From assembly GCF_036365525.1 (NCBI RefSeq), contig NC_090375.1:34281282-34345281 (forward strand): DNA of 64,000 bases. Direction: 5' to 3'. A program made the position numbers and the translations under genes. This stretch comes from Heterodontus francisci (Eukaryota). Each line of letters begins with the position of its first letter. The first letter of the stretch is position 1. Below the pieces are notes generated by a model. It ran no database searches, was not told the DNA's origin, and was given only the letters and a program-made list of their open reading frames with translations. This document shows positions 1 to 64,000 of this stretch, in pieces.

Positions 1-117
1 GCCGCCGGCCCCAGGTCAAGGTACAGCGGTCACTTGCAGAACCTATCAAAGGAGTGAAGATCAATCCCAGGATTGGGCTAAGGAACCAGGTGAGGCTGTA
101 GTATTGTTCTGGAAGAC
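1..117 (-). CDS. SLC45A4: SLC45A4 second coding exon (partial, continues past window start)
   Basis: Reverse complement reads ttgttcttacAG|GT CTT CCA GAA CAA TAC..., translating (G)[38 protein letters not shown], the SLC45/sucrose-transporter-like 'SDRC..WGRRRP' region; phase-1 acceptor (AG 119-118) matches the phase-1 donor at 13311. Not in the supplied ORF track. Confidence 0.95.
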
Positions 118-1177
118 CTGTAAGAACAAATGTGAATCTTCAGATGAAGATATCTTCTGTAAGTGGAAATAAACTATTCAGCAATACAAGTTATACTGCA
201 AGAAATATTCTCATTAAAATTCAAGACTCCATAAGCCAAGTACTGAAGTTATATGTACAGGCCTCCAAATAAGCATCGCAACTCGAATGGAAGTGCAAGG
301 TAAGAATATAGAGATTCAAGTCTGGCCTTAGTAATTGACTTTAATAACTTGAAAATTTAACTTTAGCATCCACTTCCTTTATGACCGGAGATGCTGGCAA
401 TGCAAGATAGATACGTCTGATTCAGACTGTGGGTGGGAGGAAGAGGAGATGGCAAGAAGGGCTGATACTTAGATTGCAGACCTTCATCAGACCACCACTG
501 GTTGGTGGGGTAATTTGCACCCATTTTATCAGCCTGCTGGATTCTTTTCTATTTCAACAGCTTTTCCTGCTTTCATTTCAGCTCTGCCTTTACCCCCATC
601 CCCTCAGCTATTCACATATTTCTATTTAGTATACTGTATTCACTGCTCACAATGTGGTCTCCTCCACATTGAGACCAAATGCAGATTGGGTGACTGCTTT
701 GTGGAACACCTCCGCTCAGTCTGAAAACATGACTGAGTTTCCAGTCGCTTGCCATTTCAACATATTCCCCTGCTCTCATGCTCACATCTCTGTCCTGGGC
801 CTACTGCAGTGTTCCAGTGAACATCAATGCAAGCTCGAAGAACAGCACCTCATTTTTCAATAGGCATGCTACAGTCTATTGGACTGAATATTGAGCTCAA
901 TAATTTCAGAGTATGACTGGCCCTTTATTTTATTCCTTTTTTTTTTAAACCATGTGACTACCTACTGGTTTTTTCATGTTTGTGCTAGGACTGCTCATTA
1001 TTCTGTCATTCACACTCCCTTTGTACTAATGCTTTGTCTTTCATCGCACCATTAGCACACCCTCTTTGCCCCATGATCTTGTCAGTTAATCCTCTGTCCC
1101 ATCACATACCTTCCCTTTTGTTTTTTCCCCCACCCACCTTCTTATTTGCTTAAAACCTCACATTTCTAACCTTTGCC

Positions 1178-1214
1178 AGTTCTGATGAAAGGTCACTGAC
1201 CCGAAACGTTAACT
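1178..1214 (+). ncRNA. Minimal type I hammerhead ribozyme in Penelope pLTR
   Basis: agtt-CTGATGA-aa-ggtc(act)gacc-c-GAAAC-GTT-aact: intact core, stem I agtt/aact, stem II, palindromic ACGT stem III. Confidence 0.8.
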
Positions 1215-1343
1215 CTGCTTCTCTCTCCACAGATGCTGCCAGACCTGCTGAGTATTTCTGCTTCTCTCCACAGATGCTGCCAGACCTGCTGAGTATTTCT
1301 GCTTCTCTCTCCACAGATGCTGCCTGACCTGCTGAGTATTTCT
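1215..1343 (+). repeat. Three tandem ~42-bp copies of a pLTR segment
   Basis: ctgcttctct(ct)ccacagatgctgccagacctgctgagtattt repeated three times, near identical. Confidence 0.9.
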
Positions 1344-1794
1344 AACACTGTTTTTATTTCAGATTTCCAGCATCTGTAGTATTTTACTTTGTTTAATTCA
1401 GTTATTCATATGTTCTGTGCTTCAACAGCTAATTTATTTTATTACCCTTCTTCCCACCATCTCATGTATCTGCAGCCATTTAATCATCTGTTTTCATTTT
1501 ATGCACTTTACAGGTCATTCTACTTACCGTGTTTTCCTCTTCCAAATGTTCTTTTTCTTTCTAAAATGCTGTTTTTTTCCAGTTCTGACAAAACTATGTG
1601 TCTGAAATGTCACCTCATCTATCACAGATGTCAACTAAAAGGGGAGTCCAAAATCTCCTTGCTAACCCACAATTCAGCCTCCATACCAATATAAAAAAAA
1701 AATCCATCTTAAACTACAGCTGCAGAATTCATCCACATGACCATAATAGTCGATGGCTAAAGTGCTCTGGGGTTGCAATTCATAAATTGAAGTT

Positions 1795-3137
1795 CCCAGC
1801 ATCACAGATGCTAGACTTCAGCCAATTCGATTCACTCCACGTGATATCAAGAAACGACTGAAGGCACTGGATACTGCAGAGGCTATGGGCCCTGATAATA
1901 TTCCTGCAATAGTACTGAAGACCTGTGCTCCAGAACTTGCCGCGCCCCTAGCCAAGCTGTTCCAGTACAGCTACAACACTGGCATCTACCCGGCAATGTG
2001 GAAAATTGCCCAGGTATGTCCTGTACACAAAAAGCAGGACCAGTCCAAACCTGCCAATTACTGCCCCATCAACCTACTCTCAATCATCAGTAAAGTGATG
2101 GAAGACTGTTGTGGTTGTTGGAGGTCTGAGCTCCAAGACATCACTGCAGCAGTTCCTCAGGGTAGTGTCCTAGGCCCAACCATCTTCAGCTGCTTCATCA
2201 ATGACCTTCCTTCAATCATAAGGTCAGAAGTGGGGATGTTCGCTGATGATTACACAATGTTCAGCACCATTCGTGACTCCTCAGATACTGAAGCAGTCCG
2301 TGTAGAAATGCAGCAAGACCTGGACAATATCCAGGCTTGGGCTGATAAGTGGCAAGTAACATTCACGCCATACAAGTGCCAGGCAATGACCATCTCCAAC
2401 AAGAGAGAATCTAACCATCACCCCTTGACATTCAATGGCATTACCATTGCTGAATCCCCCACTATCACCATCCTAGGGGCTACCACTAACCAGAAACTGA
2501 ACTGGAGTAGCCATATAAATACAGTGGCTACAAGAGCAGGTCAGAGACTAAGAATCCTGTAGCAAGAAACTCACCTCCTGACTCCCCAAAGCCTGTCCAC
2601 CATCTACAAGGCACAAGTCAGGAGTGTGATGGAATACTCTCCATTTGCCTGGATGGGTGCAGCTCGAACAACACTCAAGAAGCTCGACACCATCCAGGAT
2701 AAAGCAGCCCGCTTGATTGGCACCACATCCACAAACATTCACTCCCTCCACCACAGATGCACAGTGGCAGCAGTGTGTACCATCTACAAGATGCACTGTA
2801 GCAATGCACCAAGGCTCCTTAGATAGCACCTTCCAAACCCGCAACCTCTACCAACTAGAAGGACAAGCGCAGCAAATGCATGGGACCACCACCACCTGCA
2901 AGTTCCCCTCCAAGTCACACACCATCCTGACTTGGAACTATGTCGCCATTCCTTCACTGTTGCTGGGTTAAAATCCTGGAACTCCTTCCTAACAGCACTG
3001 TGGGTGTACCTACACCACATGGACTGCAACAATTCAAGGCGGCAGCTCACCACCACCTTCTCAAGGGCAATTAGGGATTGGCAATAAATGCTGGCCTGGC
3101 CAGCGATGCCCACATCCCATGGATGAATGAAAAAAAA
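1795..3137 (+). mobile_element. LINE family B (CR1/L2 group), 5'-truncated, internally deleted RT
   Basis: [35 protein letters not shown] motifs; 3' end gggcaattaggg..gcaataaatgctggcc..cccacatcccat..aaaa. Confidence 0.9.
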
Positions 3138-3659
3138 TAGCAAATCAGAGATCAATTATTCTCAAAATGAAAACTCTCAATAGAGTCATTCTGGGCGCAA
3201 AAGGAAGATGGATTTACTTCTTTGTTTAACGGCAATTTGGAAAAACAAAATTTATCACACAAATTATGAAATTACATACATTGATACCTCACAACTAAAG
3301 AGTCAAAAAAGGTTACTACGTTATTCATGGCTCAAGAGATGCAAATCCACATAAATTCTATAGTCAATCAAGGCTGAGCATCATTAAATTCGTAACAGAC
3401 CTGCTTTTAAAGTGTCCGTGAAGGTTCCAGGTCAGATGATAACTCAAATGACAGCCAAACGAGTTCTGTCTAGTCAATGTAGATCAATCTATGAAAGGTG
3501 GACTTTTAATTTGTTAAAGAAATTCCTGATATTTTAAAAGACCAGAAAAAATTAGCATGACCTTAATGGGCTAACAAATCAAGTGTGAAGAAAAAGAGGC
3601 TAGGACCATAAAAGTTGTCAACAAACTTGATAGGAGGATGAAAACAAGGCGTTCTATTT

Positions 3660-4215
3660 TCTGAATGACTACTTCCTCCAAATAATCAGAGATGAGCAAC
3701 GTAATCTCCTTATACAATGACCTAGGCAAAAAAAATTACTTCAATATAGATGAGATGGACGTTAAAGAGGTAAAAGGGTTCAAAGTAAAAATCCCAAGTG
3801 ACAGATGACATTTAATTGCAGAGTGCTCGACTGGAAATTTGAGGGGCATTGACAATTATAAGGGAGTCAGTAGACACTGGGATGGTATCAGTCGATTGGA
3901 AACAGGATATGGTTTATATTCAGAAAAGGAAAAAGACAGCAATTAAAGAAAAAATATTCCTGCATAAAAGAATGCAATTGATGATTGTAGCATAACTATC
4001 TACTAAATCATAGTCAACATGGATTCAGAATGCAAAGATCCTGTCTAATCAATTGCTGACTTCTTTGAAAAAGTGACAGCTCAAAGTGTGGGAAAACTCA
4101 ATGCATGGCCAAATACCACATGAAAGGCTACTGAGTAATGTGAAAGTTATGAGGATTCAGGTAAAATCTTGAGAATTGACAAGGAACTAGCTGGAGGGAA
4201 GAAACAATGAATGCT
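3660..4215 (+). mobile_element. Heavily decayed CR1 ORF2 fragment
   Basis: Residual 'agtcaacatggattcagaa..agatcctgtctaatcaatt..ttctttgaaaaagtgaca' (SQHGF..RSCL.NL..FFE.VT). Confidence 0.6.
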
Positions 4216-5339
4216 TGAAGTGCTGTTATGCAAGATTATTTTTTCATAACTGTGGTTATCTAGGATTTTATGGCTTTAGGTTTTTCTGTTTGGAGCATGA
4301 GCTGAACTTGTGAAAATACATGGTGAGTTATATATGTACATTCTACATAAAGCAGCAGTTTATCAAAAACCTATTTTTTGCAAATCTTTCATGGTAATTG
4401 CAGTGATTTGATGGAAATGGAGCATTCAAAATGATCACACAGAATCAAAGGGAAAGTCTAATCTTTTACTACAACAGGAAAGCAGTGGGATTTAGTTGAA
4501 ATAGCTTTTCTCAACACTATACACAGGATAAGTGACTGTATTGAGCATCAATTCGCTGACTGAAAACAATAATGTCTGCATAAATTCCATGCTGCAGGAA
4601 AACGCTCATTGTGTTTCTCCAGTTTAGAGAATGACTTGAGCTCAAACTGTCCGGCAGCTTACTCATTACAGAAGTAAAGTCTGGCCATCCAACCTCACAG
4701 CTTGGTTAGAACAATGACAATTTCCCTTGGCCACAAGAAAGGTTGCTTTTCCTGTTGGCTCCTCGATAAATGGCAGGTGGATAGTTCAATCCTACTGGCC
4801 ATGAATGCAACTAGTAATCTGAACAGGAAACAGATGGATGCACCTGTTAGCGTGATAGAGTTTGGCAGAAAACAGGAGGACATTAATTGGAAATTATTTA
4901 TGTACATTGAACTAATTTGTTTATTTAAACAAATTTAGATTTTCTCTCCCTTTCCCATGTTCCTTTTGTTGGGAATGACAACTTATTCATCATCTTCACT
5001 GTTTGATGGCCCGTTTGTACTGAGATTGCCCAGCATATTCAAATGAAGGTACTCAATATATTCAAGTGAGGCACAAGACATGTTTCAATCAAGGCCTTCT
5101 CCTGGATTGGCATCATTCTTCAGAGCAGGCTCCACGAGACTATGAGCAAAGGAAAAAAGGAAGGCTGTGAAGAATGAAAGCAGGAGATTAAATGACAAAA
5201 GGGATGACAGTGCAATGCAAACAGAAATGGAAATGGGACAAGTTAATAAATAAAAGGAGTACTCTAGGAGGTGCAAATGGGAAACTCCGTGTGGAGTCCA
5301 AAAGGAGTTCCTAACCTCTGCCCCCCATTTTCTTTTGAC

Positions 5340-6340
5340 AGCAGCTGTTCGTAATGATTCAGTTTTCCTATTTACACCTCCATTAGGCCCATCTTTGTTG
5401 TTTTTTTAAATCTACTTTTGCTTTGACTTATCTTTCCTTTTTGTCATTTAAACCCTCCTGCCTTCCACCCTACCAGAGGGTTTCTCTTTTGTTCTTTATC
5501 TCCCCCACCCTAAACACACATCTCTGTACTTGCTTAAAACCGGTTACTCTTTTTCCAGTTCTGATGAAAGGTAGTCAACCTGAAACATTTACTCTGGCTG
5601 CAATTTTAAATTGGGCGGGAGGCCCTGCCCACCAGCCAAAAAGTTGGGGGCGGGCCCACCTCCACTGGGCCTGGGAGCTATGCCAGGATTTTATGCCTCC
5701 CAGGCCCTCAATTGGCCTTGAGCAGAACTTTCACCCCACTGAGGCAGGAAGTACCATCTCCAAAAGCTGCTGGCCAATCAGCAGGCTGGCTGATGGGATT
5801 GCAACCAGCCACAGCAACAAGAGGGACTCTGGCCCCAGGTTGAGGGTAAGTTTGAGGGCCCTCGCCGAGGACAATCCATCAGCCAGCTGCTGGCAAGGCG
5901 AGGGAGGGGCATGGGCGCGGAGGGAGCAGTGTTGAGTGGGGGCCACCGGGCCATGGCTTGGAGTCTTTCATGGGGCACAGGAGGCCCTCCCACCATAGCT
6001 CGCAAGGAGACCACCAGGTTTTACTTGTCAGCCTCCTGAGGGACCGGAGCTGCCCGCTGGTAAAATACCAGCGGCAACGGGAGGAAGCCCTCAAGTAACA
6101 GTTAATTGGCTACTTCAGTGCCTTGATTGGCCTGGGGTGGGCAAGCTGTTTCTCACCACCGCCCCTCAAATTTGCAGCAGGGGTGGGAAGGCGTCGGTAA
6201 CAGCACCGCGCCCCCCCTCCCCCTTTGTGGGGAGGAGCGTAAAATTCTGGCCTCTTTCACTCCACAGATATAGCCCAACCTGCTCACCAGTGTTTCAAAT
6301 ATTTTGATTACTTCAGCTGCTGAAGTACTTTGTATTTCCA
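5340..6340 (+). mobile_element. Penelope pLTR fragment (hammerhead-like at 5557-5593) split by a MITE
   Basis: tgcttaaaac..ccagttCTGATGAaaggt..acctGAAAC, resuming at 6253 with tctttcactccacagat..acctgct. Confidence 0.7.
5596..6252. mobile_element. GC-rich non-autonomous DNA transposon (MITE, possibly PIF/Harbinger-like)
   Basis: Imperfect TIRs ggctgcaattttaa / gtaaaattctggcc; possible 3-bp TSD tct; interrupts a Penelope pLTR. Confidence 0.65.
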
Positions 6341-6564
6341 TAAGTTTTTGTTTAGGACCATTATTTGGTAGATTACAATTCTCCTCGTTACTCGCCCAAA
6401 AAAATGCTGGAAATCCAAAATTAGAATGACTGCTGATGGTTTTCAGCAGTCAGTTAGCATCTGTGAAAGGTTCAGATGAGATAATGCCCCAAATTTTCCT
6501 AAAGACATTCACCTCGCTATGGTGCGGGGACAGTTAACAGGCCTAAAAAGTTAACATGTGTAAT

Positions 6565-7755
6565 GCAACAACTTGTACATTACCTGAAAAGGTGCTATAT
6601 GAAAAAAAAAGTGTCCTAAGGTGCTTCATAGCACGGTTATGAAGGAAAATCTGCCACCAAACCACATATATTAGGGTCAATGGCCAAAAGCTTGGTTGAA
6701 GAGATACGTTTGAAGGAGTATCTTGAGGAAAGAAAGAGAATTCCAGCGCTTAGTACCTAGGCAGCTGAAGGCACAACCAATAGTGAAGCAATTAAAATTA
6801 GGCTACCCATGAGGCCAGAATTAAATATATGAGTGCAGATATGGGGGTTGTGGAGCTGGAGAAAATGAGAGATTGGGAGAACGAGGCCAGGAACTGATTT
6901 GAAAACAAGGTTTGAGAATTACAAAAAAAAAAAATTGTTGCTTGACTGGTAGCTGATGTAAGTCAGTGAGCAGAGGGGTGATGGATGAACGGGACTTAAT
7001 GCGAGTAAGGATACTGGTGGAAAAGCTTTGGATGACCAAACTTAGAGGGTAGCATGTGGGAAGCCTGCATAAGTGCTTTGAAATAGTCAAGTCTATAGGT
7101 TACAAAAGCATGGACAAGGGTTTCAGCACCAGACGAGCTGAGGCAGGAGTCGTGATCTGACAGAAGTGGAAATAAGCGGTCTTAGTGATGGCATGCATAC
7201 CAAGCTCATCTTGCGTCATATATGGCAAAAAGGTTGCAAACAATCTGATTCAGCTTCAGACAGTTGTCAGAGGGAATGAAGTTCGTAGAAGGGACCAAAG
7301 ACAATAGCTTTGGTCTTCATATTCAGTTGGACGAAATTTCTACTCATTCAGTATTGGATGTCTGACAAACAGTTTGATAATTTAAACAGTGGAGGAGGCA
7401 AGAAGTGGGGAGATAGAACTGGGTGTTATCAGCATACATGTGAAAACCAACAGTTTGTTTGCAGATGATGTCATTGAGGGGCAGCATGTAGATTAGAAAT
7501 GGAGGGGGGATGGGGTGCTAAGGATACATCCATGGGGACAGAGGCAACAGTGCAGGGGTGGGAAGGAAGAAGTCATTGCAAATGATACTTTTGCTACAAT
7601 TAGATAAAAATGGAACCAGGCGAATACAGTCACACACAGGTCAACAGTGTACAGGCAGAGGATAGTGTGGTCAATAGTGCCAAAGGCTGCACAGAGGTTG
7701 AGAAGGATAAGGAAGGATAGTTTATCTTTGTCAAAGTCATATATGGCCATTTGAG
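6565..7755 (-). mobile_element. L2 LINE fragment
   Basis: Minus ORFs DKDKLSFLILLNLCAAFGTIDHTIL (LLDLSAAFDTVDH-like) and SSITPLLTDLHQLPVKQ (HITP.L..LHWLP-like). Confidence 0.75.
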
Positions 7756-7844
7756 ATGTCTTTTAGGATTCTTCTTTCTTTCTTTCTTTTGGGCCTCCTT
7801 ATCTCGAGAGACAATGGATACGCGCCTGGAGGTGGTCTTTTAGG

Positions 7845-7962
7845 ATTACATTTCCTACATTCAGACAGTGACTATGCTTCAAACATACTTCATTGGCTGT
7901 ATATCACTTTGGGACATCCTATGGTCATGAAAGGTGTTATATCAATGCAAATCTTTCTTCTT
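7845..7962 (+). mobile_element. DeuSINE/L2-tail-like fragment
   Basis: tttcctacatt..agtgact..cttcaaa..cttcattggctgta..ctttgggacatcct..gaaaggtgttata..aatgcaa; related pieces at ~21125-21180, 41415-41527 (minus), 54395-54500. Confidence 0.55.
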
Positions 7963-7974
7963 TGCCTTATTAGC

Positions 7975-8607
7975 TGTCTGGATTTTGCAGTTCTAGTGAC
8001 AGTGAAGCTGTCAGGTGTTCACCGTCATTACAACTGTGAAACTAAAACTTCTGGCGTCCGTATATGTGCATTTAATTATGGAATTCCAGAAGTTGCTGCT
8101 CCTCCACATAGAAATCTTTTGAAACACGAGTTGACGTGAACTTCCACTTTTACGCTATTAGGCTTTCCGTTAAAAATCCTTGGAAAATTTATGCCTTGTT
8201 GAATGATACGTAACTGGGTTTTTAGTAGCACAAGTAGTTCATAATTACTGCTGACCAACCTTATAAAATTAGTTTTAGATTTGTGGAATGTCACTTTAAA
8301 ACTTATGGAACTCATATCAATAAAGATTGATATTACAGCTTCCAGCTGAGCATGCACCAATCTTTATGTGCAATCTGTAAAATGATTTAAAGAAAATGAA
8401 GAAACTGGTTTGCTGTCTGAAATTCTTCAATGAGTGGCTGCTTAGCCTGCTTAATGACATCACTGTTGCTGGATGCTGGGGCTAGCATATTAATTGGTGC
8501 CAGTAACAAATTAACATAGGGAAGGTTGAAATCCATGCCACAAAAATCACTACTTTGAGCGCAGGAGTGAGGGCCACCACTTGGCTACTAACTGCAAAAT
8601 CTGGGCC
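7975..8607. mobile_element. MITE-like element
   Basis: Terminal inverted repeat gattttgcagtt (7981-7992) / aactgcaaaatc (8590-8601). Confidence 0.6.
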
Positions 8608-9589
8608 ATATATAGAGCGAGAGACTTACGCCATTAGTCTTGATCTACATTTTTCTGGGACATTTCCACCACTATTGTAACACTTATCAAAAACGGAACT
8701 TAATTATACCACAGTCCCCATTAAAAATCAATGGCACTTGTGATTTTCTGAATTAATGCCAGTTTAAGCTGCTACTACTTAAGACTTTTAAAAAAAAAAA
8801 AACTTTGCACCAGAGGGCCCTTGGTGATCAAGCAGCAGTGAGTTATTGCTCAGTTACGGTGCTTTTTCACTTAGCTCAAAGCCAGATACCAAGCTTAATG
8901 TTGCCCTATGGAGATGCTAAATCATTTACTGGGTAGAGTGAAGATTCTAGAAAATCTCAACCGGCTGCCAGAAGAGAATTGAAAAATCAAATTATTTAAA
9001 AATAAAACATCCTGGTCAAGGTCTCCAGTTCCCACCTGACAAATCTATGTTTCAGGAACATCAAGACGATTCTCAAGGACAACAATGACTGTTACATATA
9101 AACGTGGCGGACTCCACTACAGGTATGAGTATGAATGGAGATAGGCTGCTGGTCTTGCCTCACCACTTCTGGGAGGAGAGCCTGCTGAGAGAGATTGAAT
9201 ACTGCTAACTTAGTGTGATCAAATGTATTTATCTCAAATCTGGAATAAAATGGGCATGTTACTTCTTATTCACTGCCATGCTTGCTGCAGCAATTCCAAT
9301 TAAAATGTAGGAAGATTAGAGAGAAAGTTATTGGTGAGGTCAGCGATCAATGGCCAAATTAGTGGGCATCACTGATTTTGCTGTAGTGGGAAAAAAATCT
9401 ATGGACCATCTGAAACATGAACTAGACCGGAGTAGAGGTAACAGGAACAAAAATAGAGTGGGAGAGAAGGCCCAGGGAAGAGCGTCAACCTGAGCAGAAG
9501 CGGCAGTATCTATTTGGCAAATGCGAATCCAAAAACAAAAATAAAAAATAAAATCAGGAAAGGGAACAGAAAGGTGCTTCTGTGATCAC

Positions 9590-10572
9590 AGACGTGACTG
9601 CAGGATGATATGTTCCGGGATGTCACGGAACGGCTGCAGAATATAGAGAGAGAGGGGGGTGGACTTGGGTAGAAAGAGGAGCGATGTCAACAGACAGACT
9701 TCAGGGAGCTAGGAAAGAAAGAAATTAGTAAATGGTGCAGGAGGGAGCTTTAGATTCCTGGGGCATTGCGACCTGTTCTGGGGTAGATAGGACTTGTACA
9801 AGCAGGATGGGTTGAACCTCAACAGGGCTGGGACCAATACCATTGCAGAGAGGTTTGTTTAAACTAGCTTGGCAGGAGAATAGGAAACAAAATATAGATT
9901 CAGGAGAGGGGGAAGCAAAGCTGAAAATGAAAGACAGAAAATTAGTAAGCAAGCATGAAAAGGCAGAGGAAACAAAGACTAGAAAATAGGCAAAGTAGTT
10001 TACTTCAATGCAAGGAATCTGATGAATAAGGCAGATAAGCAGAGAACACAGACAGACACTTGAAGTATACAACAACTATTACTGCAACATGGCTTAAAAG
10101 TGCTCAACATTCCTGGTTCCCGGGATGAGGGATTTTAGCTACACATTGTTAGATTGTAGAAGCTAGGGTTGCTTTCCTTGCAGCAAAGGAAATCGAGGGG
10201 AGGTTTGATAGGAGGTGTACAAGATCACGACAGGTTTAGACAAGGTAGACAAAGAAAAGATGTTCCCATTAGCTGACGGAACAAGGACTAGGGAGAGACA
10301 GATTTAAGGTTTTGGACAAGAGATGGAGGGATGCAAAGAAAAGCTTTTCTTTTTAAAAACTGACTGGTAATGATCTGGAACTCACTGCCTAGGAGGGTGG
10401 TGGAAACAGAGATGATCAATGCTTTCAAAAGGAAATTGGATAGGCACTGGAGGGAAATAAGCTTGTTGGGCTATAGGAATATAAAGTGGGGGGAATGAAA
10501 CTGATGGGATTGCTCTAGAGAGCTGACATGGACTCAATGGGCCAAATCGCCTCCTTCTGTGCTGTAAATGAC
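9590..10572 (+). mobile_element. Internally deleted CR1 (ORF1 esterase remnants joined to ORF2 3' end and tail)
   Basis: RDVTERLQNI.., FWGR*DLYKQDGLNLNRAGTN remnants; tail ggactcaatgggccaaatcgcctccttctgtgctgtaa. Confidence 0.7.
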
Positions 10573-12370
10573 CACCGGTTACCACTGCCACAGCACTTGA
10601 CCTTCCATAATTAATGTCTTATAATTGCTGGCTATGGCAAAAGTTGACTTTAATAGCTGCATTCAATGATGTAGCAGCATATTAACTCACTTTTACTGAA
10701 AATTGAACAAATGCAGCCATGATCAAATGATCAAGACAATGGGATGAACGATTTCATACTAGCAATATAAAAATGGACATGGATAGTAGCATTTTAGTAT
10801 TGAAAGACAATGTTACATCACAGCAGCTGAACAGTCAGTACATTATGAGGCAATACCACCTGCATTAATTCATTTAACCCTATTTCACTCAAGTTACCAG
10901 AATAGAAGAGGAAAAAAAGGTTTTCCCAGCATTGTTCACCCCAATTTATTGTTGAAACGTGATAGGTCAGGGCAACCCTATTTCCATGAACATGTCAGCA
11001 CAGTCACACTGAATACTACTAGGAACTAGATCCTCCACTTTTCCCAGGACAAAGCTGAAGAAATCCAGGAGGGTGGTCTTATGTATTTTTCAGATCTCAG
11101 CCGAGAATCAATGATTTAAGACTATATCTTGTAGGTTGATGTACACCCAAAACAATCAGATGAGGAAGTTCTGGAGAAACTTATTTACTTTAGCATGCGA
11201 TGTTTTGAAATATTTTATTTGAACCAGCTCAATAGACAAAGTTGTAAATAAGTAAATTGATTATAGATTATTTGATAGTGACAGTGGGAGAAAACAAAGT
11301 ATTCCAGTTTTGTTTTTAGAAAGTGAAAATTATACATAAACATTTTTGAAATACCAATTTACCAAATGTTGACAAAAATCAGGAGTGGTCCAAGAGCCAA
11401 AAGATCATTTTTTAAAATTCATTTCATGAGATGTGAGCATCACTGGCAAGGCTAGCATTTGTTGCTCATCCCTAATTGTGATGAGGGGCTGCAAGTGTTT
11501 TTATTTAAAACAACTGTTGAGTTTGTAATACACTTGTCAGCACAATTACAGACCTTACTCTGCAATTCTCATGCAGCATAGAGACAGATTCAGTCAAATG
11601 TCTGGGCCCTACTCTTCTGTGGGCTAAAAATTATATAGCAACTAACTTAGGGGGAAAAAAAAAGTGTGCGCAGGAAAGAATATCAAAGAAAGCAAAAAGT
11701 ATCAGACTAAATTAAGTGGAAGCAATTTAGTTGGATTCATATTTGTTGCAAGTGAATTCACCCTTGCATTTTTCCCACACAGAAAATTTAAAGATTTTCT
11801 AATGTTCATCCTGTTTTCGCAAAAAATTCCAGGAAAATATTAGTACAATTTTAGCCAGAGATCCTTAAAGATACCCACAGACCCATACGATAATGGATAT
11901 CTGAATTACAGGGTAGGAACATAGTCTTGTATTAAGATATTCATTACTGGTTAACTACAAGGTCAGAGCTCATTTTACTATCAATTCCAGATCCAAGATG
12001 CTGCAAAAATGCAGTATTACTGGACTATTTGTTAAGGGAATTTCTCTACTGTATTCATAAGATCCTCTTTAGCAAAGTCACAAAGGCAGCAATTGAGATT
12101 ATGCTATTTGACGAAGCAAACCCAGCTGCTACTCCATTTATTTAAATTACATTTGAAAGATTGTTGGTACTAAAAATACAAGTACTCCCAATAGTGCCAA
12201 TTCTTCTGAGGGCACTCACTATAAACATTAAGCTTCTGTTACATTTAAATTATACTTCTCAATTACCTAGCAATTTACTGTGTTACAATATTATGGAATA
12301 AAGATAGTCAACAAAATCTTACTACACATATTAAATTTAGCAATTATTTATTTATTTATTTTTTAAAAAA

Positions 12371-12688
12371 AGAGATACAGCACTGAAACAGGCCCTTCAG
12401 CCCGAGTCTGTGCCGACCAACCACCCATTTATACTAATCCTACATTAATCCCACGTTCCTACCACACCCCCATCTTCCCTTAATTCCCCTACCTATACTA
12501 GGGGCAATTTACAATGGCCAATTTACCCATCAACCTGCAAGTCTTTGGCTGTGGGAGGAAACCGGAGCACCCGGTGAAAACCCATGCGGTCACAGGGAGA
12601 ACTTGCAAACTCCACACAGGCAGTACCCAGAATTGAACCCGGGTCACTGGAGCTGTGAGGCTGCGGTGCTAACCACTGCGCCACTGTG
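12371..12688 (-). mobile_element. HE1-like tRNA-derived V-SINE
   Basis: A box tggcgcagtgg, B box ggttcaattc, body gtgtggagtttgcaagttctccc, CR1-derived tail gaagggcctgtttcagtgctgtatctct. Confidence 0.9.
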
Positions 12689-13310
12689 ATGATCAGCACC
12701 AATATATAATTGATATCAAGTCAGCAAACACTATACAGAAGATATTGGAAGTAAACAAGCCAATAAACAGTTTCTTTGCTTAATGAATTCAGCAGGTGTT
12801 TGTAGAAATGGGAAATGTTGAAAAATTTGGGTATTCATTAGGAACTATATAAATTGAAATGTATTTTTTTCATAAATATATATGGAAGGAGATGGGATGT
12901 ATAGTTGTGGTCTTTCGAATAGCGGTATTAGGCTGGCTCAAACCTTCAGTTGCTACCCTTAACCCTGGAGGCATAAGTTACATGAAATCTGTAGACAAGA
13001 TAGAGCAACACAAAAATATCACCTGCAAGTTCTTGGAAATTTTGATATGTTTTCTTATTTAAAATGTAAAATTAGTTTCTGAAGAGATATGCATATTTCC
13101 GATAGTCAGGCTGCAGATTTTACTGCATTAAATCAATTGTTCTATTAAATAAAAAGGTAAAAAAAAAAGTGTATGTAGATAGTCAATGCATATTTAAATA
13201 ACTGAGGACACACCAGCTTAGTCCCTGTATTTTGGTCCATATACCTGATCTGAATTATAGAAAGACATTTGCAGAGATATTTTAGTGTTACTTAGGTTCT
13301 TAGCACTCAC

Positions 13311-13545
13311 CTATCTGCAACAATACTGGTGTTACCAAGGCAGTTTCCATAGCATAACAGAATTCCCTGCCAAACATCACTGCACCATGCATCACCCATA
13401 ATTTGACAGGAATGCGATCGATTGACCCCTCACTAACTGTTTCATCACCATTCTCCTTGTTGTCTCTTTTCTTTTTCAATTTTGTGGGTAATTCTTGTGC
13501 TTGCATAGATTCTGTGTCATCATTTTGTGGAGCCATTGTTGCCAT
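13311..13545 (-). CDS. SLC45A4: SLC45A4 first coding exon, coding part
   Basis: [20 protein letters not shown]...[41 protein letters not shown] matches the vertebrate SLC45A4 N-terminus as I recall it; donor ATA G|gtgagt at 13311/13310; 235 nt = 78 codons + 1. Second in-frame ATG at 13536. Confidence 0.95.
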
Positions 13546-13859
13546 AAAAAATATATTTGCACTTTTTTTGGGAAAAAGCTTAATCAAGATATTTTTCCTC
13601 TGGTTTTCTGTTCCAGTTGTAGGCTGGTACTTTTCTTCCACAATTTCCTCTAAATGTATTCAAAAAAAACATACACCAAAAGAAAGCTATTTGGTAGAAA
13701 CTTTGGATTATGGCTTGTTTATTGTCTATTAAAAATCCATATTAATTGCCATTCAGTTAATACTAGTTTCATTATAGAAGAGGTGTTTTCTTTGCAGTAT
13801 AGAGATAGGATGGCAACACAAGAAGGTGGTCCTCTGTTACTCCCCATCGAGCGATTGTT
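13546..13859 (-). other. SLC45A4: 5' UTR part of the SLC45A4 first coding exon, with several uORFs
   Basis: Strong acceptor ctttttttcttcccattttgtgtttcAG (AG 13861-13860); non-repetitive; uATGs at 13847, 13772, 13752, 13740, 13672. Confidence 0.75.
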
Positions 13860-14195
13860 CTGAAACACAAAATGGGAAGAAAAAAAGTGAAACTCATAGG
13901 CTGAATGGCCTCTTTCAGTACTAGTGTGTCTATGCTACAAGATCTGCATTTTTAAAAAAAATGAGGAACTAGAAACAGAGCACTGATCCTAAAAGCAAGT
14001 TGTAATGTTTTCCATAAGATGGTAATTATAACCAACTGTAATAAGGACAGAGCTCTCAAAATTTGACCTTGGTCATTGATAAGAGCACAGTAAGGCATCA
14101 AGAAACTTTCCTGTGCTCCCATGAGCAAATCAGATTTTCATTGTCAAAAGTGTGCTCCAGTAACCTGTGCCAGTGTTTATTCTACATTTGTACTG

Positions 14196-14660
14196 TGTTA
14201 CGACCGAGGTGGGAGCAATGTCAATTCAGTTCCATCACTCCACAGGTCGCAGAATATTAAAGTTTTCCCACCCAACCAAATTAAACCCTCTGGTAACCCC
14301 CAAAATAAAACAGACCAAACCAGGCAGCTTCAAACAACAAATTAACTATTTATTAAAACTAAATCTTAAACACCATCAAGATAAACCTAAGTCTAAAGAC
14401 CTTACAAGTTTTAACTTAACTCCCTCATTCACACACAAACACCCAAACATCACGGTTAACCAGTTTCTTTTTTTTTTTAAGTTTTAAAAATTAGCTGTTT
14501 GAGAATAAATAAATAACTGGCATAAAAGTCTTTGTGGGTTACATTCCTGATGGGTGAGGTCCTAGCAGAAAAAGAAATAATCAAATGCCACTCGAAGTCT
14601 CCAGGCAGATTTAATGAAATAGTCCTTCAAAAATAAGCATTCAAACATTCCAGTAGAGCT
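14196..14660. mobile_element. LTR-like fragment
   Basis: Begins tgttacgaccgaggtgggag, resembling the reverse complement of the solo-LTR end at 58645 (tgttatgaccgggtgaggaag); other end unclear. Confidence 0.4.
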
Positions 14661-14794
14661 CCAGTAGTAGTTTGCAAAGCTTCATTGTAGATAGTCAATA
14701 TGATCTTCATTAGGAGTCGCATAGGTTGTCTACATGCTACCCTTGTGCAACATCTGAAAAACACATCAGGTTCCAAATATATGCTGATGGCATT

Positions 14795-15985
14795 AGTCAT
14801 AGAGTATAGAAACAGGCCCTTCGGCCCACTGCACCATACCGACCATAATGCCTATATACTAATCCCACCTGCCTCTATGCCTTGCTCATTAAAGTACCTG
14901 TCCAGATGCCTCTTAAATGTCACTACTGTTTCTGCCTCCACCACCTCCTCAGGCAGCTCATTCCAGATACCCACTATTTGTGTGACACATTTACCCCTTT
15001 GATCCCCATTAAACCTCCTCCCGCTCATCTTAAATCTATAACCTCTAATTTTAGTCAGCCTACCATGGGAAACAGACTCTGGTTATCTACCCTATCTATG
15101 CCTCTCAATTTTATATACCTCTATCATGTCCCCTCTCAGCCTCCTTCGCTCCTGGGAAAACAGACCCAGCCTATCCCTAATATAGGTAGGTGGTAGGGAA
15201 ACAGACAGGTGGGGATATGGTAGGAATATGGGATTAGTATAAATGTGTAGTTAATGGTCGGCACAGACTCAGTGGGCCGAAGGGCCTGTTTCAGTGCTGT
15301 ATCTCTAAACTAAACTAACACTATCCAATCTCTTTATAACTCAAGCCCTCCAAACCAGGAAACATCCTTGTGAATCTTTTCTGCACCCTCTCTAGCTCAA
15401 TCACATCTTTCCTGGAGTGCGGCGACCAGAACTGCACACAGTACTCCAAGTGTGGCCTAACCAATGTTATGTACAACTGTAACATGACGTCCCAACTCTT
15501 GTACTCAATGCCTCAGCTGATGAAGGCAAGCATGCCATATGCCTTCTTCACCACCCTGTCTACCTGTGTTGCCACTTTCAGGGAACTATGTACTTGCACC
15601 CCAAGGTGTCTCTGCTCAACAACACTCCCCAGAGCCCTGCCATTCACTGTATATGTCCTGTCCTGGTTTAACTTCCCAAAATACATCACTTCGCACTTGT
15701 CTGCGTTAATTCCATTTGCCACTCCCTTGCCCACTTTCCCAGTTTATCTATATCCTGTTATAACCTCAGACAACCTTCACTGTCCACTATACCACAATTT
15801 TGGTGTCATCTGCAAACTTACTAATCATGCCCCTTACATTCACATCCAAGTCATTATTATATATGACAAACAATAGAGGGCCCAGCACCGATCCCTGCGG
15901 CATACCACTGGTCACCGGCATCCAATCTGAAAAACAACCCTCCACTACCACCCTCTGCCTCCCATCACCAAGCCAATTTTGTATC
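14795..15985 (-). mobile_element. CR1 (HER1-like) 3' fragment with nested SINE
   Basis: KCEVMYFGKLNQDRTYTVNG..LGVQVHSSLKVATQVDRVVKKAYGML; tail gggccgaagggcctgtttctatactctatgact. Confidence 0.9.
15181..15318 (+). mobile_element. HE1-like SINE, 3' part only
   Basis: taggtaggtggtaggg..ggcacagactcagtgggccgaagggcctgtttcagtgctgtatctctaaactaaac. Confidence 0.85.
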
Positions 15986-15999
15986 CTGCTCCCTCACCA

Positions 16000-16420
16000 C
16001 CTCTCGACTCTTCCATGGTCTCTGATCTGTCAAACTGTTTGTCCAACATCCAGCATTGGATGAGTGATAAAGTTCCTTCAACTAAATACTGCAAAGGCTG
16101 AAGCCACTGTCTTTCATCTCTGCCACAAGCTCCATTCCCAGCCCCATCTCTGGCAACTGTCTAAAGCCAAGTCAGGCCATACGCAACCTTAGTGTTGTCA
16201 TGTCTGTCCCAGAAAATAGCATCCGCTCACATAGCTGCTCCAGCACCAAAATTGCCTACTTACACCTCTATTACATTGTCCAACTCAGACCCCATCTCTG
16301 CTCATCTGCTTAAAACTAGTTTGTGTCCGTTACCTCTAGTATTACTACACCAATACTCTCCAGGCCAACCTTCCATCTTATATAAACTAGTGCTCATCCA
16401 AAACTCTGCTAACCATATCT
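16000..16420 (+). mobile_element. L2 fragment
   Basis: CLSNIQHWMSDKFLQLNTAKAEATVF, typical L2 RT C-terminal motif. Confidence 0.6.
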
Positions 16421-16424
16421 CAGA

Positions 16425-18199
16425 ACCAAGCTCTGCAGTCCTGCCACATCCAGTCGTGAATGGTGGACAGCAGGAGGTGGCTCCACAAATATCCCTACCT
16501 ACCCTCAACGATAGGGAACCCTGCACATCAGTATAAAATCAAGGCTGAAGCACTTGCATCCAACTTCAACCAGAAGTGCTGAGTGGATGACCCATCTCGG
16601 CCTCTGCCTGAGGTCCCCAGCATCACGGATGCCATTCTTCAGCCAATCTGATTCACTCCACGTGATATATATAAAAAGCTGAATACACTGGATACTGCAA
16701 AGGCTATGGGCCGGAACAACATTCGGCAATAGTACTGAAGACCTGTGCTCCAGAACTAGCCGTGTCCCTAGCCAAGCTGTTCCAGTACAGCTATAACACT
16801 GGCATCAACCTGGCAATGTGGAAAATTGCCCAAGTATGTCCTGTACACAAAGCAGGACAAGTCCAACCTGCCAATTACCGCCCTTTCAGTCTACTCTCGA
16901 CCAGCAAAGCGATGGAAGGGGTCATTGACAGTGCTATCAACTGACACTTGCTCAGGAATAACATGCTCAATGACGCTCCGTTTGGGTTCTGCCAGGGCCA
17001 CTCAGCTCCTGACCTCTTACAGCCTTGGTCCAAACATTAGAGTTAGAGTCATATCTAGTGCAAAAGGAAGATAAAAGCAAAATACTGCAGATGCTAGAAA
17101 TCTGAAATAAGAACAAGAAACGCTGGAAATACACAGGTCTGGCAGCATCTGTGGAGAGAGAAGCAGAGTTAATGTTTCAGGTCAGTGACCCTGCATCAAA
17201 AGGAAGATGGTTGTTGGAGGTCAATCTCCCCAGCCCCAGGTCATCACTGCAGGAGTTCCTCAGAATAGCGTCAGAGGCCCAACCATCTTCAGCTGCTTCA
17301 TCCTTCACTTCATCATAAAAGGTCAGAAGTGGAGTTGTTCGCTGATGGCTGCACAATGTTTAGCACCCTTCCCAACTCCTCAGATACTGAAACAGCCAGT
17401 ATCCAAATGCAGCAAGACCTGGACAATATCCAGACTTGGGCTGATAAGCAGCATGTAACATTCGCGTCACACAAGTTTCGGGCGATGACAATCTCCCCAT
17501 CTCCCCTTGATGTTCAATGGCATTACCAACGCTGAATCCCCCACTAGCAACATTCTGGGGGTTACCATTGATCAGAAGCTGAACTGGACCAGCCACATAA
17601 ATGATATAGCTACAAGAGCAGGTCACAGGCTTAGAATTCTGCAGCAAGTAACTCATCTCATATCCCCCCAATGCCTGTCCACCATCTACAAGGCACAAGT
17701 CAGGAGTATGATGGAATACTCTCCACTTGCCTGAATGAGTGCAGCTCCAACATTAAAGAAGCTCGACACCATTCAGGACAAAGAAGCCCACCTGACTGGC
17801 ACCCCATCTACCCCAGACACAGTGGCAGCAGTGTGTACCAGCCACAAGATGCACTGCAGCAACTCACCAAGGCTCCTTCGACAGCACCTTCCAAACCCGC
17901 GACCTCTACCACCTAGAAGGACAAGGGCAACAGATGCACGGGAACACGACCACCTGAAATTTCCCCTCCAAGCCACACACCATCCTGACTTGGAACTATA
18001 TTCCCGTTCCTTCACTAACGTCACAGGGTCAAAATCCTGGAATTCCCTTCCCAACAGCACTGTGGGTGTACCAATACTCCAGGGTTTGCAATGGTTCAAG
18101 AAGGCAGCTCACCACCACCTTTAAGGATAATTCAGGATGGGCAATAAATGCTGGCCTACCCAGCAACACCCACAATGGGTGAATGAATAAAAAAAAAAA
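16425..18199 (+). mobile_element. LINE family B copy with nested Penelope mini-insertion
   Basis: Same RT and 3' end as 1795-3137; frameshifted. Confidence 0.9.
17073..17196 (-). mobile_element. 124-bp Penelope pLTR mini-insertion, 12-bp TSD
   Basis: Flanked by caaaaggaagat at 17061-17072 and 17197-17208; ends inside the hammerhead core. Confidence 0.8.
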
Positions 18200-18419
18200 G
18201 CCTCAAGATTCTTCCTAAAGTGTGGTTTCTTATACTGCATAATGCTCAGTTTAACTAGTCACTATAAAGTTTTATACAGCCTTATCATTACCTCTTGCCT
18301 TTATATCAAAAAATCTAAAATTCTAATTTAAGAAATAACAGCTAATCAATATTTATTGTCATGAACTTGCACATCTATAATCCCCTCTTCTTTCACAGCA
18401 CCAATCCTACCTCCAAAAG

Positions 18420-19241
18420 TAAAGCCCTGGTCGGGTCTGCAAATAAAAAAAAACCCAACCCGAGCCCAACCCGACAGAGACAGAACAGTACAGCACAATA
18501 ACAGGCCATTCGGCCCTCCAAGCCTGCACCGATCTTGATGCCGGTCTAAACTAAAACCTTCTGCACTTCTGGGGACCGTATCCCTCTATTCCCATCCTAT
18601 TCATGTATTTGTCAAGATGCCTCTTAAACGTCACTATCGCACCTGCTTCCACCACCTCCCCCGGCAGCAAGTTCCAGGCACTCACCACCCTCTGTGTAAA
18701 GAACTTGCCTCGCACATCCCCTCTAAACTTTGCCCCTCTCACCTTAAACCTATGTCCCCTAGTAACTGACTCTTCCACCCTGGGAAAAAGCTTCTGACTT
18801 TCCACTCTGTCCATGCCGCTCATAACTTTGTAAACCTCTATCATGTCGCCCCTCCACCTCCGTCGTTCCAGTGAAAACAATCCGAGTTTATCCAACCTCT
18901 CCTCATAGCTAATGCCCTCCAGACCAGGCAACATCCTGGTAAACCTCTTCTGTACCCTCTCCAAAGCCTCCACATCCTTCTGGTAGTGTGGCGACCAGTC
19001 CTTCCATTTCTTCCCGCGCCCGACCATCAGTTAACTTACCTTCCGTTTTTCACTTTGTTGCTGATCTGCACAAGCGTAAAATAACAAAACTACCTTTCTA
19101 GTTCGAAAATTAAATCAACAGTAAAGCCACTTACCTGTGATAGGGCGTGTCCGGCTCGCCCCTACCCCGAATGCTGGACCTGGAAGTGCAACCCGACGAC
19201 CCCAACACGTTGTCGGGTTCTGGTCGGGTAGTACGCCTTTA
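18420..19241. mobile_element. hAT-like MITE (cccgac/gtcggg-rich) interrupted by a CR1
   Basis: Ends taaagccctg / tacgccttta; subterminal acccgac and gtcgggt motifs; degenerate 8-bp TSD tccaaaag / ttccaaag. Confidence 0.55.
18478..18997 (-). mobile_element. Young CR1 3' fragment
   Basis: Open frame WSPHYQKDVEALERVQKRFTRMLPG..FFTQRVVSAWNLLP..; tail ggccgaatggcctgttattgtgctgtactgttct. Confidence 0.92.
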
Positions 19242-19613
19242 TTCCAAAGTACAATTACTGCAAGTTTTTAAAAAAAAAAACTGCTCACCTAGTGACTTAG
19301 AATTCTGACACTCGTTAGCTCATTTCCCCATCTCAATATTCCCCTGCCCATGCTACTTCTTTTACCATCTTAAGTGCATCAGCTGAGGGACTGCCTCAAG
19401 TAAAATTTTATGCAGGCCATATCAGCGAGGAGCAGCTCCAGTCCCAGGTGAGCAGGGAGGAGCCTTGTTCCACGTAATGGTGGTGGGATTCCACAAGAAC
19501 GGCCATGAGGTGAATGGCAAGTCAGGTTGAGGGTTGGCGGGGGGGGGGGGGGGGGTGGCGATGGCAGGGTGTAAAAGGCTTGTGTGCACCTGAGCGCTGC
19601 AAGATCAGAGAGA

Positions 19614-19940
19614 GGCACAGTGGCGCAGTGGTTAGCACCGCAGCCTCACCACTCCAGGGACCCGGGTTCAATTCTGGGTACTGCCTGTGTGGAGTTTGCA
19701 AGTTCTCCCTGTGACCGCGTGGGTTTTCGCCAGGTGCTCCGGTTTCCTCCCACCACCAAAGACTTGCAGGAGATAGGTAAATTGGCCATTGTAAATTTCC
19801 CCTAGTGTAGGCAGGTGGTAGGGAATATGGGATTACTGTAGGTGTAGTATAAATGGGTGGTTCTTGGTCAGCACAGACCCGGTGGGCCGAAGGGCCTGTT
19901 TCAGTGCTGTATCTCTAAATAAATAAAAATAAATAAATAA
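19614..19940 (+). mobile_element. HE1-like SINE
   Basis: Full head-body-tail, taaa-repeat end. Confidence 0.92.
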
Positions 19941-19988
19941 GATGGAAGTCAATGGATGTATGTAAACTGGGACCAAAGTTCAAGAAAA

Positions 19989-20219
19989 AGGAAAGCAAAA
20001 AATACTACGGATGGTGCAAATCTGAAATAAAAGCAGTGCTGAAAATGCTCAGCAGGTCTGGCAGCATCTGTGGAGACAGAAAGAAAGAATTAACTTTTCA
20101 GATCCGTAATCTTTCATCAAAAGGTCAGTTCAAGGTCACAGACCTGAAAAGTTAACTGTTTCTCTTTCCACAAATGCTGCCAGACCTGCTGAGTATTTCT
20201 AGCACTTCATTGTTCTTTT
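19989..20219. mobile_element. Inverted pair of Penelope pLTR segments, 11-bp TSD
   Basis: ctcagcaggtctggcagcatctgtgga..ttaacttttcagatc / gacctgaaaagttaa..tccacaaatgctgccagacctgctgag; gttcaagaaaa at 19978-19988 and 20220-20230. Confidence 0.75.
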
Positions 20220-22248
20220 GTTCAAGAAAAGAAACTCGAGTGATTATTGGCTTCCTTGCTACCATTTGTTTACTTGTTCATCTCCTACTTTTTGGACCTT
20301 GCTTGCAACTTACAATGAAATTAGCTACGGACGAAGAAAAATGCACCGTGCAGAGGGTTCCATTGTCATGACGACACGCAGGCTTGGTCAGGCGTGTATA
20401 ACTGTGCCTTTACACCAGCCACCACTGTTAAATAATAAACTATACCTCCTATTTTGACATCATCTGCAACACCACTCCTCCAGGTCTGTATCCAGATAAT
20501 TAATATATACTGAACGGACATGGCCCTCAAACTGAACTCAGTGGTAGACCATTACCAACCGCCATTAAAAAAATTGCCCAACTCCAACTCTGTTTTATCT
20601 CTAAAAAAAAATTAATTCCCATTTTCTATCCTCCCACTAATTTTACAACATTTACATTAGTAGAGAAAAGTCTTGTTAAAGACTTTCTTGAAGTCCACAT
20701 ACACTGTATCTGCCCCTCTGCCATGTCGATTACAGAATTCAGTGAGGTTTGTCAAGCACAATAGTTTCTAACCTAATCTGTTCTTTTATTTTCTCTAGCT
20801 AGATAGATGGTAATATCAGTCTTACTTCCTTACCACAGACATTAATTAACAGAGTAGCTGTCTCCTTTTTGAAAATGGGTACTGAAGTTGGACACTACCC
20901 TGTCTTACAGCACATAAATTGACTCAAATCGAACTCTGAAATTCATCTTAGTCCTGTGCAATTTCCTTCCTGAACTCCCTCAGGACCCAGAGATAAATCA
21001 CATTGTTTACTGCAGTTGTGTCTTCCTTTAACCGATTTAACTTACCTAGTATTTTCCTTTTATTCAACACAATTGCTCATTTTGTGTTCAACTTCAGGGT
21101 TCACTTTTCCAATATCCCTCTTGGCTTTGTTGGCTGTAAAAGCATTTTGGGACATGCCATGAAAGGTGCTAAATAAGAAGACAGATATGAAGTACTTCCT
21201 AAATACCCCCAACTTTTTATTCCTGCAGTTTGAGAGTCTGTACTACACTCCCAAATGTAACGAGACCCGAGCCATCTCAGGTTCTTTGGTGCTTTTGATA
21301 TTTGATGGCCCACCGTACAGACATTTTTTCCCCCCCCACAGAAAGCTGCAGCTTCAAATCTGAGAATGGGAGCTCTGAACACTTGTTCTAAACTCATTCT
21401 TGCCTTTCACTACCTCAATCACCTGACTTTCCTCCTCTATCACACAGCAATGTGACTATTCTCACAAAAAAACTCTCTTCTGATGTGTTTGTCTTGATTT
21501 CCTTCTCAGAGATTGTAAGCTCAAGCAGGGATAGTGCCATTTCCCACAAACGCATTTGCCAAAGTGCTCAGAACTTGCATTTAGCAGGAATGGCATCACT
21601 GTCCCTTCCCTGTGCTACCATTATTGGGATTATTTTAGGTTGTTCCACTTGCATACATCAACTAACCTACTCAGAACTTCTTTCCGCTCTACACTCAATT
21701 CCAACATGCAAAATTTCACTTCAGAAGTCCTTATACCACTCATGTAGTTGCTTTCGCTCTCCCAACTCCAGACCCCACTGACAGCATTCTCAACACAAAC
21801 TGACAAAATACTTGCTTCCAGGTTCAAGACATGGGTTCATGTAATACTTGTAAATAATTTCAAGAAATGTTCTATTTAAAAACATTTAAAAAAAAACTAG
21901 ACTAGATTTAAACTTTACTATATGTAATAGTTGATAAAAATCATCCAATTTCTAAGTTGCAAAGCTTGTTCATTTACTTACTATACTTCAGGTTGTTGGT
22001 GAGTCACCAACAAACACATCCAAGCTAGATTTGTTCACAGCTTGCAGTTGAATCCAGAAAGGCACATGTTACATCAACTGACCAAGGAGAATACATTTGG
22101 ATTGAGACTTAGTTCTGCAATCAGTTTCATAGGATCAGTGCAGAGTGGTCCACTCAATATGATCATGGCTGATCATCCACTTCAATGCCTTTTTCCTCTC
22201 ACTATCCTCATATCCCCTTCTGTCACTTGTATTTAGAAATGTGTCAAT

Positions 22249-23290
22249 AGAAGATGGTTGTGGTTGTTGGAGGTCAATCATCTGAGCTCTAGGACATCAC
22301 CGCAGGAGTTCCTCAGGGTAGTGTCTTGGGCCCAACCATCTTCAGCTGCTTCATCAATGACCTTCCTTCAGTTATAAGGTCAGAAGTGGGGATGTTCGCT
22401 GATGATTGCACAATGTTCAGCACCATTCGTGATTCCTCAGATATTGAAGCAGTCCGTGTAGAAATGCAGCAATACCTGGACAATATCCAGGCTTGGGCTG
22501 AGAAGTGGCAAGTAACATTCGCGCCACACAAGTGCTGGGCAATGACATCACCAACAAGAGAAAATCTAACCATCTCCCCTTGACATTCAATGGCATTACC
22601 ATCACTGAATCCCCCACTATCAACATCCTAGGGGCCACCATTGACCAGAAACTGAACTGCAGTAGCCATATAAATACTGTGGCTACAAAAGCAGGTCAGA
22701 GGCTAGGAATCCTGCGGCAAGTAACTCACCCCCTGACCCCCCAAAGCCTGTCCACCATCTACAAGGCACAAGTCAGGAGTGTGATGGAATACTCTCCACT
22801 TGCCTGGATGGGTGCAGCTCCAACAACACTCAAGAAGCTCGACACCATCCAGGACAAAGCAGCCTGCTTGATTGGCACCCCATCTACAAACATTCGCTCC
22901 CTCCACCACCGACACACAGTGGCAGCAGTGTGTACCATCTACAAGATGCACTGCAGCAATACACCAAGGCTTCTTAGACAGCACCTTCCAAACCCACGAC
23001 CTCTACCAACTAGAAAGGACAAGGGCAGCAAATGCATGGGAACACCACCTGCAAGTTCCCCTCCAAGTCACACACCATCCTGACTTGGAACTATATCGCT
23101 GTTCCTTCACTGTCGCTGGGTCCAAATCCTGGAACTCCCTTCCAAGCAGCATTGTGGGTGTGCCTACCCCAAATGGATTGCAGCGGTTGAAGGCAGCAGC
23201 TCACCATCACCTTCTCAAGGGCAATTAGGGATGGGCAATAAATGCTGGCCTGGCCAGCGTCACCCACATCACATGAATGAATAAAAAAAA
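22249..23290 (+). mobile_element. LINE family B 3' portion nested in CR1
   Basis: [25 protein letters not shown]; same 3' end and poly(A) as other copies. Confidence 0.92.
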
Positions 23291-23920
23291 ATCTCTGCTT
23301 TAAACATACTCAATAACTGAGCTTCCAAAACCCTCTGGGGGAAGAGAATTCCAAAGATTAACAACCCTGAGTAAAAAAAAATTCTCCTCATCGCTGTCCT
23401 AAGTGTCTTCCCCCTTATTTTCAAATGCTGTCCCTGGTTCTAGACTCCCCAACCAGGGGAAACATCTTACCTGTATCTACCTTGTCTATCCCTTTAAGTA
23501 TTTTGTAGGTTTCAATGAGATCACTTCTCATTCTTTGAGATTCCAGAGAATACAGGCCCAGTTTCCCCAATCTCTTTTCATAAGACAGACCCACCATCCG
23601 ACGAACAAGTCTGGTGAACTTCTGTCGCACTCCCTCCATAGCAATATCATCCTTCCTGGACCAAAACTGCACAGTACTCCAGGTGCAGTCTAACCAAGGT
23701 TCTATGCAATTGAAGCAAGATTTCACGACTACTGTTCTCAAATCCTCTTGCGATAAAGGCCAACATACCATTAGCCTTCCTAATTGCTTGCTGCACCTGC
23801 AGGTTAGCTTTCACTGACTTATTGACAAGGACATCCAGGTCCCTTTGTACATCTACACTTTCTAATCTCCTACCATTTAAGAAACACTCTGCACATCTAT
23901 TTCTCATACCAAAGTAGACT

Positions 23921-24270
23921 GCACAGTGGTGCAGTGGTTAGCACCGCAGCCTCACAGCTCCAGGGACCCGGGTTCGATTCCGGGTACTGCCTGTGTGGAG
24001 TTTGCAAGTTCTCCCTGTGTCTGCGTGGGTTTTCTCCGGGTGCTCCGGTTTCCTCCCACAAGCCAAAAGACTTGCAGGTTGATAGGTAAATTGGCCATTA
24101 TAAATTGTCACTAGTATAGGTAGGTGGTAGGGAAATATAGGGACAGGTGGGGATGTTTGGTAGGAATATGGGATTAGTGTGGGATTAGTATAAATGGGTG
24201 GTTGATGTTCGGCACAGACTCGGTGGGCCGAAGGGCCTGTTTCAGTGCTGTATCTCTAATCTAATCTAAA
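23921..24270 (+). mobile_element. HE1-like SINE
   Basis: A/B boxes, body, CR1 tail, ctaat repeats. Confidence 0.92.
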
Positions 24271-24877
24271 AAAAAAAATCTAGATAACCTCACTTTTCCA
24301 CATTATATTCCATCTGCCACGTTCTTGCCCACTCACTAAATCTGTCCAAATCCCCTTGAAGCTGCTTTGCATCTTCCTCACAACAAACATTCCCACCTAG
24401 TTTTGGGTCATTGGCGAACTTGGAAATATTACATTTGGTCCCCACATCCAAATCATTGATATTGTGAAAGATGTTCACATATCTTTCATTTGGAAAAATA
24501 TCCTAAATCAATCTATCTTCCTCAAATTAGCTGTGCTGAAATACATTACTGAAATCTATGGTAAATGGAAACATAAAGTCAAGACCATCAAAACCATAAT
24601 GAGGTTTGCAGGTTAGGCTTGTGACTTCAAATAACAAAAGGAAACGGTCAGCAGTCACCTGCTAACATTGCCAATTTGCAATAACCCAATATAGCTGTTT
24701 CGGCATTTTTCAACATAGCCAAGCGTCATTTCTGTATTGGAGTATCTTCTACAGCTAAATAATTTTGATCAGGAGTCACATGCAATAACACGACCACAAA
24801 ACCTTTGCCCGATTCAAGCTAAAGAGTCACAGGTTTCACAAAGCATCCACCACTTCCTAAATCTTGTTTTCGGTGCA

Positions 24878-25229
24878 GATTAGATTAGATTAGAGATACA
24901 GCACTGAAACAGGCCCTTCGGCCCACCGAGTCTGTGCCGACCATCAACCACCCATTTATACTAATCCTACACTAATCCCGTATTCCTACCAACATCCCCA
25001 CCTGTCCCTGTATTTTCCTACCACCTACCTATACTAGGGGCAATTTATAATGGCCAATTTACCTACCAACCTGCAAGTCTTTTGGCTTGTGGGAGGAAAC
25101 CGGAGCACCCGGAGAAAAGCCACGCAGACACAGGGAGAACTTGCAAACTCCACACAGGCAGTACCCAGAATCGAACCCGGGTCCCTGGAGCGGTGAGGCT
25201 GCGGTGCTAACCACTGCGCCACTGTGCCG
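24878..25229 (-). mobile_element. HE1-like SINE
   Basis: Near-identical reverse complement of 23921-24270. Confidence 0.92.
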
Positions 25230-26183
25230 CATCAAGAAAACCTTAGCATGGCATATTTCATTAGCTGGGTTTATCTGTTCACTTGTAGACCTACTGGACC
25301 ATGTCCCTGGGATTAAATGGAAAAGTGTGCTTTTTTTTGTAAAAAAAAAGGACAAATACAAATTTCAGCTGACAATACATTTATTGGGCTAATTAGTGTC
25401 GAAAGCATTGGTTGAGATTGAATTATGTAACAATTAAGAGATATGGTACAAGATTACGTATTTCAGTTTTTAGAAATTTTGAGCAAGCTGTGGTACTTTG
25501 ACAAGTCAGTTACACAACATCTAGATTCAACTGCAAGCAGTAAACAAAACTCGTCTGGGGCTTTGATTGGTGAATTAAAAGCCTGAACCACAAGAAATGA
25601 ACAAGTTTGAGACCTGAAAACTGATTTTATTGATTAATACGTGCAGAACTTAAATCCAGTCCAGTTAAACAAATTTAGATCATATGCAACAAATAAACAT
25701 ACATCTTACTTGGCCATCACTTGTACTCATCAGGCAATGATTACCAACAACTAAAACGTTGGGTTTTGTAAGTGATTCCTATTGCTTATGAGGTGCAACA
25801 ATGTAACTGGACTTAGTGTATAGGGAAGTTCTTTAATCTACAGTTTTAAAAAAATCAATGTTATGTTCATTAGGGCTGTTTCAGTATTGTGGCAGGGGTG
25901 GAAACCCAACTGGAGATTCAAACAGGGAACTGCAGGAAAGATTGGCATTGATTTGGGAGGCAACACATTCAAGGCTTCAAGAGGCCTCACTTGGTTCCAC
26001 TATAACTCTCTAATTGTGGCCATAGCATCTCTAGCAATACTTCTCTTCCCATCTGCATAGTTATACCTACTCTACATGCTGCTCCTTGTAACTTCCAGAT
26101 TCAAGGTCAGCTTCCTGCATATGCTGACAACATTCCCATCCACCCCTCTCAAACCAGTATGATTGGAAATGAAAGGGTAGAAC

Positions 26184-26498
26184 CACAGTGGCGGAGTGGT
26201 TAGCACTGCAGCCTCACAGCTCCAGGGACCCAGGTTCGATTCTGGGTACTGCCTGTGCGGAGTTTGCAAGTTCTCCCTGTGACCGTGTGGGTTTTCGCCA
26301 GGTGCTCCGGTTTCCTCCCGGAGGAGGAAGACTTGCAGGTGATAGATAAATTGGCTGTTGTAAATTGCCCCTAGTGTAGGTAGGTGGTAGGGAATATGGG
26401 ATTACTGTAGGGTTAGTACAAATGGGTGGTTGTTGGTAGGCACAGACTTGGTGGGCCGAAGGGCTTGTTTCAGTGCTGTATCTCTAAAATAAAATAAA
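26184..26498 (+). mobile_element. HE1-like SINE
   Basis: cacagtggcggagtggttagcac..ggttcgattc..gtgctgtatctctaaaat. Confidence 0.9.
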
Positions 26499-27514
26499 GT
26501 GAGAGCAGGACCATTGAGCGGGAAAACATAGGGGGTGTTGGAGGAGAATGGTGTGGTCAACCACGTTAAAGGTTGCGTGATGTCAAGGAGGGATAATGCA
26601 CTACAACCACATTTACATAGTGTGTTGCATGAAAGGCAGACACAGATCTGGGAGGCGACAATTGCTGAAGGGGAAGTTGGAGGTAGTATGATTATGGATG
26701 GATGGTGGATTTTTTTTTTTTTGAGGGAGTCATTTACACCCAGTTTGAGAAATAGTTAAATAACTTGAGCTGACCACTTTGATGAAGATGGGAACAGAAG
26801 TATTGCTAGAGATGCTATGGCTACAATTATAGCGGACTAAAGAACTGCCCGATACAGTAACTCCAGTTGCATTGTTACACCTCAAACAATAGGAATCTCA
26901 CTTTCAAAACGCAACATATTAGCAGTTGGTAATCATTCCCTGATGAAGGGCACAAGTGATGGCCATACAAAACATACAATTCAAACTACTGAAATGGACC
27001 ATTTCCCCCCCCCCCCCCCCCTCCAAAGAAAAATTGGCACACACTTTTCAGTAAATATGGGAAAATTTACATTACAGGAGATGGGGCCTGCAACATTGCA
27101 CAAAGATTGATAGAATTGTGAGCAGACCTATTATTGGGGTGGTACAATCCAATATGGGATGTACTGAGTTATTTGAACTTAGCTAGAATGGCAGCATGTC
27201 GTTACAATTAATCTATCACTATCCAATAACCCCACGCAGAAGTTGATTTTGGTGAGGTTTGAGCACTGCAAGTCTTCAAACAGCCTGCAAACATAGCCTT
27301 CCTTAGGCTTACATTTGAAGACTATCCAATTGGGCAAGTTAACAGAGGTCACTTCCCAGTAAGCCATATATCCTCAAAGATTGCCATAGGATAAAAAGCA
27401 GTCAACTACAATGTTCAATGTATGTGGAAAAATCAGCAGGCTAAGTTTCACGTAACTCAAAATAGTCATACAACAATCAAATGATGAAATCAGCACTAGA
27501 TTTTACACACATCA

Positions 27515-29590
27515 GTGTCATAAGAGTCGTACAGCATAGAAACAGGCCAGGCCCGTCAGCCCACCACGTCCATGCCGACCATAATGCCCATCTATACTAA
27601 TCCCACCTGCCTGCATTAATTCCATATCCCTCTATGCCTTGCTCATTCAAGTACCTGTCCAGATGCCTCTTAAATGTCACTACTGTACCTGCCTTCACCA
27701 CCTCCTCTGGCAGCTCGTTCCAGATACCCACTATTATGTGGGTGAAAAATTTACCCCTTTGATCCCCTTTAAACCTCCTCCCTCTCACCTTAAATCTATA
27801 CCCTCTAGTTTTAGTCACCCCTACCATGGGAAACGGACTCTGGCTATCTACCCCATCTATGCCTCAATTTTATATACCTCTATCATGTCCCCTCTCAGCC
27901 TCCTTCGCTCCTGGGAAAACAGACCCAGCCTATCCAATCTTTCTTTATAACTCAAGCCCTCCAAACCAGGAAACAACCTTGTGAATCTTTTCTGCACCCT
28001 CTCTAGCTTAATCACATCTTTCCTGTAGCGCGGCAACCAGAACTGCACACAGTACTCCAAATGCGGCCTAACCAGCGTTATGTACAACTGTAACATGACG
28101 TCCCAACTCTTGTACTCAATGCCTCGGCCGATGAAGGCAAGCATGCCATATGCCTCTTCACCACCCTGTCTACCTGCGTTGCCACTTTCAGGGAACTATG
28201 TACTTGCACCCCAAGGTCTCTCTGCTCAACACTCCCCAGAGCCCTGCCATTCACTGTATATGTCCTGCCCTGGTTTAACTTCCCAAAATGCATCACTTCA
28301 CACTTGTCTATGTTAATTCCATTTGCCACTCCCCCAGTTGATCTATATCCTGTTGTAACCTTAGACAACCTTCTTCACTGTCCACTATACCACCAATTTT
28401 GCTGTCATCTGCAAACTTACTAATCATGCCCCTTACATTCACATCCAAGTCATTCATATATATGACAAACAGAGGGCCTGCAGCACACCACTGGTCACCG
28501 GCCTCCAATCTGAAAAACAACCCTCTACCACCCTCTGCCTCCTATCACCGAGCCAATTTTATATCCAATTTGCTAGCTCACCCTGGATCCCATGTGTTTG
28601 AACCTTCTGGACCAGCCTACCATGCAGGACCGTGTCAAAGGCCTTGCTAAAGTCCACGTAGACAACATCCATCGCCCTGCCCTCGTCAATCCTCTTGGTC
28701 ACCTCAAAAAACTCAATCAAATTTGAGAGACATGATTTCCCATGCACAAAGCCGTGCTGACTATCCCTAATTAGACCTTGCCTTTCCAAATGCATATAAA
28801 TCCTGTCTCAGAATCCCTTCCAATAACTTTCCCACCACTGATGCAAAGCTCACCGGCCTGTAGTTCCCTGGCTTACCCCTGCTGCCCTTCTTAAATAAAG
28901 GCACAACATTAGCTATCCTCCAGTCTTCCGGTAGCTCACCCGTGGCTAACAATGATACAAAAATCTCTGCCAGGGCCCCAGCAATCTCCTCCCTTGCTTC
29001 CCATAGCATCCTAGGATACACCTGGTCAGGCCCTGGGGATTTAATCCACTTTAATGCACTTCAAAACCTCCTCCTTTGTAATGTTGATATGCTCCAGGAT
29101 ATTGGTGTTCCCTCCTTTGAACTCACTAGCTTCCATGACCTTCCCCACAGTAAATACAGACGAGAAGTATTCATTTAAGACCTTGCCCATTTCCCGTGGC
29201 TCCACACACATTACCACACGGATCCCTAAGGGGACCTAATCTCTCCCTAGCTACCCTTTTAGTCTTAATATACTTAGAATCTTTTAGGATTCTCCTTTAT
29301 CTTATCTGCCAGGGAAATTTCCTTAAGTGTACTCCTACATCCCCTATACCCCGAGGGACCTGCTTGATCCCAGCTGCCTATACCGGACATATGCCTCCTT
29401 CTTTGTCCTGACCAGACCCTCAACATCCCTAGTCAACCAAGGTTCCTTAAACTTGCCAGTCTTGCAGGAACGTGCCAGCTCTGAACTCTTCCTGCACTAC
29501 CTGCCCGCGCCCACTATTCCGTCTGGTGGTCACCCATCCCTTTTCTGCCTGTGCAGCCATTACCTGCGGTGTGACCACCTCACTAAGTCT
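27515..29590 (-). mobile_element. CR1 (HER1-like), internally deleted, with ORF1 scrap at 5' end
   Basis: RT motifs NYRPVS, SQHGF, DFSKAFD, KFADD; 29470-29590 encodes SEVVTPQV..KGWVTTRR, like ORF1 of the 60438 copy. Confidence 0.9.
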
Positions 29591-30619
29591 CAATGCTTAT
29601 TTTCACAATACGTCAAATTATGATACCAGCCACAAAACAAAAAAAAAAAACTGCTTTAAAAAGAGTAAAAGAGCACATCTAAATTTATAACAGCACTGGA
29701 TTGGACCTCTTGGCCAAATCACATACCTTTCCTCAGCTGAAATGGTTAGACAGTGCTTATCCGATTGAGTATTCAAAACACCAAGTCACCGACTTCAGAA
29801 CATCTTGAAAATTTAAAACAAAGGGGCTGGAAAACAACATTCCACAACACTCAACGTTGGCTAAAATATCAACATTTTCTTGAATATGTTAATATTTATA
29901 AATAACAGGTGCTAGTAGGTTGCTGCAGAACTGTCAACCACCTAAAAAAAAAAGTTTTAGATTGCAACTGGATTAGGCAGTTGTAATGATGATAGACCAA
30001 GAGCTGTGAATGCACTAGAGCTATCAAGTTCTTAATGTTTTCATATATATCAACGCAGGGGTGTAATTGCAAATAAAATCACAGCATTAGGGGCTAGAGG
30101 GGACCATTTTCCTGGGTTCATAGTTAAGACTTTCAAAAAAAAGTATAGAAAAAGTGATCAGAAATACCTCTGTAGTATACACACAATTATGACATTAAAT
30201 TTGTACACTGACCATCTGAAAAACAAATCACAATGAATTCCTTGCTTCTGAATTCACAATCTAACCAGTGCAGTTAGAATCAATCATAAAACACTGTTGC
30301 TTATTGGACAACATTGAAAATGTTGTCCAGGTACACCCTCTTTGCACAAAGACAGGATGACTAACCCAGCCAATTGGTCTTCTCTCAGATTGGAAGAGAG
30401 ACTGTGAGGAGGTGATTGCATTCTACAAGCAGGAGATGGCTGCAGACCTGATCACATTCTTCATGCAGGCCAAGATACAAGAGCTCAAATGTAAATGGGG
30501 TGAGGATAGCAGCCCAGTTTTTGTTTCAGATTCCCAGCATCTGCAGTATTTTGCTCGTCAACTGTACACGCCATTTGTTCTCAGGACATGAGACACAGGC
30601 AAGGCAACTTCGTTACATG

Positions 30620-33365
30620 CGAACATACATACGAATATATGAATTAGGAGCAGGAATAGGCCACTCGGTCCCTCGAGTCTGCTCCGTCATTCAACAAGAT
30701 CATGGCTGATCTGATTGCAACCTCAAATCCACATTCTCACCTTCCCGATAACCTTTTACCCCCCTTGCTCAAGAATTTATCTACTTCTGCCTTAAAATAT
30801 TCAAAACTCTGCTTTCACTGCCTTTTGAGGAAGAGATTCATGACCCTCAAAAAATTTATGATGTCTTAAATGGGAAACCCCTTATAGTTAAGCAGTGACC
30901 CCCCTAGTTCTAGATTCTCCCACAAAAAGAAACATCCTTTCTGCATCCACCCTATCAAGACTCCTCTTACACTTCTAAATTCCAGCAGATACAAGCTTCG
31001 CTTGTCCAACTTTTCCTCACAAGACAACCCACCCATTCCAGGTATTAGTCTAGTAAACCTTCTCTGAACTACTTCCAATGCATTTACATCCATTCTTAAA
31101 ATAAGGTCAATACTGTACACAGCTCCAGATGTGGTCTCACCAATGCCTTGCATAACTGAAGCATAATCTCAATATTTTGAGTTCAATTCCCCCTTGCAAT
31201 AAACAGTAACATTCTATTAGCTTTCCTAATTGCTTGCTGTACCTGCATACTAACTTTTGCGATTCATGCATCAGGACACCCAGATCCCTCTGCATCGCAG
31301 AGCTCTGCAATCTCTCACCATTTAGATAATATGCTTTTTTATTCTTCCTGCCACAATGGACCATTTCACATTTTCCCACAATATACCCCATTGTAACCTC
31401 CTTATGTCCTCTTCACAATTTATTATCCTGCCTATCTTTGTCTCATCAGCAAATTTAGCAACCATACCTGCAGTCCCTTCATCCAAGTCATTTATATAAA
31501 ATGTAAAATGATGCCCCAGCATGCCACTCATTACATCTTGCCAACCCGAAAATGACTCATTTATGCCTACTGTTTCCCATTAGCTAGCTAATCTCTATCC
31601 ATATGTTACCCCCTACACCATGAGTTTTTATTTTCCACAATAACGTTTGATGTAGCAACTTATCAAATCATAGTCATAGAGTCAGAGTGAAACAGCACAA
31701 AAACAGGCCCTTCGACCAATCGTGCCTGTGCCGGCCTTCAAGTAAATATCTATTCTAATCCCATTTTCGAGCACTTAGCCCTTAGCCTTGTTTGCTATAG
31801 CATTTCAAGTGTTCATCTAAATACTTCTCAAATGTTGTGAGGGTTCCTGCCTCTACCACCCCTTCAGGCAGAGTGTTCCAGATTCCAACCAGCCTCTGGG
31901 TGAAAATAATTTCTCAAATCCTCTCTAAACCCCCTGCCTCTTACCTTAAGTCTATGCCCCCAGTTATTGACACCTCCACTAAGGGAAAAAGTTTCTTCCT
32001 AGCTACCCTATCTACGCCCCTCATAATTTTGTATACCTCAAATCAGGTCTCCCCTCATCCTTCTCTGCCCAAGGAAAACAACCCTAGCCTATCTAGTCTC
32101 TCTTCATAGCCGAAATGCTCCAGCCTAGGCAACATCCTGGTGAATCTCCTCCGCACCCTCTCCAGTGCAATCACATCCTTCCTAAAGCGTGGTGACCAGG
32201 ACTGTACACCAGCTGTGGCCTAACTATCGTTTTACACAGTTCCATCATAACTTCCCTGCTCTTACATTCTGTGCCTGGGCTAATAAATGAAAGTATCCCA
32301 TATGCCTTCCTAACCACCTTATCTACCTGTGCTGCTGCCTTCAGTGATCTATGGACAAGTACACCAAGGTCCCCCTGTACTTCCTAGGGTCCTACCATCC
32401 ATTGTATATTCCTTTGCCTGGTTAGTCCTCCCAAAATGCATCACCTCACATTTCTCAGGATTAAATTCCATTTGCCACTGCTCTGCCCATCTTACCAGCC
32501 CATCAATATTGTCCTGTAATCTAAGGCTTTCCTCCTCACTATTTACGACACCAATTTTTGTGTCATCTGCGAACCTACTGATCATACTCCTGCATATCTT
32601 CTAGAAATCTAAGTACAGTACATCCACCGGTTCCCCTTTATCCACAGCACGTTACTTCAAAAAACTCCAATAAATTGGTTAAACATGATTTCCCTTTCAC
32701 AAAACCATGTTGTCTCTTATGGATTACCTTGAATTTTTCTAACTGCCCTGCAATTAGATTTTTTAATAGCTTCTAATATTTTCCCTATGACAGATGTTAA
32801 GCTAACTGGCTTGTAGTTTCCTACTTTCTCTCTTCATTCGCTATTTTCCAATCTAATGGAACCTTCCCCGAATCCAGGGAATTTTGGAAAATTAAAACCA
32901 ACACATCAACTAGCTCACCAGCTACTTCTTTTAAGACCCTAAGGTGAAATCCATCAGGACCCTGGGACTCATCAGCCCGCAACTTCGACAATTTGCTCAA
33001 TATCACTTCCCTGGTGACTAATTTTCCTCGAGTTCCTCCCTCCCTTCCATTTCCTGATTTACAACTACTTCTCAGATGTTACTTGTATCCTCTAGTGAGG
33101 ACCGATGTAAAATACCCATTCAATTCATCTGCCATCTCCTTATTTTCCATTATTAATTCCCCAGACTCACTTTCTATAGGACCAATGCTCACTTTATTAA
33201 CTCTTTAAAAATATCTATAGAAACTCTTACTATCTGCTCTATTTCTAGCTAGCTTTCTCTCGTACTGCAATTTTTCCCTTATTAATCTTAGTCATTCTTT
33301 GCTGTTTTTTTATATTTTGTCCAATCTTCTGACCTACCACCCATCTTTGCACAATTGTATGCTTT
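30620..33365 (-). mobile_element. CR1 with a second CR1 (31669-32595) nested inside
   Basis: Host RT interrupted at ttatcaaat (~31668) and resuming cttctagaaatctaag (~32598); the insert has its own tail and FADD region. Confidence 0.8.
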
Positions 33366-35050
33366 GCCCATCCCTAACTGCTCCAAGGTGGTACTGAGTC
33401 TTCTTTCTGTTGCTATTCTTAGGTTGATAGTGGTTCAAAAGTGATATAAAGCAAACTGTTATGTTCTGGATGATATCAAGCTTCTGTAGTTTTGTTGTGG
33501 CTGCACCCATCCAAGTGAATGATGAATATTCCATCACTTTCTTGATTTGAGCCTTCCTGTGGTGATGGGTCAGGAAGAGATGCAATTGTAATAGATTGTT
33601 ATTAAGCTTCTAGTAAGAATGACACTCAAGATGCAGTGATGCAGGATGTGATGTTGGTACTGTTGCAGGTTGGGGGGAGTGGACACAAAATAGGTGGTCA
33701 CATTTTCCAACACATCACTTATCAGCCCAAGCCTGGATATCATCTCCATCCTTCTACAGGCTGCCAATGGCTGCTTTATGAGTTGCAAGAGGAGCTGACA
33801 CTGAAATGAACAAAACAGCCCTGATCCTAACTTCATGGAGGAAAAGTCATTGAAGATGGTTGGGTCAAGGATACTTCCCTCGCGTGGTGCAATAGTTGGC
33901 ACAGTATTCAGTTTCCATTTGCAACACCTCATCTGATGAAGCAAGATATGAACAACATTCAGACAGGAGTTTATTTATTTATTTAGAGATACAGCACTGA
34001 AACAGGCCCTTCGGCCCACCAACAACCACCCATTTATACTAATCCTACACTAATGCCATATTCCTACCACATCCCCACCTGTCCCTATATTTCCTACCAC
34101 CTACCTATACTAGGGACAATTTATAATGGCCAATTTACCTACCAACCTGCAAGTGTTTTGGCTTGTGGGAGGAAACCGGAGCACCCGGAAGAAACCTACG
34201 CAGACACAGGGAGAACTTGCAAACTCCACACAGGCAGTACCCAGAATTGAACCCAGGTCGCTGGAGCTGTGAGGCTGTGGTACTAACCACTGCGCCGCCC
34301 CAATTGATAAGTAACATTCGCACCATGCAAGTGTCAGGCAATGACCATCTCGCACAAGTGTCTAACCATCTTCCCTTCACATTCAATGGCATTACCATCA
34401 CTAAATTTTCTTCCCACCTAATTAATACTCTTCAGGGGTCACCCCACTGGCCATAAACTTAAATGGAACAATCAAGTATGGTAGCTAGAAAAGCAGGCCA
34501 GAGGTTGGGAATTCTTCAGCAAGTAACTCACCACCTAACTTCCCAAAGCCTTACCCACCATCTACAAGGCACAATTCAGTTCGCCTCCATGAGTGCAGCT
34601 CCAGTAGCACTCTAAGCTCAATGCTATAGGACAAAGCAACCCATTTGATTGGTACCCCATCCAACACCTTAACCATTCATTCCTTCCACCACAGGCATAC
34701 CATGGCTGCAGTGTGTACCATCTACAAGATGTAATGCAGCAACTTACCAAGGCTTCTTTGGCAACACATCTCAAACCCACAACCTTTACCACTTAGAAGG
34801 ACGAGGACAACAGGCACATGGGAATAGCACCACCTGCAAATTCCAAAGTCTCATTCCATCCTGACTTGGACCCACAATCAGCATTCATTCATTACTAGGT
34901 CAAAATCTTGGAACTTCCCAACAGCACTGTGGGTGCACATTCACCACAAGGATTGCAACAGTTCAAGTCAGCAGCTCACTATCTTCAAGGGCAATTAGGA
35001 TGATCAATAAAATACTGTCCTTTCCACGACGCCCACGGGATAATAAAAAG
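33365..35050. mobile_element. Decayed family-B LINE fragments (minus ~33365-33900, plus ~33930-35050)
   Basis: KAQIKKVMEYSSFTWMGAA..; plus-strand gtgtgtaccatctacaagatg and gggcaattagga..caataaaa end. Confidence 0.7.
33971..34300 (-). mobile_element. HE1-like SINE
   Basis: Same consensus; ttta-repeat tail. Confidence 0.9.
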
Positions 35051-35059
35051 TTGCAATAA

Positions 35060-35940
35060 TAAAAAGCAAAATACTGCAGGTGCTGGAAATACTCAACAGG
35101 TTAGGCAGCATCTATGGAGAGAGAAGCAAAGTTAACATTTCAGGTCTGTGACCTTTCATCAGAACTGGCAGAGGTTAGAAAAGTATTAGGTTTTAAGCAA
35201 GTGAAGGGGGTGAGGTGGGGAGAAAGAGAACAAAATGGGGAAGTGTGTGATAGGACAGAGGGCAGGAGAGAATAAATAACAAAAGATGTCACAGGACAAA
35301 GGCAAACAGTGTTAATGGTTGTGGTGAAAAACAAAGCACTAGTCCAGAGAGAGTGTTAACAGCGGAATAATCAGCTCTGTCCAAAAGAACATGAAAAACC
35401 AAGTTTAAGGCAGGAACATAGTTAAAAAAAATTTTAAAAAATTAAAAGCCGGTCATGCTCTGAAATTGTTAAACTCAAATGTTGAATCTGGAAGGCTGTA
35501 GAGTGCCTAATCAAAAGATCAGGTGCTGCTCCTCAAGCTTGCCCACTGGAACAGACCAACAGAAATATGGGCATGAGAGCAGGTTGGCGAGTTGAAATGG
35601 CAAGCAACCAGAAGCTCGGGGTCATGCTTTTGGATTGAGCGAAGGTGTTCTGCAAAGCGGTTACCCAATCTCTGTTTAGTCTCCCCAATGTAGAGGCGAC
35701 TGCATGGAGTGGCAAACACAGCATACTACATTGAAAGAAGTAAATCTCTGCTTCACATGGAAGGAGTGTTTGGGGCCTTGGATGGTGAGGAGAGGGGAGG
35801 CAAGAGGGCGACTGCATGGGAAGATGTCGTGGGAAGGTGACAAGTTGTCAGGGTGATGGAGGAGTGGACCAGGGTGTTGCGGAGGGAACAATCCCTTCAG
35901 AATGCATACAGGGAAGGGAATGATGTGTTTGATGGTGGCA
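35060..35940 (-). mobile_element. Penelope-like element 3' fragment
   Basis: CSRLYIGETKQRLGNRFAEHLRSI..VACHFNS (GIY-YIG); TIQGPKHSFHVKQRFT; pLTR with hammerhead. Confidence 0.88.
35130..35166 (-). ncRNA. Minimal hammerhead ribozyme
   Basis: Minus strand agtt-CTGATGA-a-aggtc(aca)gacct-GAAAT-GTT-aact; one CpG-type change in stem III. Confidence 0.7.
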
Positions 35941-38874
35941 GAAATGGCACCACTTCTTTTAGGGATGCAGATGTAACACTCAAGAAGCTAGAAACCAACA
36001 AACCCAAAACAGAAGGAGATGACAAATGGGATAGGTATGGTAGGAGAGGGATGGCATGGTAAGGAATTTAAAGTACTGTTGCAATGATACTAATTGCACT
36101 GCAAACGTTTTGCAGGTCTCTGCTAGGATGGAGTGCAAGAACTCAAATTTACTTCAACAGCACTTTCCAGCCCTGCCAAATCTACCTAAAAAGGACAAGC
36201 TGCAATATCAAGGGAAGACCAGCACCAAGTTCTCTTTGAAGAGACACACCATTCTGACTTGGAGATCTCTGTTCATCATTGGTGTCAATACCCAGGAATT
36301 ACCGACCTAACACCATATTGGAAGCACCCTCACCAAAGGGACTGCAGCAGTTCAAGATGGCCCACCATGACGGTTTAGGGTAAGCAAGGTTGAGCAAAAA
36401 ATTAAGACTTGTCAGTAGCACCCATATCCCATGACCCTTTTAAAAAGGACCATGACAATGGGGATATTGTAACTGGCATCAGTTCCTGTGTGTGAGTATT
36501 GAAAGATAGATGAAAATCAATGTTATGTTCTGTAAAATTACATGTATACACATCAGGACAGGCCAAAACTCAGCTTGATGCACCTTATGGTGCCAATAGC
36601 ATGGCCAGCAGTACCAAAATGAAAAAAATCCATTATCCTACAATGTCTAATGTATTGCATTGCACTAGGCAGGAGTCCTTCCATTTCAGTATCCCCCATA
36701 TCCTTAGCAATGTCAGACACCAAAAGTTCTACAACTGTTACATGGAAAGAGTCATATCAGACACACTTCCATCATTAACATACAATTTACATATGCCATT
36801 CAAGTACAGGCAGACATGAAGAATGTGTCACTTTTTAAGTGGAAAATTTCAGATCAGTGCTAATCTCATTGTGCTGGACGGGGGTAGGGAGGAAAATCAG
36901 GTTGGGGACAATTATTTTGAGACAGAGCAGATGTTGGAGAACAGCTGGAATGGGCCCTGGCACAATTCTAATTCTCACCCCGAATTTGAGGGTTGGTGAA
37001 AAAGGAAATAAAGGGGGAAACATTTGGGTAAAAGGAGTATTTCAGTTAACATATGAAATCTTAATACAATTTTTGTAACTGTAAATTTTGCATCAAGACA
37101 CACTTAGGATCGAGTGTGGTCAAAGTAGAAAATACTTGAATCAGCAATTATGAGTTCTAGAAGCTGCTGTGAACATACATAGCATACTTAAGTACATGGA
37201 TCACAGCACCACAGAAAAATTGACAAGTGGGTTAGAACAATTAATATCTCATTCAGAATACATATTTAACAATTGCTGCATAAGCACATAGATGAGAAAA
37301 AACACACTTGGAGTAGAGAATATACTGCCATCATGCACCCAAAAAATGCAAACATCCTTGATTCGGCAAGTGCTGGAGTGGAATTCTTAACTTGGGTTTT
37401 ACCCAATGAACACAAAATTAATTAGCACTCTCCTGACTTAGTACGTCTTATTTAAGTGGCCACTGAATGACGTAATAAGTAGGTCTACTTCAATTACACT
37501 GTGCCTTGCCAGAAAGTAAAACAGAACTTAACCTTCAGTAACCCACTTTCCATTTTACAGATCATGTAGCTTGCTCAAGCACAGTTCAATCCCTTTACTA
37601 TGTTATGCCACAACTTAAGCACATTAAACCACTGTATATTTGTCAACATTCCAGCTAAATAGCATGCATTAAACTACCTCTTCGAATTGCATATTTAAAA
37701 AGGAAGTTTTCTTTTAACAAGAACCAGAATGGACCTGAGAGACTAGAGTCACTCATCTTCACTTGGTATAAAACAAAATCCATGAAGTGGAAAAGTATGT
37801 TATTTACACATTACAGTATTAAACTAAACTACAAAAACAATGAGTTATGACATAAGCACTAGCATTGGAGCAGCCACGCCATCAAGTTCAGGGAAATTCG
37901 AACTAAAGACATGCAGTCATTACGTCTACTGAAAGTGCATCAAGTCTACCTAGATCCATATTTATTCAAATTGGCTTATCCATAAAAATAAAGTTGGAAA
38001 AGCTACAAACTGCAACTCCGTTTTGCCTTCACAATTTAGAACAGAACACCGATTTAAACCTAGTTAATGGGCACATCTTTTATCCGCTATGCAAGAATTG
38101 TCCTCAATCTTTAATATACCTGCAGGTTTTCCCACTTGTGCAACGTGCCAGTTTGTCAGTCTTTCCCTCCCATTCATTTCAAACAGACATGAAAATTGCA
38201 GGCGCTGAAGCCAGCTGCTCCTCAATCCGGTTTTCAGTTTAAAAAAAAAACCTTTATAGTATTCAAGAGACTAATTGCTTGAAAGCCAACAATTAAGCTA
38301 TGCGCACAAAATTCAGTCAAGAGCTACAATAAATTAATGCATCTTTTCTATTTCCAGATACTGACTCATGTATTACTAGCTTTTTTTTGCTTTTGTTTCA
38401 GATTTCGAGTTTCATTTTTATTTGTGAAGAGAATCTTTGGCTGAGAGAAGTTTGGGTGGGGGGTGGGGAAATAAAATATGCTTATCAAGTCACAATTTAT
38501 TTCCTCATTTTATATATATATTGAATGTCAAATCTAAATCATTTGAGTCACCAAGTAGGATACACAAACTGCCTGGGGAGTGAACAGTGAACTGCCAGAT
38601 TTAAAAAAACTTTCACTAATAATAAAATGAACTTTAAGGCAGACTACCAAGGCCTAGGCATCGACATAGTTAGATACATCACTTAATATCTGACACCTAG
38701 TCTAGAACAAAAAAAAAAGGGACCAATTTAACCACAATATACCATAAAAGTTTGAACAATTTAATCCGCTGAATGTAGTTTTCAGATCAGTGTCATAAAA
38801 CTAGGTTCATAAACAGATCTCATGATATGCTCCAATGTACTTCTTATCCCATCGCCTCACCATCATAAAAAGTA

Positions 38875-41410
38875 TGCATAACACAAGAAATGGGAGGAGT
38901 AGGCCATTCAGCCCCTCAAGCCTGCCCCACCATTCAATAAGATCATGGCTGATCTGTCCCAGGCCTCAACTCCTCTTTCGGGCCTGCTCTGCATAACCTT
39001 CGACTCAGATTTCAAACATCTATCTACCTCTTCCTTAAATACATTTAGTGATCCAGCCTCCACAACTCTGAGGTAGAGAATTCCAGAGATTCAGAAGAAA
39101 TTCCTTCGCATCTCAGTTTTAAATGTGTGACCCCTTATTCTGTAACTACGTCCCCTAGTTCGAGATGCTCCCACCAGTAGAAACATATTCTCAACGTCTG
39201 CCCTGTCAAGCCCCCTTAGAATCTGGTATTTCTAGAAGATCACCTCTCATTCTCCTAAACTCCAATGAGTAAAGGCCTAACCGGTTTAGCTGTTCCTGAT
39301 AAGTCAACCCCTTCATCCCAGGAATCAGTCTAGTGAACCTTTTCTGAACTGCCTCCAATGCTAGTACATCCTTGGTTAAATACAGGGACCAAAACTGTAC
39401 ATGGTACTCCAGGTGTGACCTCACCAACACCCTGTACAGTTGTAACAAGACTTCCCTATTTTTTTTTTTATAAACTAACCTCCTAGCAACAAAGGTCAAA
39501 ATTCCATTAGCCTTCCTAATTACTTGTTGCACCTGCATGCTACCTTTCTGTGTAGCATGTACAAGAACACCCAGATCCCTCTGTACTGCAGTATTTCTCC
39601 ATCTAAATAATCTGCCTTTTTATTCTTCCTACCAAAGTGCATGACCTCACACTTTCCCACATTGAACACCATCTGCCAAGTTTTTGCCCACTTACTCAAC
39701 CTAATTATATCCCTTTGCAGATTCCTTCTGTCCTCCCACCTATTTTTGTCTCATCAGCAAATTTGGATATATTACACTCTGCCCCCTACAAGTCATTAAT
39801 ATCGATAGTAAATAATTGAGGCCCCAGGACTAATACTTGTGGCACTCCACTAGTTACATCTTTCCAACCTGAAAAAGACTCATTAATCCCGACACTCTGT
39901 CTGAGAGTTAACCAATCCTCAATCCATGCTAATACATTACTCCCAATACAGTGAGCTCCTATCTTGTGCAATAATCTTATGCGACACCTTATCGAATGCC
40001 TTCTAGAAATCCAAATATACTACATCTACCGGCTCCCCTTTAATCAACTGCACTGGTTATACCCCCAAAGAACTCTAGCAAATTTGCCAAATATAATTTC
40101 CCATTCACAAAACCATGTTGACTGTTTGATTGCGTTAAGCTTTTCTAAATGTCCTATTTCTTCCTTAATAACGGACTCTAGCATTTTCCCAACGACCGAT
40201 GTTAGGCTGACTGGCCTATAGTTTCCTGCTTTTTGTCTTCCTCCCTTCTTGAACAGGGGTGTCACATTAGCAGTTTTCCAATCTGCTGGGACCCTCCTGG
40301 AATCCAGCAAATTCTAGAATATTTTGACCAATACCTCCACTATCTCTGCAGCCACTTCCTTTAAAACCCTTGGATATAGGCAGATTTATACTTTGTCCTA
40401 CAGTGAGGCAACTCTTCGGGAGCCTATAGACCACTCCCACCTGTGACTTCTTCCCCCTGCTATTCCTTATTTCCACCCAAACTGATTCCACATCATGATC
40501 AATTGCACCAATATCACGACTCACCACCACACTGATACTTTTCTTTATTCAAAGAGCATCCCCACCTCCTTTTCCTTTTTGCCTATTTTTCTAGAACGTC
40601 AAATACCCTTCAACATTGAGCTCCCTATTCTTGGTCACCCTGCAACCATGTCTAATAGCTATCAAGTCATATTCATTTATTTCTATTTGTGCCGTCAACT
40701 CATCTATCTTGTTACAAATGCTGCATGCATTCAGATAAAGAGCCTTAAGCTTTCACTTTTTACCGTTACTACTCATTCTGGTTCTAACTTCTGCTGCACT
40801 CCTCTGCCTATATTTTCTGCCCCTTCCTGTCACACTTTGACCACCATTCGCCTCTTCACTACCCTGCACCTCTGCTCTCTCATTTCTTTGAGTTTTTAAA
40901 CTTCAATTGAACCCTTCTTCCCCACCCCCCCTTCCACACTAATTAGTTTAAAGTCCTATCTACAATCCTAGTTATACGATTCGCCAGGACACTGTTCCCA
41001 ACATGGTTCAAATGATGCCCGTCCCAATGGGACAGCTGTCTCCTTCCCCAGTACTGGTGCCAGTTCCCCATGAATAGGAACCCATTTCTCCCACACCAAT
41101 CTTTGAGCCATGCCTTTACCTCTCCAATCTTATTTACCCTATGCCAATTTGCACGCGGCTCAGGTAGTAATCTAAAGATCAACATCTTTGTGGTTCTGCT
41201 TTTTAAATTTAGCCCCGAGCTGCTCATAGTCCCTCAGCAGAACCTCTTTCCTCGTCCTACCTATGTTGTTGGTACTTATGTGGACCATGACAACTGGATC
41301 CTTCCCCTCCCACTCCAAGTTCCCCTCCAGCCCAGAAGCGATATCCTTAACCTTCGCACCAGGTAGGCAACACAGCCTTCGGGACTCCGTGGCTTTGCTG
41401 TAGAGAACAG
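38875..41410 (-). mobile_element. CR1 with ORF1 esterase half, endonuclease start, ~0.95 kb internal deletion, RT and tail
   Basis: LCCLPGAKVKDI..VHISTNNIG, WDGHHLNH; VESVWVEIRN..VGVVYR; NYRPVSLTSVVGK. Same subfamily as 48820-52790. Confidence 0.9.
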
Positions 41411-41534
41411 TATCATGACATCCCAAAAGTGCTTTACAGCCATTGAAGTATAGTCACTTTTGTAATGTAGGAAACACAACAGCCAATATGCACACAGCAA
41501 GCACCTACAAAACAGCAATATGATAGTTTTCTCT

Positions 41535-43915
41535 CTCCATTCGTTGGATGTAGGTCTCACTGGTAAGGCCAGCATTTATTGTTTAGAGTTTCCCCAAAGA
41601 TGGTCATGTACCTTTTAATTGTGCTGTGAAGTGGTCTAGCAAGCCACTCAGTTCTGCCAAGTAGGAGTCAACCATGTTGGTGTGTGACAAGTCACTTTTT
41701 TCCCTTTCCTCCAGAAAAGGAACTTTATTCATAAAATATGTAAAAATCCATTATACAAGTTTGAATGTGATGTCAAAGTGCAATACATATTAATTTCTTT
41801 CAATACAGTACAGGCGCTCTGATGTAATTTTAAGTGTAGTGAGGTACATCATATTTACATTTCATTTCAAACATTGATACATATGCCCCAGGCACAGGTT
41901 CCAGCTCCTGGATGTACTATGGCTGGAGAGCCTAGGCTGTGCCCATTCCCCATTGAGTCTTTGTAGCAGGTGCCCAAGCTTTAAGTGCATGTGGTTGTGG
42001 GCCTTGGAAGCTGCCAGACTGCAGCACTCAATAGTGGACAGCTCCTTGCACTTGAAGACCAACAAGTTTTGGGCAGACCAAAGAGCACCTTTCACAGAGT
42101 TGATGGCCCTCCAGCAGCAGTTTGTCTTGAAGTACACTCCTGGGAATGTGGAGCAGAGTCCCATGTTACGGAGCTGCTCAGGATGAGCTGTGACCAAAAG
42201 AAAAAACTCTTTCCAGAGAATCTTTGCAAAGGCACATTTCAGAAGGTGGTGGTGGTGACGGTCTCTGCCTCACCATATCTGCCTCAAGTACAGCCTGTGG
42301 TGGAGCTGAGGCTCCAAGTGTGCATGAAGGATCTGACAGGGAGGGCCCTTCTCACCATCAGATAGCCAAGTCTTGGTGCTTGTTTGAAAGTTCTGGTGAT
42401 AAGACAGTCTGTCAAATGACAGAATATACTCAGGGAACCATCTGACAGTATCCACCATTTTCTTTTCCCACAGGGCCTCAAGGACATTATGTGAGGACCA
42501 CTACCTGACGGATTTGTGGTCAAAAGGTGTTTTCTGCACAAACATTGGAGGGACAGGAGGTACAGCACAGTGCAACTGAATGGTGTGTTCCGCGGCAACA
42601 TGTACAGGGAGATTTTGACCTGAGCGCCTCCACTGCCTGTGACTATCATCCCTCTTATGCATGCATCCTTCCTGATGGGACATGGCAGAATGCTTGATAC
42701 AACACATGAACCAGAGAGAGGAAGCCTTGCCTGACTACAGAATAGATCAGAAAGCTTTCCAATTCACACCCACCGATTGAAACTGCACTACTGAGGTTTG
42801 TGTAGAGCAGCTGGATCCAACTGGGGATTCCCTTACCAAACCCCATTTGAGCGCACATCCATCGTGTAGGTGTGCAATATTCTGTCAAAGGCATTCTCAC
42901 CCAATCTGGTGAGGCAAGGTGTCCACCTCTCCTGTCCTGTGCATAGGAGATCGTATCCCTAATTAGCACAAGGCTATTAGAGATCCTCCTACTTGGTATA
43001 GTGTAGTTCTAATTAGGGTGGATCACCAACTCCAGTGCAGAATTGACCCGATTGGCATGACCATGGACAGAATTTTGTAATCCATGTTAACATAGAACAT
43101 AGAACATAAGTGGTGAAATGGTCTGCCAATTTCTGATCTTCTCCCTCTCCCACTTCTGCTTGTTGATGAAGGTGATGATGCCTTTCCTCATGGGCTTGGA
43201 CATGCTGCTGGTCAGAAGCATACTTTTGTACACTTCTAACAGGACCAGGTCGATCCAGTTCCCCACAGAGTCGAATAGAACTCAGCTGGTAAACCATCTT
43301 TTCCAGGAACTTGCTTTTGTCAGTTTGTCCAGACTCTCCCAATTGCTGTTATCCAAGAACAACAGAGGAGGGGAAGGATTGGGAAGCAATGCTCTCTGTA
43401 GGATTCATGTCATACAGCCTGGCATAAAAAGATTTGATGATCCATAGTATGGCTGCAAAGATGTTACATAGCCATCTGCTTCCTTCAGACTACTGATCAC
43501 AGCTACGTACCTTTTGGAAGGAAAAACCTGGAGATCCTTTCGGACATCAACCCCCAGCGACCACAGGAGGAGCAGATTCTGCATGTTTTTCTGGAGTCAG
43601 AACATCTTCCTGCATGTGTCACTCACCTTCTGAACATGTTTGAGGAAGAACCTTGATATACCTTGATCGCTACTCACCAATGTGTCAGAGACTCAAGGTT
43701 CTTCACCAAGCATCACAGATAGATCAAACCAGGCAAGGCCAGTGTGTGTCCTTCCCTACAGGATATTAGTGAACCAGTTGGGATTTACAACAATCCAATA
43801 GTTTCAGGGTCACGTTTAATGATTCCAGCTTTTTATTTATTTTTCTTTAGAAAAACTGCATTCAAATTCTCAAACTGCCACGGTGGGAATGATTTCATTC
43901 TTTTGATTATTAACA
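41535..43915 (-). mobile_element. Second SINE-like family with family-B tail, split by a Tx1-like insertion
   Basis: 41535-41585 matches the family-B 3' end (ggccagcatttattg); non-LINE body to 41695, continuing 43706-43915. Confidence 0.5.
41696..43705 (-). mobile_element. Tx1-like (L1 group) LINE, decayed ORF2
   Basis: LIRDTISYAQDR, SWIQLLYTNLSSAVSI..VRQG, YLMVRRALPVRSFMH, CWRAINSVKGALWSAQNLLVF; AATAAA and A-rich end near 41696-41730. Confidence 0.8.
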
Positions 43916-44489
43916 TGGTGATTAACTCAGACTATTGATTTTCTTCCATGTAAATTATATTTCAAATTATGTATTCTATATTCAGAAAGGTCTGCTCATT
44001 AAAACTGGATTTCTAAAATTTATATTGATAGTCTTTTTATTCCACCAGCAGCTGTACACGACTAAATTTTGCTAGCCTAGAAAAGCAAATATTTGATTGA
44101 TATCATTTGGCGGAGATTGACCTTGCATCCAATCATGGCATTTGAGCAATGTCATGCAGGAACTGTACAATTAATAAAACTTAAAGACCACTCCAAACCA
44201 TCAAGTAACTATTTTCAGTTTCCATGTAAAGACAGTTTACATGAACCTAGCTGAAGATCAACTTGTATGCAAGATCTGATAGCTAGAGATTGGGGAGGTG
44301 GGGGATTTAGACAAAAAACATGTTTCTACTGCTATAAATCGATATCACAGCTGTAATCTTGAAAATGTATAAAATGTAAAATATTTTCAAATACATTTTT
44401 CTGCTTGCATCTACAGACATCTTGCATTGTCTTTTGGCAGAAAAAAAAAGAGGGTAAGCTACTATAAACAAGGGCTATGGAGTAAAATT

Positions 44490-44930
44490 GGAGTGCCACC
44501 TTCCTTGGAAGGTAGGTGATTGACTGGAGAAGTTAGGACTGTTTTCTGTCGAGAAGGGAGGGGGGTGATTTGATAGAGGTATTGAAAATCATGAGGGTCT
44601 GGACAGAGTAGATAGGAGAGAAACTGTCCCCACTCATGAAAGGATTGAGAACGAGAGGGCACAGATTTAAAGTATTTAGTAAGAGAAGAAAAAGTGACAT
44701 TAAGAAAAACTTTTTCATGCAGAGAGTGGTTAAGGTCTGGAATCCACTGCCCGAGTGTGGTGGAGGCAGGTTCAATTGAAGCATTCAAAAGGGAATTAGA
44801 CTGTTCTATGAAAAGGAAGAATGTGCAGGGAGAAGGCGGGGGAATGGAACGGAGCGAATTGCTCTTTCAGGAAGCCAGTGCAGACACAATGGGCCGAATG
44901 GCCTCCTGCTGCACCAACAATTCTGTACTA
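44490..44930 (+). mobile_element. CR1 3' fragment
   Basis: RTRGHRFK.., tail atgggccgaatggcctcctgct. Confidence 0.8.
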
Positions 44931-46678
44931 CCATTAAAAGGTACAGAGTATTAGTTCTGATTGAAAGACTAGAGAAAGGATAATGTGCTAGTCACAATGG
45001 ATACATTTTGTAACTTTTATTCAGGCCATTTCAGTACTGTCAAGTGGCAGATACCCAAGTGGAGTACTTCAAGAAAGACCACCACTAATTCGTTGTCATT
45101 TAACTACTGATCAGCATGAATTTAAGTCTAGGGTTCAAATCCATGCTGTCTAGTTGCTTAATGACCAATGCATGCTTGCCCTCCTCAGAGGGTATGAAAA
45201 AAGGAGAGAAGGCAAGATGTTTTTGGAGGGGAGCAATAAGCTGCCTGAAATGGAAGCATAGAATCAATTTGATATTCTGTGGCAGACCTGGTAATCCAAT
45301 ATTGAAGCCAGACAGTACCACTGTATTCCAGGGCACTGTTTGATCAGTAAACCTAGCTCAATAGAGGAAGATATAGCCCCACTGCTGGGGCGAGGGTGAG
45401 ATATTGTGGACGATGGGTGAAGGAGCAGGAGGCAACTGAACAGATGGTCTCATTCTTAGAGAAAGTCCATAAGCTCCTTCTACTGGCTGGATTTAATGAG
45501 CAGAAGAGGGAGTTTAAGGACACAGTTGGAAATTGAGAAAATAAATTTTAGTATTTGGTTTCTGAAGCAAGCAGGTTTCTCGTGGCCTGCAACTTCTCAC
45601 CAAAACTTCAAAAAAGGTATTTCCCTTCCAGTTTTATTTCCAGATACAGACATCCAGCCTCATGTAGAGTCCCTGAAGTTTCAAAAGGCACAAAGAAAGC
45701 AGAGATGCTAGTCGTTGGTTGTACCCAAGAGTCAACATACTGCAATTTATTTATGCCACTAGAAGGAAAGTGTTAATCTTTATATTGCAGTAAGACAACT
45801 TATGGCTTTGGCCGGTTAAGTGACTTCAATAAGAAAGTGTAAACATATAATAGGCTTGCTTTTATATAGATGCAGTGAAGGGCAATGGTCAAGTTTAGAC
45901 AGTAAACTTAGTCAACAAGTGCAATATAAAGATTAACTTTTCTTTATACCGGTATAAGTAAATAAATTGCAGTTAGTTCTTAAAGATAGGAGGCTATATC
46001 TATGAATAAGTCAATTTCAGAAGCAGCAGATTTGTATGGGAAAAGAATTCTACATGCAAAGGGTGTTTGGAACTCTCTTCTGCAAATGGCAGCTGATGCC
46101 AGGTCAACTGTCAAATATAAATCTGGGACTAACAGATTTTGTGTTAACAAAAAGGTATTAAGGGATATGGGGCAAAATGTTACAGTTAGGTTACACAACA
46201 ACCATGGTCTCAGTGAATGCCAACAGGCTCAAGGGGTCAAATGGCCTACGCTTGGTCCTATAGTGTTGAGCATTGCTCAGAAAGAGAGAGAGACAGGAAA
46301 GCTCCTTGGAAGAAGCAACTGACCAGTAAGATACCGTGCAGCTATAATTTTACCCATTTGTGAAAGCACTTAAAATGATAAAAGCCCAACTTGGTTTCTG
46401 ACTAGCCAAGTTAAATGTGAGCATGCTGGGAAATGCTAAGTTTTTCCTGATGACTCACGTGTGTGGCAAAAGCATTTTCCTAAACTTGATGTCACATAAT
46501 TGTCAGAGACATCAATGCCTTCACATTTAAATACTGATAGACTATAAAAGTTTTTTTTGCAATGAAGTACAGAGGTAGAGATATACCAAGAAAATAGCAA
46601 GCAACTGGAATCAGTGAAAAGTAAATTTACAACCTATTTGTGCTACTCCGTAAAATGTTTTGACAAATCTACCAAGAC

Positions 46679-46680
<2 letters not shown>

Positions 46681-46764
<84 letters not shown>
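46681..46764. repeat. (GA)42 perfect microsatellite
   Basis: 84 bp of uninterrupted GA. Confidence 0.98.
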
Positions 46765-46768
<4 letters not shown>

Positions 46769-47359
46769 ACAATTTTACATTTAAAATACAATTAGAAATA
46801 GTACTCAGCTAGAAAACGCACTGGGGAGAAGAGCTTCATAGCACCAAATAACTTATTCTAGGCTTACATATACACGATTGCTGTATCTAGATAAATGTCA
46901 ATAAAATTCAGTTATAAACTCTTAACTTCTGCATTGCTGGCTTTGATTCTTTGGGTATTAGAAATATTTTTATCTTGGGATGGTAAAACAACTTGCATTT
47001 ATATAGCTTCTTTAAATATAGGGAGCATCTCAAGGGTGGGGAGAAAAAATAAGAGATAATGACCAAGGCATGATGGGAAGTTAGGAAACATGGCTGAAAG
47101 CTTGGTACACGAGTTTGAGAAAGCAGTAGAGAGGAAGTTTCAGAGAATAGAACTGAAGCAGCTGTCATAAGTGGTGCTGCAAAGTGTAGGTGGAATACAT
47201 AGTTGAATAACGAAAGAGCATGTTTTATAGGCTGAAATAGGAATAGCTGGGGAGAGACCATGGAGGTATTAGGACAAATTATTATTATTTTTTTTTTTTT
47301 AAACAGACAGGTTGCGGGATAGGATAAGAATGAAAGTAATGTCTAATTATATGGAATTA

Positions 47360-48695
47360 CATAGAACGTACAGCACAGAAACAGGTCAACTGGTCCAAGT
47401 CAGTGTTTATGCTTCAAATGAGTTTCCTTCCATCCCTCAGTCATAACAGCACAGGAGTCCATTTGGCCCATCAGATCCATGCTGGCTCTCTGTAGAGCAA
47501 TCCAATCAGTCCCATTCCCCCACTCAAGCCCAAAACCCTGCAGGTTTATCTCCAAGTCCCATCCAATTTTCTTTGAAATCATTGGTTGTCTCTACTGCCA
47601 CTATCCTGAGGAAGCCAGGACATTAGCACTCGCTCCGTAAAAAGTTCAGCCTCATGACCTCTCTGCATTGCCCAAAACCTTAAATTGGTGTCCCCTAATC
47701 CTTGTACCATCAGCTAATGGGAACAGCTTTTCTTTATCAACCTTTTCTAAACCTGTCACAGACTTGTACTCTTTTCAAATCTCCGCTCAATCTCCTTTGC
47801 TCAAACAACAACCCCAGCTTCTCCAACCTAACCTTGTGGATAAAATTCCTCATCCTTGGAACTATTTTGGTAAATCTCCTCTGTACCCTCTCAAGGACCC
47901 TCACATCCATCCTAGAATGTGCTGAGTAGAACTGGATGCAATACCTAGTTGTGGCCTAATCAGAGCTTTATAGAGGTTTAGCGTAACTTCCCTGCTTTTG
48001 TACTCAATACCTCGATTTGTGAAGTCCAAGATCCCATATGCTTTGCTGACTATTCTCTCAATATGTCTCGCCACCTTCAAAAATCTATCCACATGAACCC
48101 CCAGGTCCCTCTCTCCCTGTACACTCTTTAGAACTGTGCCATTAAGTCTATATTACTTCTCTCTATCCCTTCTACCAAAATGCATCACCTCACACTTGTC
48201 AACATTAAATTCCATCTGCCATAAAAACAAAGTGCTGGAAGTGCTCAGCAGGTCAGACAGCATCTGTGAGAGAGAAGCAGAGTTAACGTTTCAGATCTGT
48301 GACCTTTTATCAGAACTCAGATTTCCAGCAGCTGCAGTATTTTGCTTTAAATTCCATCTGCCACTTGTCTGCCCATTCTGCTATGTAGCCAATTGGCATC
48401 ACTCTCACTGTCTGCCACACCTCCAAATTTGGTATCATTGGCAAAATTTGAAATTTTACTCTATTCCAATATTCGAAGTAGTGGTCCTAGCACTGGACCT
48501 TGAGGAACAATGTCTATCATACTCCAGAGTGAAAAACAACCATTTACCACTACTCTCTATTTTCTGTCCCCAAGCTTTTTTAAAATCCAAGCCAACACTG
48601 ATCCTCCTATCCCATGAGCTTCAATTTTGTTAACTAGCCTTTTATGTGGTACTTTGTCAAACACTTAAAAATCCATCAAGACAACATTCATTGCA
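47360..48695 (-). mobile_element. CR1 fragment(s) with nested Penelope mini-insertion
   Basis: VSKAYGILDFTNRGIEYKSREVTLNLYKALIRPQL; CR1 tails near 47360 and 47440. Confidence 0.75.
48222..48346 (-). mobile_element. 125-bp Penelope pLTR mini-insertion with hammerhead-like motif (48281-48317), inverted end and 17-bp TSD
   Basis: ttaaattccatctgcca at 48205-48221 and 48347-48363; minus strand agtt-CTGATAA-aaggtcacagatct-GAAACGTT-aact. Confidence 0.85.
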
Positions 48696-48819
48696 TAATT
48701 TTTAATGAGTATAAACACAGAGCAGGACTAGAAGTTTTAGTTACAAGTGATTGTTTAAACAGGTACTTTTAAATTAAATGAAAACAAACATCCAAATATT
48801 TAACATCCAAATTAATTAA

Positions 48820-51800
48820 GTAGAATAGAGATGGCTGGGCAGGCGATGTGTTGCAGCTGTAGTATGTGGGAGCTGGTGGACGCCAGTGCACACCACTGTG
48901 GCCACATCTGCAGGAACTGTTGGCTGCTCAAGGACCTTCGGCTCAGAGTTGATGAGCTGGAGTCCGAGCTGCAGACACTGCGACATATCAGGGAGGGGAA
49001 GTGTTACCTGGTCACTTTCAAGAGACAGTCACACCTCTTAGATTAATTACATCAAATTTGGACCATGGTCAGGGACAGGAGGGTGTGATTGCGAGTGAGA
49101 CAGGTATGGGGATCCAGCATTTAGCTTTGCAGGAGCCTCAGCCAATGCCCTTATCCAATAGGTACAAGGTTCTTGCTCCTGGTGTGGACTAGGACACAGA
49201 CTGCAGGGAGGATGAGTGAACTGACCACAGCACCGTGGTTCAGATTGGCATTCAAGTGGGGGGAGAAAAGAGAAATGTAGTACTAATAGGGGATAGCATA
49301 GTTAGGGGAATAGATAGAGTTCTCTGGCGCAAAGCCAGGGAGTTCCGAAGGCTCTGTTGCCTACCTAGTGCCAAGGTTAAGGACATCTCTACTGGGCTGG
49401 AGGAACTTGGGAGTAGGAGGGGAAGGATCCAGTCGTCGTGGTCCACATAGGTACCAATGACATAGATAGGGCTAGGAAAGAGGTTCTGCTGAGGGACTAT
49501 GAACAGCGCGGGGCTAAAATTAAAACGCAGAACCTCAAAAGGTAATAATCTCCAGATTACTACCTGAGCCATGTGCAAATTGGCATCCAGTAAATAAAAT
49601 TAGAGAGGTAAACGCGTGGCTCAATGATTGGTGTGGGAGAAATGGGTTCTGATTCATGGGGTACTGGGACCAGTACTGGGGAAGGAGATAGCTGTCCCGT
49701 TGGGACAGGCTTCATTTGAACCATGCAGGGAACAGTGTCCTGTCAAATTGTGTAACTAGGGTTGTAGATAGGACTAAACTAATTAGTGTGATGGGGGGGG
49801 GAAAAAGAAAAGAGAGGTTTCAATTGAAGGGAAGTTTAAAAAAAAAAAATCAAAAACAAAATGAGAGAAAGTGCAGAGATGCAGGGTAGTGAAGAGGCGA
49901 AAGGTAATCAAAAATGTGACAAGAAGGGGCAGAAAATAGCAAAAGAATGAGTAATAATGGTAAAAAGTCAAAGCTTAAGGCTCTTTAATTGAATGCATGC
50001 AGCATTTGTAACAAGATAGATGAGTTGACGGCACAAATAGAAATAAATGAACATGACTTGATAGCTATTACACAGTCATGGTTGTAGGGTGACCAAGACT
50101 GGGAACTCAATATTCAAGGGTATTCGACATTCCGGGAAAATAGGGAAAAAGGAAGAGGTAGGGGAGCTTTAATAAAAGGAAGGTATCAGTGTAGCGGTGA
50201 GTAGTGATATAGGTGCAATAGATCATGATGTGGAATCAGTTTGGGTGGAAATAAGGAATAGCAAGGGGAAGAAGTCACGGGTGGGAGTGGTCTATAGGCT
50301 CCCGAAGAGTTGCCTCACTGTAGGACAAAGTATAAAATCGGGAAATAATGGAGGCGTGTATGAAGGGCGCTACAATTGTCATGGGTGGTTTTTAATCTGC
50401 ATATTGACTGGATAAATCAATCAGATTGGCAGAGGTAACATGGAAGACAAATTTGTAGAGTGCATCAGGGATTGTTACTTCGAGCAATACGTTGCAGAAC
50501 CTACCCGGGAACAAGCTATTTTAGATCTAGTAATGTGTAATGAGGTAGGATTAATAAGAGATCTCATAGTTAAGAATCCTCTAGGGAGCTAGGGATCTCA
50601 ACATGGTAGAATTTCAAATTCAGTTTGAGGGCGAGAAACTTGGGTCTCAAACCAGTGTTCTTAACTTAAACAAGGGCAATTACAGAGGTATGAAGAAAGA
50701 ATTGTCTAAAGCGGGCTGGGAAAATAGACTAAAGGGAAAGTCAGTAGATGAGCAGTGGCAGACTTTTAAGCAGATATTTCACAACACTCAGCAAAAATTT
50801 ATCCTGGTCAAAAAGAAGGACTCGATGAGAAGGATGAACCACCCTTGATTAACAAAGGTGGTCAAGGAGAGTATCCAATCAAAAACTAAGGCATATAAAG
50901 TGGCAAAAACTAGCGGCGGGGCAGAGGATTGGGAAATTATGAACGAGCAGCAGATGACTAAAAAGCTAATAAAAAAGGAGAAAATTGATAAAGTAAATTG
51001 GCAAGAAATATAAAAGCAAACAGCAAGAGCTTCTATGGGTATATAAGAGTGGCTAAAGTGAGCATGGGACCCTTGGAGGATGCGACTGGAGGATTGATAA
51101 CAGGGAAATGGCAGATAACTTAAACCAATATTTTGCATCGGTCTTCACAGTGGAGGACACTATAAAACATCCCACAGATATCAGATAAGCAAGGAACTTA
51201 CGGGAGGAAAGATCTTGCAACAGTCTCTATCATGAGGGACAAAGTATTTGACAAACTAATGGGAAGGTAGACAAGTCGCCAGGATATGATGGCCTGCATC
51301 CAAGGGTTTTAAACAGGAAGTTGCTGCAGAGATAGGAGAGGCATTGGTCAAAATATTTCAGAACTCATTGGATTCCAGGAGGGTTCCAACGGAATGGAAA
51401 ACTGCTAATATGACACCCCTGTTCAAGAAGGGAGCCTCACATCGGTCATTGGGAAAATGCTCGAGTCCATTATTAAGGAAGAAATGGCAGGATATTTAGA
51501 AAAGCTTAATGCAATCAAACGGAGTCACATGGTTTTGTGGAAGGGAAATCACATTTGACAAATTTGCTAGAGTTCTTTGAGGATATAACAAGCAGAGTTG
51601 ATAAAGGGGAACCGGTAGATGTCGTGTATTTGGATTTCCAGAAGGCATTCGATAAGGTTTCACATAAAAGATTATTGCACAAGATAGGAGCTCACAATAT
51701 TGGGGTAACACATTAGCATGGATTGAGGATTGGTTAACTCACAGAAGACAGTCAGGATTAATGGGTCTTTTTCAGGTTGGGAAGACGTAACTAGTGGAGT

Positions 51801-52790
51801 GCCACAAGCATTAGTCCTAGGGCCTCAATTATTTACTATCTTTATTAATGACTTGGAGGAGGGGGCGAGTGCAATATATCCAAATTTGCTGACAATACAA
51901 AAATAGGAGAGAGGACAGGTGATGAGGACATATGGAATCTGCAAGGGGATATCGATAGGTTGAGTGAGTGGCAGATGGAGTTTAATGTAGGAAAGTGTGA
52001 GGTCATGTACTTTGGTAGGAAGAATCAAAAGGCAGATTATTTAAATGGAGAGACTCCAAAAAAGTGCAGCACAGAGGGATCTGGGTGTTCTTGTGCATGA
52101 AACACAAGTTAGCATGTAGGTGCAGCAAGTAATTAAGGTGGCAAATGGAATTTTGGCCTTTATTGCTGGGGGGAGTGGGGGGGGGGGGGGGGGGAAATTG
52201 GAGTTTAAAAATCGGGAAATCTTGTTACAACTGTACAGGATGTTGGCAAGGCCGCACCTTGAGTACTGTGTACAGGTTTAGTCCCTGTATTTAAGAAAGG
52301 ATATACCGGCATTGGAGGCAGTTCAAAAGAGATTTACTAGGCTGATTTCTGGGATGAAGAGGTTAACTTATCAAGAATGGCTAAACAGGTTAGGCCTTTA
52401 TTCATTAGAGTTTAGAAGAATGAGGGGTGATCTTATTGAAGATTCTGAGGGGGTAGATGTTAAGATGTTTCCACTAGTGGGGGAAATCATGAACTAGGGG
52501 ACATAGTTACAGAATAAGGGATGCTCATTTAAAACTGAGCTGCGAAGGAATTTCTTCTCAGAGGGTAGTGAATGTCGGAATTCTCTACCCTAGAAAGTTG
52601 TGGAGGCTAGATCAAGTATTTAAAGAGGAGGTAGATAGATTTTTGAAATAATCGGGGAGTTGAGGGCTACGAGGAGCTGGCAGGAAATAGGAGTTGAAGT
52701 CTGGGGCAGATCAGCCATGACCTTATTGAATGGCTGGGCAGGCTTGAGGGGCCGAATGGCCTATGCCTGCTCCTATTTCTTATGTTCTTA
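48820..52790 (+). mobile_element. Near full-length decayed CR1 (ORF1 Zn-finger/coiled coil/SGNH esterase; ORF2 APE + RT)
   Basis: CCSCSMWE..HICRNC..LRLRVDELESEL; IGDSIVRG; NACSICNK; RT motifs; tail ggccgaatggcct..cctatttcttatgttctta. Confidence 0.92.
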
Positions 52791-53789
52791 ACCCCTTCTT
52801 CAACCTTCTGCTACCTCATCAAAAATTCAATTAAATTAGTCAAGCACAATCTGCCTTAAACAAATCCATCCTGGCTCTTAATTAACTTAAACCACGCCAA
52901 GTGCCTGTCGATTTTTTTTCAACCCGACTGTTTCTAAAAATGTTACCCACCAGAGATTAAACTGGCCAGCCTGTAGTTAGATTGGAAGATTATGGCAAGA
53001 CCTTCCCCTATCTACATCCCAGGTTGTTAAATGAAACGGGGATGTGAGCCATCCTGGCAAGGCGACTTACCCACTCTAAGCAGAGCCAGCCTTTCCAGTG
53101 CCTCTTTCCTGTCAATTTTTACCCCATTCATTATCTCTACCATCTCCACTTCTGATATTTTGGTCAGCATCCACTTCCTTAGTAAACACCAAAAGAAAGT
53201 ACTCTAGCCTTACTCCACACCTCTAAGCATATATGGCTCTTTGTCCCCAATCTACCTCTTACTACCCACTTACTATTTACATGCCGGCAGAAGATGTTTG
53301 GAGTTCCATTTACATTAACTACATTTAACCCTCAGCATAACTTTCTACTCGTTTCCATAGCTTCTCATTAAATGCATCCACCTTCTGTAAAGAAAAAAAA
53401 ATCTAGCACGCCCATTCACAGCCTAGAGTCAGCCATGGCTCTGTGGTTACATTCTTGTCTGACTTAGAAGGTCTTTTAGTCAGAAGGAGACTTTCAAGGA
53501 GGAGATGGTTCGGATACAGAGTAAACACACATTCCCATGGGGAGGAAAGGTAGGGCATCCAAAAGCTAGAGCTCCCTGGATGATAAAGATAGACATGAAA
53601 ATGAAACAAAAAGGGAGGCTTCTGAAGAATATAAACTGAATGCTGGAAATAATCAGTAGGGTAGGCAACATTTGTGAAGAAAACATCCTTTCCTTTTCTC
53701 TCTTTGCAGGTGCTGCCTGACCTGAGTATTTCCAGCATCCACAATGTTTTGCCTTTGGTTTATGGTAAATGCCCAGTGCATAATTCAGT

Positions 53790-54365
53790 AGAGAACTAAG
53801 CTGAATGCAAAAGGTATGGGGAGAACTGATAAAGTAAACAAGAGGGGCAAAGAGTATGAGAATAGATTAACAGGCAACATAAAAGAGAACCCAAAAAGAG
53901 TCCTTTCCAAACAAATAGTAAAAGGATAGTCAAAGGCAGGGTTAGGCTGATTAGGGACCAATAAGTACACTGCAGTTTTCATTGAAGAGAATGCTGCCAA
54001 TGTCACATTAAAAAGGAGGTAGCAAAAAAAATTGGATACAATGAAAATAGAAGTATTTAAAAGGTCAGCAGTGCTCAAATGAGAAAAGCCACTTAGTCCA
54101 AATGAGATGCATCCTAGGTTGCTGAGAGAAGCAAGGGTGGAAGTTGCATAGGTTCTGGCCACAATCTTACAATTTGTCTCAGATATGGAAGTGGTGCCAG
54201 AAGACTGGAGATTTGCAAATGGTACACCCCTGTTCAAAAAGGGGGAGGGGAATAAATGCAGTAATTAAAAGGCCAGTCAGCCCAATATCAGTGATGGAGA
54301 AACAGAATCATGAATCGGCACCTGGAAAAATATGGGTTGATAAATAAAAGCCAGCAAGATTTAAA
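53790..54365 (+). mobile_element. Decayed CR1 ORF2 fragment
   Basis: gatgcatcctaggttgctgagagaag..ccagaagactggagatttgcaaatggtacacccctgttcaaaaa (MHPRLLRE..PEDWRFAN.TPLFKK). Confidence 0.7.
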
Positions 54366-54903
54366 GGCAATTTTTTTGTACACTAGTGGACTACCACGTT
54401 TCCTATATTAGTGACTTTCCCTCAAAAGTACTTGGCTGGCTGTAAAGCATTTTAGAATGTCCAGAGGTGAACAGTGCTACATAAATGCAAGTCAGTTTTT
54501 ATTCTAATTATTGTAACCTATAATCAAGTTTTTCTTTCATATTGAAAACAGTACTTAATACTTGGGGTTGCATTCCAATACTGAAGATTAAATTATTTCA
54601 CATACAGTATGTACCTTGGCTTATAACCAATTTCCCAAAAGAAATGTGTAAAAAGTTATAAAATTTGGGGGGGTGCAGTGGTGGTGGAGGAGGAGAAAAG
54701 GAAAATCCAAGATCTTGTCCCAAGTTTATACAAATGCAAGATCCCCCCCCCCACCCCCCCGAACTTTAATAGGGTACTTTTGGCCCTAAATACATTTCAT
54801 GCCTATTTAAAAAAAATGAAAGTGAAGATTGACAGTTTATATTTTGGCCACATGGCGGTCAGAAATACAAAACCAATCCAGGACATCAAGAGCTGCTACA
54901 AGT

Positions 54904-57900
54904 TGTAGTGGATCATATGGAATTAGCTGAGCTAGTGTATTATGATAGCTAAGCATTGATAGTCACTTTATTCCTCTGCCTCTCTGCTGCCCTGTCTGTT
55001 GAGGACATGTAAATAAAAAGTTGGATAATGTTGCTTACAGTAAAACCTCACTAAGATTTGCTCAGCGAATAAACAGAAAGATGGTGGCATGGATGGGATT
55101 GATTTTTTTTTTTAAAAAACATTCATTCAAGAGATTACAGCCTGAAGAACATTCTGATACACTTTTTGGAACTTCCAAAGTCAATTGAGGAAGCTTGAAC
55201 AATTTGAAAGATTGCTGTGATTGTATCTGTAGCACAGTACGCAATTGATAAAAAAGGCACTGAAGACATTTTGGGACAATGGGGGAATTCAACCCAAAGG
55301 ACTGATGTAATTATGAAGGAAGGTTACACATTTGATTGCAAGCTAATAAAATAGGGGATGAGGATAAAGTGAATGATTTCCTCACCATGATGGAGCCAAA
55401 TGCTTTTGCACGGAGTTGCATTTCGTGGAAGGAAGCAGTTGCCAAGTGAATATTCTGCAGATTATATTCTTGAATTAAAAACACTCTCGTCACTGTGGTT
55501 ATGGTACAAACTTAGAAGTCATCCTTGCAGTCACATTTGTTGGAGGTCTAGTAGTACAACCCAGGCCAAGCTTTTGAGTAAAAGGCAGTAAGCTAACATG
55601 GAGGGAGGCCTGCGATAAGGCCACAGCCATGGAAATGGCAGGAAGAGAGTCAGAAATTTAGACACTACTGTTGCCATGGTATCCACCAACCATCTAAATG
55701 CCTCCATTTCCAGTCAAACAGCTATGCCTGTGGGAAAGCTGGTCATATCCAGACAGCATGCAGGAGTAGAGGAAACAGTAAAGCACCAGGTCACAGCTGT
55801 GGTAAACCTTAAGGTAATTCAGGAGCCATGACGTTCTCAAATGCACATATGGTAGATATGGAAACAGAAGTTGATGGTATTGAACAGGAAGATAAAGAGT
55901 TGTATTCAGTCAGAGAGCAAGAAAAATTGCACGTGCAAGTTGAGAAAAAAAAAGGCTGAAGATATAATTCCAGCGCCCACAGTAAAAGAGAAAGTCAGAG
56001 ATTCACAACTTACTTTCATTGTTGATTCATCTGCAGCAGTGTCTGTTATCTCAGAAGGAGAGTACAAGAAAGCCCTAAGTCACATTTCCTTATGCAAAAC
56101 TGCTGTCAAACTGACTAGCTATTCCAATAAGTGTTCGGTTAGGTTAGTGTGAGGATGCATCATCGTATTCCACCCTATTACTTGCTATCGGTAGTAGGAG
56201 GGAACAAAGTCTCCCTGAAGGGAAGAAATTAGCCTAAGAAAATAGTTAAACTGGGCAGAGTTATTTACAGTAGGGATCAGTAAGAGTACGTCTGACATTG
56301 AGGAACTGAAGACTGATTCAATTTTAGCCAATGAGTCACCTGTGAATTACTTTATATACATAAATGATGTGCCAGTGTCTGCTAGAGAAATTTTGAAGAA
56401 ACTTGCAAGGAGGTGATGCTCAGTAAAGTACTCAATTATGTTATGAATGCCTGGCCTAAAGAGAGTGTGCTGAAGAGAAGCTGCAGGAATATTTCATGTG
56501 TAGAAGTGAACAGAGTGTAGATCAAGGCTGTCTCCTATGGGGTTTCAGAGTTATTATGCTGCCAAGGTTCAGAGAGAGATTGTTAGGAGGAACTTCAACA
56601 GCACACAGGGATAGTCTGTATGAAAGCAGTAGCAAGCAGCTATTTTTGATATCCAAAAGGTAGAGATATTGAAGAGTGGTGAAAAAGTTGTGAAACGCAT
56701 CTCAGAATAAGAAGTGATCCAACCAAGGTTCCTTTCAATCCATGGTCAAACACAAGAAAACCATGGGCATGAGTACATGTTGATTGCTTTGAAGTAGAAG
56801 TGAAAAAGTATATTGTTTTGGTCGATAGGTATAGCAAGTGGATAAATATTGAGTCTATACCCAATACCACAAGTGCCAAAATGATTTGAGGTTTTGAGAA
56901 GTCGGTTTGCAATTTATGGGTTGCCAGAAGTATTGGTGTCAAATAATGGTCCAGTTTACATCAGAAGAGTTTGAAATATTTCTGAGCAAGAATGGAGTCA
57001 AGCACACTAATACCACCATATCACCCAGCATTGAAAGGTGCTGCAAAAAGTGTAAAAATTGTGACCAGGTCTTTGCAGAAACATTTGCTAATGTCCAGGT
57101 CTCTCTTCGAAACAGGCTAGACAATTTTCCATTCTCTTACAGAATATCGCCACAGTCTGCAACAGATTGCTCACCTTACGAGTTAGTGTTTAAATATGCT
57201 CCTAGGACAAAGGTTTATTTTGCTTAAGCCTGCTGTCAATAACAAAAAAAATCAGAGAAAAGCAAGACAGAAGCAGAGTCATGATATTCGAGGCATGAAA
57301 CTTAGAGTTCAGTGCTGGTCAGAAGCAGAGGCGATAAAGGAGAAATGTGTGTTTGGAGTTGTTGTAAAAAGACTAGATGCATTCACATATCTAGCGAGAA
57401 TTGGAGAGACTGTCAGCGTCATATAGATTATTTGCTTCAAAAGAGGAAATCGGACAAAGGAAGAGCAGGAGAAACCTCCTATAGTCCAAATACTTTCAGA
57501 CTGTAGGAAAGTGAAAAAGTCACAAAGAAACTGAAAGTTCACCCATATTATAGAATCCACTAGTAGAGCAAAATGAGTCACGGTCAATTTCACTATCCCA
57601 ACCATTAAATGGAGTTGGTAGTCAAAATCAAAGTTTAGGGTCGACACAGTTTGAGATGTTAGGAGAGCAGAGTCAAGCTAATGGAAATGGAAGATACCCA
57701 GTGATGGAAATCACACCTTCCAAATGGAAACTTATTAATTTTGTCATATGGGACACTACTTGAAACTTTTTTTTTTTTAAACTGGACATTGCAAAGGACT
57801 GAGCCACTGAAAACATGGCTGCACATTTGCATGCTGAGACACATGAATTGAGACACAATGGGGGTGCTCCTTGATTCAATTAACAAGATTGGTCTGGACA

Positions 57901-59070
57901 ATGGTGATGATCAAAACACAGACAGCTTTTGACTTGGAAGAGACAAAACTCCACCCCACCCCCCCCCCCCCCCCCCACCCCCCACCCCCCACCCCCCGAG
58001 TATGTCTGGGAGGCTCTGAAATCCAACAACCCTCCCAGAAGTTGCTGTTTCAAACAGATGGTCACATGACCTACCTGCTGGTAAGACTGGGATTTCTTAT
58101 TTTTGAATTGTGCCTCAAAACGAAAAGACTGCAATTCGAACACCAAGGAGAAGATGTCTCCTTCTCGCCAAGTCCCAGGTTAACCACAGCGGCAGCTTTT
58201 ACACTTCAAGACAATAGACAAAGCCTTTCTTCGGCCTTCTGGTACCAGAGAATCAAGCTTGAAATTGTGTACTGAGGCCCAGTGAGTATTCCAAGACCTT
58301 AACTTCAATTGAGGACATTACTGAATAACCCAGTAACTGAATTTCATTGATGACAAACTCTACTCCAACTTCATGCGAGTGGGGGTTGTGTCACGTATTT
58401 TAGTAATTTTAAACAGGTTAGAGAGTAATAAAGGCCAATAAAATTGCATCCTTCTTGTTTAAACCTAAAAAGGCCTGTCTGATTGAAATGTAAATGAACC
58501 AGCAAACAAGGGCTCACCTGGGGGGCGGGGTGGCGGGGGGGGGGCGAAGCTAAAATTACTGTTTTAACATATAAACCCTGTTATGGCCAAACCAGGAACG
58601 GGGCAAGAGGGGAGCCAGAGACCCCTTCCTCACCCGGTCATAACACCCAGACAGAGAAAGAGAAAGAAGCCAGATAGGTTAATTGAAAGTACGTATGATG
58701 CAAGAAATATGTTGTGCTTTTCATAAAGCAAAGCATCATCTGACAATAAGATGTACCGTGTTAAGGAAAAACAATTTATGCAAGTTTCTTGAAATATTGG
58801 TTATATGTTTTAGTTGTGATTACAGTAACAAGCATGCAACCCAATCTGTTAAATTTCAGGGTATTGTTCTGGGAAATTATGTTTGTGTTCCATTTTACAT
58901 TTACGTATTGTATTGAATTGGCTGAGCTAGTGTATTGTAATAGCTAAGCATTTGTATACTGCCTCTCTTGAGGAGGGGGGGGTGCAGGGGAGGAGGAGGG
59001 GTAAATTAAAAGTTGGACAATGGCTGCTTACGCTAAAACTTCATTTTAAGATTTAGTCAGTGACTACACA
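54904..59070 (+). mobile_element. Gypsy/Ty3 LTR retrotransposon, decayed, RT/RNaseH absent
   Basis: Direct repeats ~54904-55075 and ~58909-59070 (TG..CA; gaatt.gctgagctagtgtatt..tagctaagcatt); gag LTWREACDKATAMEMA, knuckle (S)YACGKAGHIQTAC, protease FIVDSSAAVSVIS, integrase VDQGCLLWGFRVI, HTGIVCMK, VHVD, VDRYSKW, FTSEEFEIFLSKNGVKH. Confidence 0.85.
57657..58645. mobile_element. Solo LTR nested in the Gypsy pol 3' end
   Basis: TGTTA...TAACA termini; removing it rejoins LR|PRQRKRKKPDRLIE, a typical pol C-terminal basic motif. No clear TSD. Confidence 0.65.
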
Positions 59071-59797
59071 AGACAAATTAATGTGGTCAGAAAGGATAAC
59101 TGTCTGCTCATTCATCCATTCCAGTGCTTGTGTTAGTTTTACACAACTTGTACAAACAAATTGGCTTTCAGAAGTTGAATAACTAGCTTTTTTTTGGCTA
59201 GTTTTCAGCCATATCTAAGCATTAAATCCTTTAATCTACATATAATACTTTAGCGACAGGAAACAGTTATACTTTTAGGAGATTCTCTAATGTTATTTGA
59301 TCTAGTGAAAATATAAAAGTGCAAGCTAAAAAATTCTAATTTCATTCCAGTTATGTACAGTGCTGGAAGTTGAAGATTCCTAAAAAGCAGTGTCCATAGC
59401 TACACTAATATGTAAAAATGAAGGGCAGTGTATTGGTGTACAGGTGGCTCCAGCTGTTCCCCTTCGACACCACCATCCAGACGGAACAGAAGGCTAATAT
59501 TTCCGGCCCTTGTGGTTGTTCAGAGTACAGGAAAAGTGAATTGTTCCAGGGTAACAAAATAAGCCAAATTTCCTGATGGGATGCAGAGCATTGATTAGAC
59601 CAAGTGCAACAAGTTACTAACGTTGTTCCTTGGCAGTTCAAAGGCATGGTATCACACTACCACTACTAAATACACCAGGGGGATGTATAAACTGATCTGT
59701 GGACCGCATGCCACCCTCAATCCATAGCAACCTTGTACTTCTAATTTATCAGTAGTTAGTTCTATTAGGATTTGGTGGGTTTAGCTATTCATATCTT

Positions 59798-60152
59798 TAG
59801 AATCACAGAATGGCTATAGCACAGAGGGAGGCCATTTGACCTGTTATGTCTGTGCCAACTCTACAAGACCAACTCACGTAGTCCTACTCCCTTGCCTTTT
59901 CACAGTAGCTCTGCAAACTTTTCTCTTCAGATAATTATCCACTTCTCTTTTGAAGGCCTTGATTGAATCAGCCTCCACCACACTCAGGCAGTGCATTCCA
60001 GATTCTAACCACTCTGCGTAAAAAAGTTTTTCCTCATGTTGCTGCTGCTTCTTTTACCAATCACATTAAAAATCAATATCCTCTGGTTCTGGATCCTTGG
60101 GACAATAGGAACATTTTCCCCCTTTGTACTCTGTCCAGATCCCTCATGATTT
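59798..60152 (-). mobile_element. CR1 3' fragment
   Basis: agaatcacagaatggctatagcacagagggaggccatt tail; RVQRGKMFLLSQGSRTRG. Confidence 0.75.
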
Positions 60153-60159
60153 CGTTGTG

Positions 60160-63100
60160 CAGCTTTTCCAGGAGCACAGGCATTGCGAGCGAGGAGTGAA
60201 CAGCTGGGAAGTCAATGTCATCAGGAGTTTCGGTGGAGCAGGGACTGCTGGGTAAGTAGAAACCTATATATTTGGGCTGTTTCTGAACCCGAGACACTAC
60301 TCTTGTAGTGTCTCCCACCCGCCCTCCTCCTCTTACCAAAAGAAAAGGACTTGGTTGTGTGTAGGTAAGGTAAGGCTTTTTCTATTTCTCTTCTTGTTTT
60401 ATCGTGTGATTGGTTAAAAACTTGGGAATTTAGAATAGTGGGAATGGAGGTTAAGGCAGTTGAATGTTCCTCCTGCAGAATGTGGGAGGTAAGGGTCGCC
60501 AAGGGTGTCCCTGCTGACTGCATCTGCGGGAAGTGCACCCAGCTCCAGCTCCTCGAGGACCGCGTTAGGAAACTGGAGCTGGAGCAACTTCGGATCATTC
60601 GGGAGGCAGAGGGGATTATTGAGAGGAGTTATCGGGAGGCAGTCACACCTCAGGTAAAAGAAGAAGGTAGATGGGTTACAGTCAGGGGAAGGAGAGGGAA
60701 CCAGCAGGCAGCGCAGGGATCCCCTGTGGCCGTTTCCCTCAACAACAAGTATACCGTTTTGGATACTGTTGGGGGAGACGACTTACCAGGGGTAGGCAAT
60801 GGGATACAAGTCTCTGGCGCAGAGTCTGTCCCTGTTGCTCAGAAGGGAAGGGGCAAGAGGAGCAGAGCATTAGTTATTGGGGACTCCATAGTTAGGGGAA
60901 CAGATAGGAGGTTTTGTGGGAACGAGAGAGACTCACGGTTGGTGTGTTGCCTCCCAGGTGCCAGGGTACGTGATGTCTCAGATCGTGTTTTTGGGATCAA
61001 GGGGGAGGGGGAGCAGCCCCAAGTCGTGGTACACATAGGCACCAACGACATAGGTAGGAAGACAGATGGGGATTTAAGGCAGAAATTCAGGGAGCTAGGG
61101 TGGAAGCTTAGAGCGAGAACAAACAGAGTTGTTATCTCTGGGTTGTTGCCCGTGCCACGTGCTAGCGAAGGTGAGGAATAGGGAGAGAGAGGAGTTGAAC
61201 ACGTGGCTGCAGGGATGGTGTAGGAAGGAGGGTTTTGGTTTCCTGGATAATTGGGGCTCTTTCTGGGGTAGGTGGGACCTCTACAAACAGGATGGTCTTC
61301 ACCTGAACCAGAGGGGTACCAATATCCTGGTGGGGGGGGGTTTAAACTAATTCAGCAGGGGGATGGGGACCTAAATTGTAGTTCCAGTGTGCAGGATGTT
61401 GAGAGCAGTGAGGTCAGGGATAAGGTTATAAGGACACAAGAGGGCACTGGCAAGCAAGAGCTTGGTTTAAAATGTGTCTACTTCAACGCCAGGAGCATCC
61501 GGAATAAGGTGGGTGAGCTTGCAGCATGGGTTGGTACCTGGGATCTCGATGTTGTGGCCATTTCAGAGACATGGGTAGAGCAGGGACAGGAATGGATGTT
61601 GCGGGTTCCGGGATTTAGATGTTTCACTAAGAACAGAGAAGATGGTAAAAGAGGGGGGGGGTGTGGCATTGTTAATCAAGGAAAGTATTACAGCGGCAGA
61701 AAGGATGTTTGAGGACTCGTCTACTGAGGTAGTCTGGGCCGAGGTTAGAAACAGGAGAGGAGAGGTCACCCTGTTGGGAGTTTTCTATAGACCTCCAAAT
61801 AGTTCCAGAGATGTAGAGGAAAGGATAGCAAAGATGATTCTTGACAGGAGCGAGTGTAACAGGGAGTGGTTATGGGGGACTTTAACTTTCCAAATATTGA
61901 CTGGAAATACTATAGTTCGAGTACTTTAGATGGGTCAGTTTTTGTCCAGTGTGTGCAAGAGGGTTTTCTGACACAGTATGTAGACAGGCCAACCAGGGGC
62001 GATGCCACATTGGATTTGGTACTGGGTAATGAACCCGGCCAGATGTTAGATTTAGATGTAGGTGAGCACTTTGGTGATAGTGATCACAATTCGGTTAGGT
62101 TTACCTTAGCGATGGGCAGGGACAGGCATATACAGCAGGGCAAGAATTATAGCTGGGGGAAAGGAAATTATGATGCGATTAGGCAAGATTTAGGATGCAT
62201 AGGATGGGGAAGGAAACTGCAGGGGATGGGCACAAATCGAAATGTGGAGCTTATTCAAGGAGCAGCTACTGCATGTCCTTTGATAAGTATGTACCTGTCA
62301 GGCAGGGAGGAAGTTGTCGAGCGAGGGAGCCATGGTTTACTAAAGAAGTTGAAGCGCTTGTCAAGAGGAAGAAGGCGGCTTATGTTAGGATGAGACGTGA
62401 AGGCTCAGTTAGGGCGCTTGAGAGTTACAAGCTAGCCAGGAAGGATCTAAAGGGAGAGCTAAGAAGAGCAAGGAGAGGACACGAGAAGTCACTGGCGGAT
62501 AGGATCAAAGAAAACCCTAAGGCTTTCTATAGGTATATCAGGAATAAAAGAATGACTAGAGATAGGTTAGGGCCAATCAAGGATAGTAGTGGGAAGTTGT
62601 GTGTGGAACCGGAGGAGATAGGGGAAGTGTTAAATGAATATTTTTCGTCAGTATTTACAGTGGAGAAAGAAAATGTTGTCGAGGAGAATACGGAGATACA
62701 GACTACTGGGCTAGATGGGATTGAGGTTCACAAGGAGGAGGTGTTATCAATTTTGGAAAGTGTGAAAATAGATAAGTCCCCTGGGCCAGATGGGATTTAT
62801 CCTAGGATTCTCTGGGAAGCCAGGGAGGAGATTGCAGAGCCTTTGTCCTTGATTTTTATGTCGTCATTGTCGACAGGAATAGTGCCGGAAGACTGGAGGA
62901 TAGCAAATGTTGTCCCCTTGTTCAAGAAGGGGAGTAGAGACAGCCCTGGTAATTATAGACCTGTGAGCCTTACTTCGGTTGTGGGTAAAATGTTGGAAAA
63001 GGTTATAAGAGATAGGATTTATAATCATCTTGAAAAGAATAAGTTCATTAGAGATAGTCAGCATGGTTTTGTGAAGGGTAGGTCGTGCCTCACAAACCTT

Positions 63101-64000
63101 ATTGAGTTTTTTGACAAGGTGACCAAACAGGTGGATGAGGGTAAAGCCGTGGATGTGGTGTATATGGATTTCAGTAAGGCGTTTGATAAAGTTCCCCACG
63201 GTAGGCTATTGCAGAAAATACAGAAGTATGGGATTGAAGGTGAATTAGTGCTTTGGATCAGAAATTGGCTAGCTGAAAGAAGACAGAGGGTGGTGGTTGA
63301 AGGTAAATGTTCATCCTGGAGTATAGTTTCTAGTGGTGTACCGCAAGGATCTGTTTTGGGGCCACTGCTGTTTGTCATTTTTATAAATGACCAGGAAGAG
63401 GGTGTAGAAGGGTGGGTTAGTAAATTTGCGGATGACACTAAGGTCGGTGGAGTTGTGGATAGTGTCGAAGGGTGTTGTAGGGTACAGAGGGACATAGATA
63501 GGCTGCAGAGCTGGGCTGAGAGATGGCAAATGGAGTTTAATGCGGAAAAGTGTGAGGTGATTCACTTTGGAAGGAGTAACAGGAATGCAGAGTACTGGGC
63601 TAATGGGAAGATTCTTGGTAGTGTAGATGAACAGAGAGATCTTGGTGTCCAGGTACATAAATCCCTGAAGGTTGCTACCCAGGTTAATAGGGCTGTTAAG
63701 AAGGCATATGGTGTGTTAGCTTTTATTAGTAGGGGGATTGAGTTTCGGAGCCACGAGGTCATGCTGCAGCTGTACAAAACTCTGGTGAGACCGCACCTGG
63801 AGTATTGCGTGCAGTTCTGGTCACCACATTATAGGAAGGATGTGGAAGCTTTGGAAAGAGTGCAGAGGAGATTTACTCGGATGTTGCCTGGTATGGAGGG
63901 AAGCTCTTACGAGGAAAGGCTGAGGGACTTGAGGTTGTTTTCGTTGGAGAGAAGGAGAAGGAGAGGTGACTTAATAGAGACATACAAGATAATCAGAGGG
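60160..64000 (+). mobile_element. Young, apparently full-length CR1 (runs off window end)
   Basis: 5' UTR, ORF1 60438-~61345, ORF2 from ~61440 with YFNARSIRNK, ISETW, GDFN, DLVL, SDH endonuclease motifs then [33 protein letters not shown]; only a few frameshifts. Confidence 0.95.
60438..61345 (+). pseudogene. CR1 ORF1p: Zn finger, coiled coil, SGNH/GDSL esterase (frameshift near 61170)
   Basis: CSSC..CICGKC, LEDRVRKLELEQL, IGDSIVRG, LPGA, IGTND, DGLHLN. Confidence 0.88.

Follow-up and report, generated by a model that had tools for sequence, protein, structure and literature searches.

A Conserved Upstream Open Reading Frame in the Probable Shark Counterpart of the circSLC45A4 Exon

The First Coding Exon of SLC45A4

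The window is the whole stretch of 64,000 nt of DNA that was analyzed here. The following parts of SLC45A4 were located in it:

1–117, minus strand: next SLC45A4 coding exon, cut by the window start
12700–13310, minus strand: exon-near part of the downstream intron, into which contigs run on from the exon without a break; in X6, a splice joins the exon's donor to a cryptic acceptor at ~12996
13311–13859, minus strand: SLC45A4 first coding exon, 549 nt, orthologue of the exon circularized in mammals
13311–13545, minus strand: start of the main open reading frame (ORF) at ATG 13545, with ATG 13536 in strong context, 173 nt past the stop of the upstream ORF (uORF)
13719–13847, minus strand: conserved uORF of 42 codons plus stop, starting in weak context 12 nt past the acceptor

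The sequence-only reading had proposed a single 549-nt exon of SLC45A4 at 13859–13311 with a strong acceptor and donor between long introns, and all of this was confirmed. A pyrimidine tract and AG lie directly before the exon, and a consensus GT donor follows it. From ATG 13545, the exon encodes residues 1–78 of SLC45A4, which match P0001 at 97%; the named matches are SLC45A4, and P0001 itself has an MFS match. By the protein search, the host gene is the one expected of a circSLC45A4 orthologue. Use of the acceptor is confirmed by contigs from X1 and X6, which depart from the genome at 13861–13862 into three differing upstream sequences. None of these three was found in the window with up to three mismatches allowed, so that the upstream exons were not found within the window. 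Since two of the three sequences belong to the same organism as the window, an upstream intron longer than 50 kb is probable. The next coding exon begins at 117, so that the downstream intron measures 13.2 kb.

The primary source on circSLC45A4 in human and mouse is reportedly Suenkel et al. 2020. This brain circle of mammals is also covered in PMC11260338, PMC12694936, PMC10503630, and PMC12634670. The shark locus shares with the mammalian circle the gene, the single first coding exon, the donor phase, and an acceptor homologous within 4 nt. It differs in exon length (549 nt vs. 641 nt in PMC7731483, a retracted paper used for coordinates only), in its HE1-like flanking SINEs, and in that the shark circle is only predicted. 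The boundaries were compared through P0149, a mammal-type protein that reads across the junction from exon end to exon start. Past the exon end, its tail aligns with the exon start in the window (12/23 residues identical, E = 3e-8, 0 of 20,000 shuffles). The donor lies at the same codon position across vertebrates, and the acceptor is homologous within 4 nt via P0149. This reading of the junction places both shark exon boundaries at those of the mammalian circle, and homology to the mammalian circularized exon at both ends is thus supported at the level of sequence.

P0149 stood alone in this respect. Among 120 short proteins listed of 252, 111 go on with Gly, as in intron read-through, three stop at the exon, and six go on in other ways; among those listed, only the mammal-type P0149 matches the exon start, and none is of shark type. 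The P0149 tail used as query returned only itself, and in the clusters of the shark, ray, and frog proteins, no junction tail was found among the members listed (at most 15 per cluster). For the contigs, four of 22 runs of unrecorded library type were compared over 12700–14190, of which X1, X6, and X12 cover the exon and X10 gave no match. None of the three contained a back-splice joint, although contigs lose rare forms and cannot show absence; they run to 13309, past position 13311 where a junction path would branch, and a contig joining the exon to the next exon is missing as well. In X1 and X6 the upstream intron is not covered, to which we attach no weight. A literature search that did not include the primary paper found no circSLC45A4 in frog. 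A 545-nt circle of the bamboo shark (22-545) was considered as this exon and rejected, as three of its primers mismatch. Given the matching exon boundaries, we consider a shark circle from this exon plausible and somewhat more probable than not.

A Conserved uORF in the 5′ Part of the Exon

The stretch conserved at the start of the exon holds a 42-codon uORF common to shark and frogs, and probably to mammals. Upstream of the main ORF, the spliced exon contains a closed AUG frame, in which a second in-frame ATG at 13772 has a better context and opens the most conserved block. Over 13859–13719, the uORF frame has a single stop, its own, while the other frames have five and four. Searching the peptide against 1.84 billion proteins identified P0309, an unnamed vertebrate protein (E = 7e-4, 72% identity, a 10-residue block identical), whose indels relative to the shark peptide comprise whole codons. 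The remaining two matches were repetitive proteins and were discarded for lack of a plausible link. In five frog SLC45A4 models (P0056, P0278, P0286, P0298, and P0299), the first 33 residues of the uORF are fused to the transporter, which ties the peptide to SLC45A4. With P0309 and the frog models, the peptide is conserved in distant taxa at the same gene. Four uORF substitutions, among those listed, comprise two synonymous changes, one change to the Phe found in frogs, and one to Phe where frogs have a hydrophobic residue. In the mammalian stretch, 24 of 28 codons are compatible with the uORF frame and no stop is forced (mean of 8.7 in shuffles, 0 of 20,000 reaching the fit); this shows that nucleotides are conserved but does not independently prove selection on the peptide.

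Other observations weigh against the uORF. P0309 was the single full-length homologue found, and when this UTR was shuffled 2000 times, a closed AUG frame of at least 42 codons arose 168 times. A predicted hairpin (z = −1.2) spans the uORF's first half and is not disrupted by the two non-synonymous changes; some of the conservation may thus be due to RNA structure. The frog models further suggest a second use as an N-terminal extension. Nothing usable came from Pfam for the uORF or from the protein atlas. Literature searches for an SLC45A4 uORF gave unrelated method papers only, and it had no match in the searched supplement parts of PMC4568590 or in the supplements of PMC8892498. It is absent from the main text of PMC7530721, whose supplement of 1517 conserved animal uORFs may contain it. 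The conserved uORF is new here, having been missed by the sequence-only reading, and would offer a coding explanation for the deep conservation of the exon.

SINEs Flanking the Exon

The following repeats were mapped around the exon:

12348–12688, minus strand (gene-sense): HE1-like tRNA-derived SINE (the 12371 copy, 12371–12688), ~620 nt downstream of the donor
13891–13923, plus strand: antisense SINE/LINE 3′ tail remnant of ~33 nt, just upstream of the pyrimidine tract
15175–15318, plus strand: antisense SINE 3′ half inside a LINE fragment (~14795–15998)
19614–19940, plus strand: full antisense SINE copy, 92% identical to the 12371 copy without gaps
23921–24269, plus strand: antisense SINE copy, whose best partner is the 24880 copy (600 nt off, 96%)
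24880–25227, minus strand: gene-sense SINE copy in the upstream intron, a competitor
26184–26498, plus strand: antisense SINE copy
33974–34296, minus strand: gene-sense SINE copy in the upstream intron, a competitor

The copies of the earlier map lie where it had placed them, but the one at 15175 is only a 3′ half within a LINE, the gene-sense copies 24880–25227 and 33974–34296, which may compete for the antisense copies, had been left out, and the antisense tail remnant at 13923–13891 had been overlooked. In the 12371 copy, the tRNA-derived head carries its A and B boxes (SINE positions 6 and 50) and is followed by a LINE-like tail and three overlapping AATAAA at 12360–12347. Over its final ~100 nt, the SINE can be aligned with the 3′ ends of four LINEs in the window, which we take to be of the CR1/HER1 type. 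The name HE1 is likewise putative and given on anatomical grounds. According to PMC4824008 and PMC3747384, HE1 is a member of the V-SINE superfamily with HER1 as partner LINE, and the shark copies resemble it in the A and B boxes, the LINE-shared 3′ tail, the length of ~320–350 nt, and the shark host. Rfam and ARAGORN yielded nothing usable. The copies are 85–97% alike. In a related organism, a different repeat lies 45 nt from the 12371 site. The 12371 SINE showed no flank duplication.

Reverse-complementary repeats are present in both introns flanking the exon, as in back-splicing of the Alu type. Antisense copies are in surplus in the upstream intron, and none was found in the downstream intron. 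Pairing of the pre-mRNA across the exon, as proposed earlier, is therefore possible, with predicted duplexes of 120 bp (−196 kcal/mol; 12371 with 15175 copy), 297 bp (−567 kcal/mol; 12371 with 19614 copy), and 316 bp (−579 kcal/mol). Within-intron pairing has no competitors downstream and two upstream, the latter with equal or better energies.

How far this bracket exceeds chance was assessed at 425 unique-sequence control positions with the locus removed, spaced in 50-nt steps and thus non-independent, with one window as background. An equally tight bracket by a strong inverted pair (6.9 kb) occurred at 32 of them, so that the bracket is tighter than at 393. A strong pair within 11.2 kb occurred at 157, and a short pair as tight as 2.8 kb at one. 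With the locus included, tight brackets were counted at 66 and 33 of 460 positions and any bracketing pair at 457–458. Random placement of six to seven copies gave 7–10% at window density and 43% at local density. The SINE bracket thus exists and is fairly tight, yet it differs only mildly from the background and does not clearly exceed chance.

That lineage-specific SINEs support orthologous circles is an idea already published for mammals in PMC8516420 (Gruhl et al. 2021). There, young species-specific transposons flank orthologous circles of five mammals, which is read as a convergent by-product and not as ancestry. The shark locus resembles these loci in its young lineage-specific SINE dimers, long introns, and an exon that circularizes in other species, and differs in being from a shark; SLC45A4 was not found in 26,479 characters of the supplement text. 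Under the convergent reading, a shark circle alone would not date the circle before the split of sharks and bony vertebrates. Of the earlier interpretation, gene identity, exon boundaries, exon homology, and pairing potential thus stand, whereas the shark circle itself and its promotion by these SINEs are candidates, and a shark circle with young SINEs would fit convergence as well as ancestry.

Alternative Readings and a Predicted Translational Brake

In the earlier proposal, an abundant shark circSLC45A4 would be driven by pairing between the 12371 SINE and the antisense copies upstream; the tail remnant beside the branch point could serve as a further partner. The duplexes given above fit this, as do exon boundaries that coincide with those of the mammalian circle and the production of circRNAs in sharks (4558 circles are listed for the bamboo shark in PMC7759564). 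The tail remnant and the 12371 SINE tail are predicted to form a helix of 29 bp in a 1.65-kb fold (28.7 expected pairs), with its end 32 nt away from the acceptor, but in a 3-kb fold the helix is displaced by the 15175 fragment. By order of transcription, the two upstream sense copies could absorb the 26184 and 23921 copies and free 19614 and 15175; however, 19614 has a slightly better and nearer partner in the 24880 copy (−584 kcal/mol, 4.9 kb) than in the 12371 copy. The near-uniqueness of the short pair among the controls, the missing downstream antisense competitor, and the upstream antisense surplus favor a real role of the SINEs, whereas the frequency of strong pairs within 11.2 kb speaks against it. 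As the copies are young, they cannot carry an ancestral circle. We regard SINE-driven abundance as rather unlikely. Very unlikely, in our estimate, is an action of the 12371 SINE on the linear transcript instead, in which poly(A) signals in its sense tail would end some transcripts ~1 kb into the intron, giving a short exon 1–exon 2–intron RNA that encodes an 81-residue stub. The three AATAAA and a read-through peptide of 81 residues would suit it, together with exon-continuous contigs from X1 (12700–13338, heading to the SINE head), X6 (12733–13338), and, in part, X12. Contigs cannot show RNA ends or levels, though, and their cover may stem from nascent RNA, DNA, or internal oligo-dT priming; moreover, X6 carries another repeat at 12733, so that read-through does not depend on the 12371 SINE.

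The conserved 5′ block could also be an RNA element (an acceptor-side hairpin or splicing signal, possibly for back-splicing) or an N-terminal extension made by an internal splice that fuses 33 codons, instead of a regulatory uORF. This agrees with the hairpin predicted over exon positions 12–56, with the 33 residues being in frame with the main ORF in the five frog models, and with the shark models P0245 and P0257, which likewise splice within the exon. However, folding z-scores are not significant (−1.2 and +0.24), the X1 exon contig is unbroken over 13309–13861, and the best-conserved block lies past the frog splice point, where that isoform removes it, yet is nearly identical between shark and P0309. 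We therefore hold this reading to be quite unlikely.

Our preferred reading, which we rate at about even chances, is that the exon is the shark counterpart of the circSLC45A4 exon, that its old element is a peptide uORF likely braking a polyamine transporter, and that the flanking SINEs are young and probably incidental. Scanning ribosomes would make the peptide from a start at 13847 (weak context) or 13772 (better context); slowed on it, fewer would reach the main ATG 173–182 nt downstream. Being short, second in the transcript, and flanked by conserved splice sites and very long introns, the exon likely circularizes at some level in shark neural tissue. The 12371 SINE could pair with three nested upstream partners of a kind that turns over between lineages, and would at most add to back-splicing.

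The brake is suggested by analogy. The yeast importer HOL1 belongs to the major facilitator family and is, like SLC45A4, a polyamine transporter of that type. SLC45A4 transports putrescine according to PMC12634670, so the uORF likely brakes translation and may respond to polyamines. Polyamine-responsive uORFs control AZIN1 and HOL1 (PMC11550727), and by analogy the brake would tighten at high polyamines. The conserved-peptide motifs given in PMC11550727 and PMC7530721 are PPW for AZIN1 and PS-stop for HOL1; neither ends the shark or P0309 peptide, and the Pro-Pro of the shark is not conserved. Shared with both systems is a conserved weak-start uORF upstream of a polyamine-pathway gene, whereas the shark uORF has two in-frame AUGs and a hydrophobic, Trp-rich conserved block. 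Rather unlikely, though conceivable, is a further-reaching version, in which the SLC45A4 leader would encode a polyamine-sensing arrest peptide that predates the shark/tetrapod split, a vertebrate counterpart of HOL1 autoregulation whose Trp-rich motif would be new. The circle would then trap the uORF and the main start, back-splicing, tuned by HE1 SINEs in sharks, would be a second brake, and conservation of the circle would largely reflect the peptide.

The mechanism of circSLC45A4 is unknown according to reviews. If the 5′ block is a coding uORF, its conservation ceases to be an argument that the circle has a function, and knock-downs aimed at the junction have to be reinterpreted. A shark circle, if true, would extend circSLC45A4 beyond tetrapods, with convergence fitting the young SINEs as well as ancestry does. 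As SLC45A4 is a newly assigned polyamine transporter (PMC12634670), the uORF would bear on a yeast-like translational feedback of vertebrate polyamine transport.

The SLC45A4 exon and its splice sites

A minus-strand exon at 13859-13311, proposed in the sequence-only reading as the first coding exon of SLC45A4, was borne out: it measures 549 nt and lies between an acceptor AG with its pyrimidine tract and a consensus donor. In a protein search, the 78 residues coded from the ATG at 13545 showed 97% identity to the top match, and the named matches of this stretch were SLC45A4 from rays, a sawshark, and tetrapods. Since the next coding exon starts at position 117, the downstream intron measures 13.2 kb. 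Contigs from 4 of 22 listed sequencing runs were aligned to 12700-14190. Those of X1 (a run from the window's own organism) and X6 (a run from a relative) diverge from the genome at 13861-13862, into three different upstream sequences, which identifies the proposed acceptor as the one in use. The joined sequences, two of them GC-rich (X1) and one AT-rich (X6), are alternative first or 5' UTR exons beyond the window. As none of the three could be located within the window, the upstream intron is probably longer than 50 kb. A contig of a further run, X12, covers 13309-14187 and leads from the exon straight into the upstream intron, unspliced at 13859; pre-mRNA, DNA, and another start are candidate sources.

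An upstream reading frame in the exon leader

At the start of the exon, the conserved block begins with a weak-context ATG (13847). The frame from this ATG, referred to as the uORF, comprises 42 codons with a stop at 13719 and includes a second in-frame ATG in better context (13772), while 5 and 4 stops interrupt the two alternative frames of this block. A search with the uORF peptide among 1.84 billion representatives returned three matches, two of which were repetitive proteins without a plausible link and were set aside. P0309, an unnamed Logan protein, is 72% identical to the peptide; ten residues from the second Met are identical, and all indels are whole-codon. In five frog SLC45A4 models (P0056, P0278, P0286, P0298, and P0299), the N-terminus consists of the first 33 residues of the uORF followed by the transporter, a fusion apparently made by a splice within the exon. 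A candidate internal acceptor in the shark lies at 13649. The start of the uORF peptide is also included in a shark model (P0257), and of four substitutions in the uORF among the related-shark rows listed, two are synonymous and one yields the frog residue. Against the uORF, 168 of 2000 UTR shuffles give a frame this long, a modest hairpin is predicted over its first half, and a single full-length homologue was found. The uORF did not turn up in literature searches, nor in what could be read of the PMC4568590 and PMC8892498 supplements; the supplement of PMC7530721 may list it, and it may thus already be catalogued.

SLC45A4 is described as a putrescine transporter (PMC12634670), and according to PMC11550727 conserved uORFs often control polyamine genes, among them AZIN1 and, in yeast, that of the importer HOL1. 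In the mechanism we propose, which we regard as quite probable, the uORF would be translated and would depress initiation at the main ATG, located 173-182 nt past it. A response of the uORF to polyamines appears rather doubtful. AZIN1 and HOL1 carry PPW and PS-stop motifs, whereas the shark uORF has neither, and it is therefore only likened to these two and not classed with them.

Inverted SINE copies and pairing across the exon

Inverted SINE copies had been proposed to hold the exon in a back-splicing arrangement, and the flanking copies are present at the places named. In total, one SINE is present seven times in the window, from 12.3 to 34.3 kb:

SINE copies by start coordinate
12371, minus strand, gene-sense
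24880, minus strand, gene-sense
33974, minus strand, gene-sense
15175, plus strand, antisense; 3' half, within a LINE
19614, plus strand, antisense
23921, plus strand, antisense
26184, plus strand, antisense

A and B boxes of tRNA type occur in the copies, whose tail can be aligned with the 3' ends of four LINEs in the window. By anatomy, the SINE fits the descriptions of HE1 in PMC4824008 and PMC3747384. It is young, and the copies are mutually 85-97% alike. Two of them (23921-24269 and 24880-25227) are inverted, 600 nt apart and 96% identical, with a predicted pairing of 338 bp (-692 kcal/mol); they would likely form a strong intronic hairpin and a substrate for A-to-I editing. The upstream intron also holds two large LINE-like fragments in inverted orientation (38880-41414 and 49313-52786), about 1.5 and 1.0 kb in size and 79-84% similar. 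In X6, a different repeat begins at 12733 and an 8-nt insertion occurs at 12988, at a cryptic acceptor; the repeat content of the downstream intron thus differs among close relatives.

Copy 12371, which has no antisense partner inside the downstream intron, is predicted to pair across the exon over 120, 297, 316, or 285 bp, depending on the partner. With every one of these partners, the upstream gene-sense copy 24880 is predicted to pair equally well or better. A remnant of an antisense SINE/LINE tail (about 33 nt, 13923-13891) adjoins the branch-point region and forms a predicted 29-bp helix with the SINE tail (12378-12408) in a 1.65-kb fold; in a 3-kb fold, the 15175 fragment displaces it from this helix. 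Within the proximal upstream intron, no other stretch is predicted to pair better with the 12371 SINE (best 56-nt window -55; background mean -33, sd 7, 176 windows). Chance was assessed at 425 unique-sequence positions within the window, with the locus itself removed. At 32 of these positions, a strong inverted pair was at least as close as 12371/19614, and at 157 such a pair lay within 11.2 kb; a short pair at least as close as 12371/15175 occurred at one. Copies placed at random gave 7-10% if the density of the whole window was used and 43% for the local density. By these values, the bracket is fairly tight, yet of a kind that would be expected at many exons of such a genome. At most, the SINEs would probably add to back-splicing.

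In a rival reading of low probability, the sense tail of the 12371 SINE would terminate a short linear transcript by intronic polyadenylation. The tail holds three AATAAA motifs (12360-12347), and contigs of X1, X6, and X12 continue past the exon end into the initial 600 nt of downstream intron (13310-12700), although contigs cannot reveal RNA ends. Among the matches listed, 111 of 120 short homologues read on into this intron, and in X6 a splice to a cryptic acceptor near 12996 was observed.

The circle in shark and mammals

Reviews report circSLC45A4 in human and mouse, in line with the earlier claim for mammals, and call its mechanism unknown; for the frog, also named in that claim, our literature search found no report. 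Indirect support for the circle came from P0149, a database protein with a mammal-type SLC45A4 N-terminus, whose tail past the exon end differs from both the next exon and the intron. Aligned with the translated start of the exon in the window, this tail is identical at 12 of 23 positions (E 3e-8), and 0 of 20000 shuffles did as well. A mammal thus has a junction form, and the shark acceptor is homologous to the mammalian one within 4 nt. At 24 of 28 codons, the mammalian tail is also compatible with the frame of the uORF; this shows nucleotide conservation and is alone no proof of peptide selection. The contig of P0149 is 782 nt long, which equals the 641 nt reported for the human circle (PMC7731483, a retracted paper used for coordinates only) plus 141 nt, presumably an assembler overlap length.

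Sharks are reported to make circRNAs (PMC7759564); the 545-nt circle of that paper belongs to another locus. No back-splice joint was found in the three exon-covering runs, whose contigs are of unrecorded library type, so that absence is not demonstrable. Gruhl et al. (PMC8516420) describe young, species-specific repeats flanking orthologous circles and read them as convergence. The proposed SINE model is thus of a known kind and would not prove ancestry: the exon boundary is homologous to that of the mammalian circle, but a shark circle would be as compatible with convergence as with an origin before the split of sharks and bony vertebrates. On balance, we lean towards a circle being formed from this exon in the shark. 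The exon length is divisible by three. If the exon is circular, the main ORF would run past the junction and stop seven codons on.
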